In this document: piece by piece, positions 1 through 50,180 of the stretch
How the letters are laid out: every line of letters begins with the position of its first letter
Numbering within the stretch: the stretch's first letter is position 1
Source: a virus
Taxonomy: Duplodnaviria; Caudoviricetes
Reading direction: 5' to 3' (one strand)
Virus record (IMG/VR): IMGVR_UViG_3300012899_000001
Coordinates: 1-50,180 of that record
DNA length: 50,180 nt
Translations under genes and position numbers: made by a program
The notes under the pieces: model-generated
Told to the model about the DNA's origin: nothing
Databases searched by the model: none
Seen by the model: the letters and a program-made list of their open reading frames with translations, nothing else

Positions 1-13
1 CCTGGAGCTCATC

Positions 14-190
14 ATGGCCAAGAACTGGATCGCCAGCGCCATCAAGAAGCCGGGCGCCCTTCACGCCGACCTGGGCGTGCCGCAAGGCAAGAAGATTCCC
101 GCCAGCAAGCTGAAGGCCGCGGCGAAGAAGAGCGGCAAGGTTGGCCAGCGCGCCCGCCTGGCCGAGACCCTCAAGGGCATGCGCAAGTAG
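14..190 (+). CDS. small Lys-rich basic phage protein (58 aa, MAKNWIASAIKKPGALHADLGVP...)
   Basis: Below ORF-track cutoff; GGAG RBS, ATG 14, TAG 188-190, GC3-rich codons. Confidence 0.8.
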   Translation: MAKNWIASAIKKPGALHADLGVPQGKKIPASKLKAAAKKSGKVGQRARLAETLKGMRK

Positions 191-213
191 CCCACCACCT
201 GAAGGAGTGCACC

Positions 214-372
214 ATGGCCAAGAAGCCGATGAAGGGCTCCAAGTCCATCGACCGCGCCGAGAAGGCGATCGAGAAAACCGAGAACAAGCTGGCCAAGAAG
301 CTGCCCGCGCCGGCGCGCAAGCAGTTCGCGAAGGTGCAGGCCAAGGAAAAGAAGCTCGAGGGGCGCGAGTAG
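214..372 (+). CDS. small Lys-rich basic protein (52 aa, MAKKPMKGSKSIDRAEK...)
   Basis: AAGGAG RBS, ATG 214, TAG 370-372. Confidence 0.75.
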   Translation: MAKKPMKGSKSIDRAEKAIEKTENKLAKKLPAPARKQFAKVQAKEKKLEGRE

Positions 373-374
373 CG

Positions 375-905
375 CTACTTCTTCGCCATGTCGGCGATCG
401 TGCCGTCCTTGGTCTGCGAGCTGCGGCTGCTGCCGAACTCGAACTGGTGCGCGTCCCGCAGGCACGTACCGAAGATGCCAGCGATGGTCGACAGAATCCC
501 CACCACCTCACCGGGCAGCTGCGTGCGGTAAATCGCGAGAACCACCAAGCAGGCCACAAGACCTGCGGCGTCCAACGCCACCATGATGTCGGCGCGCGTG
601 TTGCGGTAGCCGGCCTTGTGCAGCTCGATGTCGCGCTCGCGCGCGTTCTGGCGGTCGGCCAGGAACGCCTTGTCCAGTTCGGTCTCGCTGGCCAGGACAC
701 TCTGGCGAAACTGCAACGCGAGGTTCGGATCCGCCTGGATCGCCTTCAGCGCCGCGTCGCCGGACGTGGTGCCGGTGACGGCCTGCGCGATCTCGACGAC
801 CTTGCCCGCGGCCGCCTCGGCCTTGTCGCTGCCGGTGATCCACTTGATCAGGGTGGGCGCGAATTGCGCCAGGCCCATCGCGATGGTGATCGGGTCCATG
901 CTCAC
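375..905 (-). CDS. putative holin-like membrane protein (3TM/GTA-holin-like)
   Basis: Two C-terminal hydrophobic helices followed by FEFGSSRSSQ; adjacent to endolysin. Confidence 0.65.
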   Translation of the reverse strand: MSMDPITIAMGLAQFAPTLIKWITGSDKAEAAAGKVVEIAQAVTGTTSGDAALKAIQADPNLALQFRQSVLASETELDKAFLADRQNARERDIELHKAGYRNTRADIMVALDAAGLVACLVVLAIYRTQLPGEVVGILSTIAGIFGTCLRDAHQFEFGSSRSSQTKDGTIADMAKK

Positions 906-1399
906 GCTCCTTTGACGACTGCCAGCGCCTGCGCGTACAGCGCCGGCCAGGTCTCTGGGTGGGGCTTACCAGGCCGCCAGGTGTTCAGGTAGTAGGCCCA
1001 GCCGCCGTCGGCATCGCCCACAGCCGGCAGCGGCTTCGGGTTCGTGAACAGCATCAGCCGCGCCACGCCGGCCGCCAGCACGTCGTCCTGCTCCAGCGCC
1101 GCCCAGATCGCATGTGGGTCGAAAGGTACATCGCGCTCGTGGCAGAGCTGGCGCAGCAAGTCCGCCGACGCGCTGTGCAGGTACACGCCCCACACTCCAC
1201 CGCGCGAGGCGCGCGTGCCCTCCTCGAACTGCCAGAAGCCGCGGGCCGGGCCGTTGCCCATCTGCCGGCGATACTCGAACCGGCTCTCCTGCAGCCCGAT
1301 CGTGAGCATCAGGACGCGGGCTTCGCGACTGTCGAACTTGCGCGGCAGGACCTGCAGCGCCGGGTCGATGGCGGAACGAACGACGTCGGTGAGTAGCAT
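902..1399 (-). CDS. putative endolysin (lysozyme/transglycosylase-like fold)
   Basis: IGLQES (candidate catalytic Glu), GPARGFWQFE and YYLNTWRPGKP motifs; lysis-cassette position. Confidence 0.7.
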   Translation of the reverse strand: MLLTDVVRSAIDPALQVLPRKFDSREARVLMLTIGLQESRFEYRRQMGNGPARGFWQFEEGTRASRGGVWGVYLHSASADLLRQLCHERDVPFDPHAIWAALEQDDVLAAGVARLMLFTNPKPLPAVGDADGGWAYYLNTWRPGKPHPETWPALYAQALAVVKGA

Positions 1400-1400
1400 G

Positions 1401-1676
1401 TCAACCTCCCCTGACTGCGCGCCAAGTCGCGTAGGCTGCGCCCACGGCCGTGGCGATGACGGTGAACCACTTCGCGAACCGCTCGAGCGTGACGAGCGTG
1501 TCCATCAGCTTGGTCTGCTCGGCCTGCTGCGCTTCGATCTTGTCGATCTTCGACTTGAGTGCCTGGAACTGCTCGGCGGTCGGCAGGCCCTCCACTTTCT
1601 CGACGATCTTGTCCACGGCTTCGCGCATGTAGTCGACGTGGACCTTGAGTGCCACGAGCTCGGTTTCACTGCTCAT
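1401..1676 (-). CDS. coiled-coil protein with one C-terminal TM helix (holin/antiholin-like)
   Basis: Heptad N-terminus, hydrophobic C-terminal helix; immediately upstream of endolysin; start uncertain. Confidence 0.55.
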   Translation of the reverse strand: MSSETELVALKVHVDYMREAVDKIVEKVEGLPTAEQFQALKSKIDKIEAQQAEQTKLMDTLVTLERFAKWFTVIATAVGAAYATWRAVRGG

Positions 1677-2088
1677 GATTGTCTCCATCTGTTGCAGCCT
1701 GTGAACTGTCATACCTTCCAGGTCCGAGCCGCAACGTGAGCAGCGCGACGATGAGCAGTCCGTATGTGCTCACGTTCACGCCGAGTTGCGCCGTACATCG
1801 CTCGTCGCCGATGGCCACCATCGGGCGCACCAGGTAGAGCACCTCGCAGATGAACACCACCAGCTCCTCGCCGATCCACCACAGGGCCACCAGCACGGCG
1901 GCCTGCGCCACGCGGCGCGGCATGTCGAACTGGCCGACGCACACGACGGTGAGCACCAGCACCAGCGCGCTCGTTGTCACTGCGCCGGCCATCGTCCAGA
2001 TGCTGGTCTGCCATGCTGCGGCAAAGAGCGGCCACGCGTAGTGCTTGAGCAGGCCGAGCGCCAGCAGGAAGCCGGCGAGCCGTTTCAC
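1666..2088 (-). CDS. multi-pass membrane protein (~4 TM)
   Basis: GTG start overlapping TGA of upstream peptide ORF; four hydrophobic stretches. Confidence 0.65.
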   Translation of the reverse strand: MKRLAGFLLALGLLKHYAWPLFAAAWQTSIWTMAGAVTTSALVLVLTVVCVGQFDMPRRVAQAAVLVALWWIGEELVVFICEVLYLVRPMVAIGDERCTAQLGVNVSTYGLLIVALLTLRLGPGRYDSSQAATDGDNHEQ

Positions 2089-2189
2089 TTCGGCTTGCCC
2101 GGATCCGTCGGCGCGCCTTGCGTGGTCACGCCGCCCTTGCCGAGGATGGCGGCCAAGAGGTTCTTGAAGTAGGTCTTGATTGCGTTCAT
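2085..2189 (-). CDS. 34-aa peptide MNAIKTYFKNLLAAILGKGGVTTQGAPTDPGKPK
   Basis: ATGA overlap with upstream gene stop and GTGA overlap with downstream gene. Confidence 0.6.
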   Translation of the reverse strand: MNAIKTYFKNLLAAILGKGGVTTQGAPTDPGKPK

Positions 2190-5100
2190 GATGGTTGCCC
2201 GTTGTACGACTTGATGACGCGCGCCTGCACGGCCTTGATGCGAGCCTGGATCGGCTCGGCGTCCTGACCTGCAGCACCGGCGGCGCGCAGCTCTTTGAAC
2301 AACCCCCGCAGCTCACGCTCTGCAGCCTCGAACTCCGGTAGCGCACGCGCCACCTTGGGGTCGATCTTGTCCGGCGTGCCTGCCTTCTGGTAGTCACGCG
2401 CGTACTCGAATTGTGGCGCAAGTTCCTTGTAGCGCCGGCTGGTGTAACTCTTCGGTTCCTCGAATACGAAACGGTTGGCGATCGGCAGCTTGTTCACGTC
2501 GACCGGCTTGTCCTTGACGACACTGTCGGCGATGTTCTTCGACTGCATCGCGAGCTGACCCATGCCGCCGGTGAAGAAGCCGACGATGTGCTCGATGCCC
2601 TCCGGCGCGATGATCGGGCCGAGCACCTTCTGCGACGCGCCAGGCGTCACAGCGTCGCCACCGGTCGCCGCGTTGGCCAGCTGCGAGATCCCCTTGGCGA
2701 TGTCCGAAGTACTGGCGCGGCTCTTCGCGTAGTACGGCGCCGGGCTGTGGTCGCCGACCTGCTCGGGCACGATCGGCTGACCGAAGTAGTTCTGCTTCGT
2801 CCACAGGTCGGCGAACGGCGACGCGAGCGTGGGCACCACCGCTTTGCCGACGGCCAGCGCGCTACTGTCAGCCTCCGGCATGCGCACCGGCAGCGTGGCG
2901 TCTAGGACAGCTCCAGCGATTCCGGCTGCTTCCCGTCCCACGTCCTTCTGGGAGGCAGCGCGCCACAGGCGGCGGCCGATCGCAAAGAGGACGGCGTACT
3001 CCGGAGGCAACGGAATCTTCGCGCCGCTCTTCGAGCCAGGAGCCAGTACCACCAGGTTCTTGTCGGCGACTGGGTCATTCTGCGAGTTGATGTTGGGCTC
3101 ACCGGTTTCCTCGTTCGTCCCGCCGACCTGCTCGTTGTACGCCTGCGCGGCGGCGCCGAGCGCCACCATCGCGAGCATACCCCGACGCACCACCGGGCTC
3201 TTCGAGTACACCGCGGTGTTGCGCAGGCCCTGCAGCGCTGCGTTCGCGAACACCAGCACGCTGTTGAGCGTGCGGCCGTACTCGCCCGAGCGGTTGAAGT
3301 TGACCGTGATCTCCTTGGCGGCGCGTGCGGCGGCGCGCGGCGTCTCGCCGGCGGCGCGCATCTCCTTGTACAGCGCGAAGCGCGAGGCGTACTCCATCAC
3401 CTCGTTGCCGCTGCTGATCAGGTGCGCGGCTGAGCCCAGCGCGTTCTTCAAGCGCCGGCCGTAGCCGCCCTTCTGGTCCTCGTAGCCCAGCTCGGCGCCT
3501 GCCTTCTCGAGCTTGCGCATCGTGTCGCTGAGCTGCTGGATGCCGTAGGCGCCGGTCTTGCCGCCGGTCTGCAGGAACTCCTCGTACAGCTTGGCGTCGG
3601 GCGTGTTCTTGCCGCGCTTGTACTGGGTGATGGCCTTCCACGCCGACGGGATGCCGGCGACGACCTTGGCCGCGCTGACCTTGTCGTGCGCGCCAGCGCG
3701 GATGCCGACGGTGATCGCGTCCTTCACGGCGTTGGGGACCGTGAACGCTGGGTTGAACTCGGTCAGCATGCGACCGACGGTGCCCGTGCCGCGGCCGATC
3801 GCAGCCAGCACCGGCCCGGGGTCGTTGGCCGTGGCCACCTTGCGCAGCTGGTCGCGCAGCAGCTCGTCGGGCACGAACACCCGTTGCTGCTTGCCGTCGA
3901 CCACCAGGCTGAGCGTCAGGTCCTGCACCTTCTGCGCGTCGACGATGCCCTTGACCTTGCCGTCCGGGCCGATCTTGCGGCCCAGCACCTCGGCCGGCGG
4001 GTTCTTCTCGTCGTACGGCTGGATGAAGTCCTGCGCCTTGGGATCCTTGGCGTACTCCCAGATCGCGCGGTCGACGCGCGCCTTCTCGCCACGCATGATC
4101 GCGCGACTTGCGTCCATCACGCTGGCGGCAATCGGGCTGGACGCCTTCGTCGAGCGGCCGAGTGCGGTGGTGATGTCGTTGGCGCGCATCTCGTAGCCGC
4201 GCCCGACGCCCGTGAACTCGGCCTCCTCGTCAAGCGTCTTCAGCGGCACGTAGTTCTTGTACTGCGCGTTGAGCGTGTCGCGCACCTTCGGCTCGATCAG
4301 GCCGTCTTCGACCATCGCGTCCAGCTTGCGCTTGTTCAGGTCGTGCACGATCGCGGCGACCGCGTCCAGGTGCTTGCGCTGCTCGGGAGTGAACCCCTCG
4401 ACGATAGCCCTGGCCTGGGCGTTCGTCAGACCTGAGCCGCCGTCCTGCATCTTCGGGTTGCGCGCGGCGATCACCTTGTTGCGCTCCGGCGCGTGCAGCG
4501 CCATCAGGTAATCGTCGGCGTCGCGCACGCTGACGCCCGCCTTCTTGGCGTCCTGCAGCGCCTTGCCCAGCGGCTTGATGACCTCGCGCTCGAGCGTGTC
4601 ACCGCGGTGCTGCGCCCGGCCGCTGTACAGCACGTCGGCACCCACGATGTCGGCATCCTCGGACTTCGGTGCTTCGGTCTTCTGCAGCTTGGCCACCCGG
4701 TTGAACCGGTCGAACAGCTTGCGCACGGCGACCTCGGACTTCGTCTCGTCGTCCAGCTTGCGCTTGCCCTGCTCGACGCTGAACAGCTTCTCCTCGGCCG
4801 CGATCGTGGCCTTGGCCTCGGCAGTCTTGAGCGTGCCCGTCGACTGCTCGGTGCCGCGGTTCTTCTCGGCATTCAGCACGTGGTCCAGCGCCTTCAGCAC
4901 CGGCGCGTCGGAGCGCAGGCCGACGACGCCCTTGATGTGCTCGACCATTTCCTTCAGCCAACGCACGGCGTCGGTGCGCCAGGCGTTGCGGCCGGCGTGC
5001 CGCTCGGTCAGCAGGCGCGCGGCGTTGACCGCCCAGAACTCGGACGGGTTCGTCAGGTGGTAGTGCTTCGCGACGTCCAGGGCGCCGCTCTTGAACGCGT

Positions 5101-7384
5101 CCTTCATCTCCTCGAACGCGGCGCGGCCGCCGGTGATCCCGTCCAGGATCGTCTTCAGCGCGGCACGTTCAGCCGGCTTGGCCTTCTTCATCTCGGCCTC
5201 GACGGCGCGGCGCCACTCGCGACGGATGCCGCGCTGCACCACCTCGGGCATCATGCGCTCGCTGTGGTGCAGGATCTCGTGCGCGGCCCGATCTGGGCTG
5301 CCCTTGCCCTGGAAGAGCTTCACCACCCGGTTCGCCGACTCGTAGACGCCGCGCGCGTTGTCGCCCTTCTCACCCTTGGGGGTTTCGATGCGCAGGCCGC
5401 GCGCCAGGTTCGGGTTCTTGTCGAGCGCCCACAAGGCCAGCGACGCCTCGTCCTTGCCGAGCGTGCCATCAGCGGCGCCCTTCTCCAGCGCCACACGTGC
5501 TTGCCGGCGACCGCGCTCCAGCACGGCTGGCTCGGCCGGCTCGCGCGCCTGCTGGGCGCGGGTCTGCTCGTGCATGAACGCCTCGTCCAGCTTCGGGAAG
5601 TCCAGGCTGGCCAGCGTCTCGCCGCGGCTCTTGTCCGCGTACAGCTCCTTGGCCTCGCCGGCCGGGATCTTCTCCGGCGCGGGCTCGACGCCCGAACCGG
5701 TGACCTCGCGCGCCTCGCCGGTCGGGATCTTGGCCGGCGTCTCGATCACGTCCGGTTCCGGCAGCACCTCGCGCACCTCACCGGCCGGGATCTTCTCACC
5801 GCGCGCCGCGGCCGCTGCCTCACCGGTGAGCTCGGCCACGTCGGGCTTGGCCACCGGCTCGCCGCGCGCGGCAGCTGCAGCCTCGCCCGTCAGCTCGGTC
5901 GCCTCGCCACGCGGCAGCTCACCGCGGGGCTGCGACTCGCCGGCCAGCGGCCGGCCGCTGTCCTCGAACAGCGGCTTGGCCTCGCCGGCAGGGATCACCT
6001 CGGGTGCCGCTTCGACACCGGATGGAAACTCGCGTGCCTCGCCCACCGGCAGCGGCTTCTCCGGTTGCTTGGCCTCGATCTCCGGCTGGCCTTCGCGCAC
6101 TTCGCCCACCGGCAGCGGCTTCTTGGGCGTTTCATCCTTGACCTCCGGTTCGCCTTCCTTGACCTGACCCACCGGCAGCTTCTCGGCCGCCTCGAGCTTG
6201 TCGGCCTTCGCGCGCAGCGACTGCTGCAGCTCGGCGTCGGTGGTCTCGTTGGCGACGCGGCGCAGCTCCTGCGCATCGGACAGCGCTTGGTCGCGCTTGG
6301 CCTTCGCCTCGGCGCGCTTGGTCAGCTTCTTCGCCTCCTCGTCCAGCGCGGCCTTCGCCGCGTCGGAGGTGGCGCTTTCCTTCAGGCGCTCGATCTCGGC
6401 CAGGCGCTCGGCGTCCGGCAGCGTGCCGGACTTCTCCGTGGCCTCGCCGGCGGGGATCTTCTCCTCGGGCACCAGCCAGCCATCGCGCACGCGTTGGCTG
6501 CTTGCGTCCCACATCTCCTTGGTGATGGTCGAGCCGTTGGGTGCGCGGTACTCACCGTCGCCGACCTCGGTCATCTTGTCGGCCGGGAACGCCGACGCCT
6601 TCTCGGCCGCCTTCGCCTTGGCCTTCGACACGCTGGCGTGCACGCCTGGGATCGCGCCGAACGCCGCGCCCATGCCGGCGTCGGTCAAGATCGACCGCAT
6701 GTCACCCGCGGGCTGCTCCATGTCCTTGTACTGGTCGCCCTCAGGGAGCGCCGCGTTCTCGGCGGCACGGCCCGCCACACCAGCGCCGGCCGCAACGGCG
6801 CCGCCGGTTGCAGCGCCGCCGAGCGCGGCTCCGACGCGGCTCTCGACTGCGCGGCCCACCGCGCCGCCGGCCTTCACCGGCAGCAGGTTCAGCGCGGCGT
6901 GCACGCCGCCCGAGACGCCGCCGGCCGTGGCCGCCTCGCCCAGGGTGCCGCCGCGCTCCACGACTTGCCCGGCACGCTCGATGCCGTGCTGCAACCCGAA
7001 GCCGCCTGCCATCTCGATCGGCGCCGACAGGATGCCACCGGCCAGCGCGCCGGCGCCGTTGAGTTCTTCATCCGGCCCGGTGCCATACGCCTGACCCATG
7101 CCCTCCTGTCGGGCCTTGTAGATGTCGAGCGTCTTCTCAACGTCGGCCTCGTCGCCGAACACGCGCGCGAGCCCGGCGGCGGCCATGTCGAACATGCCCA
7201 CCGCCTTCTGCGCGGCTGAACCAGCCGTGCGCAGCGCCGAGTCGACGAACCCCACCTTCTTGGGCGCGAGCCACTCGTCCGGCACGTTCATGCCGTTGGC
7301 CTTCAGCTTGGTGGCGAGGTCGCGCCGAGAGATCCCGTCCGGGACATCCTCAACCACCGTACCGTCTGGGAGTTCGACGTTCAT
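2186..7384 (-). CDS. large internal virion/ejection polyvalent protein with HExxH zincin-like domain and C-terminal LPD38-like domain
   Basis: 1732 aa; AAHEILHH...EFWA motif; EITVNFNRSG...FANAALQG typical of LPD38; position after ejection genes. Confidence 0.7.
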   Translation of the reverse strand: MNVELPDGTVVEDVPDGISRRDLATKLKANGMNVPDEWLAPKKVGFVDSALRTAGSAAQKAVGMFDMAAAGLARVFGDEADVEKTLDIYKARQEGMGQAYGTGPDEELNGAGALAGGILSAPIEMAGGFGLQHGIERAGQVVERGGTLGEAATAGGVSGGVHAALNLLPVKAGGAVGRAVESRVGAALGGAATGGAVAAGAGVAGRAAENAALPEGDQYKDMEQPAGDMRSILTDAGMGAAFGAIPGVHASVSKAKAKAAEKASAFPADKMTEVGDGEYRAPNGSTITKEMWDASSQRVRDGWLVPEEKIPAGEATEKSGTLPDAERLAEIERLKESATSDAAKAALDEEAKKLTKRAEAKAKRDQALSDAQELRRVANETTDAELQQSLRAKADKLEAAEKLPVGQVKEGEPEVKDETPKKPLPVGEVREGQPEIEAKQPEKPLPVGEAREFPSGVEAAPEVIPAGEAKPLFEDSGRPLAGESQPRGELPRGEATELTGEAAAAARGEPVAKPDVAELTGEAAAAARGEKIPAGEVREVLPEPDVIETPAKIPTGEAREVTGSGVEPAPEKIPAGEAKELYADKSRGETLASLDFPKLDEAFMHEQTRAQQAREPAEPAVLERGRRQARVALEKGAADGTLGKDEASLALWALDKNPNLARGLRIETPKGEKGDNARGVYESANRVVKLFQGKGSPDRAAHEILHHSERMMPEVVQRGIRREWRRAVEAEMKKAKPAERAALKTILDGITGGRAAFEEMKDAFKSGALDVAKHYHLTNPSEFWAVNAARLLTERHAGRNAWRTDAVRWLKEMVEHIKGVVGLRSDAPVLKALDHVLNAEKNRGTEQSTGTLKTAEAKATIAAEEKLFSVEQGKRKLDDETKSEVAVRKLFDRFNRVAKLQKTEAPKSEDADIVGADVLYSGRAQHRGDTLEREVIKPLGKALQDAKKAGVSVRDADDYLMALHAPERNKVIAARNPKMQDGGSGLTNAQARAIVEGFTPEQRKHLDAVAAIVHDLNKRKLDAMVEDGLIEPKVRDTLNAQYKNYVPLKTLDEEAEFTGVGRGYEMRANDITTALGRSTKASSPIAASVMDASRAIMRGEKARVDRAIWEYAKDPKAQDFIQPYDEKNPPAEVLGRKIGPDGKVKGIVDAQKVQDLTLSLVVDGKQQRVFVPDELLRDQLRKVATANDPGPVLAAIGRGTGTVGRMLTEFNPAFTVPNAVKDAITVGIRAGAHDKVSAAKVVAGIPSAWKAITQYKRGKNTPDAKLYEEFLQTGGKTGAYGIQQLSDTMRKLEKAGAELGYEDQKGGYGRRLKNALGSAAHLISSGNEVMEYASRFALYKEMRAAGETPRAAARAAKEITVNFNRSGEYGRTLNSVLVFANAALQGLRNTAVYSKSPVVRRGMLAMVALGAAAQAYNEQVGGTNEETGEPNINSQNDPVADKNLVVLAPGSKSGAKIPLPPEYAVLFAIGRRLWRAASQKDVGREAAGIAGAVLDATLPVRMPEADSSALAVGKAVVPTLASPFADLWTKQNYFGQPIVPEQVGDHSPAPYYAKSRASTSDIAKGISQLANAATGGDAVTPGASQKVLGPIIAPEGIEHIVGFFTGGMGQLAMQSKNIADSVVKDKPVDVNKLPIANRFVFEEPKSYTSRRYKELAPQFEYARDYQKAGTPDKIDPKVARALPEFEAAERELRGLFKELRAAGAAGQDAEPIQARIKAVQARVIKSYNGQPS
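5635..6465 (-). repeat. intragenic protein repeats [IL]P.G[EQ][AV] x ~9 plus duplicated ELTGEAAAAARGE
   Basis: EKIPAGEATE, EKLPVGQVKE, KPLPVGEVRE, KPLPVGEARE, EVIPAGEAKP, ELPRGEATE, EKIPAGEVRE, KIPTGEARE, EKIPAGEAKE; bounds approximate. Confidence 0.85.
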
Positions 7385-8928
7385 TTCAGCTCCGAGAACT
7401 TGACCACCTTCTTCGGCGTGGCACCTTCGGCTGCAGTGCCCAGCGCGGTGGCATCGGCGCGCTTGCCTTTCGCCGCGGCGTCACGCGCGGCCGTGGTGAT
7501 CGCCGTGCGTGCCGCGCCGAGCTTCTCCTTCTGGGCCGCGGTCGGCGCGGTGCCGTCCGCGTTGCGGAAGTCCTTGGCGTTCGCGTCGTAGGTCAGCCCG
7601 AGCTTTTGCGCCACCGCATTCACTGCGGCGCGCTCGTCGTCCGCCACGTCGCGCGCGGTCGGCCCCTTGGCGGTCGGCGGCTTGATGCCGGCCAGGATCG
7701 CGCGGCGGTCTTCGCGGTACTGCTCGTCGGTGATGTCGCCCGCGTCGTGGTCCTCGTCGAGCGCGTCGAGCCTGGCTTGCAGCGCGCCGCGCGTACCGCT
7801 GGCTCCGGTGTTCGGGTTGAAGACACGCGGGGCGGCGCCCTTCTTCAATTCCTTCTCGGACACCACGTTACCCTGGTCGTCCACCTCGCGATCGAGCACC
7901 CGGTCGCCCAGGTCCACCTTCTCGCGCGTGGTCATTTTCTTCTTCGGGCGGCTGATCGCGGTGAGCTCGGCCAAGTACTTCTTGGTCTTCTCGCCGGCTT
8001 CCTTCTCGCCCTGCTCGACGCGCGCAGCGACGTCCGGGCGCTGCAGCGTCGCGGCCAGCGTGCCCAGGTTGCCCATCCAGTCCATGCCGTTCTTCACGTC
8101 GATCACGGCGACCTGGTCGTCATCGTCGCCCGAGCCGTCGCGCGTCATCGGCGCGTCGTAGTACTTCTCGCCGCCATCGGTCTTCACGTACACGCGCAGG
8201 CGCGGCATGAACTTGCCGGGCAGCGGGTTGTGATCCGCGTCGACGGCAGGGTCCAGGCCGATGATCTCCTTGCGGGTGATCGTTCCGCCGTGCGGGCTCG
8301 GCGAGCCGACACCACGGCGCAGCTGCGGCGCCATCAGCCCGTTCATGCCCTGCACCACCAGGCCCTGGTTGCCCGTCTTCAGGCCGGCCTGCACGTCGTC
8401 CGCGTACTTGGGCACGTTCTTCAGCTCGGTCAGCGGCATGCCGGTGGCGGCCACGAGGTTCGTGTACAGCTCAGCCGGCGGCGCGGCCAGCGGGTCGAGC
8501 TGCCCGGCCTGCGCGCGCGAGAAGAAGTCCAGCGACTGCTGCCGGATCTTCGCGAGCGTCTCCGCGTTTTTGCCGTACTCATTCGCCAGATCCATCGGGA
8601 TCGGCTGGTTCGCGGTCTGCGCCGCGGTGCTGAGCCCGACGATCTCGTTCTGGCGGCCGCGCACCACCTTCTCCTGCCGGTCCAGCAGGTCCAGGTTCTC
8701 GCGCAGTCCTTGCCGTTGCTCCAGTCGCGCCTCGCGACCCTGTCGGATTTTCAGGTCTTCCGCGGCACGGGTGTCCGCGCGCTGGCGCAGCGACTCGTCG
8801 ACTTGCCGCTCGCGCTTGCGCTCGGTTGCGGCGTCCGCATCCATGCCGAGTCGGAACCCCGACTCGAGACCTGCCGCCAGACCACCGGTGACGCTTGGCA
8901 TGCTGTTTCCTTCAGTCGAAAAGGCCAC
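7381..8928 (-). CDS. putative internal virion (DNA ejection) protein
   Basis: 515 aa, GGLAAGLESGF N-terminus then coiled coil; synteny. Confidence 0.6.
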   Translation of the reverse strand: MAFSTEGNSMPSVTGGLAAGLESGFRLGMDADAATERKRERQVDESLRQRADTRAAEDLKIRQGREARLEQRQGLRENLDLLDRQEKVVRGRQNEIVGLSTAAQTANQPIPMDLANEYGKNAETLAKIRQQSLDFFSRAQAGQLDPLAAPPAELYTNLVAATGMPLTELKNVPKYADDVQAGLKTGNQGLVVQGMNGLMAPQLRRGVGSPSPHGGTITRKEIIGLDPAVDADHNPLPGKFMPRLRVYVKTDGGEKYYDAPMTRDGSGDDDDQVAVIDVKNGMDWMGNLGTLAATLQRPDVAARVEQGEKEAGEKTKKYLAELTAISRPKKKMTTREKVDLGDRVLDREVDDQGNVVSEKELKKGAAPRVFNPNTGASGTRGALQARLDALDEDHDAGDITDEQYREDRRAILAGIKPPTAKGPTARDVADDERAAVNAVAQKLGLTYDANAKDFRNADGTAPTAAQKEKLGAARTAITTAARDAAAKGKRADATALGTAAEGATPKKVVKFSELK

Positions 8929-9172
8929 CGGCGATCGCGCCCACGGCGCCGCCGATCATCGCGCCGACGGGGCCGCCCAACGCGAAGCCGCCCAGCGCGC
9001 CGGCTGTTGCCGTCAGCTGCTGGTTGCCCTGCTTGCGCTGCGCATCGATCTGCTTGTTCGTCGCCTCGCGCTGCGTCTCCTGGTTCGCGGCTTGGCCGAG
9101 CGAGTTCATCGCGTCGTTCTTCGCTGCGGTGCCGAGAGAGGCGAGCGTCGCACCCACACCGTACCCTGCCAT
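8912..9172 (-). CDS. small glycine-zipper virion/ejection protein
   Basis: C-terminal GALGGFALGGPVGAMIGGAVGAIAGG. Confidence 0.65.
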   Translation of the reverse strand: MAGYGVGATLASLGTAAKNDAMNSLGQAANQETQREATNKQIDAQRKQGNQQLTATAGALGGFALGGPVGAMIGGAVGAIAGGLFD

Positions 9173-9173
9173 G

Positions 9174-9551
9174 TCAACCCCCCATCCGCGTGATGTCCGG
9201 GGCGGGATTGCCCAGGATCTGCTGCTGGAGCTGACGTGTCGTGTCGGCCGCCAGGTTCTGCGCCTGCACGTCGGCGGGTCCGCGCGCGAGCGACGACGAG
9301 CGGGCCTGCGCGGCCTGCTCGTCCGGGCTCAGCTCCAGCCCGAGCCCCTGCAGCCGGCGGCCGACGGCGCCTTGCTGCGCATCGAACGCGCCCTGCACGT
9401 TCTGGCTCGCCGTCGACATCGCGTTCGTGACCGTGTCCGGGCTCGTCGCGTATTCGATCAGCTGGTTCTCGATCGGCACGAACGTGTTGACGTACTGCGC
9501 CCACCGGTCGCGCGTCAGGCGTGCATAGGTATCTGCTGCGTAGCCCATCAA
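9174..9551 (-). CDS. putative internal virion protein
   Basis: Ala/Gln-rich 125 aa, coupled with neighbours. Confidence 0.6.
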   Translation of the reverse strand: MMGYAADTYARLTRDRWAQYVNTFVPIENQLIEYATSPDTVTNAMSTASQNVQGAFDAQQGAVGRRLQGLGLELSPDEQAAQARSSSLARGPADVQAQNLAADTTRQLQQQILGNPAPDITRMGG

Positions 9552-10207
9552 TCGCCTCCGCTACCGCGAGTCAGGAACGTGTTCATCGCGTTGCTGCCGT
9601 TGACCCCGGAGAAGTCGTTCGTGCCGGTGAAGCCTCCGCCCTGCCCGAACTTGCCCATGCCGGACTGCAGGCCGAAGCCCGCGAGCTGGCCGACGACCTG
9701 CGCCTGTCCGGCACGCTCAGTCAGCGCGGCCTCGGCGTCAGCGGTCGCCTGCCGGGCGCTGGTCGACGCCTGCTGCGCCAACGAGTCGCCGACGGCGGCG
9801 CGCTCACCGCGGCCTGTTGCCGCCAAGGAGCCCAGGGCCTGCGTGTAGGCGTCATCGACCTGCTGGTCTGCCATCGTGATGCCCAGCCCCTTGGACTTCG
9901 CAGCGTCGTCGCCCAGGCCCGTGATCGCCAGCTTCGAGCGCGACGATCCGAACGTGCCGTTGTTGGACAACTGTCTCTCGAGCGCGCCTTCGGCGGCGCC
10001 GAACCTGGCGGACGTGTCTGCGGCGGCACGCCCCTCGGCGCGGTTGCGCACGCTGGAGTCGGCCTTGCCCATCTCCTCGGCCTGCGCGATCAGGTTCTTC
10101 TGCACCGGCAGCCAGCGCTTCTCGTAGTCGAACATCTGGTTCGAGGCGAACTCGGCCAGCGCCCGCTGTTGCGGGGTTTCCTCGACTTCACCTCCACCTT
10201 TGCTCAT
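9548..10207 (-). CDS. putative internal virion protein
   Basis: MSKGGG start typical of podovirus ejection proteins; Ala/Gln-rich. Confidence 0.6.
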   Translation of the reverse strand: MSKGGGEVEETPQQRALAEFASNQMFDYEKRWLPVQKNLIAQAEEMGKADSSVRNRAEGRAAADTSARFGAAEGALERQLSNNGTFGSSRSKLAITGLGDDAAKSKGLGITMADQQVDDAYTQALGSLAATGRGERAAVGDSLAQQASTSARQATADAEAALTERAGQAQVVGQLAGFGLQSGMGKFGQGGGFTGTNDFSGVNGSNAMNTFLTRGSGGD

Positions 10208-10593
10208 TGGACAGCCCTCACGAATTCATTCGTTCCTCGGGGCGTCCATTCCGGACCCAGAAGACGCCGCCATCCCCGGCGACGCGACTGGAAGGCCACG
10301 GTCTGCGCGCCGAGTTCTCGGCCGATCGCAAGTACCGCGGCGAGTTGCCGCTCGAATGCGCCGCGGCGAAAGCCGACGACGATCCAGACAAAAAGCTCCA
10401 GGTCCGGTGCGCGTGCTCGAAGCTCAACCACCACCATGGCGTCGTCGCATACGAGGCAAAGGGCCTGCTTTGCCGCGCATTTTGCCTGAATCTCTACCAC
10501 CTCGGAAGCTGTCGCGATCGACGGCGGCAAACCGTCGCACACCGTGCCGATGACACTGGGCGCCGCGAACATGAAGTCGGTGTTGGAGATCAT
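10204..10593 (-). CDS. hypothetical, possibly GNAT-like virion assembly protein
   Basis: LFVWIVVG...GAQTVAFQSRRRGWRR; position before ejection genes as in T7 gp13-like genes. Confidence 0.45.
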   Translation of the reverse strand: MISNTDFMFAAPSVIGTVCDGLPPSIATASEVVEIQAKCAAKQALCLVCDDAMVVVELRARAPDLELFVWIVVGFRRGAFERQLAAVLAIGRELGAQTVAFQSRRRGWRRLLGPEWTPRGTNEFVRAVQ

Positions 10594-11846
10594 GCTCGGC
10601 CCACCCAAGCACCACCAGTTTTGATATAGAGCGTAGTTCCCACACCACCATCTGTACGGAACACAAAGTCTCCGTTGGCACCATCTGCATTACTCGGCGC
10701 ACCCGTGCACACATAGATTGCGCCGGCTGTTTGCAAAGCGCCCGGCGGTGTACTCGGGTAAAGCTTGCCTCGAAACTGGGCTTTTGTGGCGTCGACGACG
10801 ATTTGTGTCACGCCGTTAATCATCGTGACAATCGGATTAGACCCTGTTCGGATTATCACGCCCGCGTAGGCGAGGCCGGTGTTGAACGCCGAACCTGTCG
10901 AGTCGTCCGTCCCAAGGAAAAATGTCCCGCCGGTGTTGATAAAGCGCGCATAGACCGCATTGGTCCCTGTCGTCGACTCAAGGCTGTATACCGCAGCTGA
11001 TCCTTTCAGATCCATCGTGAAAACAGGTGTGGTGCCAAACCCGATACCGGTAGGGTTGGCCACCAACGTTGATGTCCAAGTGATATTGGTACCTGCGGTG
11101 CCACTGAGCGCGGTAAGGACTTGGTATTGGCTGCCCAAATACCTGCCACGCGCTGTTGCCGATGTGGTTTTGTATTTCCAGTTCGTACCATCGTAGTACG
11201 AGTTATGGACTACCTCCGTCCCAAGCCCGGAGATACCCGCAACACTGAACATACCGCCAGTGCTACCAAGATCCCATGCGGCCCCGCCAGTACCTGCAGT
11301 CAAGTCCCACGCAGAAGGCGCAATCGCAAAAGACACTTTTGCGTTGAACCGGTGGTTGCCAGACCATGTCGGAGCAATCGATTGATCCAGCGGTGGCGCA
11401 GCGTCGCTGCGCATGTACGTCGCCGCCGTGCCGTTGACCGCAGTCAAGCCTACCGACGCGGTCGGATCAGCAGGCAGCGGGGTCGCATCGGTCGGGCCGA
11501 CGTTCCAGCCACTGGCGTGTGTGTAGACGAGTTGACGACCTGGCTGCAGCGTCGTCTTGACCTGCTCGTACAGCGTGCCGCTGTCGTTGAGCCGCACCGT
11601 GACCGTGGCTGCTGCGGTATCCGTGTTGCTGATCGCGATGTAGTCGATGTCCCGTACCGCGCCGCTGGCCGGCGCCGCACAGATCGTGACCGCGACGGCG
11701 CTGTTCGTGAGCGTCAACTGCGCTGCACCGGTGTACACGGCCGACGTGCCATCGCTGTAGCCAACCGTGACCGGCAGTTGGTTCGTCGTGATCGCACCAG
11801 CGAGGATCGCCTGGAGGGATCGCGTGGTGGTGTTGAGTCGAATCAT
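10590..11846 (-). CDS. tail fiber / receptor-binding protein
   Basis: Thr/Gly-rich beta protein; start MIRLN overlaps upstream stop (ATGA); C-terminal half lower in GC. Confidence 0.65.
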   Translation of the reverse strand: MIRLNTTTRSLQAILAGAITTNQLPVTVGYSDGTSAVYTGAAQLTLTNSAVAVTICAAPASGAVRDIDYIAISNTDTAAATVTVRLNDSGTLYEQVKTTLQPGRQLVYTHASGWNVGPTDATPLPADPTASVGLTAVNGTAATYMRSDAAPPLDQSIAPTWSGNHRFNAKVSFAIAPSAWDLTAGTGGAAWDLGSTGGMFSVAGISGLGTEVVHNSYYDGTNWKYKTTSATARGRYLGSQYQVLTALSGTAGTNITWTSTLVANPTGIGFGTTPVFTMDLKGSAAVYSLESTTGTNAVYARFINTGGTFFLGTDDSTGSAFNTGLAYAGVIIRTGSNPIVTMINGVTQIVVDATKAQFRGKLYPSTPPGALQTAGAIYVCTGAPSNADGANGDFVFRTDGGVGTTLYIKTGGAWVGRA

Positions 11847-12622
11847 CCATGCCTCGCAGCGAAAGCCAGAAGGTCGCCAAACGGCAACGCCGTCGACACT
11901 GTATTCGTACCGATCTTCGACAGCACACCATCGTGCTGTGCATCGAACGACTGTGCGAGCTCGAACGCATCCCGCATCAGCTTCCACGACGCAGGCAAGA
12001 AGTCCTCGTAGCCGGCGGCGTACAGGGGCTGCACCAGCAACGTCGGCCAGGCAGCGCGCACGTCGAACTGCTCCGTGCCGGTGGCGACTCCGACGGGCAC
12101 CGCCACGTCAGCGTAGCTCGGGTGCTGCGTGAGGCCGCCACCGTTCTGTGCGTACACCGCGCGCCCGGCCTCGAAGCCGGCCCCGATGACCTGCATCGAC
12201 CCCGACAGGCGCACCGTCACCGGGGCGCCGAGCGCTGCACTGGTGGCCGCCACGCCGATCGCGGCGAACACCGCTGTCGGGTCCTGCGTGTCGACCGGCG
12301 ACACACCACCGTTGGTCGTTGGATACACCGAGTCGCGCACGGAAATCGCGGCGTCAGCACGGTACACGGCGGTCGGGCCGATGACGCTCGCTTCGAGCGC
12401 ATTGAGCTGGGCCTGCAACGCAGCGATCTGGGCCTGCATCGCTGCGATCGTGGCGTTGCCTTGCGCAGCGTTGTACGTCGTCTGGTTGGCCTGAGTTCCT
12501 ACCGTGCCGATCGCTGCGTTGAGTTCACGGACGCACTCGCGCACTGCGTTGAGCGCGTTGTTGATGTCGCGCACATCGACGGACTTGACGACCGGAATGG
12601 ACGACAGCTTGTTCGTAGCCAT
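11843..12622 (-). CDS. structural protein: coiled coil plus DUF2190/cement-like beta domain
   Basis: AIGVAATSAALGAPVTVRLSG...AGRAVY pattern. Confidence 0.55.
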   Translation of the reverse strand: MATNKLSSIPVVKSVDVRDINNALNAVRECVRELNAAIGTVGTQANQTTYNAAQGNATIAAMQAQIAALQAQLNALEASVIGPTAVYRADAAISVRDSVYPTTNGGVSPVDTQDPTAVFAAIGVAATSAALGAPVTVRLSGSMQVIGAGFEAGRAVYAQNGGGLTQHPSYADVAVPVGVATGTEQFDVRAAWPTLLVQPLYAAGYEDFLPASWKLMRDAFELAQSFDAQHDGVLSKIGTNTVSTALPFGDLLAFAARHG

Positions 12623-15600
12623 CAGTCGAACTCCTCGATGTCTTCAGCGACCTGAACCGTGCGCACACGCGAGGTGCCCAGGAACTCGATCTCGAACGTC
12701 GTGTAGTCGTTGTCCTGCGGGAGCGTGAACGGCGTCTCGTCGGAGATCACCTCCTCCATCAGCAGCACCCCGTCTGCGTACAGCCGAAGCACCAGGTTGT
12801 CGTAGTCGTCGGCACGAACCTGGCCGTACTTGAACACCGCTGGGTGGGCCAGCAGGTTCAGTTTGCCGAGCCACCGATAGACCATCTGGCCATCACCATC
12901 CGGCGAGTCGAACGTGTAGATGCTCAGCCCGTCGACATCGGTTGGTGCCGTGCTGGGCAATGGCAGGTATACGTCCGTGGGCTCGGTCAACGAATCGAGC
13001 ACCAGATACAGGTAGTCCGTCAGTGGATCAGCGAAGCACGCCGACGCGTGGTAGCTCAACTCGATGAGCCCGAAACCGTCTGGCTTCATGTCAAGCGCGT
13101 AGCCGAATTCAGGCGGCAGCACGACGGATCCCGGATCCGGATACGGCTGCGTTGGCGGAGTGAAGCCTGCACCGCCGTAGGGGGCGCTGTCCGTCACAAC
13201 ACGGATCTCGTCCAGCTTCCCGTTAAACGTGTTGCCGGTACCGAAGTTGTCGAAGAAGCACAGCGTCGTGTTGGCGCTGAAATCACGTGCGTCGACAACG
13301 GTGAATTCAGGCACGCCATTCACGTACGCATGGATGACCCCATCCATGCGCTCGAAAGCGATGTGCGCCGTCACGTTGTCAGGAATCACTGTGGTCCCTA
13401 CGACCGTGGTGCCATCACTGGACCGGTAGTGCAACAGGTTGCTGTCCTGGCAGAACTCGAAGCCCATGCCGGCACCCCCGGCCAGCCTGTTGCTGAAGAA
13501 CGTGCGCTTGGTGAACGCAGTACCGTTCGAGTTCTGACTCCACATGTCGATGCCAAAGTCGCCCGTGAATCCGAGGTCTGAATACGGACCGATAGTCACG
13601 CGACCACCTGAACTGACCCCGCACGCCGGGCCGAATTTGATGCTGGGTGCCTGCTGCGATGCATCTGGCACGCTGACGATCACTTTGCTGGAGCCACTGC
13701 TGTCCAAGAAGACAGTTCCGTCATCCAAGTTGTCGCAATGCATCAGCAACCCCACAGCCGCAGGGATAGGCGTCAGGCGATAGAAGAAGTGGTAGACGTC
13801 ATCGTGTGCCACCGCCGTGATCGTCTCTGGCTTCAGCGCTTGCCATTGCTTGCGCGTGAAAATGCCGCTCGTGAGGTTGCGCACGTTGCCGTTGCCGGCG
13901 ACTGCGATGAGCCCATCCGGCGACGCGAACACAACACCGATGCCGGTGAGATACGCGAGCGAACGCTTGGCCACGCAAGCCTGCGGTACCTCGAGCTTCG
14001 TCATGCTGTACGCGGCGGGGTCCGTGCCGATCGCCAGGTAGATGAAGTTCTGCGTGCCGATGACCACCGTGGTGTCGATCACGCCGATTGCCACGATGTC
14101 GGTATCGACGTTCAGGCGATACTCCACCGGCCACGCGTGCGGGTAGTTCTGCGCCGACAGGCACAACTGGTTCTTGCTGAACCCAGCCAGCACGCCGTTT
14201 GGCAGTGCCACCAGTCCGTGCAGGTCGTCCGGAGGGAGCGCCCACAGTTCCGACTGCAGCACTTCACCGAGTTCGGTATCCGGGATCGAGTCGACGTAGT
14301 CGGCCTGCGCGAGCGGGATCTCGGCGACGAACTGGTACGACGTTCCGGTGGCCCCGCTGACGGCGCGGTAGATGCGCTTCGTCGCGATCCCGTAGTCGTC
14401 GAAACCACTTGGCAGCACCGTCGCGGTCGTGACGGTGATCGCGATGCCATCGGGACGCAGCACCGTGGCGCTGGCGAAACTCGGCGCCGATTCCTGCCCC
14501 AGGTCGTTGACGTAGGTGTAGACGTAGTTCGTCGCAACGTTCGCCGCGATGTAGCCGGTCGCACCCGAGCCTTGCACCAGGATGTTGTCGTAGTACGTAC
14601 GGTAGCGATCGACCCCGTCGTTGTTGTTGGTCTCGCTGTAGAAACCGCAGTAGTCGCCGTTCAGGAACGTACCGGTCGCAGTGACGGCTGCCAACTGCAC
14701 CGAGCCGAGTGACAACGTTGCGGTGACGGTCTGCGTGCCGTCGCTGTTCGTCAGCATCTGGACCTCGCACGTGTACCACGTACTGAAGCTGATCGGCACC
14801 GGACTGCTCGCGACCAACGACGACTGCCCGATGATGGTCCACCCTTGCGCCGATCCGATGCTGAGCACACCCTGTCCGGGAGACGACTGAGCCAGTCCGA
14901 CCACCACACCGGCGCCCGCCAGCGTGCGCATGATCCCCGCGTTCATCTGGAAATCGTTGCCGCTGCCCGAGGTCATGTAGAAGTCGAACGACTCGCGCAC
15001 CACAGTGCACTTCTCGACACCGAAGTTCCGGTACAGGTACGACGGTGCGCCCGGGTTGTCATCGAACAACGTCTCGTAGCTCGGTGCCGGATGCCCGACG
15101 ACTGCGCTTTGCTGCACGATCGTCGCGCCACCGTGCGCAAACTGGCTCGGCGCACCCGTCCAGTTCGTCGCGAACTGATCGCCCGAGTCGAGGATGTCGA
15201 CGTTGAACGTGGTCGGGTTCGGGTCGATACCGGCCACCACCGTCGGAGCTGCATTCGGACCCGGCACGCCCAGCGGCCTTGTGGTGCTGGGGTAGGGCTC
15301 CGCACCGCTGGTGGCCATCTCGTAGTTCGTGAACTGCGGCCGCTCGTAGACATCAGGCCCGGTCAGGAAGGTCCTGTAGGTGGTATCGCCAGCGACCGCG
15401 CCGCGCGCTGCGTTCACGTCCGCAGACCACGACAACCACACGTCCTTCAACTTGTAGATCGTCTCGACCGGGCTGGTCGAGTTGGCGAGATCGTGCTCGA
15501 GCGCGAACTGGCGCCACGCCTCCAGGTCGCCCGTCAGCAGGCGCGAGTTCGTCGCGTCCTGTGCGGCATTGTCTGGCAGCGCACGGGGGGTGACACGGGG

Positions 15601-15636
15601 CGCCTCGCCCCGGAAAGAGTTGATTGCAATGCGCAT
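12622..15636 (-). CDS. tail nozzle/stabilization (tubular B-like) protein with inserted lectin-like domains
   Basis: MRIAINSFRGEAPR start, YVYTYVNDLGQES, PHAWPVEY, GVVFASPDGL core motifs; LamG-like FNGKLDEIRV insertion. Confidence 0.7.
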   Translation of the reverse strand: MRIAINSFRGEAPRVTPRALPDNAAQDATNSRLLTGDLEAWRQFALEHDLANSTSPVETIYKLKDVWLSWSADVNAARGAVAGDTTYRTFLTGPDVYERPQFTNYEMATSGAEPYPSTTRPLGVPGPNAAPTVVAGIDPNPTTFNVDILDSGDQFATNWTGAPSQFAHGGATIVQQSAVVGHPAPSYETLFDDNPGAPSYLYRNFGVEKCTVVRESFDFYMTSGSGNDFQMNAGIMRTLAGAGVVVGLAQSSPGQGVLSIGSAQGWTIIGQSSLVASSPVPISFSTWYTCEVQMLTNSDGTQTVTATLSLGSVQLAAVTATGTFLNGDYCGFYSETNNNDGVDRYRTYYDNILVQGSGATGYIAANVATNYVYTYVNDLGQESAPSFASATVLRPDGIAITVTTATVLPSGFDDYGIATKRIYRAVSGATGTSYQFVAEIPLAQADYVDSIPDTELGEVLQSELWALPPDDLHGLVALPNGVLAGFSKNQLCLSAQNYPHAWPVEYRLNVDTDIVAIGVIDTTVVIGTQNFIYLAIGTDPAAYSMTKLEVPQACVAKRSLAYLTGIGVVFASPDGLIAVAGNGNVRNLTSGIFTRKQWQALKPETITAVAHDDVYHFFYRLTPIPAAVGLLMHCDNLDDGTVFLDSSGSSKVIVSVPDASQQAPSIKFGPACGVSSGGRVTIGPYSDLGFTGDFGIDMWSQNSNGTAFTKRTFFSNRLAGGAGMGFEFCQDSNLLHYRSSDGTTVVGTTVIPDNVTAHIAFERMDGVIHAYVNGVPEFTVVDARDFSANTTLCFFDNFGTGNTFNGKLDEIRVVTDSAPYGGAGFTPPTQPYPDPGSVVLPPEFGYALDMKPDGFGLIELSYHASACFADPLTDYLYLVLDSLTEPTDVYLPLPSTAPTDVDGLSIYTFDSPDGDGQMVYRWLGKLNLLAHPAVFKYGQVRADDYDNLVLRLYADGVLLMEEVISDETPFTLPQDNDYTTFEIEFLGTSRVRTVQVAEDIEEFD

Positions 15637-15637
15637 C

Positions 15638-15856
15638 TCACACCACGGGGATCACGACAGTGATCACGTTCGCGCTCTCTCCTTCCCCGCGCGTGACGGA
15701 GAACGGTTGGCCGGAGCCGCCCGAGACGAAGTTCACGGTGTCCGCATCGGGACCCCCGAGATTCACCCCGTTGAACTGGAACTGGATGAAGGTGGGGAAG
15801 TCGTCCGGAGTGGGGACAGGCCAGTTCGCGGACAGCGGTGAAAAACCGAAGCTCAT
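15638..15856 (-). CDS. small hypothetical structural protein (72 aa)
   Basis: GGAGG RBS, TGATG coupling with upstream gene. Confidence 0.6.
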   Translation of the reverse strand: MSFGFSPLSANWPVPTPDDFPTFIQFQFNGVNLGGPDADTVNFVSGGSGQPFSVTRGEGESANVITVVIPVV

Positions 15857-16536
15857 CAGAAGCCTCCTGGTCGGTTGAACGCATTCCACGCGACGCCGAA
15901 TGGTCGCGAGCGAGCACGCTGTGCGCCGGTGTTGTAGTTGCGCTGAACCTCGGCCTTGCCGTTGGCGATGCCGGCACCGAACTCGCGCTGCTTCTTCACG
16001 GACTCCGGCTGGTTGAACCAGGGCGTGTCCTTCATGCCCAGCAGGTACGCGAGCGCGCCGGCCTCGAACGTGGTGCTGTACTTCTTCAGCGGCTGCGACG
16101 GTACCTGCACGGCACCGTCCTTCGGCTGCACGATCGCGTTGTATGTGATGTTGTAGATGCCGTTGGGCGTCGGGTTCAGCGCCACCTGGCCTTCGGGCGT
16201 GTACGCCGCGCGCAGCGGCTGCCCGGGGCTGATGAGCGGGTTCCAGTCCGCTGGGTTGCTCATCTGGATCGGCCACGAGTTCGGCGGGCTGAGCGCCGGG
16301 TCCGAGCCTCCGATCGCGTACAGGCCGATGATCTCGAGCAGCGGGTCATCGCCCAGGTCGTAGAGCACCGTGTTGGCCTCGGTGGCGCCTGCGGCCGTGA
16401 TGCGCAGCCACTGCGTCTGCGCGCACCAGTCGCGCATTGCGCGCACGTAGGCGCGGCGCAACGTCACGTCAGGGCAGCCGCGCACGATCTGCGCGACGTT
16501 GGCCATCTGATCGAACACGTCGACGAAGGTGGTCAT
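15856..16536 (-). CDS. head-tail adaptor / tail tubular A-like protein
   Basis: MTTFVDVF start; GALAYLLGMKDTPWFN motif; synteny. Confidence 0.6.
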   Translation of the reverse strand: MTTFVDVFDQMANVAQIVRGCPDVTLRRAYVRAMRDWCAQTQWLRITAAGATEANTVLYDLGDDPLLEIIGLYAIGGSDPALSPPNSWPIQMSNPADWNPLISPGQPLRAAYTPEGQVALNPTPNGIYNITYNAIVQPKDGAVQVPSQPLKKYSTTFEAGALAYLLGMKDTPWFNQPESVKKQREFGAGIANGKAEVQRNYNTGAQRARSRPFGVAWNAFNRPGGF

Positions 16537-17183
16537 TGCGCGTCTCCGTTCTCGGCGACGCGCGGCGCGAGCGCGTACTGCGACTTGGTCTTCAGGCCCA
16601 TCGTCTGGCGGTACTGGCCCATGTAGCCGTTGAACTTCGCCAGGTCCTGCTTCTTGCTGCTCACGCCGTAGCACTTGGCCAGGACGTAGTTGACCAGCGC
16701 GCCCTCGTAGACGTCGAGCACGACCATCTCCTGGTCGACGCTAGTCACCTCCGGCGGGCACGCGCCGTACAGCAGCTCGACACTGCCCGCGCCGTTGTTC
16801 GGTGGGAACACCTGGTAGCGCAACGGGTCGCGAGGGTCGGTCGTGAAGTGCTCGACCTGCGCTTGGCGGGTGCCCGCCGGCCAGAAGCGGCTGGCCTCGT
16901 TCAGCAGGTCGCGCTGAACCTGCGTGATGACGCGGCCCCCGTTGGCCACGCTGTTGCGGATGACGTTGAGCACGCCGACGCCGTCCGCCGGGATCTGCTG
17001 CAGCTCGCCGGCGACGAGGGTGACGAACTCGCACTTCGTGTAGAAGTCGAGCTTCTCGCCGGCCGTCGAACGCAGCGCCTCGGTCAGGAACATCAGCAGC
17101 TCGTCGTTGCTGTACGCGCGCGCCGCGCCATCCAGCGTGGTCTTGCGGACGCTGTCGAGGATGGTGGCCGCGGTGATCGTCAT
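16533..17183 (-). CDS. head-tail adaptor (DUF6682-like)
   Basis: YSNDELLMFLTEA, DPRDPLRYQVFPP, ALVNYVLAKCY motifs. Confidence 0.6.
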   Translation of the reverse strand: MTITAATILDSVRKTTLDGAARAYSNDELLMFLTEALRSTAGEKLDFYTKCEFVTLVAGELQQIPADGVGVLNVIRNSVANGGRVITQVQRDLLNEASRFWPAGTRQAQVEHFTTDPRDPLRYQVFPPNNGAGSVELLYGACPPEVTSVDQEMVVLDVYEGALVNYVLAKCYGVSSKKQDLAKFNGYMGQYRQTMGLKTKSQYALAPRVAENGDAQ

Positions 17184-17186
17184 GGA

Positions 17187-17690
17187 TCAGGCCAGCGGGC
17201 GTTCGGTCACGGCGCCGGCGGCACGCGCCAGCTCGCCCACCTGGGCGCGCAGCGCCTTCAGGCCGCCGGCCGGGCTCAGGGTCTTGTTGTACTCCTGCTG
17301 CGCGAACTCGATGAGCTCGTTGACGGTGGCCGTGCCGATGTCGAAGGGCTCGACATCCGCCAGCACCACACCGCGACGCGCGGGGGCCGCGGGCTCGCTG
17401 GTGTCGTTCACCGTCTGGATCTTGAAGCCCGACGACTCGATCCACTTCATGCGCTCTTCTTCCGACGCCTTCAGGCTGCCGGTGTACGGGCGGTAGTTCG
17501 GGTGCGGCAGTCGCGCCGGGATCACCTGGCCGCTCGGTGCCTTTTCCGCCGGGCGCCCGCCCAGCATCGGCACGTTCGGAATCAGGCGACCGTCCTTGAT
17601 GTTGATCAGGAACGGGATTTTCGTGTTCTGCTTGTTCCGCGCGGCGCGCTCGGCAATCATCCGCGACTCTTGGGCTTCGTTGATGGGCAT
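17187..17690 (-). CDS. hypothetical protein in head module
   Basis: 167-aa ORF with phage-like codon use. Confidence 0.6.
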   Translation of the reverse strand: MPINEAQESRMIAERAARNKQNTKIPFLINIKDGRLIPNVPMLGGRPAEKAPSGQVIPARLPHPNYRPYTGSLKASEEERMKWIESSGFKIQTVNDTSEPAAPARRGVVLADVEPFDIGTATVNELIEFAQQEYNKTLSPAGGLKALRAQVGELARAAGAVTERPLA

Positions 17691-17714
17691 GTGAACCTCG
17701 GTGGTGGGGTGGCG

Positions 17715-17740
17715 AAAAACCGGCGCCCGAAGGCGCCGGT
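17715..17740 (-). terminator. rho-independent terminator
   Basis: ACCGGCGCC-TTCG-GGCGCCGGT followed by T-run on minus strand. Confidence 0.8.
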
Positions 17741-17755
17741 CACGGGGTCAACGGC

Positions 17756-17959
17756 TCAGGAGCCGTCGGGGCTGGTGCCCGGCGTCAGCGCGCGCTTGAA
17801 CGGACCGCTCGTCTTGCCGCCACCGCCGGGCTGGTTGCCCAGGGTGCCGCTCGGGTAGCGGGCCTTGGCCTTGCCACCGTCCTTGCTCAGTTCGCTCGAC
17901 ACCGTCTCCGGCGTCATCTTCACGGGCATGCCCGGGCCGTAGGGGGAACTCGTCTTCAT
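17756..17959 (-). CDS. small Gly/Pro/Lys-rich protein downstream of capsid
   Basis: AAGGAAG RBS, MKTSSPYGPG start. Confidence 0.6.
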   Translation of the reverse strand: MKTSSPYGPGMPVKMTPETVSSELSKDGGKAKARYPSGTLGNQPGGGGKTSGPFKRALTPGTSPDGS

Positions 17960-17992
17960 GGTGCTTCCTTTCAGGTTGCAGGGGTTGCGGTC

Positions 17993-18012
17993 AGGTGGGC
18001 CGAAGCCCACCT
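17993..18012 (-). other. UUCG stem-loop just after capsid stop
   Basis: AGGTGGGC-TTCG-GCCCACCT, no U-tract; probably an mRNA-stabilising hairpin. Confidence 0.6.
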
Positions 18013-18018
18013 TCACGA

Positions 18019-18951
18019 TCAGCCGCGGCGCACGACGGCGGTGCCGACGTAGTTCGGGCCGATGACCTGGTAGCCGAACACCATCAGGCCGCGAATCACG
18101 TAGCCGAAGTCGTTCGGATTGTCGATCATCTGGCACTCGACGATCTGGGCCGCGAACGTCAGGCCGGCCGAGTGGCCGAACATCAGGTACGTGGCCGGGC
18201 CCGGCGAGGTCTGGCGCAGCAGGTTGCGCGACTGGTACAGCGTGAACCGGTCGATCTCGCCGACCTTGCCGTTGCGCGCGATCGACACGCTGTCGCCGGT
18301 CAGGGACGCGATCTTCAGGTCCGACTGCTTGATCAGCGCCATCACCCACGGCGGGGCCACCAGCCAGCGGCCTTCGTCCGGCACGTTCTGCTCGTCGAGC
18401 ACCGTGCCGCAGTCGACGATGAAGTCGACGACGGTGGTCTTGGTCAGCGAGACCGGGGTGGTCGAGTCGCCCAGGTTGATGCTGTCCGAGTCGGCGCCGG
18501 CGCGGGTGCCGCTGTTGTCGGCGGACACCTCGGCCGGGATCGTCTCGAGCATGTCGGCGTCGGCCGCGATGCGCAGCTGGATCGAGCCGTCGTTGGCGAA
18601 CACGTCCGCCATGTCGACGCTGGACTGGCGCATGTTCACCAGGTTCAGCGCGACCGCGAACGACTTCGCCTGGTCGATCGACAGCGTGACCGAGTTGGAA
18701 CCCGGGTACTGCGCCGACAGGCCTGCGCCGACGACGTAGTCCGAGACCACGACGTCGGGGACGGTGCGGATGATCACGTTCGAGCCGAAGCCCGCGATCT
18801 CACCCTCGTAGTCGGTCGTGGCGATCTCGCCGAAGACGGTCGACTTGTAGAACTTCTCGACCAGCTTCCCCGAGTAAATCTCCGGGATGTAGTCGATCGT
18901 GCCGGTGGGGCCGTAGTCCGGCACGCCGGATGCTTGTGGAACGCCTGCCAT
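18019..18951 (-). CDS. major capsid protein
   Basis: IPEIYSGKLVEKFY, TDYEGEI, LDEQNVPDEGRWLV, IRGLMVFGYQV motifs of podovirus MCPs. Confidence 0.85.
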   Translation of the reverse strand: MAGVPQASGVPDYGPTGTIDYIPEIYSGKLVEKFYKSTVFGEIATTDYEGEIAGFGSNVIIRTVPDVVVSDYVVGAGLSAQYPGSNSVTLSIDQAKSFAVALNLVNMRQSSVDMADVFANDGSIQLRIAADADMLETIPAEVSADNSGTRAGADSDSINLGDSTTPVSLTKTTVVDFIVDCGTVLDEQNVPDEGRWLVAPPWVMALIKQSDLKIASLTGDSVSIARNGKVGEIDRFTLYQSRNLLRQTSPGPATYLMFGHSAGLTFAAQIVECQMIDNPNDFGYVIRGLMVFGYQVIGPNYVGTAVVRRG

Positions 18952-18991
18952 GGAGCTCTCCTAAATTCGTTGGGCTGTTGGCCCCACGATT

Positions 18992-19972
18992 TCAGCGCGG
19001 GGCCGCGACGAGCTTCAACCGCTTCTCGAACTCCATCCGTTCCTGATCCGTCACGTATCCGGGTTGGCCGGGCCGCTTGGTCGAGCACCGCGTGTAGAAA
19101 GCGGTGATCTCGGCCGGGCTGGGCCGTGTGAGACCGTGCGTCGGCGCCGGAAGAGCGTCGCCGCTCGGACCTGCGCCGCTGCCTGCGGCCGCCACCGGCG
19201 GAGCGGGCGTCTTGGGCAGCGTGGCCTTGTAGGCGTTGAAGAACTTGGCGACCGCCTGGGCGTTGCCCTTGGCGATATGCCCGTTCATCAGCTCCTGACG
19301 CACGTAGCCGGACGCCGAATCCTCCTGCTCGAGCCACGCGAGCCAGCCCGGCGACACGTCGATCTCGGGGTAGTCCGGGACCAGCTCGGTGAGCTTCTCC
19401 ACGAACTCGCGCTTGCGCGCCTCCATGTCAGCGGTCTGCTGGCGGGTCTCGCGGTCCTTCAGCGGCTTGACAGCTGCTGCGATGGCCGTGTCGACCTGCT
19501 TGCGTGCCGCCTTCATGACCGTCTCGACGATCACTTGGGCCTGGTCTTCGCCCAGCGTCTCGACCTGCTCCGGGGTGAGCAACTCACCCAGGTCGGTCTT
19601 CGGCGCCGGTGCGCTGGCTTGCAGGTTGCGGATCTGCTCCGTCAACTCGGACACCTGCTGGTGAAGCGCCTCGACCTCTTCGCGGTGCGTTGCGACCGCC
19701 GCCTTGAGCCGCCCTTCCGTGCTCAGGAAGCGCTGCTTCCAGTACACGGGGTTGCTCTCGCGAGGATCGCTTTCGGGCACCTGTGGGCCTGGCGTCAGGT
19801 CAGCAGGGGGCGTGGCCGTCTGCGGCGGCTGGGCCGACGCGTCCGGTACCACGGGATCTGGCTTCGTGCCACGCTGGGCATTTCGCTCATCGATGTGGGC
19901 CTGGACGGCCTCACTGATGCGCAACACCGCGCGGGGAAGACGGGTTTCGTTCTTGGCTGTTGAAGCCTGCAT
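18992..19972 (-). CDS. scaffolding protein
   Basis: Pro-rich then coiled coil, YWKQRF...EG; directly upstream of MCP. Confidence 0.7.
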   Translation of the reverse strand: MQASTAKNETRLPRAVLRISEAVQAHIDERNAQRGTKPDPVVPDASAQPPQTATPPADLTPGPQVPESDPRESNPVYWKQRFLSTEGRLKAAVATHREEVEALHQQVSELTEQIRNLQASAPAPKTDLGELLTPEQVETLGEDQAQVIVETVMKAARKQVDTAIAAAVKPLKDRETRQQTADMEARKREFVEKLTELVPDYPEIDVSPGWLAWLEQEDSASGYVRQELMNGHIAKGNAQAVAKFFNAYKATLPKTPAPPVAAAGSGAGPSGDALPAPTHGLTRPSPAEITAFYTRCSTKRPGQPGYVTDQERMEFEKRLKLVAAPR

Positions 19973-20050
19973 GTGTTCGTTCCTCGAGCCACGGCGCCTG
20001 ACGGCGGCCACGGGATTCGGGTTTCCAGGAGGCGAACGCGCGGTTCCTGA

Positions 20051-20305
20051 TCAGGCTCCAAACGGCCGGGGTGCGTGCACGGGGCGTTGGGAGTTGGCCT
20101 TGCTTTCCGCGGTCTTGATGCGCCCGATCATCTCGTCGAGCTGGCTGGCTCGGCCCTGAAGACGGTAGATGTCCGCCTCCGTGGCTCTGCGCAACTTGCC
20201 ATCAACCTCGGCCAGTTCGGCCTCGTACATGCTCACCAGGAACTTGCCTTCCGGGGATTTCGAGAACCGCGCCAGGAACTGCAGCTGGTCCGGGGTGAGC
20301 GTCAT
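20051..20305 (-). CDS. small head-assembly protein between portal and scaffold
   Basis: 84 aa, IYRLQGRA motif; synteny. Confidence 0.55.
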   Translation of the reverse strand: MTLTPDQLQFLARFSKSPEGKFLVSMYEAELAEVDGKLRRATEADIYRLQGRASQLDEMIGRIKTAESKANSQRPVHAPRPFGA

Positions 20306-20387
20306 GCGGCGGATTCTAGGGGGTCACCGCCGCGATTGCATATCTTTCAGGTTGGAATGCGTTGGGAGTTAGTGAAACTTACCCAAC

Positions 20388-22631
20388 TCATGCCTCGGCT
20401 GATTCCGCCGACGCGGGCTCCTTGGTGCCCATCGCCTTGGCGACGGCCTCCTGGACCACGTTGGCCAACACCTGGTTGCGCTGGGCCTCGCCCTCGCGCT
20501 GGCTGATCGCCTGCTCGCGCGCGAGCTGGACCTCCAGGTCCGCTTTGCCTTGCGCCGCGATCTTGGTCATCTCGAGCTGCTGCTGGGCCTGCATGGCCTC
20601 CTGCTGCGCGGCGGCCTGCGCCTTCTGGCTCGCGTCGAGCTCCTCGTCGGTGGGCACGCATTCGGCCGGCAACTCGAGCGCGGCCGCGGTCTCGCGCAGG
20701 ATGACCGCGCGGTACTTGGCCGTGATGATCTGGGCGTCGATGGGGTTCGCCGTCAGCTGCAGGAACTGCAGGCGGTTGGCCTGCGCGGCCTGCTTGATCA
20801 GGATCGCCGCGGCGCCGCGCGGCACCACGACGCAGTCGCCCTTGATGCTCGTGTCGGGGTTGTAGATCATTTCGTTGATGAACGTCTTGCCGATCGTGCG
20901 GCTGACCGCGTTCAGGTCGACGTTGCTGATCGCGCGGCGCAGGCCCTTGGCCGCGTTCGCCATCAGCATGCCCAGGCCGCTGGCCGTGTCGGCGCTGCCG
21001 CCGGCGCGCTCGTTGCCGTAGGTGTAGCGCGGGATGCCGGTGGCGTCATCCGCCTTGATCTCCCACTTCTCGTAGTTCGCCATGAGCGAGCCCGAGTTGT
21101 CCGCGGCCTGGAAGAAGCCGATGCCGGGCGCGGCTTGGCCGGCGGCCTGCGGGTCGCTCTTGAGCTGCCAGATTTTCCACGGGAAGATTTCCATGGTCTG
21201 CTCGCCATCGGCGAACCGATCGGCGTGCACCCAGACCATCGGGCCGCTGGCCATCGACATGTTGTCGGCCATGGCGCTGGCGAACTGGTTGCACATGCGC
21301 TGGCTCACCGACGCGAGATCAGGGATCGAGCGGCCCCAGAAGGCGCCCGGGATCTCGTCGTAGCAAGCCTTCCAGTACGGGCGCTCGTGCAGCGGGTCCG
21401 AGTTCAGCGTGGCGTACAGCACGTAGCTGCCACACAGCAACACGTTGCACTCGTACTCGCAGGTCTCGTCCAGCGGCGCGCCGTCCTTGCCGGAGACGCC
21501 CCAGGTCATGAGCTTCCAGCCGGGAACACTACCCCAGTAGTTGAGCGCGTCGATCGTACCCTGCGGCGACAGCCACATGAACATCGTCTCCTGCTCCAGG
21601 CGCTGACGCTCGGCCTCGGTCCACATCCAGTTGTCGAGCCGGCCGGCGCTGTAGTCCATCAGCGCCTTGTCGATCTGCTCGTCCTGGTAGCCGGGCAGGC
21701 CCTTCAGGTCGTACAGGTCGCTGCGGTGGAAGCGGATGCGCTCGATGAAGTCGCCCTTCTGCGGCGAGGTCGTGTTCGAGGCCGGGAAGCAGTCGAACGG
21801 ACTCACCCGCTCCCACCACGGGATCGGATCGTTCGTCACCTTGGGGGTGAAGTCCGCGTTCCACGACAGCCGGCGGTGGCGCTTGTAGGTGGGGCCCTTC
21901 AGGATCGCGGCCGGATAGGTCACGAAGTCCTCGATGAAGCCGTCCATCGCCGTTTGGTAGTTGCCCTCGGCGAGTCGGTCGGCGATGACCTTCTCCATGC
22001 GCTTGGCGCGCAGCTTCGCCGACCGCTGGTACTCCTCCTCGACCTCGGCGCGGATCTTGATGCCGATGTCCTTGGTGAGGTCGCGGAACTCCTGGGGGGC
22101 CATCACCCCGCCGCCGGCCTGCGCGGTCTGCTGCAGCACCTGCTGGGCCTCGGCGAGCGCCTTCTGCACCACCTGGTTGCGCAGCGGCTGCGGTAGGTCG
22201 GGCAGCGGCGTCGGGTCCACACCCCACGGCTGCTCGCCGGCCGGCAGCAGGATGTCGCGCAGCCACGCCGACGCGGCCCGGCACTTCGTCTCGGTGAGGT
22301 CGGTGAACACCAGGTTCATGCCGCCACCGGACTGCTGGACCTGCTGCACCTCGGCGGCGCTGTACATCTGCCGGCGGGCGCGCAGGCACGCGAGCAGCTT
22401 GCGGTCGATCACGACCTTGGCCAGCTTGTTCTTCTGCCACGCGAGGCGCACGTGCCCGACCAGCTCGGGGACGTTCTCGTCCTCGATGACGACCTCGGGC
22501 TCGGGGAGCTTGTCCGGCGCGTCGCGCTTGGCGAGGTCCGCCAGGCCGAGCTGGCGGATCAAGGGGCTGACGCCACCTGCGCGCGGCGCCGGAGCGGATT
22601 GAGCTGCTGGGGCGGGTGGATTGACGGCCAT
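20388..22631 (-). CDS. portal protein
   Basis: 747 aa; ERVSPFDCFP, PGAFWGRSIPD, ADDATGIPRY, TASGLGMLM motifs. Confidence 0.85.
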   Translation of the reverse strand: MAVNPPAPAAQSAPAPRAGGVSPLIRQLGLADLAKRDAPDKLPEPEVVIEDENVPELVGHVRLAWQKNKLAKVVIDRKLLACLRARRQMYSAAEVQQVQQSGGGMNLVFTDLTETKCRAASAWLRDILLPAGEQPWGVDPTPLPDLPQPLRNQVVQKALAEAQQVLQQTAQAGGGVMAPQEFRDLTKDIGIKIRAEVEEEYQRSAKLRAKRMEKVIADRLAEGNYQTAMDGFIEDFVTYPAAILKGPTYKRHRRLSWNADFTPKVTNDPIPWWERVSPFDCFPASNTTSPQKGDFIERIRFHRSDLYDLKGLPGYQDEQIDKALMDYSAGRLDNWMWTEAERQRLEQETMFMWLSPQGTIDALNYWGSVPGWKLMTWGVSGKDGAPLDETCEYECNVLLCGSYVLYATLNSDPLHERPYWKACYDEIPGAFWGRSIPDLASVSQRMCNQFASAMADNMSMASGPMVWVHADRFADGEQTMEIFPWKIWQLKSDPQAAGQAAPGIGFFQAADNSGSLMANYEKWEIKADDATGIPRYTYGNERAGGSADTASGLGMLMANAAKGLRRAISNVDLNAVSRTIGKTFINEMIYNPDTSIKGDCVVVPRGAAAILIKQAAQANRLQFLQLTANPIDAQIITAKYRAVILRETAAALELPAECVPTDEELDASQKAQAAAQQEAMQAQQQLEMTKIAAQGKADLEVQLAREQAISQREGEAQRNQVLANVVQEAVAKAMGTKEPASAESAEA

Positions 22632-22683
22632 GGGGCCGGATTATGCACTCGCTGGGTGCGAATGCAAAAGGGGTGCCTGAAAT

Positions 22684-22708
22684 GCAAGAGACCCCTTGCG
22701 GGGCCTCA
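22684..22708 (-). terminator. putative terminator closing the ncRNA array
   Basis: GAGGCCCC-GCAA-GGGGTCTC followed by a weak TTGCATTT tail. Confidence 0.55.
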
Positions 22709-22878
22709 GGGCAGGTTACCAGTCGTCCTGCGTCGGTGCGCGGAGCCGACGGGTGGCCCCAGGCTTACTCGGGCGGGCCGCCGGCGCCGTGCCGACACGA
22801 TCATGCGCACGTCCACCAGTCGCCTGCATGCTCGGCCGCTGGTGCTCCACCAGCCCGTGCTACGGCTGGCGGAGTTCA

Positions 22879-22956
22879 TGGTCTGGGTGGCAGGATTTGA
22901 ACCTGCGACAACTCGCTTCCAGGGCGAGGACTCTGGCCGGACTGAGCTACACCCAG
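22879..22956 (-). tRNA. tRNA-Pro(UGG) with atypical C33/A37
   Basis: Full cloverleaf: CTGGGTG/CACCCAG acceptor, A73, CCA, TTCAAAT T-loop, anticodon loop CCTGGAA. Confidence 0.85.
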
Positions 22957-22962
22957 ATTGAA

Positions 22963-23081
22963 GATGGTGGCCGGCGCTGATCTCCGGCTTTGCACTCGTT
23001 ACGCCGTTACCGGCAAGCGTGACCTATTTCGTCCGTGCCCGCACGCCAGGGCACTGCGCATCAGCCTACGCATTCACCATC
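22963..23081 (-). ncRNA. C4-like antisense RNA
   Basis: GATGGTGAATGCGTAGGCTGATGCGC ... GCCGGAGATCAGCGCCGGCCACCATC matches the C4 motif ends as I recall them. Confidence 0.75.
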
Positions 23082-23229
23082 ACGACTGCGAGCCGGGCCG
23101 ACGTCTCACTCGCCGGTAACCGTACCCTCGCTTGACTGAACTCGGCCGGCCTGATGGGGCCGGTTGCGTTCCTCGGTTCGACTTGCCGCTGATCAGGCGC
23201 CGTCAACTCGACTCGCAGTCGTCATGGTG
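23075..23229 (-). ncRNA. long-stem structured RNA
   Basis: 29-bp closing stem with 2 mismatches and 3 G-U pairs that form only on the minus strand. Confidence 0.6.
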
Positions 23230-23301
23230 TGGTGGACCGCGTCGGTGTCGAACCGACCAGGGATGGCTTGCAGGGCCTTCCTGCGCTCCGGCGCGCAGCC
23301 C
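23230..23301 (-). tRNA. non-canonical tRNA-Ala(UGC)-like RNA with minimal D-arm
   Basis: GGGCTGC/GCGGTCC acceptor with G3:U70, A73, CCA; T-arm GTCGG-TTCGACA-CCGAC; loop CCTGCAA. Confidence 0.65.
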
Positions 23302-23310
23302 AAGAGAAAG

Positions 23311-23387
23311 TGGTTGCGGGTTGGAGATTTGAACTCCCGACCTTCAGGGTATGAACCTGCTGCTCTTCCGGGCTGAGCTACCCCGCA
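23311..23387 (-). tRNA. tRNA-Met(CAU), fMet-like acceptor, several mismatches
   Basis: TGCGGGG...ACCCGCA-A-CCA, anticodon loop TTCATAC, TTCAAAT T-loop. Confidence 0.8.
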
Positions 23388-23394
23388 ACGGGAA

Positions 23395-23688
23395 TCAGGT
23401 GCTGGGGCACATGCGCCAGCTGTTCTCGATTCGCGGCGCCTCCCGGCGGATCTTGCGCAGCACGAAGGACTTGGCAGCCACCAGCAGTACGGCCGGGCGC
23501 TTCAGCAGCCGGTTGGCGTGCAGCTTGGCCAGCAGGCGGTCGACCACGTGCTTGAACGTGTCCTTGACCCAGCGATAGGTCTCGACGACCGCGAGGCGCG
23601 CCGTGGTCGCGATGCCGGTGCAGAAGCCACAGAAGGCGAGGGCCATGCCCAGCAGGAACATCACGCTCGATCGGAGGAAGGATTTCAT
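23395..23688 (-). CDS. hypothetical protein heading the ncRNA array
   Basis: GGAG RBS; hydrophobic N-terminus, basic C-terminus ending WRMCPST. Confidence 0.6.
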   Translation of the reverse strand: MKSFLRSSVMFLLGMALAFCGFCTGIATTARLAVVETYRWVKDTFKHVVDRLLAKLHANRLLKRPAVLLVAAKSFVLRKIRREAPRIENSWRMCPST

Positions 23689-23740
23689 CGGGGTCTCCAG
23701 GTGGTGGATGGGGAGTCAGTGTCGAAAGCCGAGAGCCTCC

Positions 23741-23768
23741 ACTGTAGCAGATGATGCGCTAAACGCAA
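23741..23768 (-). promoter_or_regulatory. putative sigma70 promoter for the ORF+ncRNA array
   Basis: TTGCGT-16 nt-TACAGT with TGn extended -10. Confidence 0.5.
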
Positions 23769-23776
23769 CCCCTCGT

Positions 23777-25318
23777 TCAGGCGGACCGCGACCACACCAC
23801 CGTGCGCCGCTGCACCGGGCGCACTTTCGCGTTCGTGAACTTGCGCTCGATCAGGTCGGGCGCAAAGCTGATGGCCAGCGAGTCGGCGCGGTCAGGCGAT
23901 TTCACGCCGGCCTTCTTCAGGTCCTTCTTCGCTTGCAGCTGGATGCGGAACTTGGCGTCATAGAAGTAGTCGAGCGCGGTCAACTCCTCGGCCAGGTCGT
24001 CGTTGTCCGGGATCTGCCCCGTCTCGAGCCACTCGCGCATGCGGCCCCAGCACTCGGCGCGCTGGTTCGAGTACGCCTTGTCGTCCTTGGCGGGCTGGCC
24101 CCACTGCAGCGGGATCAGCGTGGGCAGCCCGTTCATGCGCCGCAGCGTGCTGTCCAGGTCGGCGCCGTTGCCGATCGCGTCGTACACGATGCAGCTGATC
24201 GTCTTCTCCTGGCGCACCAGCTCGAAAATGCGCCCGCCCAGGTCCACGCCGTCGAAGCCCGACAGCGCGATCTGGTAGTGCACCTTGATGCCCTGGCGCA
24301 GCGTGATCACGCTGAAGTCGTCGCCGAAGCGCGCCGGGTCCACCGACAGGATCTTCGGGTACGCCTGGTACGCGGTGAGCCCGACGACGCGCCGGCGCGC
24401 GTTGAACACGAGCTCGGCCGAGATGAAGTTCGAGAAGCCCGCGCGCGGGAACTCTCCCTTCACGCGCACCCGCACGAAGTCGCTGTCCTCGCCGTACTCG
24501 ATGATCCATGTCTGGATCTGCTTCTTGTTGGAGAAGCTCACCGTGCGGCTGTCCACCCGCGAGTACGTGTTGCTGCGGCGGTCGCTCACCTCGATCAGGC
24601 CGCTCTCGGCCGACCAGCGCTTGCCCGGCTGCGAGCAACGCTTGAAGAACGCACCGGACGTCTTCGTCGGGTTGCCGTAGCGCAGCCAGATGATCTCGGT
24701 GTTCGCGTCGGTGAGCGCCCCCTCGGTGACCTCCCAGATGAGGTCGTCGATCGCCGACGCCTCGTCGAAGACCACCAGCAGGCGCTTGCCCTGGTTGTGC
24801 AGGCCGGCGAACGCCTCGGACTTCTCCTTCGACCACGGGATCGCGTCCAGGCGCCAGCTCTTCTCGCGCACCGGGTCGTCGGCGATGTGCAGCGCCGTCG
24901 CCGTGAACGTGAACAGCGAGCGCGCGATGAACAGGCCGTACCACTTGCCGAGCTCGGCCCATGTCTTCGTGCGCAGCTGGCTCTCCGTGTTCGCCGTCAC
25001 CACGCCGCGCGTGTCGGCGCACGTGCTGACCGCCCACAGCATCATCCACGACACCATCGCCGACTTCCCGATGCCGTGGCCCGACGACACGTCCTCCTGG
25101 ATCACGTCGCCCGTCTCGGCGGCGCCTGCGCGCAGCCTGTCGCCGATGCGCGTGAGCTGCGCGGTCTGCCAGTCCTCGGGCCCCGTCATGTCCTCGAGCG
25201 ACGTGTTCGGCTCGCCCCACGGGAACGCCCACATCACGAAGCCGAGCGGGTCGTGGCGGTAGCGCGCCAGGCCGTCCATCAGCTCGTCGATGGGCGTGTT
25301 CTTCACTCGCGTTGCCAT
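23777..25318 (-). CDS. terL: terminase large subunit
   Basis: Walker A SSGHGIGKS, Walker B VVFDEAS, GNPT, nuclease DPARFGDD and SPDRADS; in-frame extension to 25495 possible. Confidence 0.9.
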   Translation of the reverse strand: MATRVKNTPIDELMDGLARYRHDPLGFVMWAFPWGEPNTSLEDMTGPEDWQTAQLTRIGDRLRAGAAETGDVIQEDVSSGHGIGKSAMVSWMMLWAVSTCADTRGVVTANTESQLRTKTWAELGKWYGLFIARSLFTFTATALHIADDPVREKSWRLDAIPWSKEKSEAFAGLHNQGKRLLVVFDEASAIDDLIWEVTEGALTDANTEIIWLRYGNPTKTSGAFFKRCSQPGKRWSAESGLIEVSDRRSNTYSRVDSRTVSFSNKKQIQTWIIEYGEDSDFVRVRVKGEFPRAGFSNFISAELVFNARRRVVGLTAYQAYPKILSVDPARFGDDFSVITLRQGIKVHYQIALSGFDGVDLGGRIFELVRQEKTISCIVYDAIGNGADLDSTLRRMNGLPTLIPLQWGQPAKDDKAYSNQRAECWGRMREWLETGQIPDNDDLAEELTALDYFYDAKFRIQLQAKKDLKKAGVKSPDRADSLAISFAPDLIERKFTNAKVRPVQRRTVVWSRSA

Positions 25319-25494
25319 CAGCTCAGCCTCTCTCACAGGGATCTGGTCGAGGCGGGTGCCGTCCTTCCAGATGTTGGCGCACGTGCGCTTGCTCGGCACC
25401 ACGTTGTTGCGCAGCGCGTTGAAGCGTGGATCCCGGACGGCGCCCACCGCCTCCCGGTCGCGGCGCTCCGTTTCTGTCGTGTGCTGCCGGCGCA

Positions 25495-26187
25495 TCAGAA
25501 CAGGTCGTCATCGGCCGTGGTCTCTTCGGCCGTGGCGGGTTCGGCGTCGATGTCGAAAACGTCCTCGAACGGCTCGCCGGCGCCCTCGTCGAACGCATCC
25601 TCCGGCCCCACCAGCACCCGGCGCACCGGCACCTCCTCGACCGGCTGCAACGGCTCACGCCGCTTGGCGGCGTTCAGCCGGTCGGCCAGCGCCGACGCCA
25701 GCGCGTTCATGCCGTCGCCCTCGTCGTTCACCAGCTTGAAGTGCTTGGCCAGCAGGCCCAGCGCGTCCATCTTCGAGGCGAACTTGATCTTGATCACGTC
25801 GACGTAGTCGGGCTCCTTCAACGACCCCACGTTCTTCGTCTGCACCGTGATGCTCGTGATCGCCGCGGCCGTGTCGTCGTCGATCTCGTGGATCGGCAGA
25901 AGCTGCCCTTGCTTGTTGAAGATACGCCGCACGTCGGCGTAGGCCACGCGCGCGATCTCCCGCTTCGTGCGCTCCGCCGTGACTCCGGCGGCCTGCAGGC
26001 GCTGCGCGACCAGCGTGCGCACCCGCTCGACCATGCCGGGCGCCTTGGCCAGCTTCAGGTAGTTGTTCGGTGCGTGCGACAGGCCCATCTGCGTCAGGGC
26101 CTCTCGCGAGGTCAGGCCGTTCGCGATGTGCTGCGCGAATTCCTCCTGGCGCGCCGCGTCGATGAGTTCCCGTTGGGCGGACGTCAT
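25495..26187 (-). CDS. terS: terminase small subunit
   Basis: EIARVAYAD, LLPIHEIDDDTAAAI, KMDALGLLAKH motifs; upstream of terL. Confidence 0.8.
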   Translation of the reverse strand: MTSAQRELIDAARQEEFAQHIANGLTSREALTQMGLSHAPNNYLKLAKAPGMVERVRTLVAQRLQAAGVTAERTKREIARVAYADVRRIFNKQGQLLPIHEIDDDTAAAITSITVQTKNVGSLKEPDYVDVIKIKFASKMDALGLLAKHFKLVNDEGDGMNALASALADRLNAAKRREPLQPVEEVPVRRVLVGPEDAFDEGAGEPFEDVFDIDAEPATAEETTADDDLF

Positions 26188-26667
26188 AGGCGATTTTCGA
26201 TTTTCAAAAATCAAAAATTTTTCAGGAGGTCGACGAATCGTGGTGCACGAATCGCGAGTCCCCACCCCCACACCTTAAATTCCCCGATCGGGATCCACAA
26301 CCTGCAATCCACTGCGGATCGCGGGTCGGGGATCTCGATTTGGAAATCGGGGTTCTCTGGGGTGTGCATATTCAAGGGGGTGTGCCCCCTATGCTCAATC
26401 GCGGGCTGCCCCGGGGGTGGGGTAGCCTTGTGACGGCGCGAGGGCCTTGCGCTGCGCATCGGGCATGCCCTGCACCACCTCAGCAGCCCGGGCCGCGCCG
26501 GTCGCCTCGCTGGTCGATCGTGCATTGCCACAGCCCGTGGCTTGCGCCCGGAAGCGGGTCGGCGGCACGGCGTACTGCTGGTGAGTCGTCGGGGTGGCTT
26601 TCATGGGTCGTTCTCCTGTCGTTGCGGGGTGAAATGGGTTTAGCACCCAACGCACTACATAGGTAGC

Positions 26668-27000
26668 TCAGTGCGTCAGGGCGGAATTCGGGGCGGAAGT
26701 CTCGAGCGCGCGCAGCGCTTCCATGCGCCTGGCGTTGAACTCGATCACGAAATGCTGCACTGCAGCAGTGACGCTCGGCCAGTTCGTGCGGTTCGCGTCA
26801 TCGGTTTTGCCCTCCTGCAGCAGCTGGTCCAGCAAGCCGGCCGTGAATTCCTTCGCGGCGCGCAGCGGATCGGGCGCTGGCACTGCCGATTGCCAGATGA
26901 CTTCCTTTTTCAGTCCTGAGGGGAACTCGATCAAGAACCCAGCAACCGTGGGGTCCTGCATGGTAGTGAGTGCTCGCAACTTAGCCATTGTATGCCTCAT
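26668..27000 (-). CDS. hypothetical protein
   Basis: 110-aa ORF, start uncertain. Confidence 0.5.
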   Translation of the reverse strand: MRHTMAKLRALTTMQDPTVAGFLIEFPSGLKKEVIWQSAVPAPDPLRAAKEFTAGLLDQLLQEGKTDDANRTNWPSVTAAVQHFVIEFNARRMEALRALETSAPNSALTH

Positions 27001-27225
27001 TTTTGTGCAGCTGTGTACTTAGTATACAGCACCTGTAAACGAAGTATACAGCTTCTGAATCGAGAAAGAAGCATGACAAAGGGTCTTTCATATGCCTTTG
27101 AGTTATATCGATGTGCGCAGGTCGAACACATGTAAGACTTGTAAATAGAGCTTGAGGAATGGGGCAAGTCCGACGATGATTGAGGCATGTGCAGCAAGTG
27201 CTACACACCAACAGGAGCCCACACC

Positions 27226-27381
27226 ATGCGCGAAATCACTGCTACCTTGATTGCACCGTTTCTTCGTATCACCGGCCTGCGGTTTGACAAGTCCTGGCGC
27301 CAAGCTGACACAGGCTTCAAGGCTTTTGTGTTCGCGCGTTTGCTGAACACCACGGGCGCCAACATCAAAGCGAACACCTGA
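27226..27381 (+). CDS. small early hypothetical protein
   Basis: AGGAG RBS, 51 aa. Confidence 0.5.
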   Translation: MREITATLIAPFLRITGLRFDKSWRQADTGFKAFVFARLLNTTGANIKANT

Positions 27382-27572
27382 CCTTTCACTCACCAACAGG
27401 AGCTACCAAATGTCCGAACACCAAGCCAATCCCATCCTCGCGGAAACCCCGCCGACGCCCAGCTGGGCGCAGCCCTCGCGCTGCAAGCGGCCGCAGCACC
27501 TGACGGTGCTTGCGCGCTTGCTGCTGTGGCTCACGCACTGAGCCACCCACACCACATCACAAGGATCACACC

Positions 27573-28040
27573 ATGGCTGACTCTATCAACCACACTGACG
27601 ACATCATCGACGTGCGCGATGTGATTGCGCGCGTGGAAGAACTGCGCAATGAACGCGACACGCTCGATACCGCGCTCGAAGAAGCGGACGAAGCCCTCGA
27701 CGGCACGCTCGAACTCGCTGACGCGAAGCATGATGCTCAAACCGCGCTTGACGAGTGGAATCTGGACAACAGCGAAGAACTCGAAGAACTCGAAAGCCTG
27801 CTGGACGACCTGAAGGGCTACGGCGGGGATGAACAGTGGGAAGGCTCTTGGTATCCCGTGACCCTCATCCGCGAATCGCATTTCGAGGATTACGCGCAAC
27901 AGCTGGCCACTGATATTGGCGCGATCGATGAGAGCTCATCCTGGCCGAACAACTGCATCGACTGGGAGCGTGCTGCACGCGAGCTCAAGATGGATTACAG
28001 CGAAGTCGAGTTCAAGGGCGTCACCTTTTTCTACCGCTGA
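27573..28040 (+). CDS. highly acidic ArdA-like putative anti-restriction protein
   Basis: Very D/E-rich; FEDYAQQL...CIDWERAAREL resembles the ArdA C-terminal motif. Confidence 0.5.
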   Translation: MADSINHTDDIIDVRDVIARVEELRNERDTLDTALEEADEALDGTLELADAKHDAQTALDEWNLDNSEELEELESLLDDLKGYGGDEQWEGSWYPVTLIRESHFEDYAQQLATDIGAIDESSSWPNNCIDWERAARELKMDYSEVEFKGVTFFYR

Positions 28041-28112
28041 CGACTGCCAGCCCATGCCCCGCACGCGGGGGCATGCGCGGGCATTCCGACCCGATCACAA
28101 GGATCACACACC

Positions 28113-28505
28113 ATGCAACCCACTCAATCGCTGACCACCGAACAGCAGTTCTTTTTCGACAACGCGGGATGGTGCTATCGCGCCTCAGAAGAAACACCTG
28201 AACAGGGGCGCACGCGTGGCGCAATCATCCTCGCCGAAAACGAAGCCCTCTATCTCGAAGCTCACAAGGTGTCGACGGTGGTATGTGAGTGGCACGATGA
28301 TGAGAATTTCCACAACGAGAAATGCGATACCTGCGAGTGCGCAACCATCACGGTGCACGATGAGCGCAGCGGCAAACGTGTTGTTCTTTCTTCTGTGGGC
28401 TGCGTACTTGACGCCACCGACGAGTATCGTCGCGTGATCCGCGCCGAGCTGGTCTGCGAGTGCGTGGACGACCTGCGCGCCATCATTGACGGGTCTGGAG
28501 CCTGA
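28113..28505 (+). CDS. early hypothetical protein
   Basis: AAGGA RBS within repeated leader. Confidence 0.65.
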   Translation: MQPTQSLTTEQQFFFDNAGWCYRASEETPEQGRTRGAIILAENEALYLEAHKVSTVVCEWHDDENFHNEKCDTCECATITVHDERSGKRVVLSSVGCVLDATDEYRRVIRAELVCECVDDLRAIIDGSGA

Positions 28506-28509
28506 CACC

Positions 28510-28782
28510 ATGACCATGTACTACGAAGCGGGCCTGCCTGCATCGCTCATCCCGGTGACGTTCATCGGCTGGGCACCGACCCCCGCGCATGACCTGACCG
28601 GCCTGTATAACGCCGTGGTCCGCCTCAAGCGCACGCACGGCACCTACCGTGCCGGCGAAACCCTGCACGTGCCTGCACGCTCGGTTGTCGTCAAAGCCGG
28701 CGTGCGTGACGGTTTCATCCGCGTGCGCGAAGCGTCATTGCCCGCGCGCACGGACGCCAACACACTCAAGGCGAGGGTCTGA
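28510..28782 (+). CDS. early hypothetical protein
   Basis: GGAG RBS, 90 aa. Confidence 0.6.
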   Translation: MTMYYEAGLPASLIPVTFIGWAPTPAHDLTGLYNAVVRLKRTHGTYRAGETLHVPARSVVVKAGVRDGFIRVREASLPARTDANTLKARV

Positions 28783-28906
28783 CCATGCTGCAATTCTGGC
28801 CGACCCGAACCGATGGCGTGCACATTGTGCTCATTGAGCGCACCACGCCCGATCAACCCGCTACGGTGCGCCTTGTGGGCGTGCTGTGGATCTAGGAGAC
28901 TGCACC

Positions 28907-29104
28907 ATGCACTGCAAAGACTGCAAGTTCTGGAGCCCATCCGGCATCTGCGACCGCCTTGACCGGGACAACGACTGGGACAACGACAACCGTCCGGCCG
29001 ACGATGACGCGGTTTTGCTCGCCGATGCGAGCGACGATACAGGACTGTGCGCCGACCTGCGCACCGGCCCCTTGTTCGGCTGCCTCAAGTTCCAAAAGGC
29101 ATAG
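28907..29104 (+). CDS. small Cys-rich (CKDCKFW) early protein
   Basis: AGGAG RBS; CxxC...C...FGC. Confidence 0.6.
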   Translation: MHCKDCKFWSPSGICDRLDRDNDWDNDNRPADDDAVLLADASDDTGLCADLRTGPLFGCLKFQKA

Positions 29105-29106
29105 CC

Positions 29107-29487
29107 ATGCAAAAACCCCGCAAACCCAATCGTGGCTCCGAACGCAAGTCCTGGGCGCCGAACCACTACATCACCGATGAGGGGACACGGTTCCCTGTCA
29201 GCGCATTGAACGACGCCGCCAGCAAGACCGGCGTAGCCCGTACCACTCTCGCACTTCTCAAGGCGGGTGCCAAGGTCCCTCGCGCCTACTTGGTGAGCCT
29301 GACCATGCCGCAACGCCCCATCGACCGCACGCCGTGGCGTCCGGGCTGCTACATCAGCAGCACCGGCAAGGCCACCCCCATCACGCAATCCGCGAGCGCC
29401 CTGTACCCCATCACGCGTCTGCTGGCCAGGACCCTCATGCGCGTGATGCACCCTCAGTACCAACCCCCGATTCAACACCGGCCATAG
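29107..29487 (+). CDS. basic hypothetical protein
   Basis: 126-aa ORF in operon. Confidence 0.5.
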   Translation: MQKPRKPNRGSERKSWAPNHYITDEGTRFPVSALNDAASKTGVARTTLALLKAGAKVPRAYLVSLTMPQRPIDRTPWRPGCYISSTGKATPITQSASALYPITRLLARTLMRVMHPQYQPPIQHRP

Positions 29488-29498
29488 GACCCGTCAAA

Positions 29499-29750
29499 AT
29501 GAACCAACCCACTCCGCACACCGTCTCTACGCGCCTGTCCGCCCGCATCAGGGTGATGCGCATCCACGGTCGCACCACCGACCCCGCGCTGATGGAGCAA
29601 GCCCTCATCGCAATCCACGAACTGCAAGCTGCGCTGCGCGAGACGGTCACCGATCTTGAGTCCTGGACCAATAGCGAGTACAGCGGGACCGACGAACTGG
29701 TGCCGCGCTTGGTCAAGCTGCAGACCTACCATCGCCTGTTCGAGGAGTGA
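29499..29750 (+). CDS. hypothetical protein
   Basis: AGGA RBS, 83 aa. Confidence 0.5.
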   Translation: MNQPTPHTVSTRLSARIRVMRIHGRTTDPALMEQALIAIHELQAALRETVTDLESWTNSEYSGTDELVPRLVKLQTYHRLFEE

Positions 29751-29753
29751 ACC

Positions 29754-29948
29754 ATGCAATTCACCGGACACAACCTCCAAACCGTCCGCGACGCCTTGGC
29801 CGGCGCCATCGCGCACGCCAACCACGAGATCGGCCTGCACCCTGAGCCCTTGGCCTACCCCGAGGACATCGAGGCCCTCGAACAGGAAATCGCCCGATAC
29901 GACCGCCTGCTGGCTCGCGTCGACTGGGTGATTCAACAGGAACCATAA
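29754..29948 (+). CDS. hypothetical protein
   Basis: GAGGAG RBS, 64 aa. Confidence 0.6.
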   Translation: MQFTGHNLQTVRDALAGAIAHANHEIGLHPEPLAYPEDIEALEQEIARYDRLLARVDWVIQQEP

Positions 29949-29999
29949 GACTCGTAATTATTTACCGATTCCTTGTGATGCCCCTCCCGGGGCGCCTTC

Positions 30000-30034
30000 A
30001 GAGGCACTGTCCTACAAGACAGTGCCTCTTTTTT
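30000..30034 (+). terminator. rho-independent terminator of early operon
   Basis: AGAGGCACTGTC-CTACAA-GACAGTGCCTCT followed by T-run. Confidence 0.85.
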
Positions 30035-30039
30035 GTGCA

Positions 30040-30275
30040 GTGTAGCCTCTGTCGCCCCATGTTTCCCCTGTTTTCCTATAAAGGCGCCACGCACGCACAC
30101 ACGCTCGCGCCCCTCGCGCGCCGACGCGCAGCGCGTGCACGCTATTCAAACAACAAATTGATAAAGAGAGAGTATAGGAACTAGGGGCAACAGGGGCTAC
30201 ACGACGCTAAGTTGTTGATCTGAGCCAACTTTCTCGTGTAGCCCCTGTCCAACTCACAGGAGCTACAGGGGCTAC
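30040..30275. repeat. iteron-like ACAGGGGCTAC repeats around an A-rich tract; putative replication origin
   Basis: Copies at 30040 (inverted), 30190, 30236 (inverted), 30256, 30265; next to primase 3' end. Confidence 0.6.
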
Positions 30276-32689
30276 TGCCTTCTCGCCCACCTTTTCAGGA
30301 CGGTCTTACCGACTCGCGTGTCCTTTTTCTCGTACCCCAAGCTGCGCAGCACCGCCCCGCACCGCGTCTGCGCCTTCATGTCCACCTCCTTCACGGACAT
30401 GCCCAGCGCCCCGCACAGGACATCCAGAACCGCGAAAGGTGATTCGCCCCGCCCCGCCCCAGCGGAAGCGGCACCTGAGTCATCCAGCGCGTCATTTCCG
30501 TCCAGCCACGCCTGGATCGGCGCCTCCCACTCGTCTGTGCGCCTGTAGCCCTCGTGCTCGGCCTTGGCAAGCTCCTCGGCGTCCCTCCACGCCACCCCAC
30601 CGCCCCACCCCGGCACCAGGCCGTCGAAGAGAGCGGCGCCTTCCGCCCACAGTTGCTCCCGGGCCGCGTCGATGCCCTCCACGTCCGCCCGTGTCACGTG
30701 CACCGGCAGCCACCGCCTGTTACCTGTCTCATCCACCAGGAGGTCGGTGCGGTTGGTCGTGCCGAACAGCACGCAGCGCCGCGGGAACACCGTGCTGAAT
30801 TCCTTGAACTTGGGCACCCACTTCTCGTAGCGCCGGCTGATCCAGGCCTTGATCGACTCCTGGTCCTTCGTCTGCAGCCCGCGCAGCTCGCTGATCTCCC
30901 CCACGAGCGACCCGCGCAGCAAGCGCGCCAGCGTGTCGTCGTCCTTGCTCAGGTCGATCTCGGTGAAGAACATGCGGTCGGGGACCATGGCCGCGAGCGC
31001 GCTGGTCTTGCGCAGGCCCTGGTCACCTTCCAGGATCGGGGCCATGTCCGCCTGGCAGCCAGGCGAGATCACCCGCCCGGCCATCGCGGTCCAGATGTAG
31101 CGCGACACCGCCCGGGTATACGGCGTGTCGGTGCAACCGAAGAAATCGCGCAGGAACGTGTCCACGCGCCGCACGCCATCCCAGCACGTGGACACGCCAT
31201 CCAGCCACAACCGGGCGCTGTCGAACTGGTTCTCGTCGGCCACCAGCACCATCGCGTCGCGGGCCAGCTCCTTCGGGGCCGACTTGAACCTCTTCTGCTC
31301 GAGCTTGATCCGCAGCCGCACGATGTCGGCGTCGGTGATGTTGCGCCACTGGTTCTGTGCCCCGGCGGGCGCCACCATGATCTCGTCGCGGAACGTGTCG
31401 TGCGCGACCTGCATCCCCACCTCCCACTCGTCGCGGATCGCCTTGACGGCGTTCTCGACACTCGCGATGACGACGCCGGTCTTCTTCTCGCGGCTGTACG
31501 TGGGCTGCTCCCAGCTGTCGGGGCGGCTCGCCACCACCCTGGCCGCAGGCGCTGCCAGATCGCGGCTTGGCAGGGCTGCCTGACCTGCACCTCCTGCCGT
31601 TTTGTGCTGCTCCTGCACCTCCAGCCGCACCGCAGCCGCTCCCTCAGGCTCGAAGCCATCGTCGTCGGGCTCGGCATGCGTCGCCGGGTTCACCCAGCCG
31701 GCCTGGGCAGCGGCCTTGAACAGGGTGGCCGCGGTGATGCCGCCGGCGCGGTGCTGGTCGGCGTACGACCACACCTTCGCCTCGGCGTAGCCCGGCACGT
31801 GCTTGGCGCTGCGCGAGCTCCACGCCTCCACCCGGTCCAGGCCCTCCTGGCTGCCGCCCGTGGCCCAGTGCACGGCGTAGATGAGGTCGCGCCAGCGGTC
31901 GTACTCGAGGCCGTCACCGGTGTTGTCGACGGCGTCGAGCGCGGCCCACAGCACCGGCAGCTCGGCCTCGGGCAGGCCGGGCTCGCGCGCGGCGCGGTCG
32001 ACGACGGGTCGCTCGGCCACCGGCACAGCCGGTGAGCTGGCCCAGCACCGCGCCACGCGATCGGCGCTTACGCCCACCAGCATCGCCGACAGGTCGTCGA
32101 GTACCAGCAGCTCGGACTTGGCGGCCAGGGGGAGGACGAACATGCTGCCGTATGCCGGCTTGAGCTCGCCCTTGCGCATCACTTCGTGCGGGACGTGGTC
32201 CTGCTTCGGGAACACCTCGACGGCGCGGTCCTGCACGCCGCCCGTGCCGTCGCGCAAGCCGCAGTCCAACAGCACGCGCTTGAGGAACTGGCGCACGCTG
32301 TACGCGTCCTGGGGCTCGTCCCACAGCAGGTACAGGTGCACGCCGTTGCCGCCGGAGCTGCGGAACAGGATCGGCTCCATGCCCCAGGCGAGCACCAGCT
32401 GGTCGACGACGGCGCCCACCACCAGCGACATGGCCGGCCAGGTGACGTCGCCCTTGTGGCTGTCGAAGTCGAGCAACCCGACCAGCGTGACGGACTCCCC
32501 CGCCTTGATCGGGCACACGCCGCGCGCCGGGCCGCCATTGAGGTGCTGGGCCAGGCGATCGCGCGTCAACGGCTGCGTGGTCCACGCGGCCGGCTGGCCG
32601 GGACGGCGCACCGCGGTGGCGTCGGTGCGCACGCGATCGACGAGAGGCTGCAGCGCGTCGATGAGAGGGTTGGTGGTGTCGTGGGTCAT
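30272..32689 (-). CDS. primase-helicase (AEP-like primase + PriCT-2 + VapE/VirE P-loop domain)
   Basis: LLDFDSH, SSGGNGVHLY, YDRWRDL...WSSRSAKH, GDQGLRKTS, FGTTN, DETGNRRW motifs. Confidence 0.85.
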   Translation of the reverse strand: MTHDTTNPLIDALQPLVDRVRTDATAVRRPGQPAAWTTQPLTRDRLAQHLNGGPARGVCPIKAGESVTLVGLLDFDSHKGDVTWPAMSLVVGAVVDQLVLAWGMEPILFRSSGGNGVHLYLLWDEPQDAYSVRQFLKRVLLDCGLRDGTGGVQDRAVEVFPKQDHVPHEVMRKGELKPAYGSMFVLPLAAKSELLVLDDLSAMLVGVSADRVARCWASSPAVPVAERPVVDRAAREPGLPEAELPVLWAALDAVDNTGDGLEYDRWRDLIYAVHWATGGSQEGLDRVEAWSSRSAKHVPGYAEAKVWSYADQHRAGGITAATLFKAAAQAGWVNPATHAEPDDDGFEPEGAAAVRLEVQEQHKTAGGAGQAALPSRDLAAPAARVVASRPDSWEQPTYSREKKTGVVIASVENAVKAIRDEWEVGMQVAHDTFRDEIMVAPAGAQNQWRNITDADIVRLRIKLEQKRFKSAPKELARDAMVLVADENQFDSARLWLDGVSTCWDGVRRVDTFLRDFFGCTDTPYTRAVSRYIWTAMAGRVISPGCQADMAPILEGDQGLRKTSALAAMVPDRMFFTEIDLSKDDDTLARLLRGSLVGEISELRGLQTKDQESIKAWISRRYEKWVPKFKEFSTVFPRRCVLFGTTNRTDLLVDETGNRRWLPVHVTRADVEGIDAAREQLWAEGAALFDGLVPGWGGGVAWRDAEELAKAEHEGYRRTDEWEAPIQAWLDGNDALDDSGAASAGAGRGESPFAVLDVLCGALGMSVKEVDMKAQTRCGAVLRSLGYEKKDTRVGKTVLKRWARRQ

Positions 32690-33825
32690 GGCAGGCACTC
32701 CATCACGACGCTGATCCACTCGACGGCTTGCGGCGCGACGATCGCGTTGCCGTAGGCGCGCAGTCGTCCCACTCGGCTGGTAGCCCCATGAGCCAGCGGC
32801 TGTGTGCCGGGTTCAACTGGCCGCCACTTGCCGTCCCGGAGGAAGATCCAATCCGCATCTCGCCAGAAGCCGTCAGTCGGGCGGGCCCCCGCCATCCGCT
32901 GCTGATCACGTCGCCCATCGACCAGTTCGCGAGTTGCGCCTGATGCGCCAACATCGTCGGCGCGCTGTTGCCCGTCTTGGCGATAGACCTCGCCACGTAG
33001 GCTTCCCCCGACCCGCCCGGCTCGCTCGCCGTCGGCGTGCCCCAGCCCGCCAGCATCGCCACCTCGTTCAGCGGTCTCGAGTTCTTGCCGTGCAAGTTGG
33101 AGTCGCCCGACTTCCAGTCGCGCGCCGCCGCCGTTGGCCAGCTCGCGAGCACCGCTGCGTGGTTGAGCGTGATGTTCGATGTCGCGAAGTCCTCCGACGG
33201 GTGCCGCAGCGAGTCGCTGACCGCGGTCGTGGGCCAGCTCGCGAGCACCGCAGCTCCAGCCAGATTCGGATTGCCGCGCAGGTACCGCTTCGGCGTCGAC
33301 TCTCGTGCGTTGGCCATCGGCGAGGGCCACGAAGTACAGGCGGTCTCGGATGTGCGGAGCACCGACGCTCGCAGCCGGAAACGGGATCGCCCCGAAGGCG
33401 TAACCCATGCCTTCCAGGTCATCTTGAACAAGGTCGAGCCAAGGCATTGCGTCCTTGCTCGCAACCTGCTCTCCAAGGACGACTGGAGGGTGGCACTGGT
33501 CGATGAGGTGGTACCAGAAGGGCCACAGATGCCGCTCGTCAGCAAGCCCGCGGCCTTGACCTGCATCGGAGAAAGGCTGGCAAGGACACGATCCAGTCCA
33601 AACGCGTCTCTCATCACGCCAACCAGCTCGTCGGAGGGCGTGCGACCACACACCAAGGCCGGCAAAGAAATGGCACTGAGTGAAGCCTTGAAGGTCGTAT
33701 GGTCGAACGTCTGCGATGCTGCGTTCATCAACGTATCCCGGTGCGATGTGGCCGGCGGCCACGAGGTTGCGCAGCCACTGGGCCGCGTAGGAGTCGAGCT
33801 CGTTGTAGTAGGCCCAGTGCGTCAC
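32686..33825 (-). CDS. DNA cytosine-5 methyltransferase (alpha polypeptide)
   Basis: FFAGLG (I), GSCPCQPFS (IV), GEQV (VI), [10 protein letters not shown] (VIII), YGNAI (X); motif IX not seen in this frame. Confidence 0.85.
32703..33731 (-). CDS. nested alternative-frame ORF, putative C5-MTase beta polypeptide
   Basis: 342 codons open inside the MTase; WPT-type repeats and motif IX-like [13 protein letters not shown]; true start uncertain. Confidence 0.65.
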
Positions 33826-34190
33826 GTGCCGTCACCCCGCGCAAGCGCCGTGTCGATGCCGCCCATGTCGTCCATCCCGGCCATCTGCTCGCGCCACGCC
33901 ATGACGCAGTGCGGCTCGTAGACCTCGGGGTTGTTGACTTCCATGGTGACGCCTTCGGTGTTCGCTGTCCTGACGAACTGGTCATGCAGCGCGTCAGCGA
34001 TGCGCGCCTTGGCAGCCACCACCGCCCGCTGTCTCTTGACCGCAGCCATGGCGTACACGCTGTCGATCTCGCGTTGCTGCTTGAGCGTCAGGTGCCAGCG
34101 TCGCTGCAGGTCAGCCTGGGCACGCTGGTTGCTGCGCGCGGCCCGGTCGGCGGCCTTCGCCTCGCGGCGTGCTTTGGATTTGCCACTCAC
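33822..34190 (-). CDS. hypothetical protein
   Basis: GGAGG RBS, 4-nt overlaps with both neighbours. Confidence 0.55.
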   Translation of the reverse strand: MSGKSKARREAKAADRAARSNQRAQADLQRRWHLTLKQQREIDSVYAMAAVKRQRAVVAAKARIADALHDQFVRTANTEGVTMEVNNPEVYEPHCVMAWREQMAGMDDMGGIDTALARGDGT

Positions 34191-34411
34191 AGGTCACCTC
34201 CCTCGATCGCGCAGGCGATGAACAGCAGGAACATGCGGCGCTGCATCGGCCGCAGTTGGCCCCACTGCTCGTGCAAGTCCTTCGCGCGGAAGACCGCGTC
34301 TTGGATGTGCGTCTGCAGGTGCCAGAAGTGGACGGGCGGAGCGACTCTCCAGGTGGCGAGCACGCGTAGCTCGTACGCCAAGTTCCCGTTGGTGAAGGAC
34401 TCGAGGCTCAT
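34187..34411 (-). CDS. hypothetical protein
   Basis: AAGGAG RBS, coupled. Confidence 0.55.
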   Translation of the reverse strand: MSLESFTNGNLAYELRVLATWRVAPPVHFWHLQTHIQDAVFRAKDLHEQWGQLRPMQRRMFLLFIACAIEGGDL

Positions 34412-34581
34412 GACCTGATCTCCTTGCGAGGAGCGCTGCGCGGGCGGAACACCACGCCGCGGCGCTTGAGGATGTGGTACATCGCCTGGCGGCTCACGCC
34501 GTGAGACTTGGCTACCTGCTCAATGCTGTAGCCCCTGCGGTACTGAGTGACCGCTGACTTGTAGTCTCGTTTGAGAGCCAT
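34408..34581 (-). CDS. small HTH DNA-binding protein
   Basis: YRRGYSIEQVAKSHGVSRQAMYHILKRRG. Confidence 0.7.
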   Translation of the reverse strand: MALKRDYKSAVTQYRRGYSIEQVAKSHGVSRQAMYHILKRRGVVFRPRSAPRKEIRS

Positions 34582-34642
34582 GGCCTGGATGTTGGTTGGC
34601 GGGGTGCCAACTATAGGCCGAATCGGGTGTTCAGTGTAGCGT

Positions 34643-34912
34643 TTACACGCCCTCAACGTACTCGAACCCGTCAGCGTTGGGGCGCCCGCCGACGGAGATG
34701 CCCGGCGGCCGGTGCGTGAGGTGCCAGCCCTTGCAGTGCTTGCACTTGTAGGTGTAGAGCTGGACCTCGGCATGCGCGCAGCGCTTCTCGATCGAGCGCT
34801 TGGCCTGGCGCTCGCTCTCGTGTCGCATCTTCCCGATGCAGCCCTTCATCTCGCTGTACGACGCCAGCGTGCCGTTGCCGACGCGCTGCTTGGAGGTGAC
34901 GCGGCTGCTCAT
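34643..34912 (-). CDS. Zn-ribbon hypothetical protein
   Basis: GCIGK...YKCKHCKGWHLT. Confidence 0.65.
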   Translation of the reverse strand: MSSRVTSKQRVGNGTLASYSEMKGCIGKMRHESERQAKRSIEKRCAHAEVQLYTYKCKHCKGWHLTHRPPGISVGGRPNADGFEYVEGV

Positions 34913-35148
34913 CGCGTCGACGGATCTTGCGCAAGCCCGCGCCACGGGAGGCGCATGCCGCTTACGTCGCTACGGCGCGCAGCACGCTTCGGTGTGACAT
35001 CAGCGAACAGCCAGTTGTACCCGGTCCACTCGGAAAACATCACCGTCCCACCCCAATATCGGCGCTCGTACACACCAGGCCGAAGCGGTTTGGTCGTCCG
35101 GTTGAACCACGTGGTGCGCTTCAGTTTCGCGAGTTCAGATTGCTTCAT
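34909..35148 (-). CDS. hypothetical protein (P.R.GVYERR...WRGLA family)
   Basis: Paralogous to 40625-40993. Confidence 0.65.
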   Translation of the reverse strand: MKQSELAKLKRTTWFNRTTKPLRPGVYERRYWGGTVMFSEWTGYNWLFADVTPKRAARRSDVSGMRLPWRGLAQDPSTR

Positions 35149-35588
35149 GACATGATCTCCGAGTCGTTCTTGCCGCGCGTCTTGATCTGCGCGACACCGT
35201 TGGTAGGCACGTCCGCCGGCCGCCAGATGTGGCCGCAGTGGTGGCACAGGTGCGAGCGGTGGGGTGGGTTGGTCCAACTCGCTTCGTAGTCGGCCAACGC
35301 GTCGATGAACGGTTGGGCCTCCTCGTGCGACATGCCTTCTGTCGGGTGTGGTGGAGCGTCAGCGTCCCCCGCAAGCCGAGGCGCGTCGATGTGCTGCTGA
35401 CCGCAGGCCGGGCAGTGCAGCACCATGTCGATCGGCTTCGCCACCTGCTGGACGGCCCACTCGGCCACGCCCTGCATGTAGGGGAAGTTCTGCGCCATGT
35501 CATCGGGTGTGGCGATGGGCCAGCACACCAACCAGTTGTTGAGTTCCTCCACTGCGCCCAGCAGCGTTTCGGGATGGTTATCGCTCAT
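35145..35588 (-). CDS. hypothetical Zn-binding protein
   Basis: PIDMVLHCPACGQQHID...WTNPPHRSHLCHHCGHIW. Confidence 0.65.
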   Translation of the reverse strand: MSDNHPETLLGAVEELNNWLVCWPIATPDDMAQNFPYMQGVAEWAVQQVAKPIDMVLHCPACGQQHIDAPRLAGDADAPPHPTEGMSHEEAQPFIDALADYEASWTNPPHRSHLCHHCGHIWRPADVPTNGVAQIKTRGKNDSEIMS

Positions 35589-35596
35589 GGGTGTCC

Positions 35597-35779
35597 TTAG
35601 ATGGGGATGTAGATGTCGTTCTGCTTGCAGTCGTTGCAACCGATGGTGATGTGACCTGGCGAATAGCCGGTTTCACCTCCGTAGTCGACACCTTCCTCTA
35701 CGTCTACTACGACGTTCTCGCTTCCGCACTTCTTGCAGACGAGTTTGAATGCCGCTTGGATTTCTTCGGCCTTGTTCAT
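35597..35779 (-). CDS. small Zn-ribbon protein
   Basis: CKKC...CNDC. Confidence 0.55.
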   Translation of the reverse strand: MNKAEEIQAAFKLVCKKCGSENVVVDVEEGVDYGGETGYSPGHITIGCNDCKQNDIYIPI

Positions 35780-35988
35780 GGATACCACCTGTAGATCATG
35801 TCGTTGCCGATGAGCTCATCCTCGGGCTCGATCTCGAGGCGGCCGGAACTCACGCCGCGCACGAACAGGATGCCCTCGGCCGGGATGCCGGCCTCGCGCA
35901 GCTGCTCCAGCGTGTGGATGCCCAGCAGCACGTCGTTCTCGTTGAACCGCGTCCGGTAGAGGTCGCGGTCGATGCGCACTTCGATCAT
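35776..35988 (-). CDS. hypothetical protein
   Basis: Coupled overlaps, 70 aa. Confidence 0.55.
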   Translation of the reverse strand: MIEVRIDRDLYRTRFNENDVLLGIHTLEQLREAGIPAEGILFVRGVSSGRLEIEPEDELIGNDMIYRWYP

Positions 35989-36266
35989 GCGGCACCGCCT
36001 TTCTGGAAGAGCAGCGCGTCGAAGCGCTTCTTCCACTGATCGATCTCGTCGGACATCGACTTCATCACGCCGGCGTTGCCTTCGAGCTGCAGCTTGAGGT
36101 CGGCGACCTCCTGCGGGTCAGCCTTCACATCCGGCAGCTTGACCAGGATCGAGTAGCCGAAGTCCGCGAGATTGTCCGCGGCCTGGAGCACGACCAGTGC
36201 GTGTCGTGAACCGTCGGCGGCCTCACCTGTGACTTCAATCTTGCTTGCGAAGCTCGTGAGTTTCAT
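35985..36266 (-). CDS. hypothetical protein
   Basis: AAGGAA RBS, 93 aa. Confidence 0.6.
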   Translation of the reverse strand: MKLTSFASKIEVTGEAADGSRHALVVLQAADNLADFGYSILVKLPDVKADPQEVADLKLQLEGNAGVMKSMSDEIDQWKKRFDALLFQKGGAA

Positions 36267-36329
36267 TGCGTGATTCCTTTCAGTTTGGTGGTGCCAGAAG
36301 TCAACACAGGTTGACCCAATACGCCGCGC

Positions 36330-36614
36330 TCATACCGACCACACCGCGCAGCGGTTGCTCTCGTTCTCGGCGTACCACGGATGCGCCCGCGCGAGACGGT
36401 ACGCGCCATGCCGATCTGGCATCGCATTGAGCCGCTCGACGAGCCGCTGGCATTCTTCGATCGGCTGGCGAGGCACTAGGTTCTCGCGAGTCCGCGCACT
36501 GCGCTGGCCGGCGAACACGTAGCGGTCTTGCCACGCCTCGTACACGAACCGCGGCGGCCATTCAGCGGAGGTGTCCTGCGCATCGTCGCGGCCGTCGTCA
36601 CTCAGGGCGCCCAT
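36330..36614 (-). CDS. hypothetical protein
   Basis: GAGGAG RBS, 94 aa. Confidence 0.5.
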   Translation of the reverse strand: MGALSDDGRDDAQDTSAEWPPRFVYEAWQDRYVFAGQRSARTRENLVPRQPIEECQRLVERLNAMPDRHGAYRLARAHPWYAENESNRCAVWSV

Positions 36615-36801
36615 GCGGGGTCTCCTCGAAGTACTTCAGCTCGTCGTCGAGCACCTCGCACCAGACGATGCCCGGCGCATCGACTTTCTCGAACTGGTGC
36701 CAGAAGCCGTTGCCGCTCCAGTTCTTGCCGAGGTACACCAACCGCTCGGGCTGGTTCTTCCAGTTGTAGCGACCGCCCTTCATCAGCTTCGGTGTGTTCA
36801 C
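36598..36801 (-). CDS. hypothetical protein (GGRYNWKNQPERLVYLG type)
   Basis: AAGGAG RBS, GTG start, aromatic-rich 67 aa. Confidence 0.6.
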   Translation of the reverse strand: MNTPKLMKGGRYNWKNQPERLVYLGKNWSGNGFWHQFEKVDAPGIVWCEVLDDELKYFEETPHGRPE

Positions 36802-37133
36802 GGCTTCTCCTTGGTCATGGCTGCGTCGATGGCGTCATCGAGCGAGACACCGGTCATCGAATTTGTGAACGTGCTGTCGCCGGAGAAAATCTTTCCGCTT
36901 CCCGGCGGACCGAACTCGACGATGCGAGTTCCGATCACTTGCCACTGATGGTCCGGCTGCTTGCTGCGCAGCCACCGATACCGCCCCGCATCCTTCCTCG
37001 CCTCCTCCAGCTCAGCAGTGAGGCGGGCGATTTCGGCGTCTTTGGCCCTCAGTGCCTGCAAGCCAGCTTCGATAGAAATGCTGATGTCTCGTGCGAGATC
37101 AGACATGCTTGAGACTCTCGGATCAGTGCTCAT
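36798..37133 (-). CDS. Ead/Ea22-like accessory protein
   Basis: KDAGRYRWLR...LDDAIDAAM motifs. Confidence 0.6.
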   Translation of the reverse strand: MSTDPRVSSMSDLARDISISIEAGLQALRAKDAEIARLTAELEEARKDAGRYRWLRSKQPDHQWQVIGTRIVEFGPPGSGKIFSGDSTFTNSMTGVSLDDAIDAAMTKEKP

Positions 37134-37332
37134 GATCGTCCTTCGAGTTGAGAATCAACCGAGCCCGCACCAGCGTGTACAGGGCGTAGGGCCACGTGAG
37201 GCCGAAGAGGATGGCTGCGGCAACCCCAAACAGAAAAGCACAGCCTGTGAGGGCGCCTTGACGCCACAGGAACGCCGCATACAAGATCGTCGGGATCAGG
37301 TACAGCACGAGGGCGATTGCGAGGTAGTTCAT
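37123..37332 (-). CDS. small 2-TM membrane protein
   Basis: AGGAG RBS; two hydrophobic helices. Confidence 0.55.
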   Translation of the reverse strand: MNYLAIALVLYLIPTILYAAFLWRQGALTGCAFLFGVAAAILFGLTWPYALYTLVRARLILNSKDDHEH

Positions 37333-37637
37333 GAGCGGGGCTCCTGTCCGTCATCGAAGATGTCGTCGAGCATCGAATCGCATGCTTGCGAGATTGGCGG
37401 CCGGTTTTCAGGATCTACGCAGATCAGCAGCAGCTCGTCGTCGTTGAACTTCGCAAGCTCATCCTCGACGGCCTTGACGGCTGCTGACCCATGCTTCGCG
37501 ACCATCGCCGCGACGGCATGGCTGCCCGCTGCTTGATCGTCGCCGGGCGACATGCGCGGGAACATGCCGTTGTCGAAGAAGATCTCGATTGCGCAGTGCT
37601 TGAGCTTCGGGTACGGGTAGGCGATTGGTGCGCTCAT
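37329..37637 (-). CDS. hypothetical protein
   Basis: Coupled, 102 aa. Confidence 0.5.
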   Translation of the reverse strand: MSAPIAYPYPKLKHCAIEIFFDNGMFPRMSPGDDQAAGSHAVAAMVAKHGSAAVKAVEDELAKFNDDELLLICVDPENRPPISQACDSMLDDIFDDGQEPRS

Positions 37638-37834
37638 TGGGGCCCCTGCTTGGTGGTGGCGATGGCTGCGCGGGCTGCCGCTTCTGTCTTGAAGCGGCTC
37701 GGCCGAGACGAAACGCCGTCTCGCGCTGTGAGGTACTCGCGCCATCCGGTGTTCCAGTGTGAAAGCCGGTAGACGATGAACCGCTCACCGGTCGCTTCTA
37801 CCTTCCACGGCCCCGGCGTGTGCTGCGCGCTCAC
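37634..37834 (-). CDS. HTPGPW-motif phage protein
   Basis: AQHTPGPWKV...ARAAIA. Confidence 0.55.
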   Translation of the reverse strand: MSAQHTPGPWKVEATGERFIVYRLSHWNTGWREYLTARDGVSSRPSRFKTEAAARAAIATTKQGPQ

Positions 37835-38133
37835 GATGCACCGCCCTTCGCGATCGGCGCGCTGTCGATCAGTCGAGCCATCCACGATGCGTACTCGACA
37901 TCTGCCTCAGATGGCTCAAGAGCTTTGACCAGCCATGCTCTGGCGCGCGGTGCAAACTCCGCCCAATCTCCTCGGGCATGCTCATTCTTGTTTCGCATCG
38001 GCCCCAGCTTTGTACAGCACATGCCATAAGTGCAGCCGTCGGAAAACTCCTGCCGAAGTCGCATCATTGCACCATCGACATGGTCGGGCAGACCGACAAA
38101 CGAGTGGTCGTCTCGCATGTAGTAGAGGCTCAC
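37831..38133 (-). CDS. hypothetical protein
   Basis: AAGGAG RBS, coupled. Confidence 0.55.
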   Translation of the reverse strand: MSLYYMRDDHSFVGLPDHVDGAMMRLRQEFSDGCTYGMCCTKLGPMRNKNEHARGDWAEFAPRARAWLVKALEPSEADVEYASWMARLIDSAPIAKGGAS

Positions 38134-39098
38134 GATGCTTTCTCCTTCGACTTCGCGAGGATGGCGCGGGCGAAAGCATTCATGTCCGCACTGAACAGCG
38201 CTAGTGCCCCACCAAGCGGCCCCCCGGCGATACGCTTTCCGTTGAATGCAGCAGCAACGCCAGCAATCTCGGCGTCGCTCAGCTCCCGGCGCTCTTCCAC
38301 TTCAGCGGGAGGGGTGGCGATGCCGTGCGTGAAAGTCTTGTCCGTGAACTCGGGACGCGAAATGTGCCCGACGAGGCTGACTCTCGGCTCGGCAGGCGCC
38401 TCGGGCTGCGCAGCGACCAGCCGTTTGAACTCGGCTAGCGGCAGCGTCACCTCGCCTTGTGCTTCCTTCATCTCGCGCGGACGCCAGTCGTGATCCTGAC
38501 GGACCTCGGCGCCGTAGGGCAGCTTGTGCGCAGCGATGGCATCATCCCATCCGCGCCGGTACTCGTCGGGCGCCACGGCAGGCGCTGGCTGGGGCCTTTC
38601 GATGGCGGACAGCACCCGTTCCAGCGCAAGCGACGCGCCGAGGCAATCTTTGTCCTTCAGGGCTTGGTACACCGGGTCGAACAGCGCGCCCCACGCCGCC
38701 ACTGGCACGGCAGGCGCTGGCTGGGGTGCGGCGGCCCCACACCATTCGCACTGGCGCTCGCCGCGCATCCCATGTGGTCCAAACCTGTGGCCGTTCATGT
38801 TCGCCGCGCACTCGTCCTCGAACTCGGCCGGCTCGCTGGGCGCACTGGTGGCGAGGCGCGTAGCTCGCTGAACGCGCTCGACGAAGTCGAATAGGCACGA
38901 AAGCCGATCGACCTTCACGCCGCATTCCTTGGCGACCGCGGTCACCCAAGTTTGCGACAGGTAGTCGAACATCGGCTCGGCCGGCGCACTGGTGGCAGCA
39001 AGAGCTGCGTCGACGATGTCCTCGAGATAGCAGACGCACACAGACGGCAGGATCTCCAGCACGTTCTTGTAGATCCGGTTCCTCAATTCGTTGCTCAT
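38130..39098 (-). CDS. mosaic accessory protein with Ala/Pro linkers
   Basis: MSNELRN start; repeated ATSAP and PQPAPAV linkers; C-terminal FARAIL. Confidence 0.6.
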   Translation of the reverse strand: MSNELRNRIYKNVLEILPSVCVCYLEDIVDAALAATSAPAEPMFDYLSQTWVTAVAKECGVKVDRLSCLFDFVERVQRATRLATSAPSEPAEFEDECAANMNGHRFGPHGMRGERQCEWCGAAAPQPAPAVPVAAWGALFDPVYQALKDKDCLGASLALERVLSAIERPQPAPAVAPDEYRRGWDDAIAAHKLPYGAEVRQDHDWRPREMKEAQGEVTLPLAEFKRLVAAQPEAPAEPRVSLVGHISRPEFTDKTFTHGIATPPAEVEERRELSDAEIAGVAAAFNGKRIAGGPLGGALALFSADMNAFARAILAKSKEKAS

Positions 39099-39346
39099 CA
39101 CTTCATCCCCTTGCGGCACAGCCGCGCGAACTCGCACCGAGAGCATGCCGAGGCGTGCAACTCGCGCGGGAGGTTGAGGCCGATGCGCGCGGCTGCGCGC
39201 TCGACCGAGCTGGCCATGTCGGCCGACATCTGACGACGACCGGAGGCCACTTGGCGCAGCGCGCCGTAGGTGGTCTTGGCCAGCGGCGCAAGCTTCTTCA
39301 GCTCGGCCGGCGTCAGGGCGCTGATGTGTTGCGGTTTGGGTTCCAT
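39098..39346 (-). CDS. Cro-like HTH transcriptional regulator
   Basis: LAPLAKTTYGALRQVASGRRQMS HTH plus C-terminal CxxC; at divergence point. Confidence 0.65.
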   Translation of the reverse strand: MEPKPQHISALTPAELKKLAPLAKTTYGALRQVASGRRQMSADMASSVERAAARIGLNLPRELHASACSRCEFARLCRKGMK

Positions 39347-39353
39347 GCCGACC

Positions 39354-39382
39354 AATGTAGCAGGTGCTGCACTTCACTGCAA
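39354..39382 (-). promoter_or_regulatory. sigma70 promoter, probably leaderless, for the Cro-like gene
   Basis: TTGCAG-17 nt-TACATT ending 7 nt before the ATG. Confidence 0.65.
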
Positions 39383-39430
39383 GTTGTGGTAGGCTGGCGC
39401 CCCGTCGTGAAAAATAGTTTGTCGAACTGC

Positions 39431-39459
39431 TTGCACAAGTCTGTATCACGTGCTACAGT
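39431..39459 (+). promoter_or_regulatory. sigma70 promoter for replication operon
   Basis: TTGCAC-17 nt-TACAGT with TGn extension. Confidence 0.65.
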
Positions 39460-39490
39460 TTTCTCCACGCAAACACAGATGGAGTGCGGC

Positions 39491-39727
39491 ATGTGGCGCT
39501 GGCTGAAGAAGAGGCGGCTGAAAGCCAAGATTCAGAAGCTGCAGCGCCAAGTGCTCGACGAAGACGAGGAGCAGGACAACCTCATCGTCAGCCGGTATGT
39601 TGCGCTGCAGGCAGCGGACGCTCACGCGTATGGCACCTTCAGCGACCTGCTGGTGCACTCCCTCTCGAAGAGGCGCGATCTTCTCACCCGCCACAAGGAT
39701 CTCGTGGCACAACTTGAAAGGCTCTGA
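39491..39727 (+). CDS. hypothetical protein
   Basis: GGAG RBS, first gene after promoter. Confidence 0.55.
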   Translation: MWRWLKKRRLKAKIQKLQRQVLDEDEEQDNLIVSRYVALQAADAHAYGTFSDLLVHSLSKRRDLLTRHKDLVAQLERL

Positions 39728-39732
39728 GCACT

Positions 39733-40239
39733 ATGTCTCTGAAACTCAACGCGACGTTCATCGTTGCTGGCATCACGGTCTACGCCGAGTCCGACTCGGT
39801 CGCCGGCTTGGTCGAATCGATCAAAGGCACGATCGAGGGCCTCGAACCCAAGACCGGCACCGCAGCCAGCACGCCGGCCCCTGCTCCGACGGAGACGAAG
39901 CAGGCAAAAAAGTCTGCTTCGACGGAGAAGCCTGCAGCTTCTTCGCCGCCTGCGGATTCCACGAAGGCGGACTCGGCTGCGTCCGCTCCCACCCCCGCAT
40001 CTCCTTCCCCGGCACCCGCCGCGGCTGAAGTCACCTACGAGAAGTCGGGCCTGGGCGAGAAGATCGCCGCGTACCTGGGCAAGCAGGACAGCGCCGGCTA
40101 CGCCGACCGCCGCGCCAAGCTGGTCGAGCTGCTGAAGAAGTACGAAGTCACCACCGGCAAGAACCTGAAGCCGGCCCAGTTCGAGGGCTTCGCCGTCGAC
40201 CTGGCAGCGCTGGCCGAGCCGGCCGACGACCTGGGCTGA
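39733..40239 (+). CDS. Ala/Pro-rich linker protein of replication module
   Basis: LLKKYEV...LKPAQFE C-terminal domain typical of genes upstream of DUF2800; ends ADDLG. Confidence 0.7.
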   Translation: MSLKLNATFIVAGITVYAESDSVAGLVESIKGTIEGLEPKTGTAASTPAPAPTETKQAKKSASTEKPAASSPPADSTKADSAASAPTPASPSPAPAAAEVTYEKSGLGEKIAAYLGKQDSAGYADRRAKLVELLKKYEVTTGKNLKPAQFEGFAVDLAALAEPADDLG

Positions 40240-40259
40240 TCGCCCGGTCGATGCGAGTC

Positions 40260-40385
40260 AGAGCCCCACGAGGGGCTCTTTGGTGACTTGCTGGCAGGCG
40301 CAAAGCAAGCGTGCGATGCGCCGTTCAGTTCCAGCTGAGCAAGTCGGGTCTGGAAGCCCGAGGATTCCGGCGGGTCACCAAAGAG
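40260..40385 (+). promoter_or_regulatory. hairpin + long-stem RNA element copy 1
   Basis: GAGCCCC-ACGA-GGGGCTC-TTT overlapping a 19-bp stem CTCTTTGGTGAC.../...GTCACCAAAGAG. Confidence 0.65.
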
Positions 40386-40391
40386 GACGAC

Positions 40392-40628
40392 ATGAACGAA
40401 GAAATCAAAAACGGCGTCACGGGCCTCGGCGTGATGGCCATCGTGTTCATCACCGCCAAGCTCATCGGCCTGCTCGACTGGTCGTGGTGGGCGGTGCTGA
40501 TCCCCGTCTACATCGTGCCACTGGCAGTCGCTGCGATCGTCACCGCGATGTTCGTGATCTTCGTTGCCCATCTCGTGTGCATCGCGTGGAACGAAGTCTT
40601 CAACGCAATCAAGGAGCTGAGCGAATGA
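40392..40628 (+). CDS. small membrane protein (KLIGLLDWSWWAVLIP type)
   Basis: GAGG RBS, two TM helices. Confidence 0.7.
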   Translation: MNEEIKNGVTGLGVMAIVFITAKLIGLLDWSWWAVLIPVYIVPLAVAAIVTAMFVIFVAHLVCIAWNEVFNAIKELSE

Positions 40629-40993
40629 AGTTCGACGAAGCAGACAAGACGCCCTGGTTCCCGGGGACCGTGGCGCCGGCGCGCGATGGCGTGTACGAGC
40701 GTCGGTACTACGGCGACGACAACGAAATCGATGCGTCTCGTTTCGCTGACGGACTTTGGTATTGCGGTTGTCGGTCGGCCGACAGCGCGTCGCGCGAGCA
40801 CCTCGTCAGTGGGTACCAGACGAACGATGATGCTGACTGCTTCGAGTGGCGTGGCCTCGCCAGCGATCCGAACGCCGTGACGATCACGCCCGAAATGCAC
40901 GTCGTCGCGCACAACGCCCCCGGCCTCGCGCTCGACAGCGGCGAGTTCATCCCGGCGGCCGACCTGAACATCGACGAGGAGGATCTGTTTTGA
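40625..40993 (+). CDS. hypothetical protein (P.R.GVYERR...WRGLA family), ends EEDLF
   Basis: AAGGAG RBS, ATGA overlap. Confidence 0.65.
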   Translation: MKFDEADKTPWFPGTVAPARDGVYERRYYGDDNEIDASRFADGLWYCGCRSADSASREHLVSGYQTNDDADCFEWRGLASDPNAVTITPEMHVVAHNAPGLALDSGEFIPAADLNIDEEDLF

Positions 40994-41211
40994 GCAAGAT
41001 CAACATCAACGAGCCGGGATGGCCCGTCCAGTACACGATGACCTTCGCGGTCGTCATCAGCATCGGCGACAACACTAAGCAGCACGAGCTCCTCGTGCGC
41101 GACGCGGTGCGCCGGGCGCTGATCGAAGCGCTGCCGCCGGGCACCGGCGTCGGTGAGGTCTGCTCGACGATCGGGTTCACCGACGCGTACAAGAAGGCGG
41201 ACGCCAAGTGA
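40990..41211 (+). CDS. hypothetical protein
   Basis: TTG start after GGAGG; overlaps both neighbours. Confidence 0.5.
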   Translation: MSKININEPGWPVQYTMTFAVVISIGDNTKQHELLVRDAVRRALIEALPPGTGVGEVCSTIGFTDAYKKADAK

Positions 41212-41801
41212 AGCAGACCATCCTCGCCACGTCACTGGCTCAGGCGTTCCACGAGGAGGCGCACGCCAGGCTGTCACCGAGCGGCAGCAAGAAGTGGTTC
41301 GCGTGCCCCGGCAGCCTCACCCTCGAGGAGCCGATCCCGAACACGCCGACGACCTACTCCGACGACGGCACCGCGATGCACGACGTGGCCGCGCAGTGTC
41401 TGATCCATGGCCACGACGCGGACCCGATCATCGGCGACTACATCGTGGTGTCGCTGCCGCAGGAGAAGGAAGTGCGCAAGGTGCGCTTCACCGCGGACAT
41501 GGCCGAGCTGGTGCAGGGCTACGTCGACTCGTGCCGGTTCATGGGCCGCGGCAAGCGCATGTGGGTCGAGCAGCGCGTGAACTTCAGCGAGTTCTGCGGC
41601 GTTGACGACCAGTTCGGCACGGCCGACCTGATCGTGCTGGACGATCTCGGCAACGCGACGTACGAGCTGATCGTCGACGACCTGAAGACCGGGTACACGC
41701 CGGTCGACGTGAAGAAGAACTCGCAACTGATGTGCTACGCCCTCGGCGCGCTGGCCAAGTTGCGTGATGAAGACGGCCAACAGGAAGAGGAGCTGTTCTG
41801 A
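41208..41801 (+). CDS. DUF2800/Cas4-like PD-(D/E)xK exonuclease, N-terminal part
   Basis: HARLSPSGSKKWFACPGS, DGTAMH, VEQRV, FGTAD, DDLKTG, QLMCYALGA. Confidence 0.8.
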   Translation: MKQTILATSLAQAFHEEAHARLSPSGSKKWFACPGSLTLEEPIPNTPTTYSDDGTAMHDVAAQCLIHGHDADPIIGDYIVVSLPQEKEVRKVRFTADMAELVQGYVDSCRFMGRGKRMWVEQRVNFSEFCGVDDQFGTADLIVLDDLGNATYELIVDDLKTGYTPVDVKKNSQLMCYALGALAKLRDEDGQQEEELF

Positions 41802-42679
41802 TGCGCCCCGTCGTTCAATCCAAGCAGGACGCGTTCGAGTGGGCGCGCGAGAAGGGCATCAAGACGATCCGCTTGGTCGTGTACCAGCCGCGCGTCGACG
41901 GCCAGACCGAGTATGTGATGCCGCTCGAGGAACTCGAAGCGTTCGCCACCGAGCTGCGGTCGCGGGCCTGCAGCGTCGAGAACGCGCGCCGTGACTACGG
42001 CGTGGTGCCGATCGAGCAGTGGAACAAGGTGTACCTGAACCAGGCGCCGAACGACGTCGAGTGTGCGTTCTGCCGCGCCAAGCCCACGTGCCCGTCCGCG
42101 AATCGCGTGCTCGAGAACTTCATGATGGAAGGCTTCGACGAGATCATCAGCGGCGAGGCCGTGCCGCCGGCCGACCAGCTGCACGAGACCCTCGACCTGA
42201 TCGACAACCACAACGGCCGCGAGGAGCGCCTGGAGCAGCTCAACAAGCTGATGAAGCTCGCGCCGTTCGTCGACGACATGATCACCGCGGTGCGCGCCGA
42301 GGTCGAGCGTGTGCTGCTCGCCGGCGAGGACATGCCGGACTTCGGCCTGGACACCGGGCGCAAAGGTGTGCGCAAGTTCAAGGACGAAGAGGAGGTCGAA
42401 ACGCTGCTCAACAAGCAGATGCGCATCTCGCGCGACCACATCTACAACTACTCGCTGAAGTCGCCGACGCAGCTCGAGAAGCTGACCGAGCCCGGCAAGG
42501 ACGGCGCGCCGCCGATCCTGGGCGAGACGCGCTGGAAGCGCATCGCCGCGCACGTGACGCAGAACGACCCGAAGCCCACCGTACGGCTGAAGTCGCAGAT
42601 CAAGAAACCCTACGTCGTGGAGAAGCCGTCGAACGACGGGTTCGACGCGATCCCCACCGAAGACGAAGAACTTTTTTGA
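41801..42679 (+). CDS. DUF2800/Cas4-like exonuclease, C-terminal part
   Basis: VYQPR, CAFCRAKPTCP, LKSPTQLEK motifs. Confidence 0.75.
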   Translation: MRPVVQSKQDAFEWAREKGIKTIRLVVYQPRVDGQTEYVMPLEELEAFATELRSRACSVENARRDYGVVPIEQWNKVYLNQAPNDVECAFCRAKPTCPSANRVLENFMMEGFDEIISGEAVPPADQLHETLDLIDNHNGREERLEQLNKLMKLAPFVDDMITAVRAEVERVLLAGEDMPDFGLDTGRKGVRKFKDEEEVETLLNKQMRISRDHIYNYSLKSPTQLEKLTEPGKDGAPPILGETRWKRIAAHVTQNDPKPTVRLKSQIKKPYVVEKPSNDGFDAIPTEDEELF

Positions 42680-42687
42680 GAGGCACC

Positions 42688-43011
42688 ATGAGCACCAATG
42701 ACACCCCCGGTTTCGAGAACACCGTCACGCCCGAGGAGGCCGAGGAGTTCGATCGCATGGCCGCCGAACGGATCGCGAAGTGCAAGCAAATGCGGCTGAC
42801 GCGTGAACAACTTCTGCAACGCGCCCGCGATCTCATCGCTGCGGTGGATGCGTTCAGTTTCGATGTGCACGCGGCGTATGGATTTCCCACACAGTACTCG
42901 AGTGCACACCAAAAACTGGTGCCGTTTCGCTCCAGCTTGGAGGTCGTCCGCACCGCTATCACCAGTGCCGCCGGTAAGCTGGCGATGCTGCCCGAACCCA
43001 ACGAATTCTGA
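42688..43011 (+). CDS. hypothetical protein
   Basis: GAGAGG RBS, 107 aa. Confidence 0.55.
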   Translation: MSTNDTPGFENTVTPEEAEEFDRMAAERIAKCKQMRLTREQLLQRARDLIAAVDAFSFDVHAAYGFPTQYSSAHQKLVPFRSSLEVVRTAITSAAGKLAMLPEPNEF

Positions 43012-43044
43012 TTCCCAACCCCGCAACTGAAAGGAAAGAGAGAA

Positions 43045-43707
43045 ATGGCATTGCAACCCAACCAACTGGTGCTCAAGGACGTGCGCAGCGCGTTTCTGGT
43101 GCTGGAAGATCCCGAGGACTACCAGGGCAACAAGCGCTTCCGCTGGTCGGCGACCGCGCTGATCCCCTACAACGCGCCGGTGCTGAAGGAGATCGAAGCG
43201 AAGATGCGCGCCGTGGCCGAGGCCAAGTGGGGCAAGAAGGGCGCCGCGGTCTACGAGGCGGTGATCTCCGACAAGCAGACCACGTGCATCATCGACGGCA
43301 AGAAGAAGCCCGACTACGACGGCTATGCCGGTCACTTCGCGCTGACCGCGCACCGGCCGCAGAAGCAAGGCCGCCCGCTGGTGCTCGACACCGACCTGTC
43401 GCCGATCATCTTCACCGAGTCGCAACTCACCGAGTACCAGAAGCAGCGCAAGGAAGACCCCGAGCTGCCCGAGGTGGCGCTGAACCAGATGCGCCCCGGC
43501 AAGGCCGGCCGCATCTACGCGGGCTGCCACGTCAACATGAAGATCGGCTTCTGGTGCCAGGACAACGACAACGGCAAGGCCATCCGTGCCGAGCTGCTGA
43601 CGGTCCAGACGCTGAATCGCGGCGACGCGTTCGGCGGCGGTGCCAAGCCGACGGCTGACGACTTCGAGGCCGTCTCCGAAGGCGCGGATGACGACGACCT
43701 GGGCTGA
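43045..43707 (+). CDS. ssDNA-binding protein (DUF2815/gp2.5-like)
   Basis: WSATALIP, IYAGCHVN, GDAFGGG, acidic tail; between DUF2800 and PolA. Confidence 0.85.
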   Translation: MALQPNQLVLKDVRSAFLVLEDPEDYQGNKRFRWSATALIPYNAPVLKEIEAKMRAVAEAKWGKKGAAVYEAVISDKQTTCIIDGKKKPDYDGYAGHFALTAHRPQKQGRPLVLDTDLSPIIFTESQLTEYQKQRKEDPELPEVALNQMRPGKAGRIYAGCHVNMKIGFWCQDNDNGKAIRAELLTVQTLNRGDAFGGGAKPTADDFEAVSEGADDDDLG

Positions 43708-43714
43708 TCAGTCC

Positions 43715-43811
43715 GAGCCCCGCGAGGGGCTCTTTGGTGGGCAGCGGTCACGTGGATTGCTGTAGTCCTGAAGCGTGAGACCTTGCGTCGTTACCGCTGC
43801 CCACCAAAGAG
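43715..43811 (+). promoter_or_regulatory. hairpin + long-stem RNA element copy 2
   Basis: GAGCCCC-GCGA-GGGGCTC-TTT overlapping a perfect 19-bp stem 43730-43748/43793-43811. Confidence 0.7.
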
Positions 43812-43823
43812 AAGGAGATCCCA

Positions 43824-44015
43824 ATGAACAAGTTGGTGCAAGGCCTCATCGCGGTGCTCGCGATCATCCTCAACCTGGGCATGGTCGGAGGGCTTCTGTA
43901 CAGGAGCTGGTATGAGCCGGACGTCTCCGCGTGGATGTCCACGGTGCTGCTGGTCTGGCTCATGTCGAACGTCGCGTTGGCATGGGTCGCGTTCGGACCC
44001 GAAGCCAAGGACTGA
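43824..44015 (+). CDS. small 2-TM membrane protein
   Basis: AAGGAG RBS, 63 aa, hydrophobic. Confidence 0.65.
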   Translation: MNKLVQGLIAVLAIILNLGMVGGLLYRSWYEPDVSAWMSTVLLVWLMSNVALAWVAFGPEAKD

Positions 44016-44016
44016 T

Positions 44017-46428
44017 GTGCGCGACACCTTCCACGACCTCGAGACGTTCAGCCGCGTCAACCTGAAGACCGAGGGCTCGCACAAGTACGCGCGTGCCTGC
44101 GAGGTAATGATCTGGGCGTTTGCCGATGGCGACGGCACCATCTACGTGTGGGATCGGGTCCACGACGAGCTGTGGTGGGAAGACGAGCTCAGCGGCGTAT
44201 GGGAGATGCGACCTATCCACTGGGGTGGCGATGTTCCCGGCGAGCTGATGGACTTGCTCCAGGACCAGGAGACGCTCATCTGGTTTCACAACGGCGGCCA
44301 GTTCGACTTCCCTGTCATCGACAACCAGATGCCGTACATGACGGATCTGATCCCGCCACGCCGCCGTCGCGACACGATGGTGCTGGCGTTCGCGCACGCG
44401 CTGCCCGGCGCGCTCGAGAAGCTCGGCGACATCCTCGGGATGGCCGAGGACAAGAAGAAGATGAAGGACGGCAAGGCGCTGGTGCGCTTGTTCTGCATCC
44501 CGCAGAACGAAGCCTTCGTCGCGAAGTTCGGCACCGACCGCGCGACGCGCGACACGCACCCCGCGGAGTGGATGCGTTTCATCCAGTACGCCGGCGGCGA
44601 CATCACGACGATGCGCGAGGCCCGTCGCAAGCTACCGCAGTGGAACTACCACACCCCCAAGCAGGTCGAGCGCGTCCTGATCGACTGGCGCATCAACGCG
44701 CGCGGCTTCCAGGTGGACACCGAGCTGGCGCAGGCCGCGGTGACGGGGTCGGAGAAGGCGAAGGCCGTGATGGCCAAGCGCACGAAGGAGATCACCAACG
44801 ACGAGGTGGCGTCGACGACGCAGCGCGACGTGCTGCTCGCCTACATCCTGGCGGCGCACGGCGTGGAGCTGCCGGACATGCGCGCCGACACGCTGGAGCG
44901 CCGCGTCGACGACCCCGACCTGCCGGACGCGGTGCGCGAGCTGCTGAAGATCCGGCTGCAGGCGTCGATGAACTCGGTGTCGAAGTTCAAGACGTTGCTG
45001 CGCATGGTGTGCGACGACGGTCGCATGCGCGGCTGCATGCAGATCTACGGCGCCGGCCGCACCGGTCGGTGGGCGCACCGCGGCTTCCAACCGGGGAACC
45101 TGCCCAGACCTGCGTTCCCTCACAAACTGATCGAGTTCGCGATCGACGCACTGAAGCTGGACGATGTCGAGGTCATCGACCTGGTGCTCGGCAACATCAT
45201 GGCCGCGATCAGCAGCTCGATCCGCGGCGCGATCGTCGCGCCACCAGGCAAGAAGCTGGTCATTGCCGACTTGGCCAACATCGAAGGGCGCGTCGCCGCG
45301 TGGCTGGCCGGCGAGAACTGGAAGATCCAGGCGTTCCGCGACTACGACACCATCATCGGCGAAGACGAGAAGGGCAAGCCGATCCGCAAGGGCCACGACC
45401 TCTACATCCTGTCGTACGCCAACTCGTTCAACGTGCTGCCAGAGAGCGTGCCACCGAAAGGCGACGAACGCCAGATCGGCAAGGTCGAGGAACTCATGTT
45501 CCAGTACGGTGGTGGCGTCGGCGCCTGGCTGACTGGGGCGGCCACCTACGGTATCAAGCTGGACGAGATGACCGAGCAGGTCTACGAGACCATTCCACGC
45601 TGGGCGCTGGACGAAGCCGAGAATTTCTGGGTGTGGACTCGCGACAAGGTCGAGGAGAAGTTCAAGAAGCGGCTCGAAAAGCTGGCTCTGCGGCGCGAGC
45701 AAGGACCAGACGCTCCTGACTTCGTACCGATGCCAACGTTGGAACAGCACCTTGCTGACTGCGACGCCGAACTCGTGACCCTCAACGAACAGATCGAGAC
45801 CGAGAAAAATAAAGCGACGTTCAATCTCACGAAGAAGGTCTTCACCACGTGCGATGCGATCAAGCGGCTGTGGCGCAAGGCACATCCAGAGATCAGCTCG
45901 TACTGGGACGAGATCGAATACGCTGTGCGCTTTGCGATCACCAACCCAGGCGTGACGGTGAAGTGCCGCAAGCTGAAGGTGCGACGCAAAGGCGGCTGGC
46001 TGCGCGTTGGTCTGCCGTCGGGGCGTTGCTTGTGCTACCCCGAGCCGCGTATCGAACCCGCGAAGATCCCGTCGGAGCGCGACCCGTCGAAAATGGTCGC
46101 CAATCCGCACGCGGGCAAGATTTCGTTTGTCGGTCCGAACGTATACACCCGGCAGTGGGGTCGCGTGTACACGCACGGCTCGAAGGTTTTCGAGAACGTG
46201 GTGCAGGCCGTCGCCTGCGACCAGCTTGCCGAGTGCTTCCCGATGATCGAGGACTTCGGCTACGAGATCGTGCTGCACGTGCACGACGAGGACGTGACCG
46301 AGTGCGCCAACGATCCGAAGTTCAACGCCGAGCACCTGGGCCAACTCATGTGCAGCAGTTTGGGTTGGAATGAAGGTTTGCCACTCGCGGCCGCTGGCTT
46401 CGAGGACATCCGATATCGCAAGGAGTAA
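44017..46428 (+). CDS. family A DNA polymerase with 3'-5' exonuclease
   Basis: DLETFS, HNGGQFD, YAGGD exo motifs; TGRWAH, DLANIEGR (A), RQIGKVEELMFQYG (B), HVHDE (C); GTG start inferred. Confidence 0.92.
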   Translation: MRDTFHDLETFSRVNLKTEGSHKYARACEVMIWAFADGDGTIYVWDRVHDELWWEDELSGVWEMRPIHWGGDVPGELMDLLQDQETLIWFHNGGQFDFPVIDNQMPYMTDLIPPRRRRDTMVLAFAHALPGALEKLGDILGMAEDKKKMKDGKALVRLFCIPQNEAFVAKFGTDRATRDTHPAEWMRFIQYAGGDITTMREARRKLPQWNYHTPKQVERVLIDWRINARGFQVDTELAQAAVTGSEKAKAVMAKRTKEITNDEVASTTQRDVLLAYILAAHGVELPDMRADTLERRVDDPDLPDAVRELLKIRLQASMNSVSKFKTLLRMVCDDGRMRGCMQIYGAGRTGRWAHRGFQPGNLPRPAFPHKLIEFAIDALKLDDVEVIDLVLGNIMAAISSSIRGAIVAPPGKKLVIADLANIEGRVAAWLAGENWKIQAFRDYDTIIGEDEKGKPIRKGHDLYILSYANSFNVLPESVPPKGDERQIGKVEELMFQYGGGVGAWLTGAATYGIKLDEMTEQVYETIPRWALDEAENFWVWTRDKVEEKFKKRLEKLALRREQGPDAPDFVPMPTLEQHLADCDAELVTLNEQIETEKNKATFNLTKKVFTTCDAIKRLWRKAHPEISSYWDEIEYAVRFAITNPGVTVKCRKLKVRRKGGWLRVGLPSGRCLCYPEPRIEPAKIPSERDPSKMVANPHAGKISFVGPNVYTRQWGRVYTHGSKVFENVVQAVACDQLAECFPMIEDFGYEIVLHVHDEDVTECANDPKFNAEHLGQLMCSSLGWNEGLPLAAAGFEDIRYRKE

Positions 46429-46431
46429 ACG

Positions 46432-46593
46432 ATGAATGCTTTTCTCTGGGCCGCGGCAATTCTCTGCACGTTGTCCGTGCTTGGTGAATTCGTGAAAGCG
46501 TGGAACGGCAGTGGTGCATCGTGGATTGAGACCGCGAACGCCAGCGTCAACGCGGGCATGGCCGTTTGGGCCTTGTGCCTGCTGTTCAAGTGA
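46432..46593 (+). CDS. small 2-TM membrane protein (53 aa)
   Basis: AAGGAG RBS; MNAFLWAAAILC... Confidence 0.55.
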   Translation: MNAFLWAAAILCTLSVLGEFVKAWNGSGASWIETANASVNAGMAVWALCLLFK

Positions 46594-46600
46594 GGCCACC

Positions 46601-46888
46601 ATGCCCACACCCATCTGCAAGATCGCACAGGTGACGGGTGAAGTTCCGCTCGAATGCCTGTTCGCGTGCCACAACAACTGCGTCGAGGAGCACAAGATGC
46701 AACACCCCGAAGATCACGAACCCAGCGACCGCATCACGTGCCGTCGCTGCGGTGAGACCGGCTTGCACTGGCAGTCGATCATCCGCTCGGACGGCGTGCC
46801 CAGCCACGCGCTGTTCAACGAGCGCAACCGCAAGCACGTCTGCGACGAGAACGGCCCGGACGCCGACGGCTTCGAGGTTGAGGGGTAG
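46601..46888 (+). CDS. Cys/His-rich Zn-binding protein
   Basis: GAGG RBS; TCRRCG...HVC. Confidence 0.55.
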   Translation: MPTPICKIAQVTGEVPLECLFACHNNCVEEHKMQHPEDHEPSDRITCRRCGETGLHWQSIIRSDGVPSHALFNERNRKHVCDENGPDADGFEVEG

Positions 46889-46945
46889 CCACCCTGTGCA
46901 TCACGTGCTACATTTCCTTCCCCGCAACAACTGACGAGGCACGAA

Positions 46946-47242
46946 ATGGAATCATCGCGCAAGTACCCGCGTAGCCTGGAGCAGGCATTCGGCCCGTACA
47001 CAGCACGCCGCATCGATGTCGAACCGCCGCGCTCGTCGCTGCGTGCGTGGGCTGTGTACCTGGCGATTTTCGCGCTGGCCATCGCCGGTGCGATGCTGGC
47101 GGGGTGTGGAGTTCGCGAGGACGTACTCTCACCGGCGCCTCCGATGAAAGGCGTTCGTTCGTTCGGACCGGATGAACACGGCGTTGTCTGCTACCAACCG
47201 TTCTACAACGGTGCTTCAATCAGCTGCGTCAAGGTGAAGTAG
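46946..47242 (+). CDS. hypothetical membrane/lipoprotein-like protein
   Basis: YPRSLEQAFGPY, TM helix, LAGC lipobox-like, GVVCY...ISCVK. Confidence 0.55.
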   Translation: MESSRKYPRSLEQAFGPYTARRIDVEPPRSSLRAWAVYLAIFALAIAGAMLAGCGVREDVLSPAPPMKGVRSFGPDEHGVVCYQPFYNGASISCVKVK

Positions 47243-47500
47243 GTGAAGTGCACCAAGTGCGGCGGCCCGACCCTGGTCACCCAGGTGCGCGCCGACAGTG
47301 GCCGCCGGCGGCGCGACTGCCGCTGGTGTCGCCACGTCTTCCACACCCAGGAGGTCGAGGTCGAAGCCTTCGAGCATGGCGGCGCGCGCCGTGGTGATTC
47401 GTACCGCAAGCAGGCCGCCGGCCTCGGTCCCAACGGCCCGTCGATCATCGACGACGCGAAGTCCACGATGGCCGAGAACTTCCTGCAGTCGAAGCCATGA
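47243..47500 (+). CDS. NrdR-N-like Zn-ribbon protein
   Basis: KCTKCG...RRRRDCRWCRHVFHTQE. Confidence 0.65.
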   Translation: MKCTKCGGPTLVTQVRADSGRRRRDCRWCRHVFHTQEVEVEAFEHGGARRGDSYRKQAAGLGPNGPSIIDDAKSTMAENFLQSKP

Positions 47501-47877
47501 AGTACGACAGCCTCTTCACGCGCCTGATCGCGAACACCGCCGAGCCCGAGAACGACCAGGCATGCTGGCTGTGGACGGGTAAGACCGATCGCAAGGGCTA
47601 CGGCTTCATCACGAAGCGCGTGCCGGGCAAGCGGTCGCCGGCGAACCGGCGCGCACACCGCGAGATGGAAGAGCTGATGCGCGGGCAGTACAACGAGTTC
47701 GATCTGGACGACGATCCGCTCGGTCCGATCATGCTGGTCGAGCGGCCGGCGTTGGACCCTGACGACGAGACCATCGACCACCTGTGCTACACGCCCGGCT
47801 GCATCCACCCCGACCATCATAGGCCGCTTACCCGGGTCGAGAACACGAACGAGCGCAACGAGAGATACCGTGCCTGA
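47497..47877 (+). CDS. HNH-family endonuclease
   Basis: CWLWTG..KGYG, AHR, IDHLC...CIHPDH...EN. Confidence 0.8.
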   Translation: MKYDSLFTRLIANTAEPENDQACWLWTGKTDRKGYGFITKRVPGKRSPANRRAHREMEELMRGQYNEFDLDDDPLGPIMLVERPALDPDDETIDHLCYTPGCIHPDHHRPLTRVENTNERNERYRA

Positions 47878-48178
47878 ACGCGACATCCGAGCCGAGCTCA
47901 AGCGTCGCGTCGAGGCGCTTGGCGGCGAGCAGCGCGCCGTCGCCTACCTGGGCCGCTCGCACTGCCCCGACGTGCTGGTGCTGGCGCCGCTGGGCTCGCT
48001 GCTCGCGGCGTACCTGATCGGCGACCACAACGGCGCGCACGTGCTGATCGAGACGAAAGCGCCGGGTGGTGTGCCCAACGACGGTCAGCTGCGCGAGCAC
48101 GTGCGCCTGCGCGCCGCCGGTTTCGTGGTGCTGGTCATCAGCACCTGGTCCCAACTTGATGCATGGATTCCTGAATGA
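47870..48178 (+). CDS. VRR-NUC domain nuclease
   Basis: PDVLV...IETKAPGG...Q...LRAAGF; precedes SNF2. Confidence 0.8.
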   Translation: MPERDIRAELKRRVEALGGEQRAVAYLGRSHCPDVLVLAPLGSLLAAYLIGDHNGAHVLIETKAPGGVPNDGQLREHVRLRAAGFVVLVISTWSQLDAWIPE

Positions 48179-48465
48179 CACCTGAACAACTGGAGACCGA
48201 GGCCGAGCTGCTGTACCTCGAGCAACGCCCAAGCAGGGATCCGTCACTGTGTTGGTGCTGTGGGCAGTCGACGCTGAACGCCACCCGGATCGACCTCGTG
48301 CGCTGCATGGAAGGCGCGCAACGGACCGCGCACAAGCAGTGCGCGGTCAAGTATGGCCAGAACCAGCGCATGCCGATGGGTCCGCGGTGGGCTGAGGTCA
48401 GCCACATCGGGAAGGCGATGTGGCGCGCTCGCGTCGCGGGCGGTGAACTTGCGAAGCTGTTCTGA
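48175..48465 (+). CDS. hypothetical Cys-containing protein
   Basis: CWCC...HKQC; ATGA overlap. Confidence 0.55.
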   Translation: MTPEQLETEAELLYLEQRPSRDPSLCWCCGQSTLNATRIDLVRCMEGAQRTAHKQCAVKYGQNQRMPMGPRWAEVSHIGKAMWRARVAGGELAKLF

Positions 48466-48622
48466 TGAAACGCGCTCGCATGCAGCTTCGGGCCTGGCGC
48501 CCATACTGGCGTCACATGTTTAGCCGGTTCAAACTCCGCGGTCGTTGGGTGACGTGGTGTTTCGCTGGTCGATGGGGTTGGTTCCGAGTCGGTGGGCTCA
48601 TCGTGCGGTGGGAGCGTTTGCG

Positions 48623-50158
48623 GTGAGGGACTTCGAGCCCCGACCGCACCAGTGGATCATGATCCGGTTCATGCTCCACGTCGCGCGTTGCGCCGTCTGG
48701 TGCTTCATGGGCGGCGGCAAGACATCGGCCGTGTTGTTCATCTTCGACGCGTTCCTGCTGGCCGGCCTGATGAAGAAGGCACTGGTGCTGGCGCCGCTGC
48801 GTGTCGCCCGCGACACCTGGCCGAACGAGGCGAAGAAGTGGCGGCAGTTCGCCGGCATGCGCATCGCATTCCTGGAGTGGACGCCCGCCGAGCGCGAGTT
48901 CCTGCGTGCGCGCGGCAACTATCTGAAATTGCTCAAGCGTGACGAGAAGTGCAAGGAGGACGCGACGAAGGCGGCCAAGGCGCTCGCACTCACGTTGCGG
49001 CCGGCGGCGGTTGCTGCACGGCTGAAGGTGCTCGAGACGGTTGACATCCAGTGCGTGAACTACGACTTGGTGCAGCAGCTCACCGCGATCTTCAGCGACG
49101 AGTGGCCGTGGGATATGGTCGTGGCCGACGAGTCGACGCGGCTCAAGGGCCTGCGCATCAAGCAAGGCGCCAAACGCGCGAACAAGCTGTCGAAGATCGC
49201 GTTCAGCCACGTCGGCCGCTGGATCAATCTCACCGGCACGCCGTCGCCCAACGGGCTCGTCGATCTGTGGGGGCAGACATGGTTCCTCGACGCCGGGCAT
49301 CGCTTGGGCAAGTCCTTCGACGCGTTCCAGAATCGGTGGTTCGGCTACAAGCGCGTGAAAGACGCAGTGAGTCCAGGGAAGGTGTACGTGGAGCGCATCG
49401 TGTTCCCGCACTCGCAAACCGAGATCGAGGGCCTGCTGAAGGATGTCTGCCTGAGTCTGAACCCGAAGGACTGGTTCGACTTGAAGGAGCCGATCGTGCG
49501 CACCATCGAGGTCGAGTTGCCGGAGAAGGCCCGCAAGCACTACCGCGAGATGGAGAAGAAGATGTACACCGAGATCCAGAATCTCGGCGTCGAAGCGTTC
49601 GGTGCCGCGGCCAAGACGATGAAGTGCTTGCAACTCGCGAACGGCTTCATCTACACCAACAACGAAGAGACGAAGTGGGTCGAGGTGCACGACGAGAAGC
49701 TTGACGCGCTGGAGTCGATCGTCGAGGAAGCGAGCGGCATGCCGGTGCTGGTGGCGTATCAGTTCAAGCCGGATCTCGTGAGGCTGAAGAAGCGGTTCCC
49801 TGACGGCCTGGACCTGTCGACGAAAGAAGGCATGCGTCGAGCGATGGCCGGTGAGGGACGCCTGTGGTTCGGCCACGCAGCAAGCATGGGACATGGCGTC
49901 GACGGGCTGCAGTACCACAGCAACATCATGGTGTACTTCGCCCACTGGTGGGACTTCGAGCAGCGGCTGCAGATCGTCGAACGCATCGGCCCGATGCGCC
50001 AACTGCAGGCCGGGTTCGACCGCCCTTTCTTCGTCTACAACATCGTCGCGCGCCGCACCGTCGACGAGACTGTTCTCAAGCGCATCGACACGAAGCGGTC
50101 GGTGCAGGATCTTTTGTTGGAAGCCATGAAAGGAACTGAACATGCCGACCTTGTATGA
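48623..50158 (+). CDS. SNF2-family helicase
   Basis: MGGGKT, APLRVA, VADES, LTGTP, GHGVDGLQ, ERIG motifs; GTG start inferred. Confidence 0.9.
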   Translation: MRDFEPRPHQWIMIRFMLHVARCAVWCFMGGGKTSAVLFIFDAFLLAGLMKKALVLAPLRVARDTWPNEAKKWRQFAGMRIAFLEWTPAEREFLRARGNYLKLLKRDEKCKEDATKAAKALALTLRPAAVAARLKVLETVDIQCVNYDLVQQLTAIFSDEWPWDMVVADESTRLKGLRIKQGAKRANKLSKIAFSHVGRWINLTGTPSPNGLVDLWGQTWFLDAGHRLGKSFDAFQNRWFGYKRVKDAVSPGKVYVERIVFPHSQTEIEGLLKDVCLSLNPKDWFDLKEPIVRTIEVELPEKARKHYREMEKKMYTEIQNLGVEAFGAAAKTMKCLQLANGFIYTNNEETKWVEVHDEKLDALESIVEEASGMPVLVAYQFKPDLVRLKKRFPDGLDLSTKEGMRRAMAGEGRLWFGHAASMGHGVDGLQYHSNIMVYFAHWWDFEQRLQIVERIGPMRQLQAGFDRPFFVYNIVARRTVDETVLKRIDTKRSVQDLLLEAMKGTEHADLV

Positions 50159-50180
50159 GAACTTGATCTTGTTCATGATC

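What the first reader, a model, noticed from the sequence alone, without database searches (positions are those of the whole stretch)
23230..23301. Non-canonical tRNA-Ala-like RNA with a tetraloop D-arm and extended anticodon stem
Seen: 72-nt fold with acceptor G3:U70, A73 and CCA (the established AlaRS identity set), a normal T-arm and UGC centred in a 7-nt loop. However, the D-arm is only GCGC-CGGA-GCGC with no U8/A9 linker, the anticodon stem is 7 bp (one mismatch) and position 33 is C. Agreement of acceptor identity and anticodon argues against chance. Inference: an aminoacylatable tRNA mimic or decoy (for anticodon nucleases or tRNA-targeting toxins), an Ala donor, or a processing signal.
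Basis: partly seen in the sequence, partly recalled or inferred. Interest (0 to 1): 0.72.

Follow-up and report, generated by a model that had tools for sequence, protein, structure and literature searches.

The report
Compact alanine tRNA, new cloverleaf layout
This phage carries one copy of a widespread, apparently undescribed alanine tRNA design, with no linker before a tiny D-arm and a two-pair-longer anticodon stem; it likely still folds into the normal L shape and reads alanine codons, and may help phages survive host enzymes that destroy ordinary tRNAs.

Summary
The fold is real, on the minus strand (23301→23230), between tRNA-Met and tRNA-Pro in an RNA cluster inserted between the terminase and portal genes of a phage. 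ARAGORN and Rfam miss it. It is neither decay nor a one-off. Pattern scans gave 82 distinct members with the same layout (7-bp acceptor, no 8/9 linker, 4-bp D-stem with NGGN loop, 7-bp anticodon stem, 3-nt variable loop). They occur in phages, including cultured Myxococcus phage Mx1 (unannotated), and in accessory bacterial tRNA arrays (45 of 51 genomes in the Lentzea genus search). All 4 D and 7 anticodon pairs covary; a D-loop/T-loop C·C or U·U covariation resembles tRNA-Sec 16:59. Cleanly folded G3:U70 members carry only Ala anticodons (UGC, GGC, CGC); a tRNA-Arg version exists. The compact form was the only Ala(UGC) match in 12 of 15 viral records. Expression, charging and nuclease evasion are untested. 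C33 is a minority variant (13 of 82).

The parts
23230..23301 (-). Compact tRNA-Ala(UGC), 72 nt; layout 7 bp / 0 / 4 bp + 4-nt loop / 1 / 7 bp + 7-nt loop / 3 / 5 bp + 7-nt loop / A73 / CCA
   Evidence: family model scores it 87.1 bits, by construction; missed by ARAGORN and Rfam
23295..23301 (-). Acceptor 5' strand; G3 at 23299 pairs with U70 at 23236 (AlaRS identity)
   Evidence: sequence. G1-G3 and U70-A73 were fixed by my search patterns, so their invariance in the family is not evidence
23283..23294 (-). D-arm: 4 bp plus CGGA loop (23290-23287) holding the G18G19 equivalent; no U8/A9 linker
   Evidence: 100% paired, 4 of 4 pairs with compensatory changes; first loop base covaries with T-loop position 59
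23261..23281 (-). Anticodon arm: 7-bp stem with central A·A; loop 23274-23268; anticodon UGC at 23272-23270; C33
   Evidence: 7 of 7 pairs with compensatory changes; pair 4 is unpaired in 32 of 82 members, 22 of them A·A
23241..23257 (-). T-arm, 5 bp plus UUCGACA loop, preceded by a 3-nt variable region (23260-23258)
23230..23240 (-). Acceptor 3' strand, discriminator A73 (23233) and encoded CCA
   Evidence: CCA encoded in 38 of 82 members
23311..23387 (-). Upstream canonical tRNA-Met(CAU), 9 nt from the element
22879..22956 (-). Downstream canonical tRNA-Pro(UGG)
23082..23222 (-). Structured RNA closed by a long stem, function unknown
   Evidence: fold z -3.43; no Rfam match
22964..23081 (-). 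Member of a widespread phage RNA motif (conserved 5' and 3' hairpins, variable middle), function unknown
   Evidence: about 1200 stretches estimated for its 23-nt 5' motif; no Rfam match to the motif in 12 of those loci
23395..23688 (-). 97-aa ORF at the head of the cluster, no known family
   Evidence: covered by contigs of close relatives
23741..23768 (-). Possible promoter after terL (TG-n-TACAGT extended -10), seen by eye; below the scan's threshold
   Evidence: sequence; not reported
22688..22707 (-). Intrinsic-terminator-like hairpin closing the cluster
   Evidence: 1 found; 0.7 expected by chance, so weak
23777..25495 (-). Terminase large subunit (upstream flank)
   Evidence: phrog_2, E 7e-34
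20388..22631 (-). Portal protein (downstream flank)
   Evidence: phrog_332; annotated portal homologs at 24-30% identity

Best explanation
It is a member of a conserved family of compact alanine tRNA genes of phages and accessory bacterial tRNA arrays, predicted to fold into a normal L shape, likely charged by host AlaRS through G3:U70/A73, and likely decoding GCN codons on the ribosome. Shown: the layout, its conservation by compensatory changes, and Ala-only anticodons in cleanly folded members. Inferred from geometry: dropping nucleotides 8-9 and shrinking the D-loop is offset by two more anticodon pairs (7+1+4 = 12 stacked layers, as in canonical tRNA; structural-compensation rule recalled), while the loop GG docks on the T-loop, helped by a 16:59-type pyrimidine pair. 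Inferred: co-transcription with tRNA-Met and tRNA-Pro and normal processing. Inferred with less confidence (about 40%): the rebuilt core and anticodon arm let it escape host nucleases or toxins that recognise the canonical tRNA-Ala, so that it refills the Ala pool during infection or stress.
For: (1) Structure under selection; 82 distinct strict members. (2) Held-out members score 64-85 bits against 43-49 for housekeeping tRNA-Ala. (3) D-loop base 1 and T-loop 59 are C·C or U·U in 65 of 82 members (37 of 45 after dereplication at 80%) against 10 of 35 canonical Ala controls, and rank among the stem pairs by corrected mutual information. This matches C16:C59/U16:U59 of tRNA-Sec (PMC7609411). 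(4) Anticodon tracks identity: 79 UGC, 2 GGC, 1 CGC; a close relative carries CGC (L431); 0 of 36 clean compact G3:U70 hits from scans aimed at non-Ala anticodons had one. (5) 7 of 93 parsed tRNA-Arg(ACG) use the same layout with an NGGAN D-loop, which would keep the A20 ArgRS determinant (recalled). (6) Sole Ala(UGC) pattern match in 12 of 15 viral records, and 8 of 9 that are at least 90% complete; 45 of 49 long loci have other tRNAs within 1.5 kb. (7) Retained in 45 of 51 genomes of the Lentzea genus search. (8) A hybrid on the M. alvus tRNA-Pyl scaffold (no linker, 4-nt D-loop, 6-bp stem) suppresses amber in E. coli (PMC6337575). (9) 23 of 26 Anabaena array tRNAs are charged and those tested are on polysomes (PMC8421152). 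(10) Phage tRNAs rescue P2-OLD toxicity by resisting cleavage and decoding, not as decoys, and anticodon-stem length matters (PMC12445682).
Against: No expression, processing, charging or decoding data for any member. This copy has C33 instead of the near-universal U33 (13 of 82 members, against 1 of 51 canonical Ala tRNAs from the same scans) and an A·A mismatch, which may lower decoding efficiency. All 5 host genomes checked also hold a canonical tRNA-Ala(UGC), so it is never shown to be essential. A second Ala(UGC) lies in the same array in 2 of 49 loci (a third flag, L570, is the element itself). GCA is rare in this phage's genes (76 of 997 Ala codons in 15 genes). None of the papers I read names an anti-phage nuclease specific for tRNA-Ala. 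Two irregular G3:U70 hits carry non-Ala triplets (L502 UUA, L443 UCU). The patterns fixed G1-G3, the loop GG, A37, part of the T-loop and U70-A73. Shared ancestry inflates covariation counts.
Confidence: 0.68

Rival explanations
1. Same decoding tRNA, but the odd layout is neutral: AlaRS reads only the acceptor, so an old array lineage drifted to an alternative compensated core and spread by horizontal transfer with no evasion benefit. This competes only with the 'why' of the best explanation.
For: The fold is concentrated in Ala: 107 UGC against 8 other anticodons in loci holding about 1750 non-Ala(UGC) tRNAs, though those loci were chosen on Ala. A spread of intermediate layouts exists (0-2 nt linker, 6-8 bp stem). 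Patchy in the family (16 of 201) but fixed in one genus.
Against: One exact layout dominates across phyla and unrelated phages. An Arg version exists although ArgRS reads the D-loop (recalled). A related phage keeps it as the only tRNA call between terL and portal (L570).
Confidence: 0.3
2. A tRNA-shaped decoy that titrates tRNA-targeting nucleases, toxins or sensors and does little decoding.
For: C33 and an A·A mismatch in this copy. Stands with no other ARAGORN tRNA within 1.5 kb in 4 of 49 loci.
Against: The anticodon varies only among Ala synonyms and U33 is the majority. It usually replaces rather than accompanies canonical Ala(UGC). A decoy would be expected to resemble the target more, not less (inference).
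Confidence: 0.14
3. A charged Ala donor kept away from normal decoding, for RqcH poly-Ala tailing or for tRNA-dependent transferases (cell wall, lipid or natural product).
For: RqcH selects tRNA-Ala of both isoacceptors through the anticodon arm (PMC8373112), which would also explain Ala-only anticodons.
Against: By eye, the neighbouring ORFs of bacterial members looked like array passengers (HNH-, RtcB-, TROVE-like, recognised from recall) or unrelated host genes, not a recurring transferase (no family scan run, output partly cut). The Arg version is unexplained. G18G19/TΨC and the T-stem are intact.
Confidence: 0.1
4. A decayed tRNA gene or a mere RNase P processing punctuation mark.
For: Missed by ARAGORN and Rfam; fold energy not significant alone.
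Against: Family-wide compensatory changes in the D and anticodon stems. No listed difference inside the 72 nt in contigs of two close relatives whose downstream neighbours differ. A processing signal would not need a conserved anticodon.
Confidence: 0.04

Closest known systems
tRNA-Pyl of Ca. Methanomethylophilus alvus (ΔN class)
   Same: No nucleotide between acceptor and D stems, 4-nt D-loop, elongated anticodon stem, 3-nt variable region (PMC7609411). The hybrid printed in PMC6337575 shows a CGGC D-loop and a UUCGA T-loop; CGGC occurs in 9 of 82 members.
   Different: 6-bp stem with a 3' bulge instead of 7 bp; CUA anticodon, G73 and PylRS instead of an Ala anticodon, G3:U70 and A73; archaeal. 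Common ancestry was not tested.
Mammalian mitochondrial tRNA-Ser(UCN) (type I mt-tRNA)
   Same: Short connector, small D-loop, long anticodon stem, 3-nt variable region, G18G19/TΨC kept, L-shaped.
   Different: 1-nt connector and 6-bp stem; organellar; Ser identity.
Canonical bacterial tRNA-Ala(UGC) (Rfam RF00005)
   Same: G3:U70, A73, 7/5 acceptor-T branch, 7-nt anticodon loop, same distance from anticodon to T-loop.
   Different: Lacks U8, A9 and the A14-containing D-loop; 7 instead of 5 anticodon pairs; 72 instead of 76 nt. RF00005 misses the three members tested; ARAGORN of 82.
allo-tRNAs (8/4 and 9/3; Mukai et al., PMC5389517)
   Same: Natural non-canonical cloverleaves from phage and bacterial tRNA clusters, some with G3:U70, tested as amber suppressors in E. 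coli.
   Different: Their change is in the acceptor/T branch, with tRNA-Sec-like long arms; here that branch is 7/5 and the change is in the D/anticodon domain.
Long horizontally acquired tRNA arrays (L-arrays; Anabaena trn operon) and nuclease-resistant phage tRNAs
   Same: Same genomic setting; supernumerary isodecoders; stress-induced, charged and on polysomes in Anabaena; resistance-and-replace logic.
   Different: In the passages read, resistance comes from point changes in a canonical fold; no rebuilt core is described.

Membership tests
Canonical tRNA (RF00005) | 7-bp acceptor, 5-bp T-stem, TΨC loop, 3' NCCA | tested here: met
Canonical tRNA (RF00005) | 2-nt U8/R9 connector, 7-11-nt D-loop with A14 | tested here: not met
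   0-nt connector and 4-nt loop
Canonical tRNA (RF00005) | 5-bp anticodon stem and U33 | tested here: not met
   7 bp; C33 here, U33 in 69 of 82 members
Canonical tRNA (RF00005) | Rfam or ARAGORN score | tested here: not met
AlaRS substrate (tRNA-Ala identity) | G3:U70 and A73 with an Ala anticodon | tested here: met
   Ala-only anticodons in clean members
AlaRS substrate (tRNA-Ala identity) | Alanylation, EF-Tu binding and decoding | not testable with these tools
   needs bench work
L-shaped tRNA | D-loop/T-loop tertiary contact | tested here: inconclusive
   16:59-like covariation in 65 of 82 supports it; GG and TΨC were fixed by the patterns; no structure
tRNA-Pyl (ΔN class) | No connector, 4-nt D-loop, 3-nt variable region | tested here: met
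tRNA-Pyl (ΔN class) | CUA anticodon, G73, 6-bp anticodon stem | tested here: not met
   UGC, A73, 7 bp
allo-tRNA | 8/4 or 9/3 acceptor branch and long variable arm | tested here: not met
   7/5 branch, 3-nt variable region
tmRNA / tRNA-like domain | No D-stem, with mRNA-like domain and tag frame | tested here: not met
   D-stem present and covarying; no tmRNA call
Nuclease-evading phage tRNA | Resists a host tRNA nuclease and rescues translation | not testable with these tools
   analogy only

The most novel reading that the evidence does not exclude
Phages and mobile tRNA arrays use a second, undescribed natural tRNA architecture (no connector, tetraloop D-arm, 7-bp anticodon stem) for at least Ala and Arg. 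It translates on bacterial ribosomes, is invisible to host defences that recognise the canonical core or anticodon arm, is missed about half the time by annotation, and may share an origin with the M. alvus-type tRNA-Pyl scaffold.
Probability: 0.3. Interest if true: 0.85.

Novelty: new variant of a known kind. Interest (0 to 1): 0.68.

Why it matters
[quoted passage not shown] A 2020 review of non-canonical tRNAs describes the anticodon stem as consistently 5 bp, with 6 bp in tRNA-Pyl and mt-Ser(UCN), and never uses the word phage. A natural family of hundreds of genes with a 7-bp stem and no connector would extend the known tRNA folds and give a natural test of the structural-compensation rule. 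It would also offer a whole-fold route to escaping tRNA-targeting defence and a ready scaffold for tRNA engineering. It shows tRNA sets of phages and arrays are under-annotated. It is directly testable with a 72-nt transcript, with cultured phage Mx1 and with Lentzea strains.

Tried and rejected
ARAGORN at relaxed thresholds and in mitochondrial mode did not call the element. Rfam gave no match at E up to 1. BLAST of the cluster and of the 72-mer against cultured phages gave only canonical tRNA or chance hits. L158 against phages and L274 against plasmids gave no match. The first viral pattern was too loose and mostly returned canonical tRNA-Ala. The scan was meant to exclude Ala anticodons but its variable gaps slipped, so it largely re-found Ala members; it covered 43 of 64 parts. 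Six portal relatives have no tRNA cluster, so synteny gave no homolog there. Sequencing runs: no RNA holder listed; run X20, labelled RNA-Seq but probably DNA, did not cover the element; neither says anything on expression. Two papers could not be read: Bourdeau et al. 1998 and Pope et al. 2014 on Cluster M mycobacteriophage tRNAs; the latter could describe a related Ala tRNA. Codon compensation was considered and is weak (GCA 76 of 997). The Ala tRNAs of mycobacteriophages Bongo and Myrna have a long anticodon stem but a different 5' part (46-51 bits) and were not counted as members. The metagenome scan was not used.

Full report
Observation. The window is a 50,180-base virus record. The finding lies on the minus strand, 23301→23230. 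It folds as a cloverleaf with a 7-bp acceptor (G3:U70), a 4-bp D-stem with a CGGA loop starting directly after the acceptor, one A, a 7-bp anticodon stem with one A·A, a 7-nt loop with C32, C33 and UGC, a 3-nt variable region, a normal T-arm, A73 and CCA. The energy is not unusual by itself (z -1.38; 21 of 200 shuffles as good). ARAGORN and Rfam find only its neighbours, tRNA-Met(CAU) and tRNA-Pro(UGG).

Setting. The element lies between the terminase large subunit and the portal gene, all on the minus strand. The order is a 97-aa orphan ORF, tRNA-Met, the element, two further structured RNAs, tRNA-Pro, a hairpin and a weak terminator match. Six of six portal relatives have no tRNA in the fetched loci, so the cluster is an insertion. 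One further relative (L570; terL 63%, portal 62%) has a family member in this gap with no other tRNA call. Contigs from two other samples cover the 72 nt with no listed difference while the downstream neighbour differs (8 difference rows were not shown).

A family, not decay. A pattern that fixed only identity and loop bases returned 120 viral stretches from 22 of 64 parts (about 370 estimated, chance and canonical hits included) and 120 GTDB stretches from 13 of 64 parts (about 620 estimated). Thirty-six distinct viral members with the exact layout, the window included, align without gaps. In them 96.1% of 828 cells pair, all 4 D pairs and all 7 anticodon pairs show double-sided changes, and slid controls fall to 38-47%. 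RNAalifold finds the same structure, leaving only the central anticodon pair open. Because those 36 were picked on pairing, I repeated the test selecting only on acceptor and T pairing. Of 59 viral and 48 GTDB fixed-length hits, 37 and 35 were tRNA-like in that register; of these 35 and 32 had a perfect D-stem and both extra outer anticodon pairs. Over all loci there are 82 distinct strict members. Looser variants (1-nt linker, 5-7-nt D-loop, 6-8-bp stem) also occur.

Distribution. Bacterial members come from Actinomycetes (Lentzea, Kribbella, Plantactinospora, Amycolatopsis), Planctomycetota, Myxococcota and Proteobacteria, and the loci shown all lie among other tRNA genes (output of 34 partly cut). 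Of 49 long loci, 45 have another tRNA within 1.5 kb and 33 have five or more. The gene is in 45 of 51 genomes of the Lentzea genus search but only 16 of 201 sampled from the family (one of the 16 is an unpublished genome). All 5 complete host genomes checked also hold canonical tRNA-Ala(UGC), so it is accessory. Cultured Myxococcus phage Mx1 has an unannotated strict member (OR576727.2 43750-43821, 84.6 bits), its only match to the Ala pattern. ARAGORN of 82 members, and only 2 of 13 with C33.

Why a decoding tRNA. First, geometry: 7 anticodon pairs, one linker layer and 4 D pairs give 12 layers, the length of the canonical D/anticodon domain. The layer count and the Steinberg-Cedergren rule are recalled; PMC4394434 only cites the rule. 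Second, the elbow: the first D-loop base and T-loop position 59 are C·C or U·U in 65 of 82 members (37 of 45 after dereplication) against 10 of 35 canonical Ala controls, as in the C16:C59 and U16:U59 contacts of tRNA-Sec (PMC7609411). Third, the anticodon follows identity. A full scan for other first bases gave 46 stretches, 17 with perfect acceptor and T stems (13 distinct, GGC or CGC), among them a close relative of this RNA with CGC. Scans aimed at non-Ala anticodons gave 71 parsed and 10 unparsed sequences; all 36 clean compact ones were UGC, and two irregular G3:U70 hits had UUA or UCU. Fourth, 7 of 93 parsed tRNA-Arg(ACG) (6 unparsed) use the same layout with a 5-nt NGGAN loop. Fifth, in 12 of 15 viral records that I chose for size or large arrays it is the only Ala(UGC) match.

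Precedents. M. alvus tRNA-Pyl has no connector, a 4-nt D-loop and a 6-bp stem, and a hybrid on that scaffold suppresses amber in E. coli (PMC6337575). In the Anabaena array 23 of 26 tRNAs are charged and those tested are on polysomes (PMC8421152). Phage tRNAs beat P2-OLD by resisting cleavage and decoding, with anticodon-stem length a factor (PMC12445682). Anticodon-loop changes are proposed as a general escape (PMC10264068), which could be the role of C33 here.

Against and open. There are no expression or charging data. C33 is enriched (13 of 82 against 1 of 51) and could impair decoding. GCA is rare in the phage (76 of 997 Ala codons). I found no named tRNA-Ala-specific defence nuclease; Cas12a3 binds tRNA-Ala but cuts the CCA tail, which this fold would not escape (PMC12851939; inference). 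RqcH also reads the Ala anticodon arm (PMC8373112). Pattern-fixed bases are not evidence, and relatedness inflates covariation. A neutral origin of the fold remains plausible.

Novelty. Ten full-text searches found no description of this layout. I saw term-matched passages, not whole texts or supplements, of PMC7609411, PMC6337575, PMC8421152, PMC5389517, PMC11551756, PMC10264068, PMC12445682, PMC8373112, PMC4758250, PMC11363022, PMC6409571, PMC4394434 and PMC12851939. Subscription papers, Pope 2014 and the Mukai 2017 supplement were not seen and may mention it; about half the members are already labelled plain tRNA-Ala by ARAGORN. The scan's own index had no look-alike. It is not a canonical tRNA, tRNA-Pyl, allo-tRNA or tmRNA by the tests above, but likely works as a tRNA-Ala.

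Verdict. Real, conserved and apparently undescribed: a new variant of tRNA architecture. Confidence that it is charged and decodes is 0.68; that the fold serves defence evasion, about 0.4. Interest 0.68.

Noticed in passing
window 22964-23081 (-): Member of a very common phage RNA motif: two conserved hairpins around a variable middle, inside a closing stem. About 1200 stretches estimated for its 23-nt 5' part; no Rfam match in 12 loci tested. L203 has the same 5' start downstream of its compact Ala tRNA.
   Followed up: partly
window 23082-23222 (-): Stable multibranch RNA closed by a long stem (z -3.43); no Rfam match and no BLAST homolog among the loci held.
   Followed up: partly
window 22841-22879 (-): Perfect 11-bp hairpin followed by ACCA directly after tRNA-Pro (z -5.6); minihelix-like or a processing/stability element.
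   Followed up: no
L580, L587, L632, L633, L634, L656, L683: tRNA-Arg(ACG) with the same no-linker, 7-bp-stem layout and a 5-nt NGGAN D-loop; single Arg(CCU), Val, His and Met candidates also seen.
   Followed up: partly
L502 and L443: Irregular G3:U70 RNAs with UUA and UCU triplets in the anticodon arm; possible ochre suppressor or mistranslating tRNA, or decayed copies.
   Followed up: no
L559 2475-2549 (Bongo), L560 1475-1550 (Myrna), L563 972-1047: Ala(UGC) genes of Cluster M and C2 mycobacteriophages and a Vibrio phage have an extended anticodon stem with another odd D region; the Bongo copy is unannotated.
   Followed up: partly
L009, L011, L013, L018-L020, L032, L034, L050, L051: A second non-canonical phage tRNA-Ala type, about 78-79 nt, with G8G9, a 9-nt D-loop and a longer variable region.
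   Followed up: no
window 23311-23387 (-): tRNA-Met(CAU) has mixed traits: initiator-like acceptor (recalled) with U1-A72, but only two of three G-C anticodon-stem pairs and C11-G24.
   Followed up: no
window 41208-42679 (+): The phrog_69 exonuclease is split into two abutting ORFs matching profile positions 74-255 and 254-480; frameshift or natural split.
   Followed up: no
window 27510-28040 (+): ArdA-like anti-restriction protein (Pfam E 8e-5, below cut-off; phrog_2059); a DNA methyltransferase lies at 32686-33825.
   Followed up: no
window 26278-26347: Long inverted repeat just upstream of the terminase small subunit (weak Rfam miRNA-shaped hit); possibly a packaging or regulatory site.
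   Followed up: no
L250, L259, L271, L279, L321 (Lentzea): A short remnant array (Trp-Gly-Leu-Leu-Ala-Ile-Val or subsets) sits at a fixed chromosomal place next to SUF-like genes (recognised by eye), suggesting domestication.
   Followed up: partly
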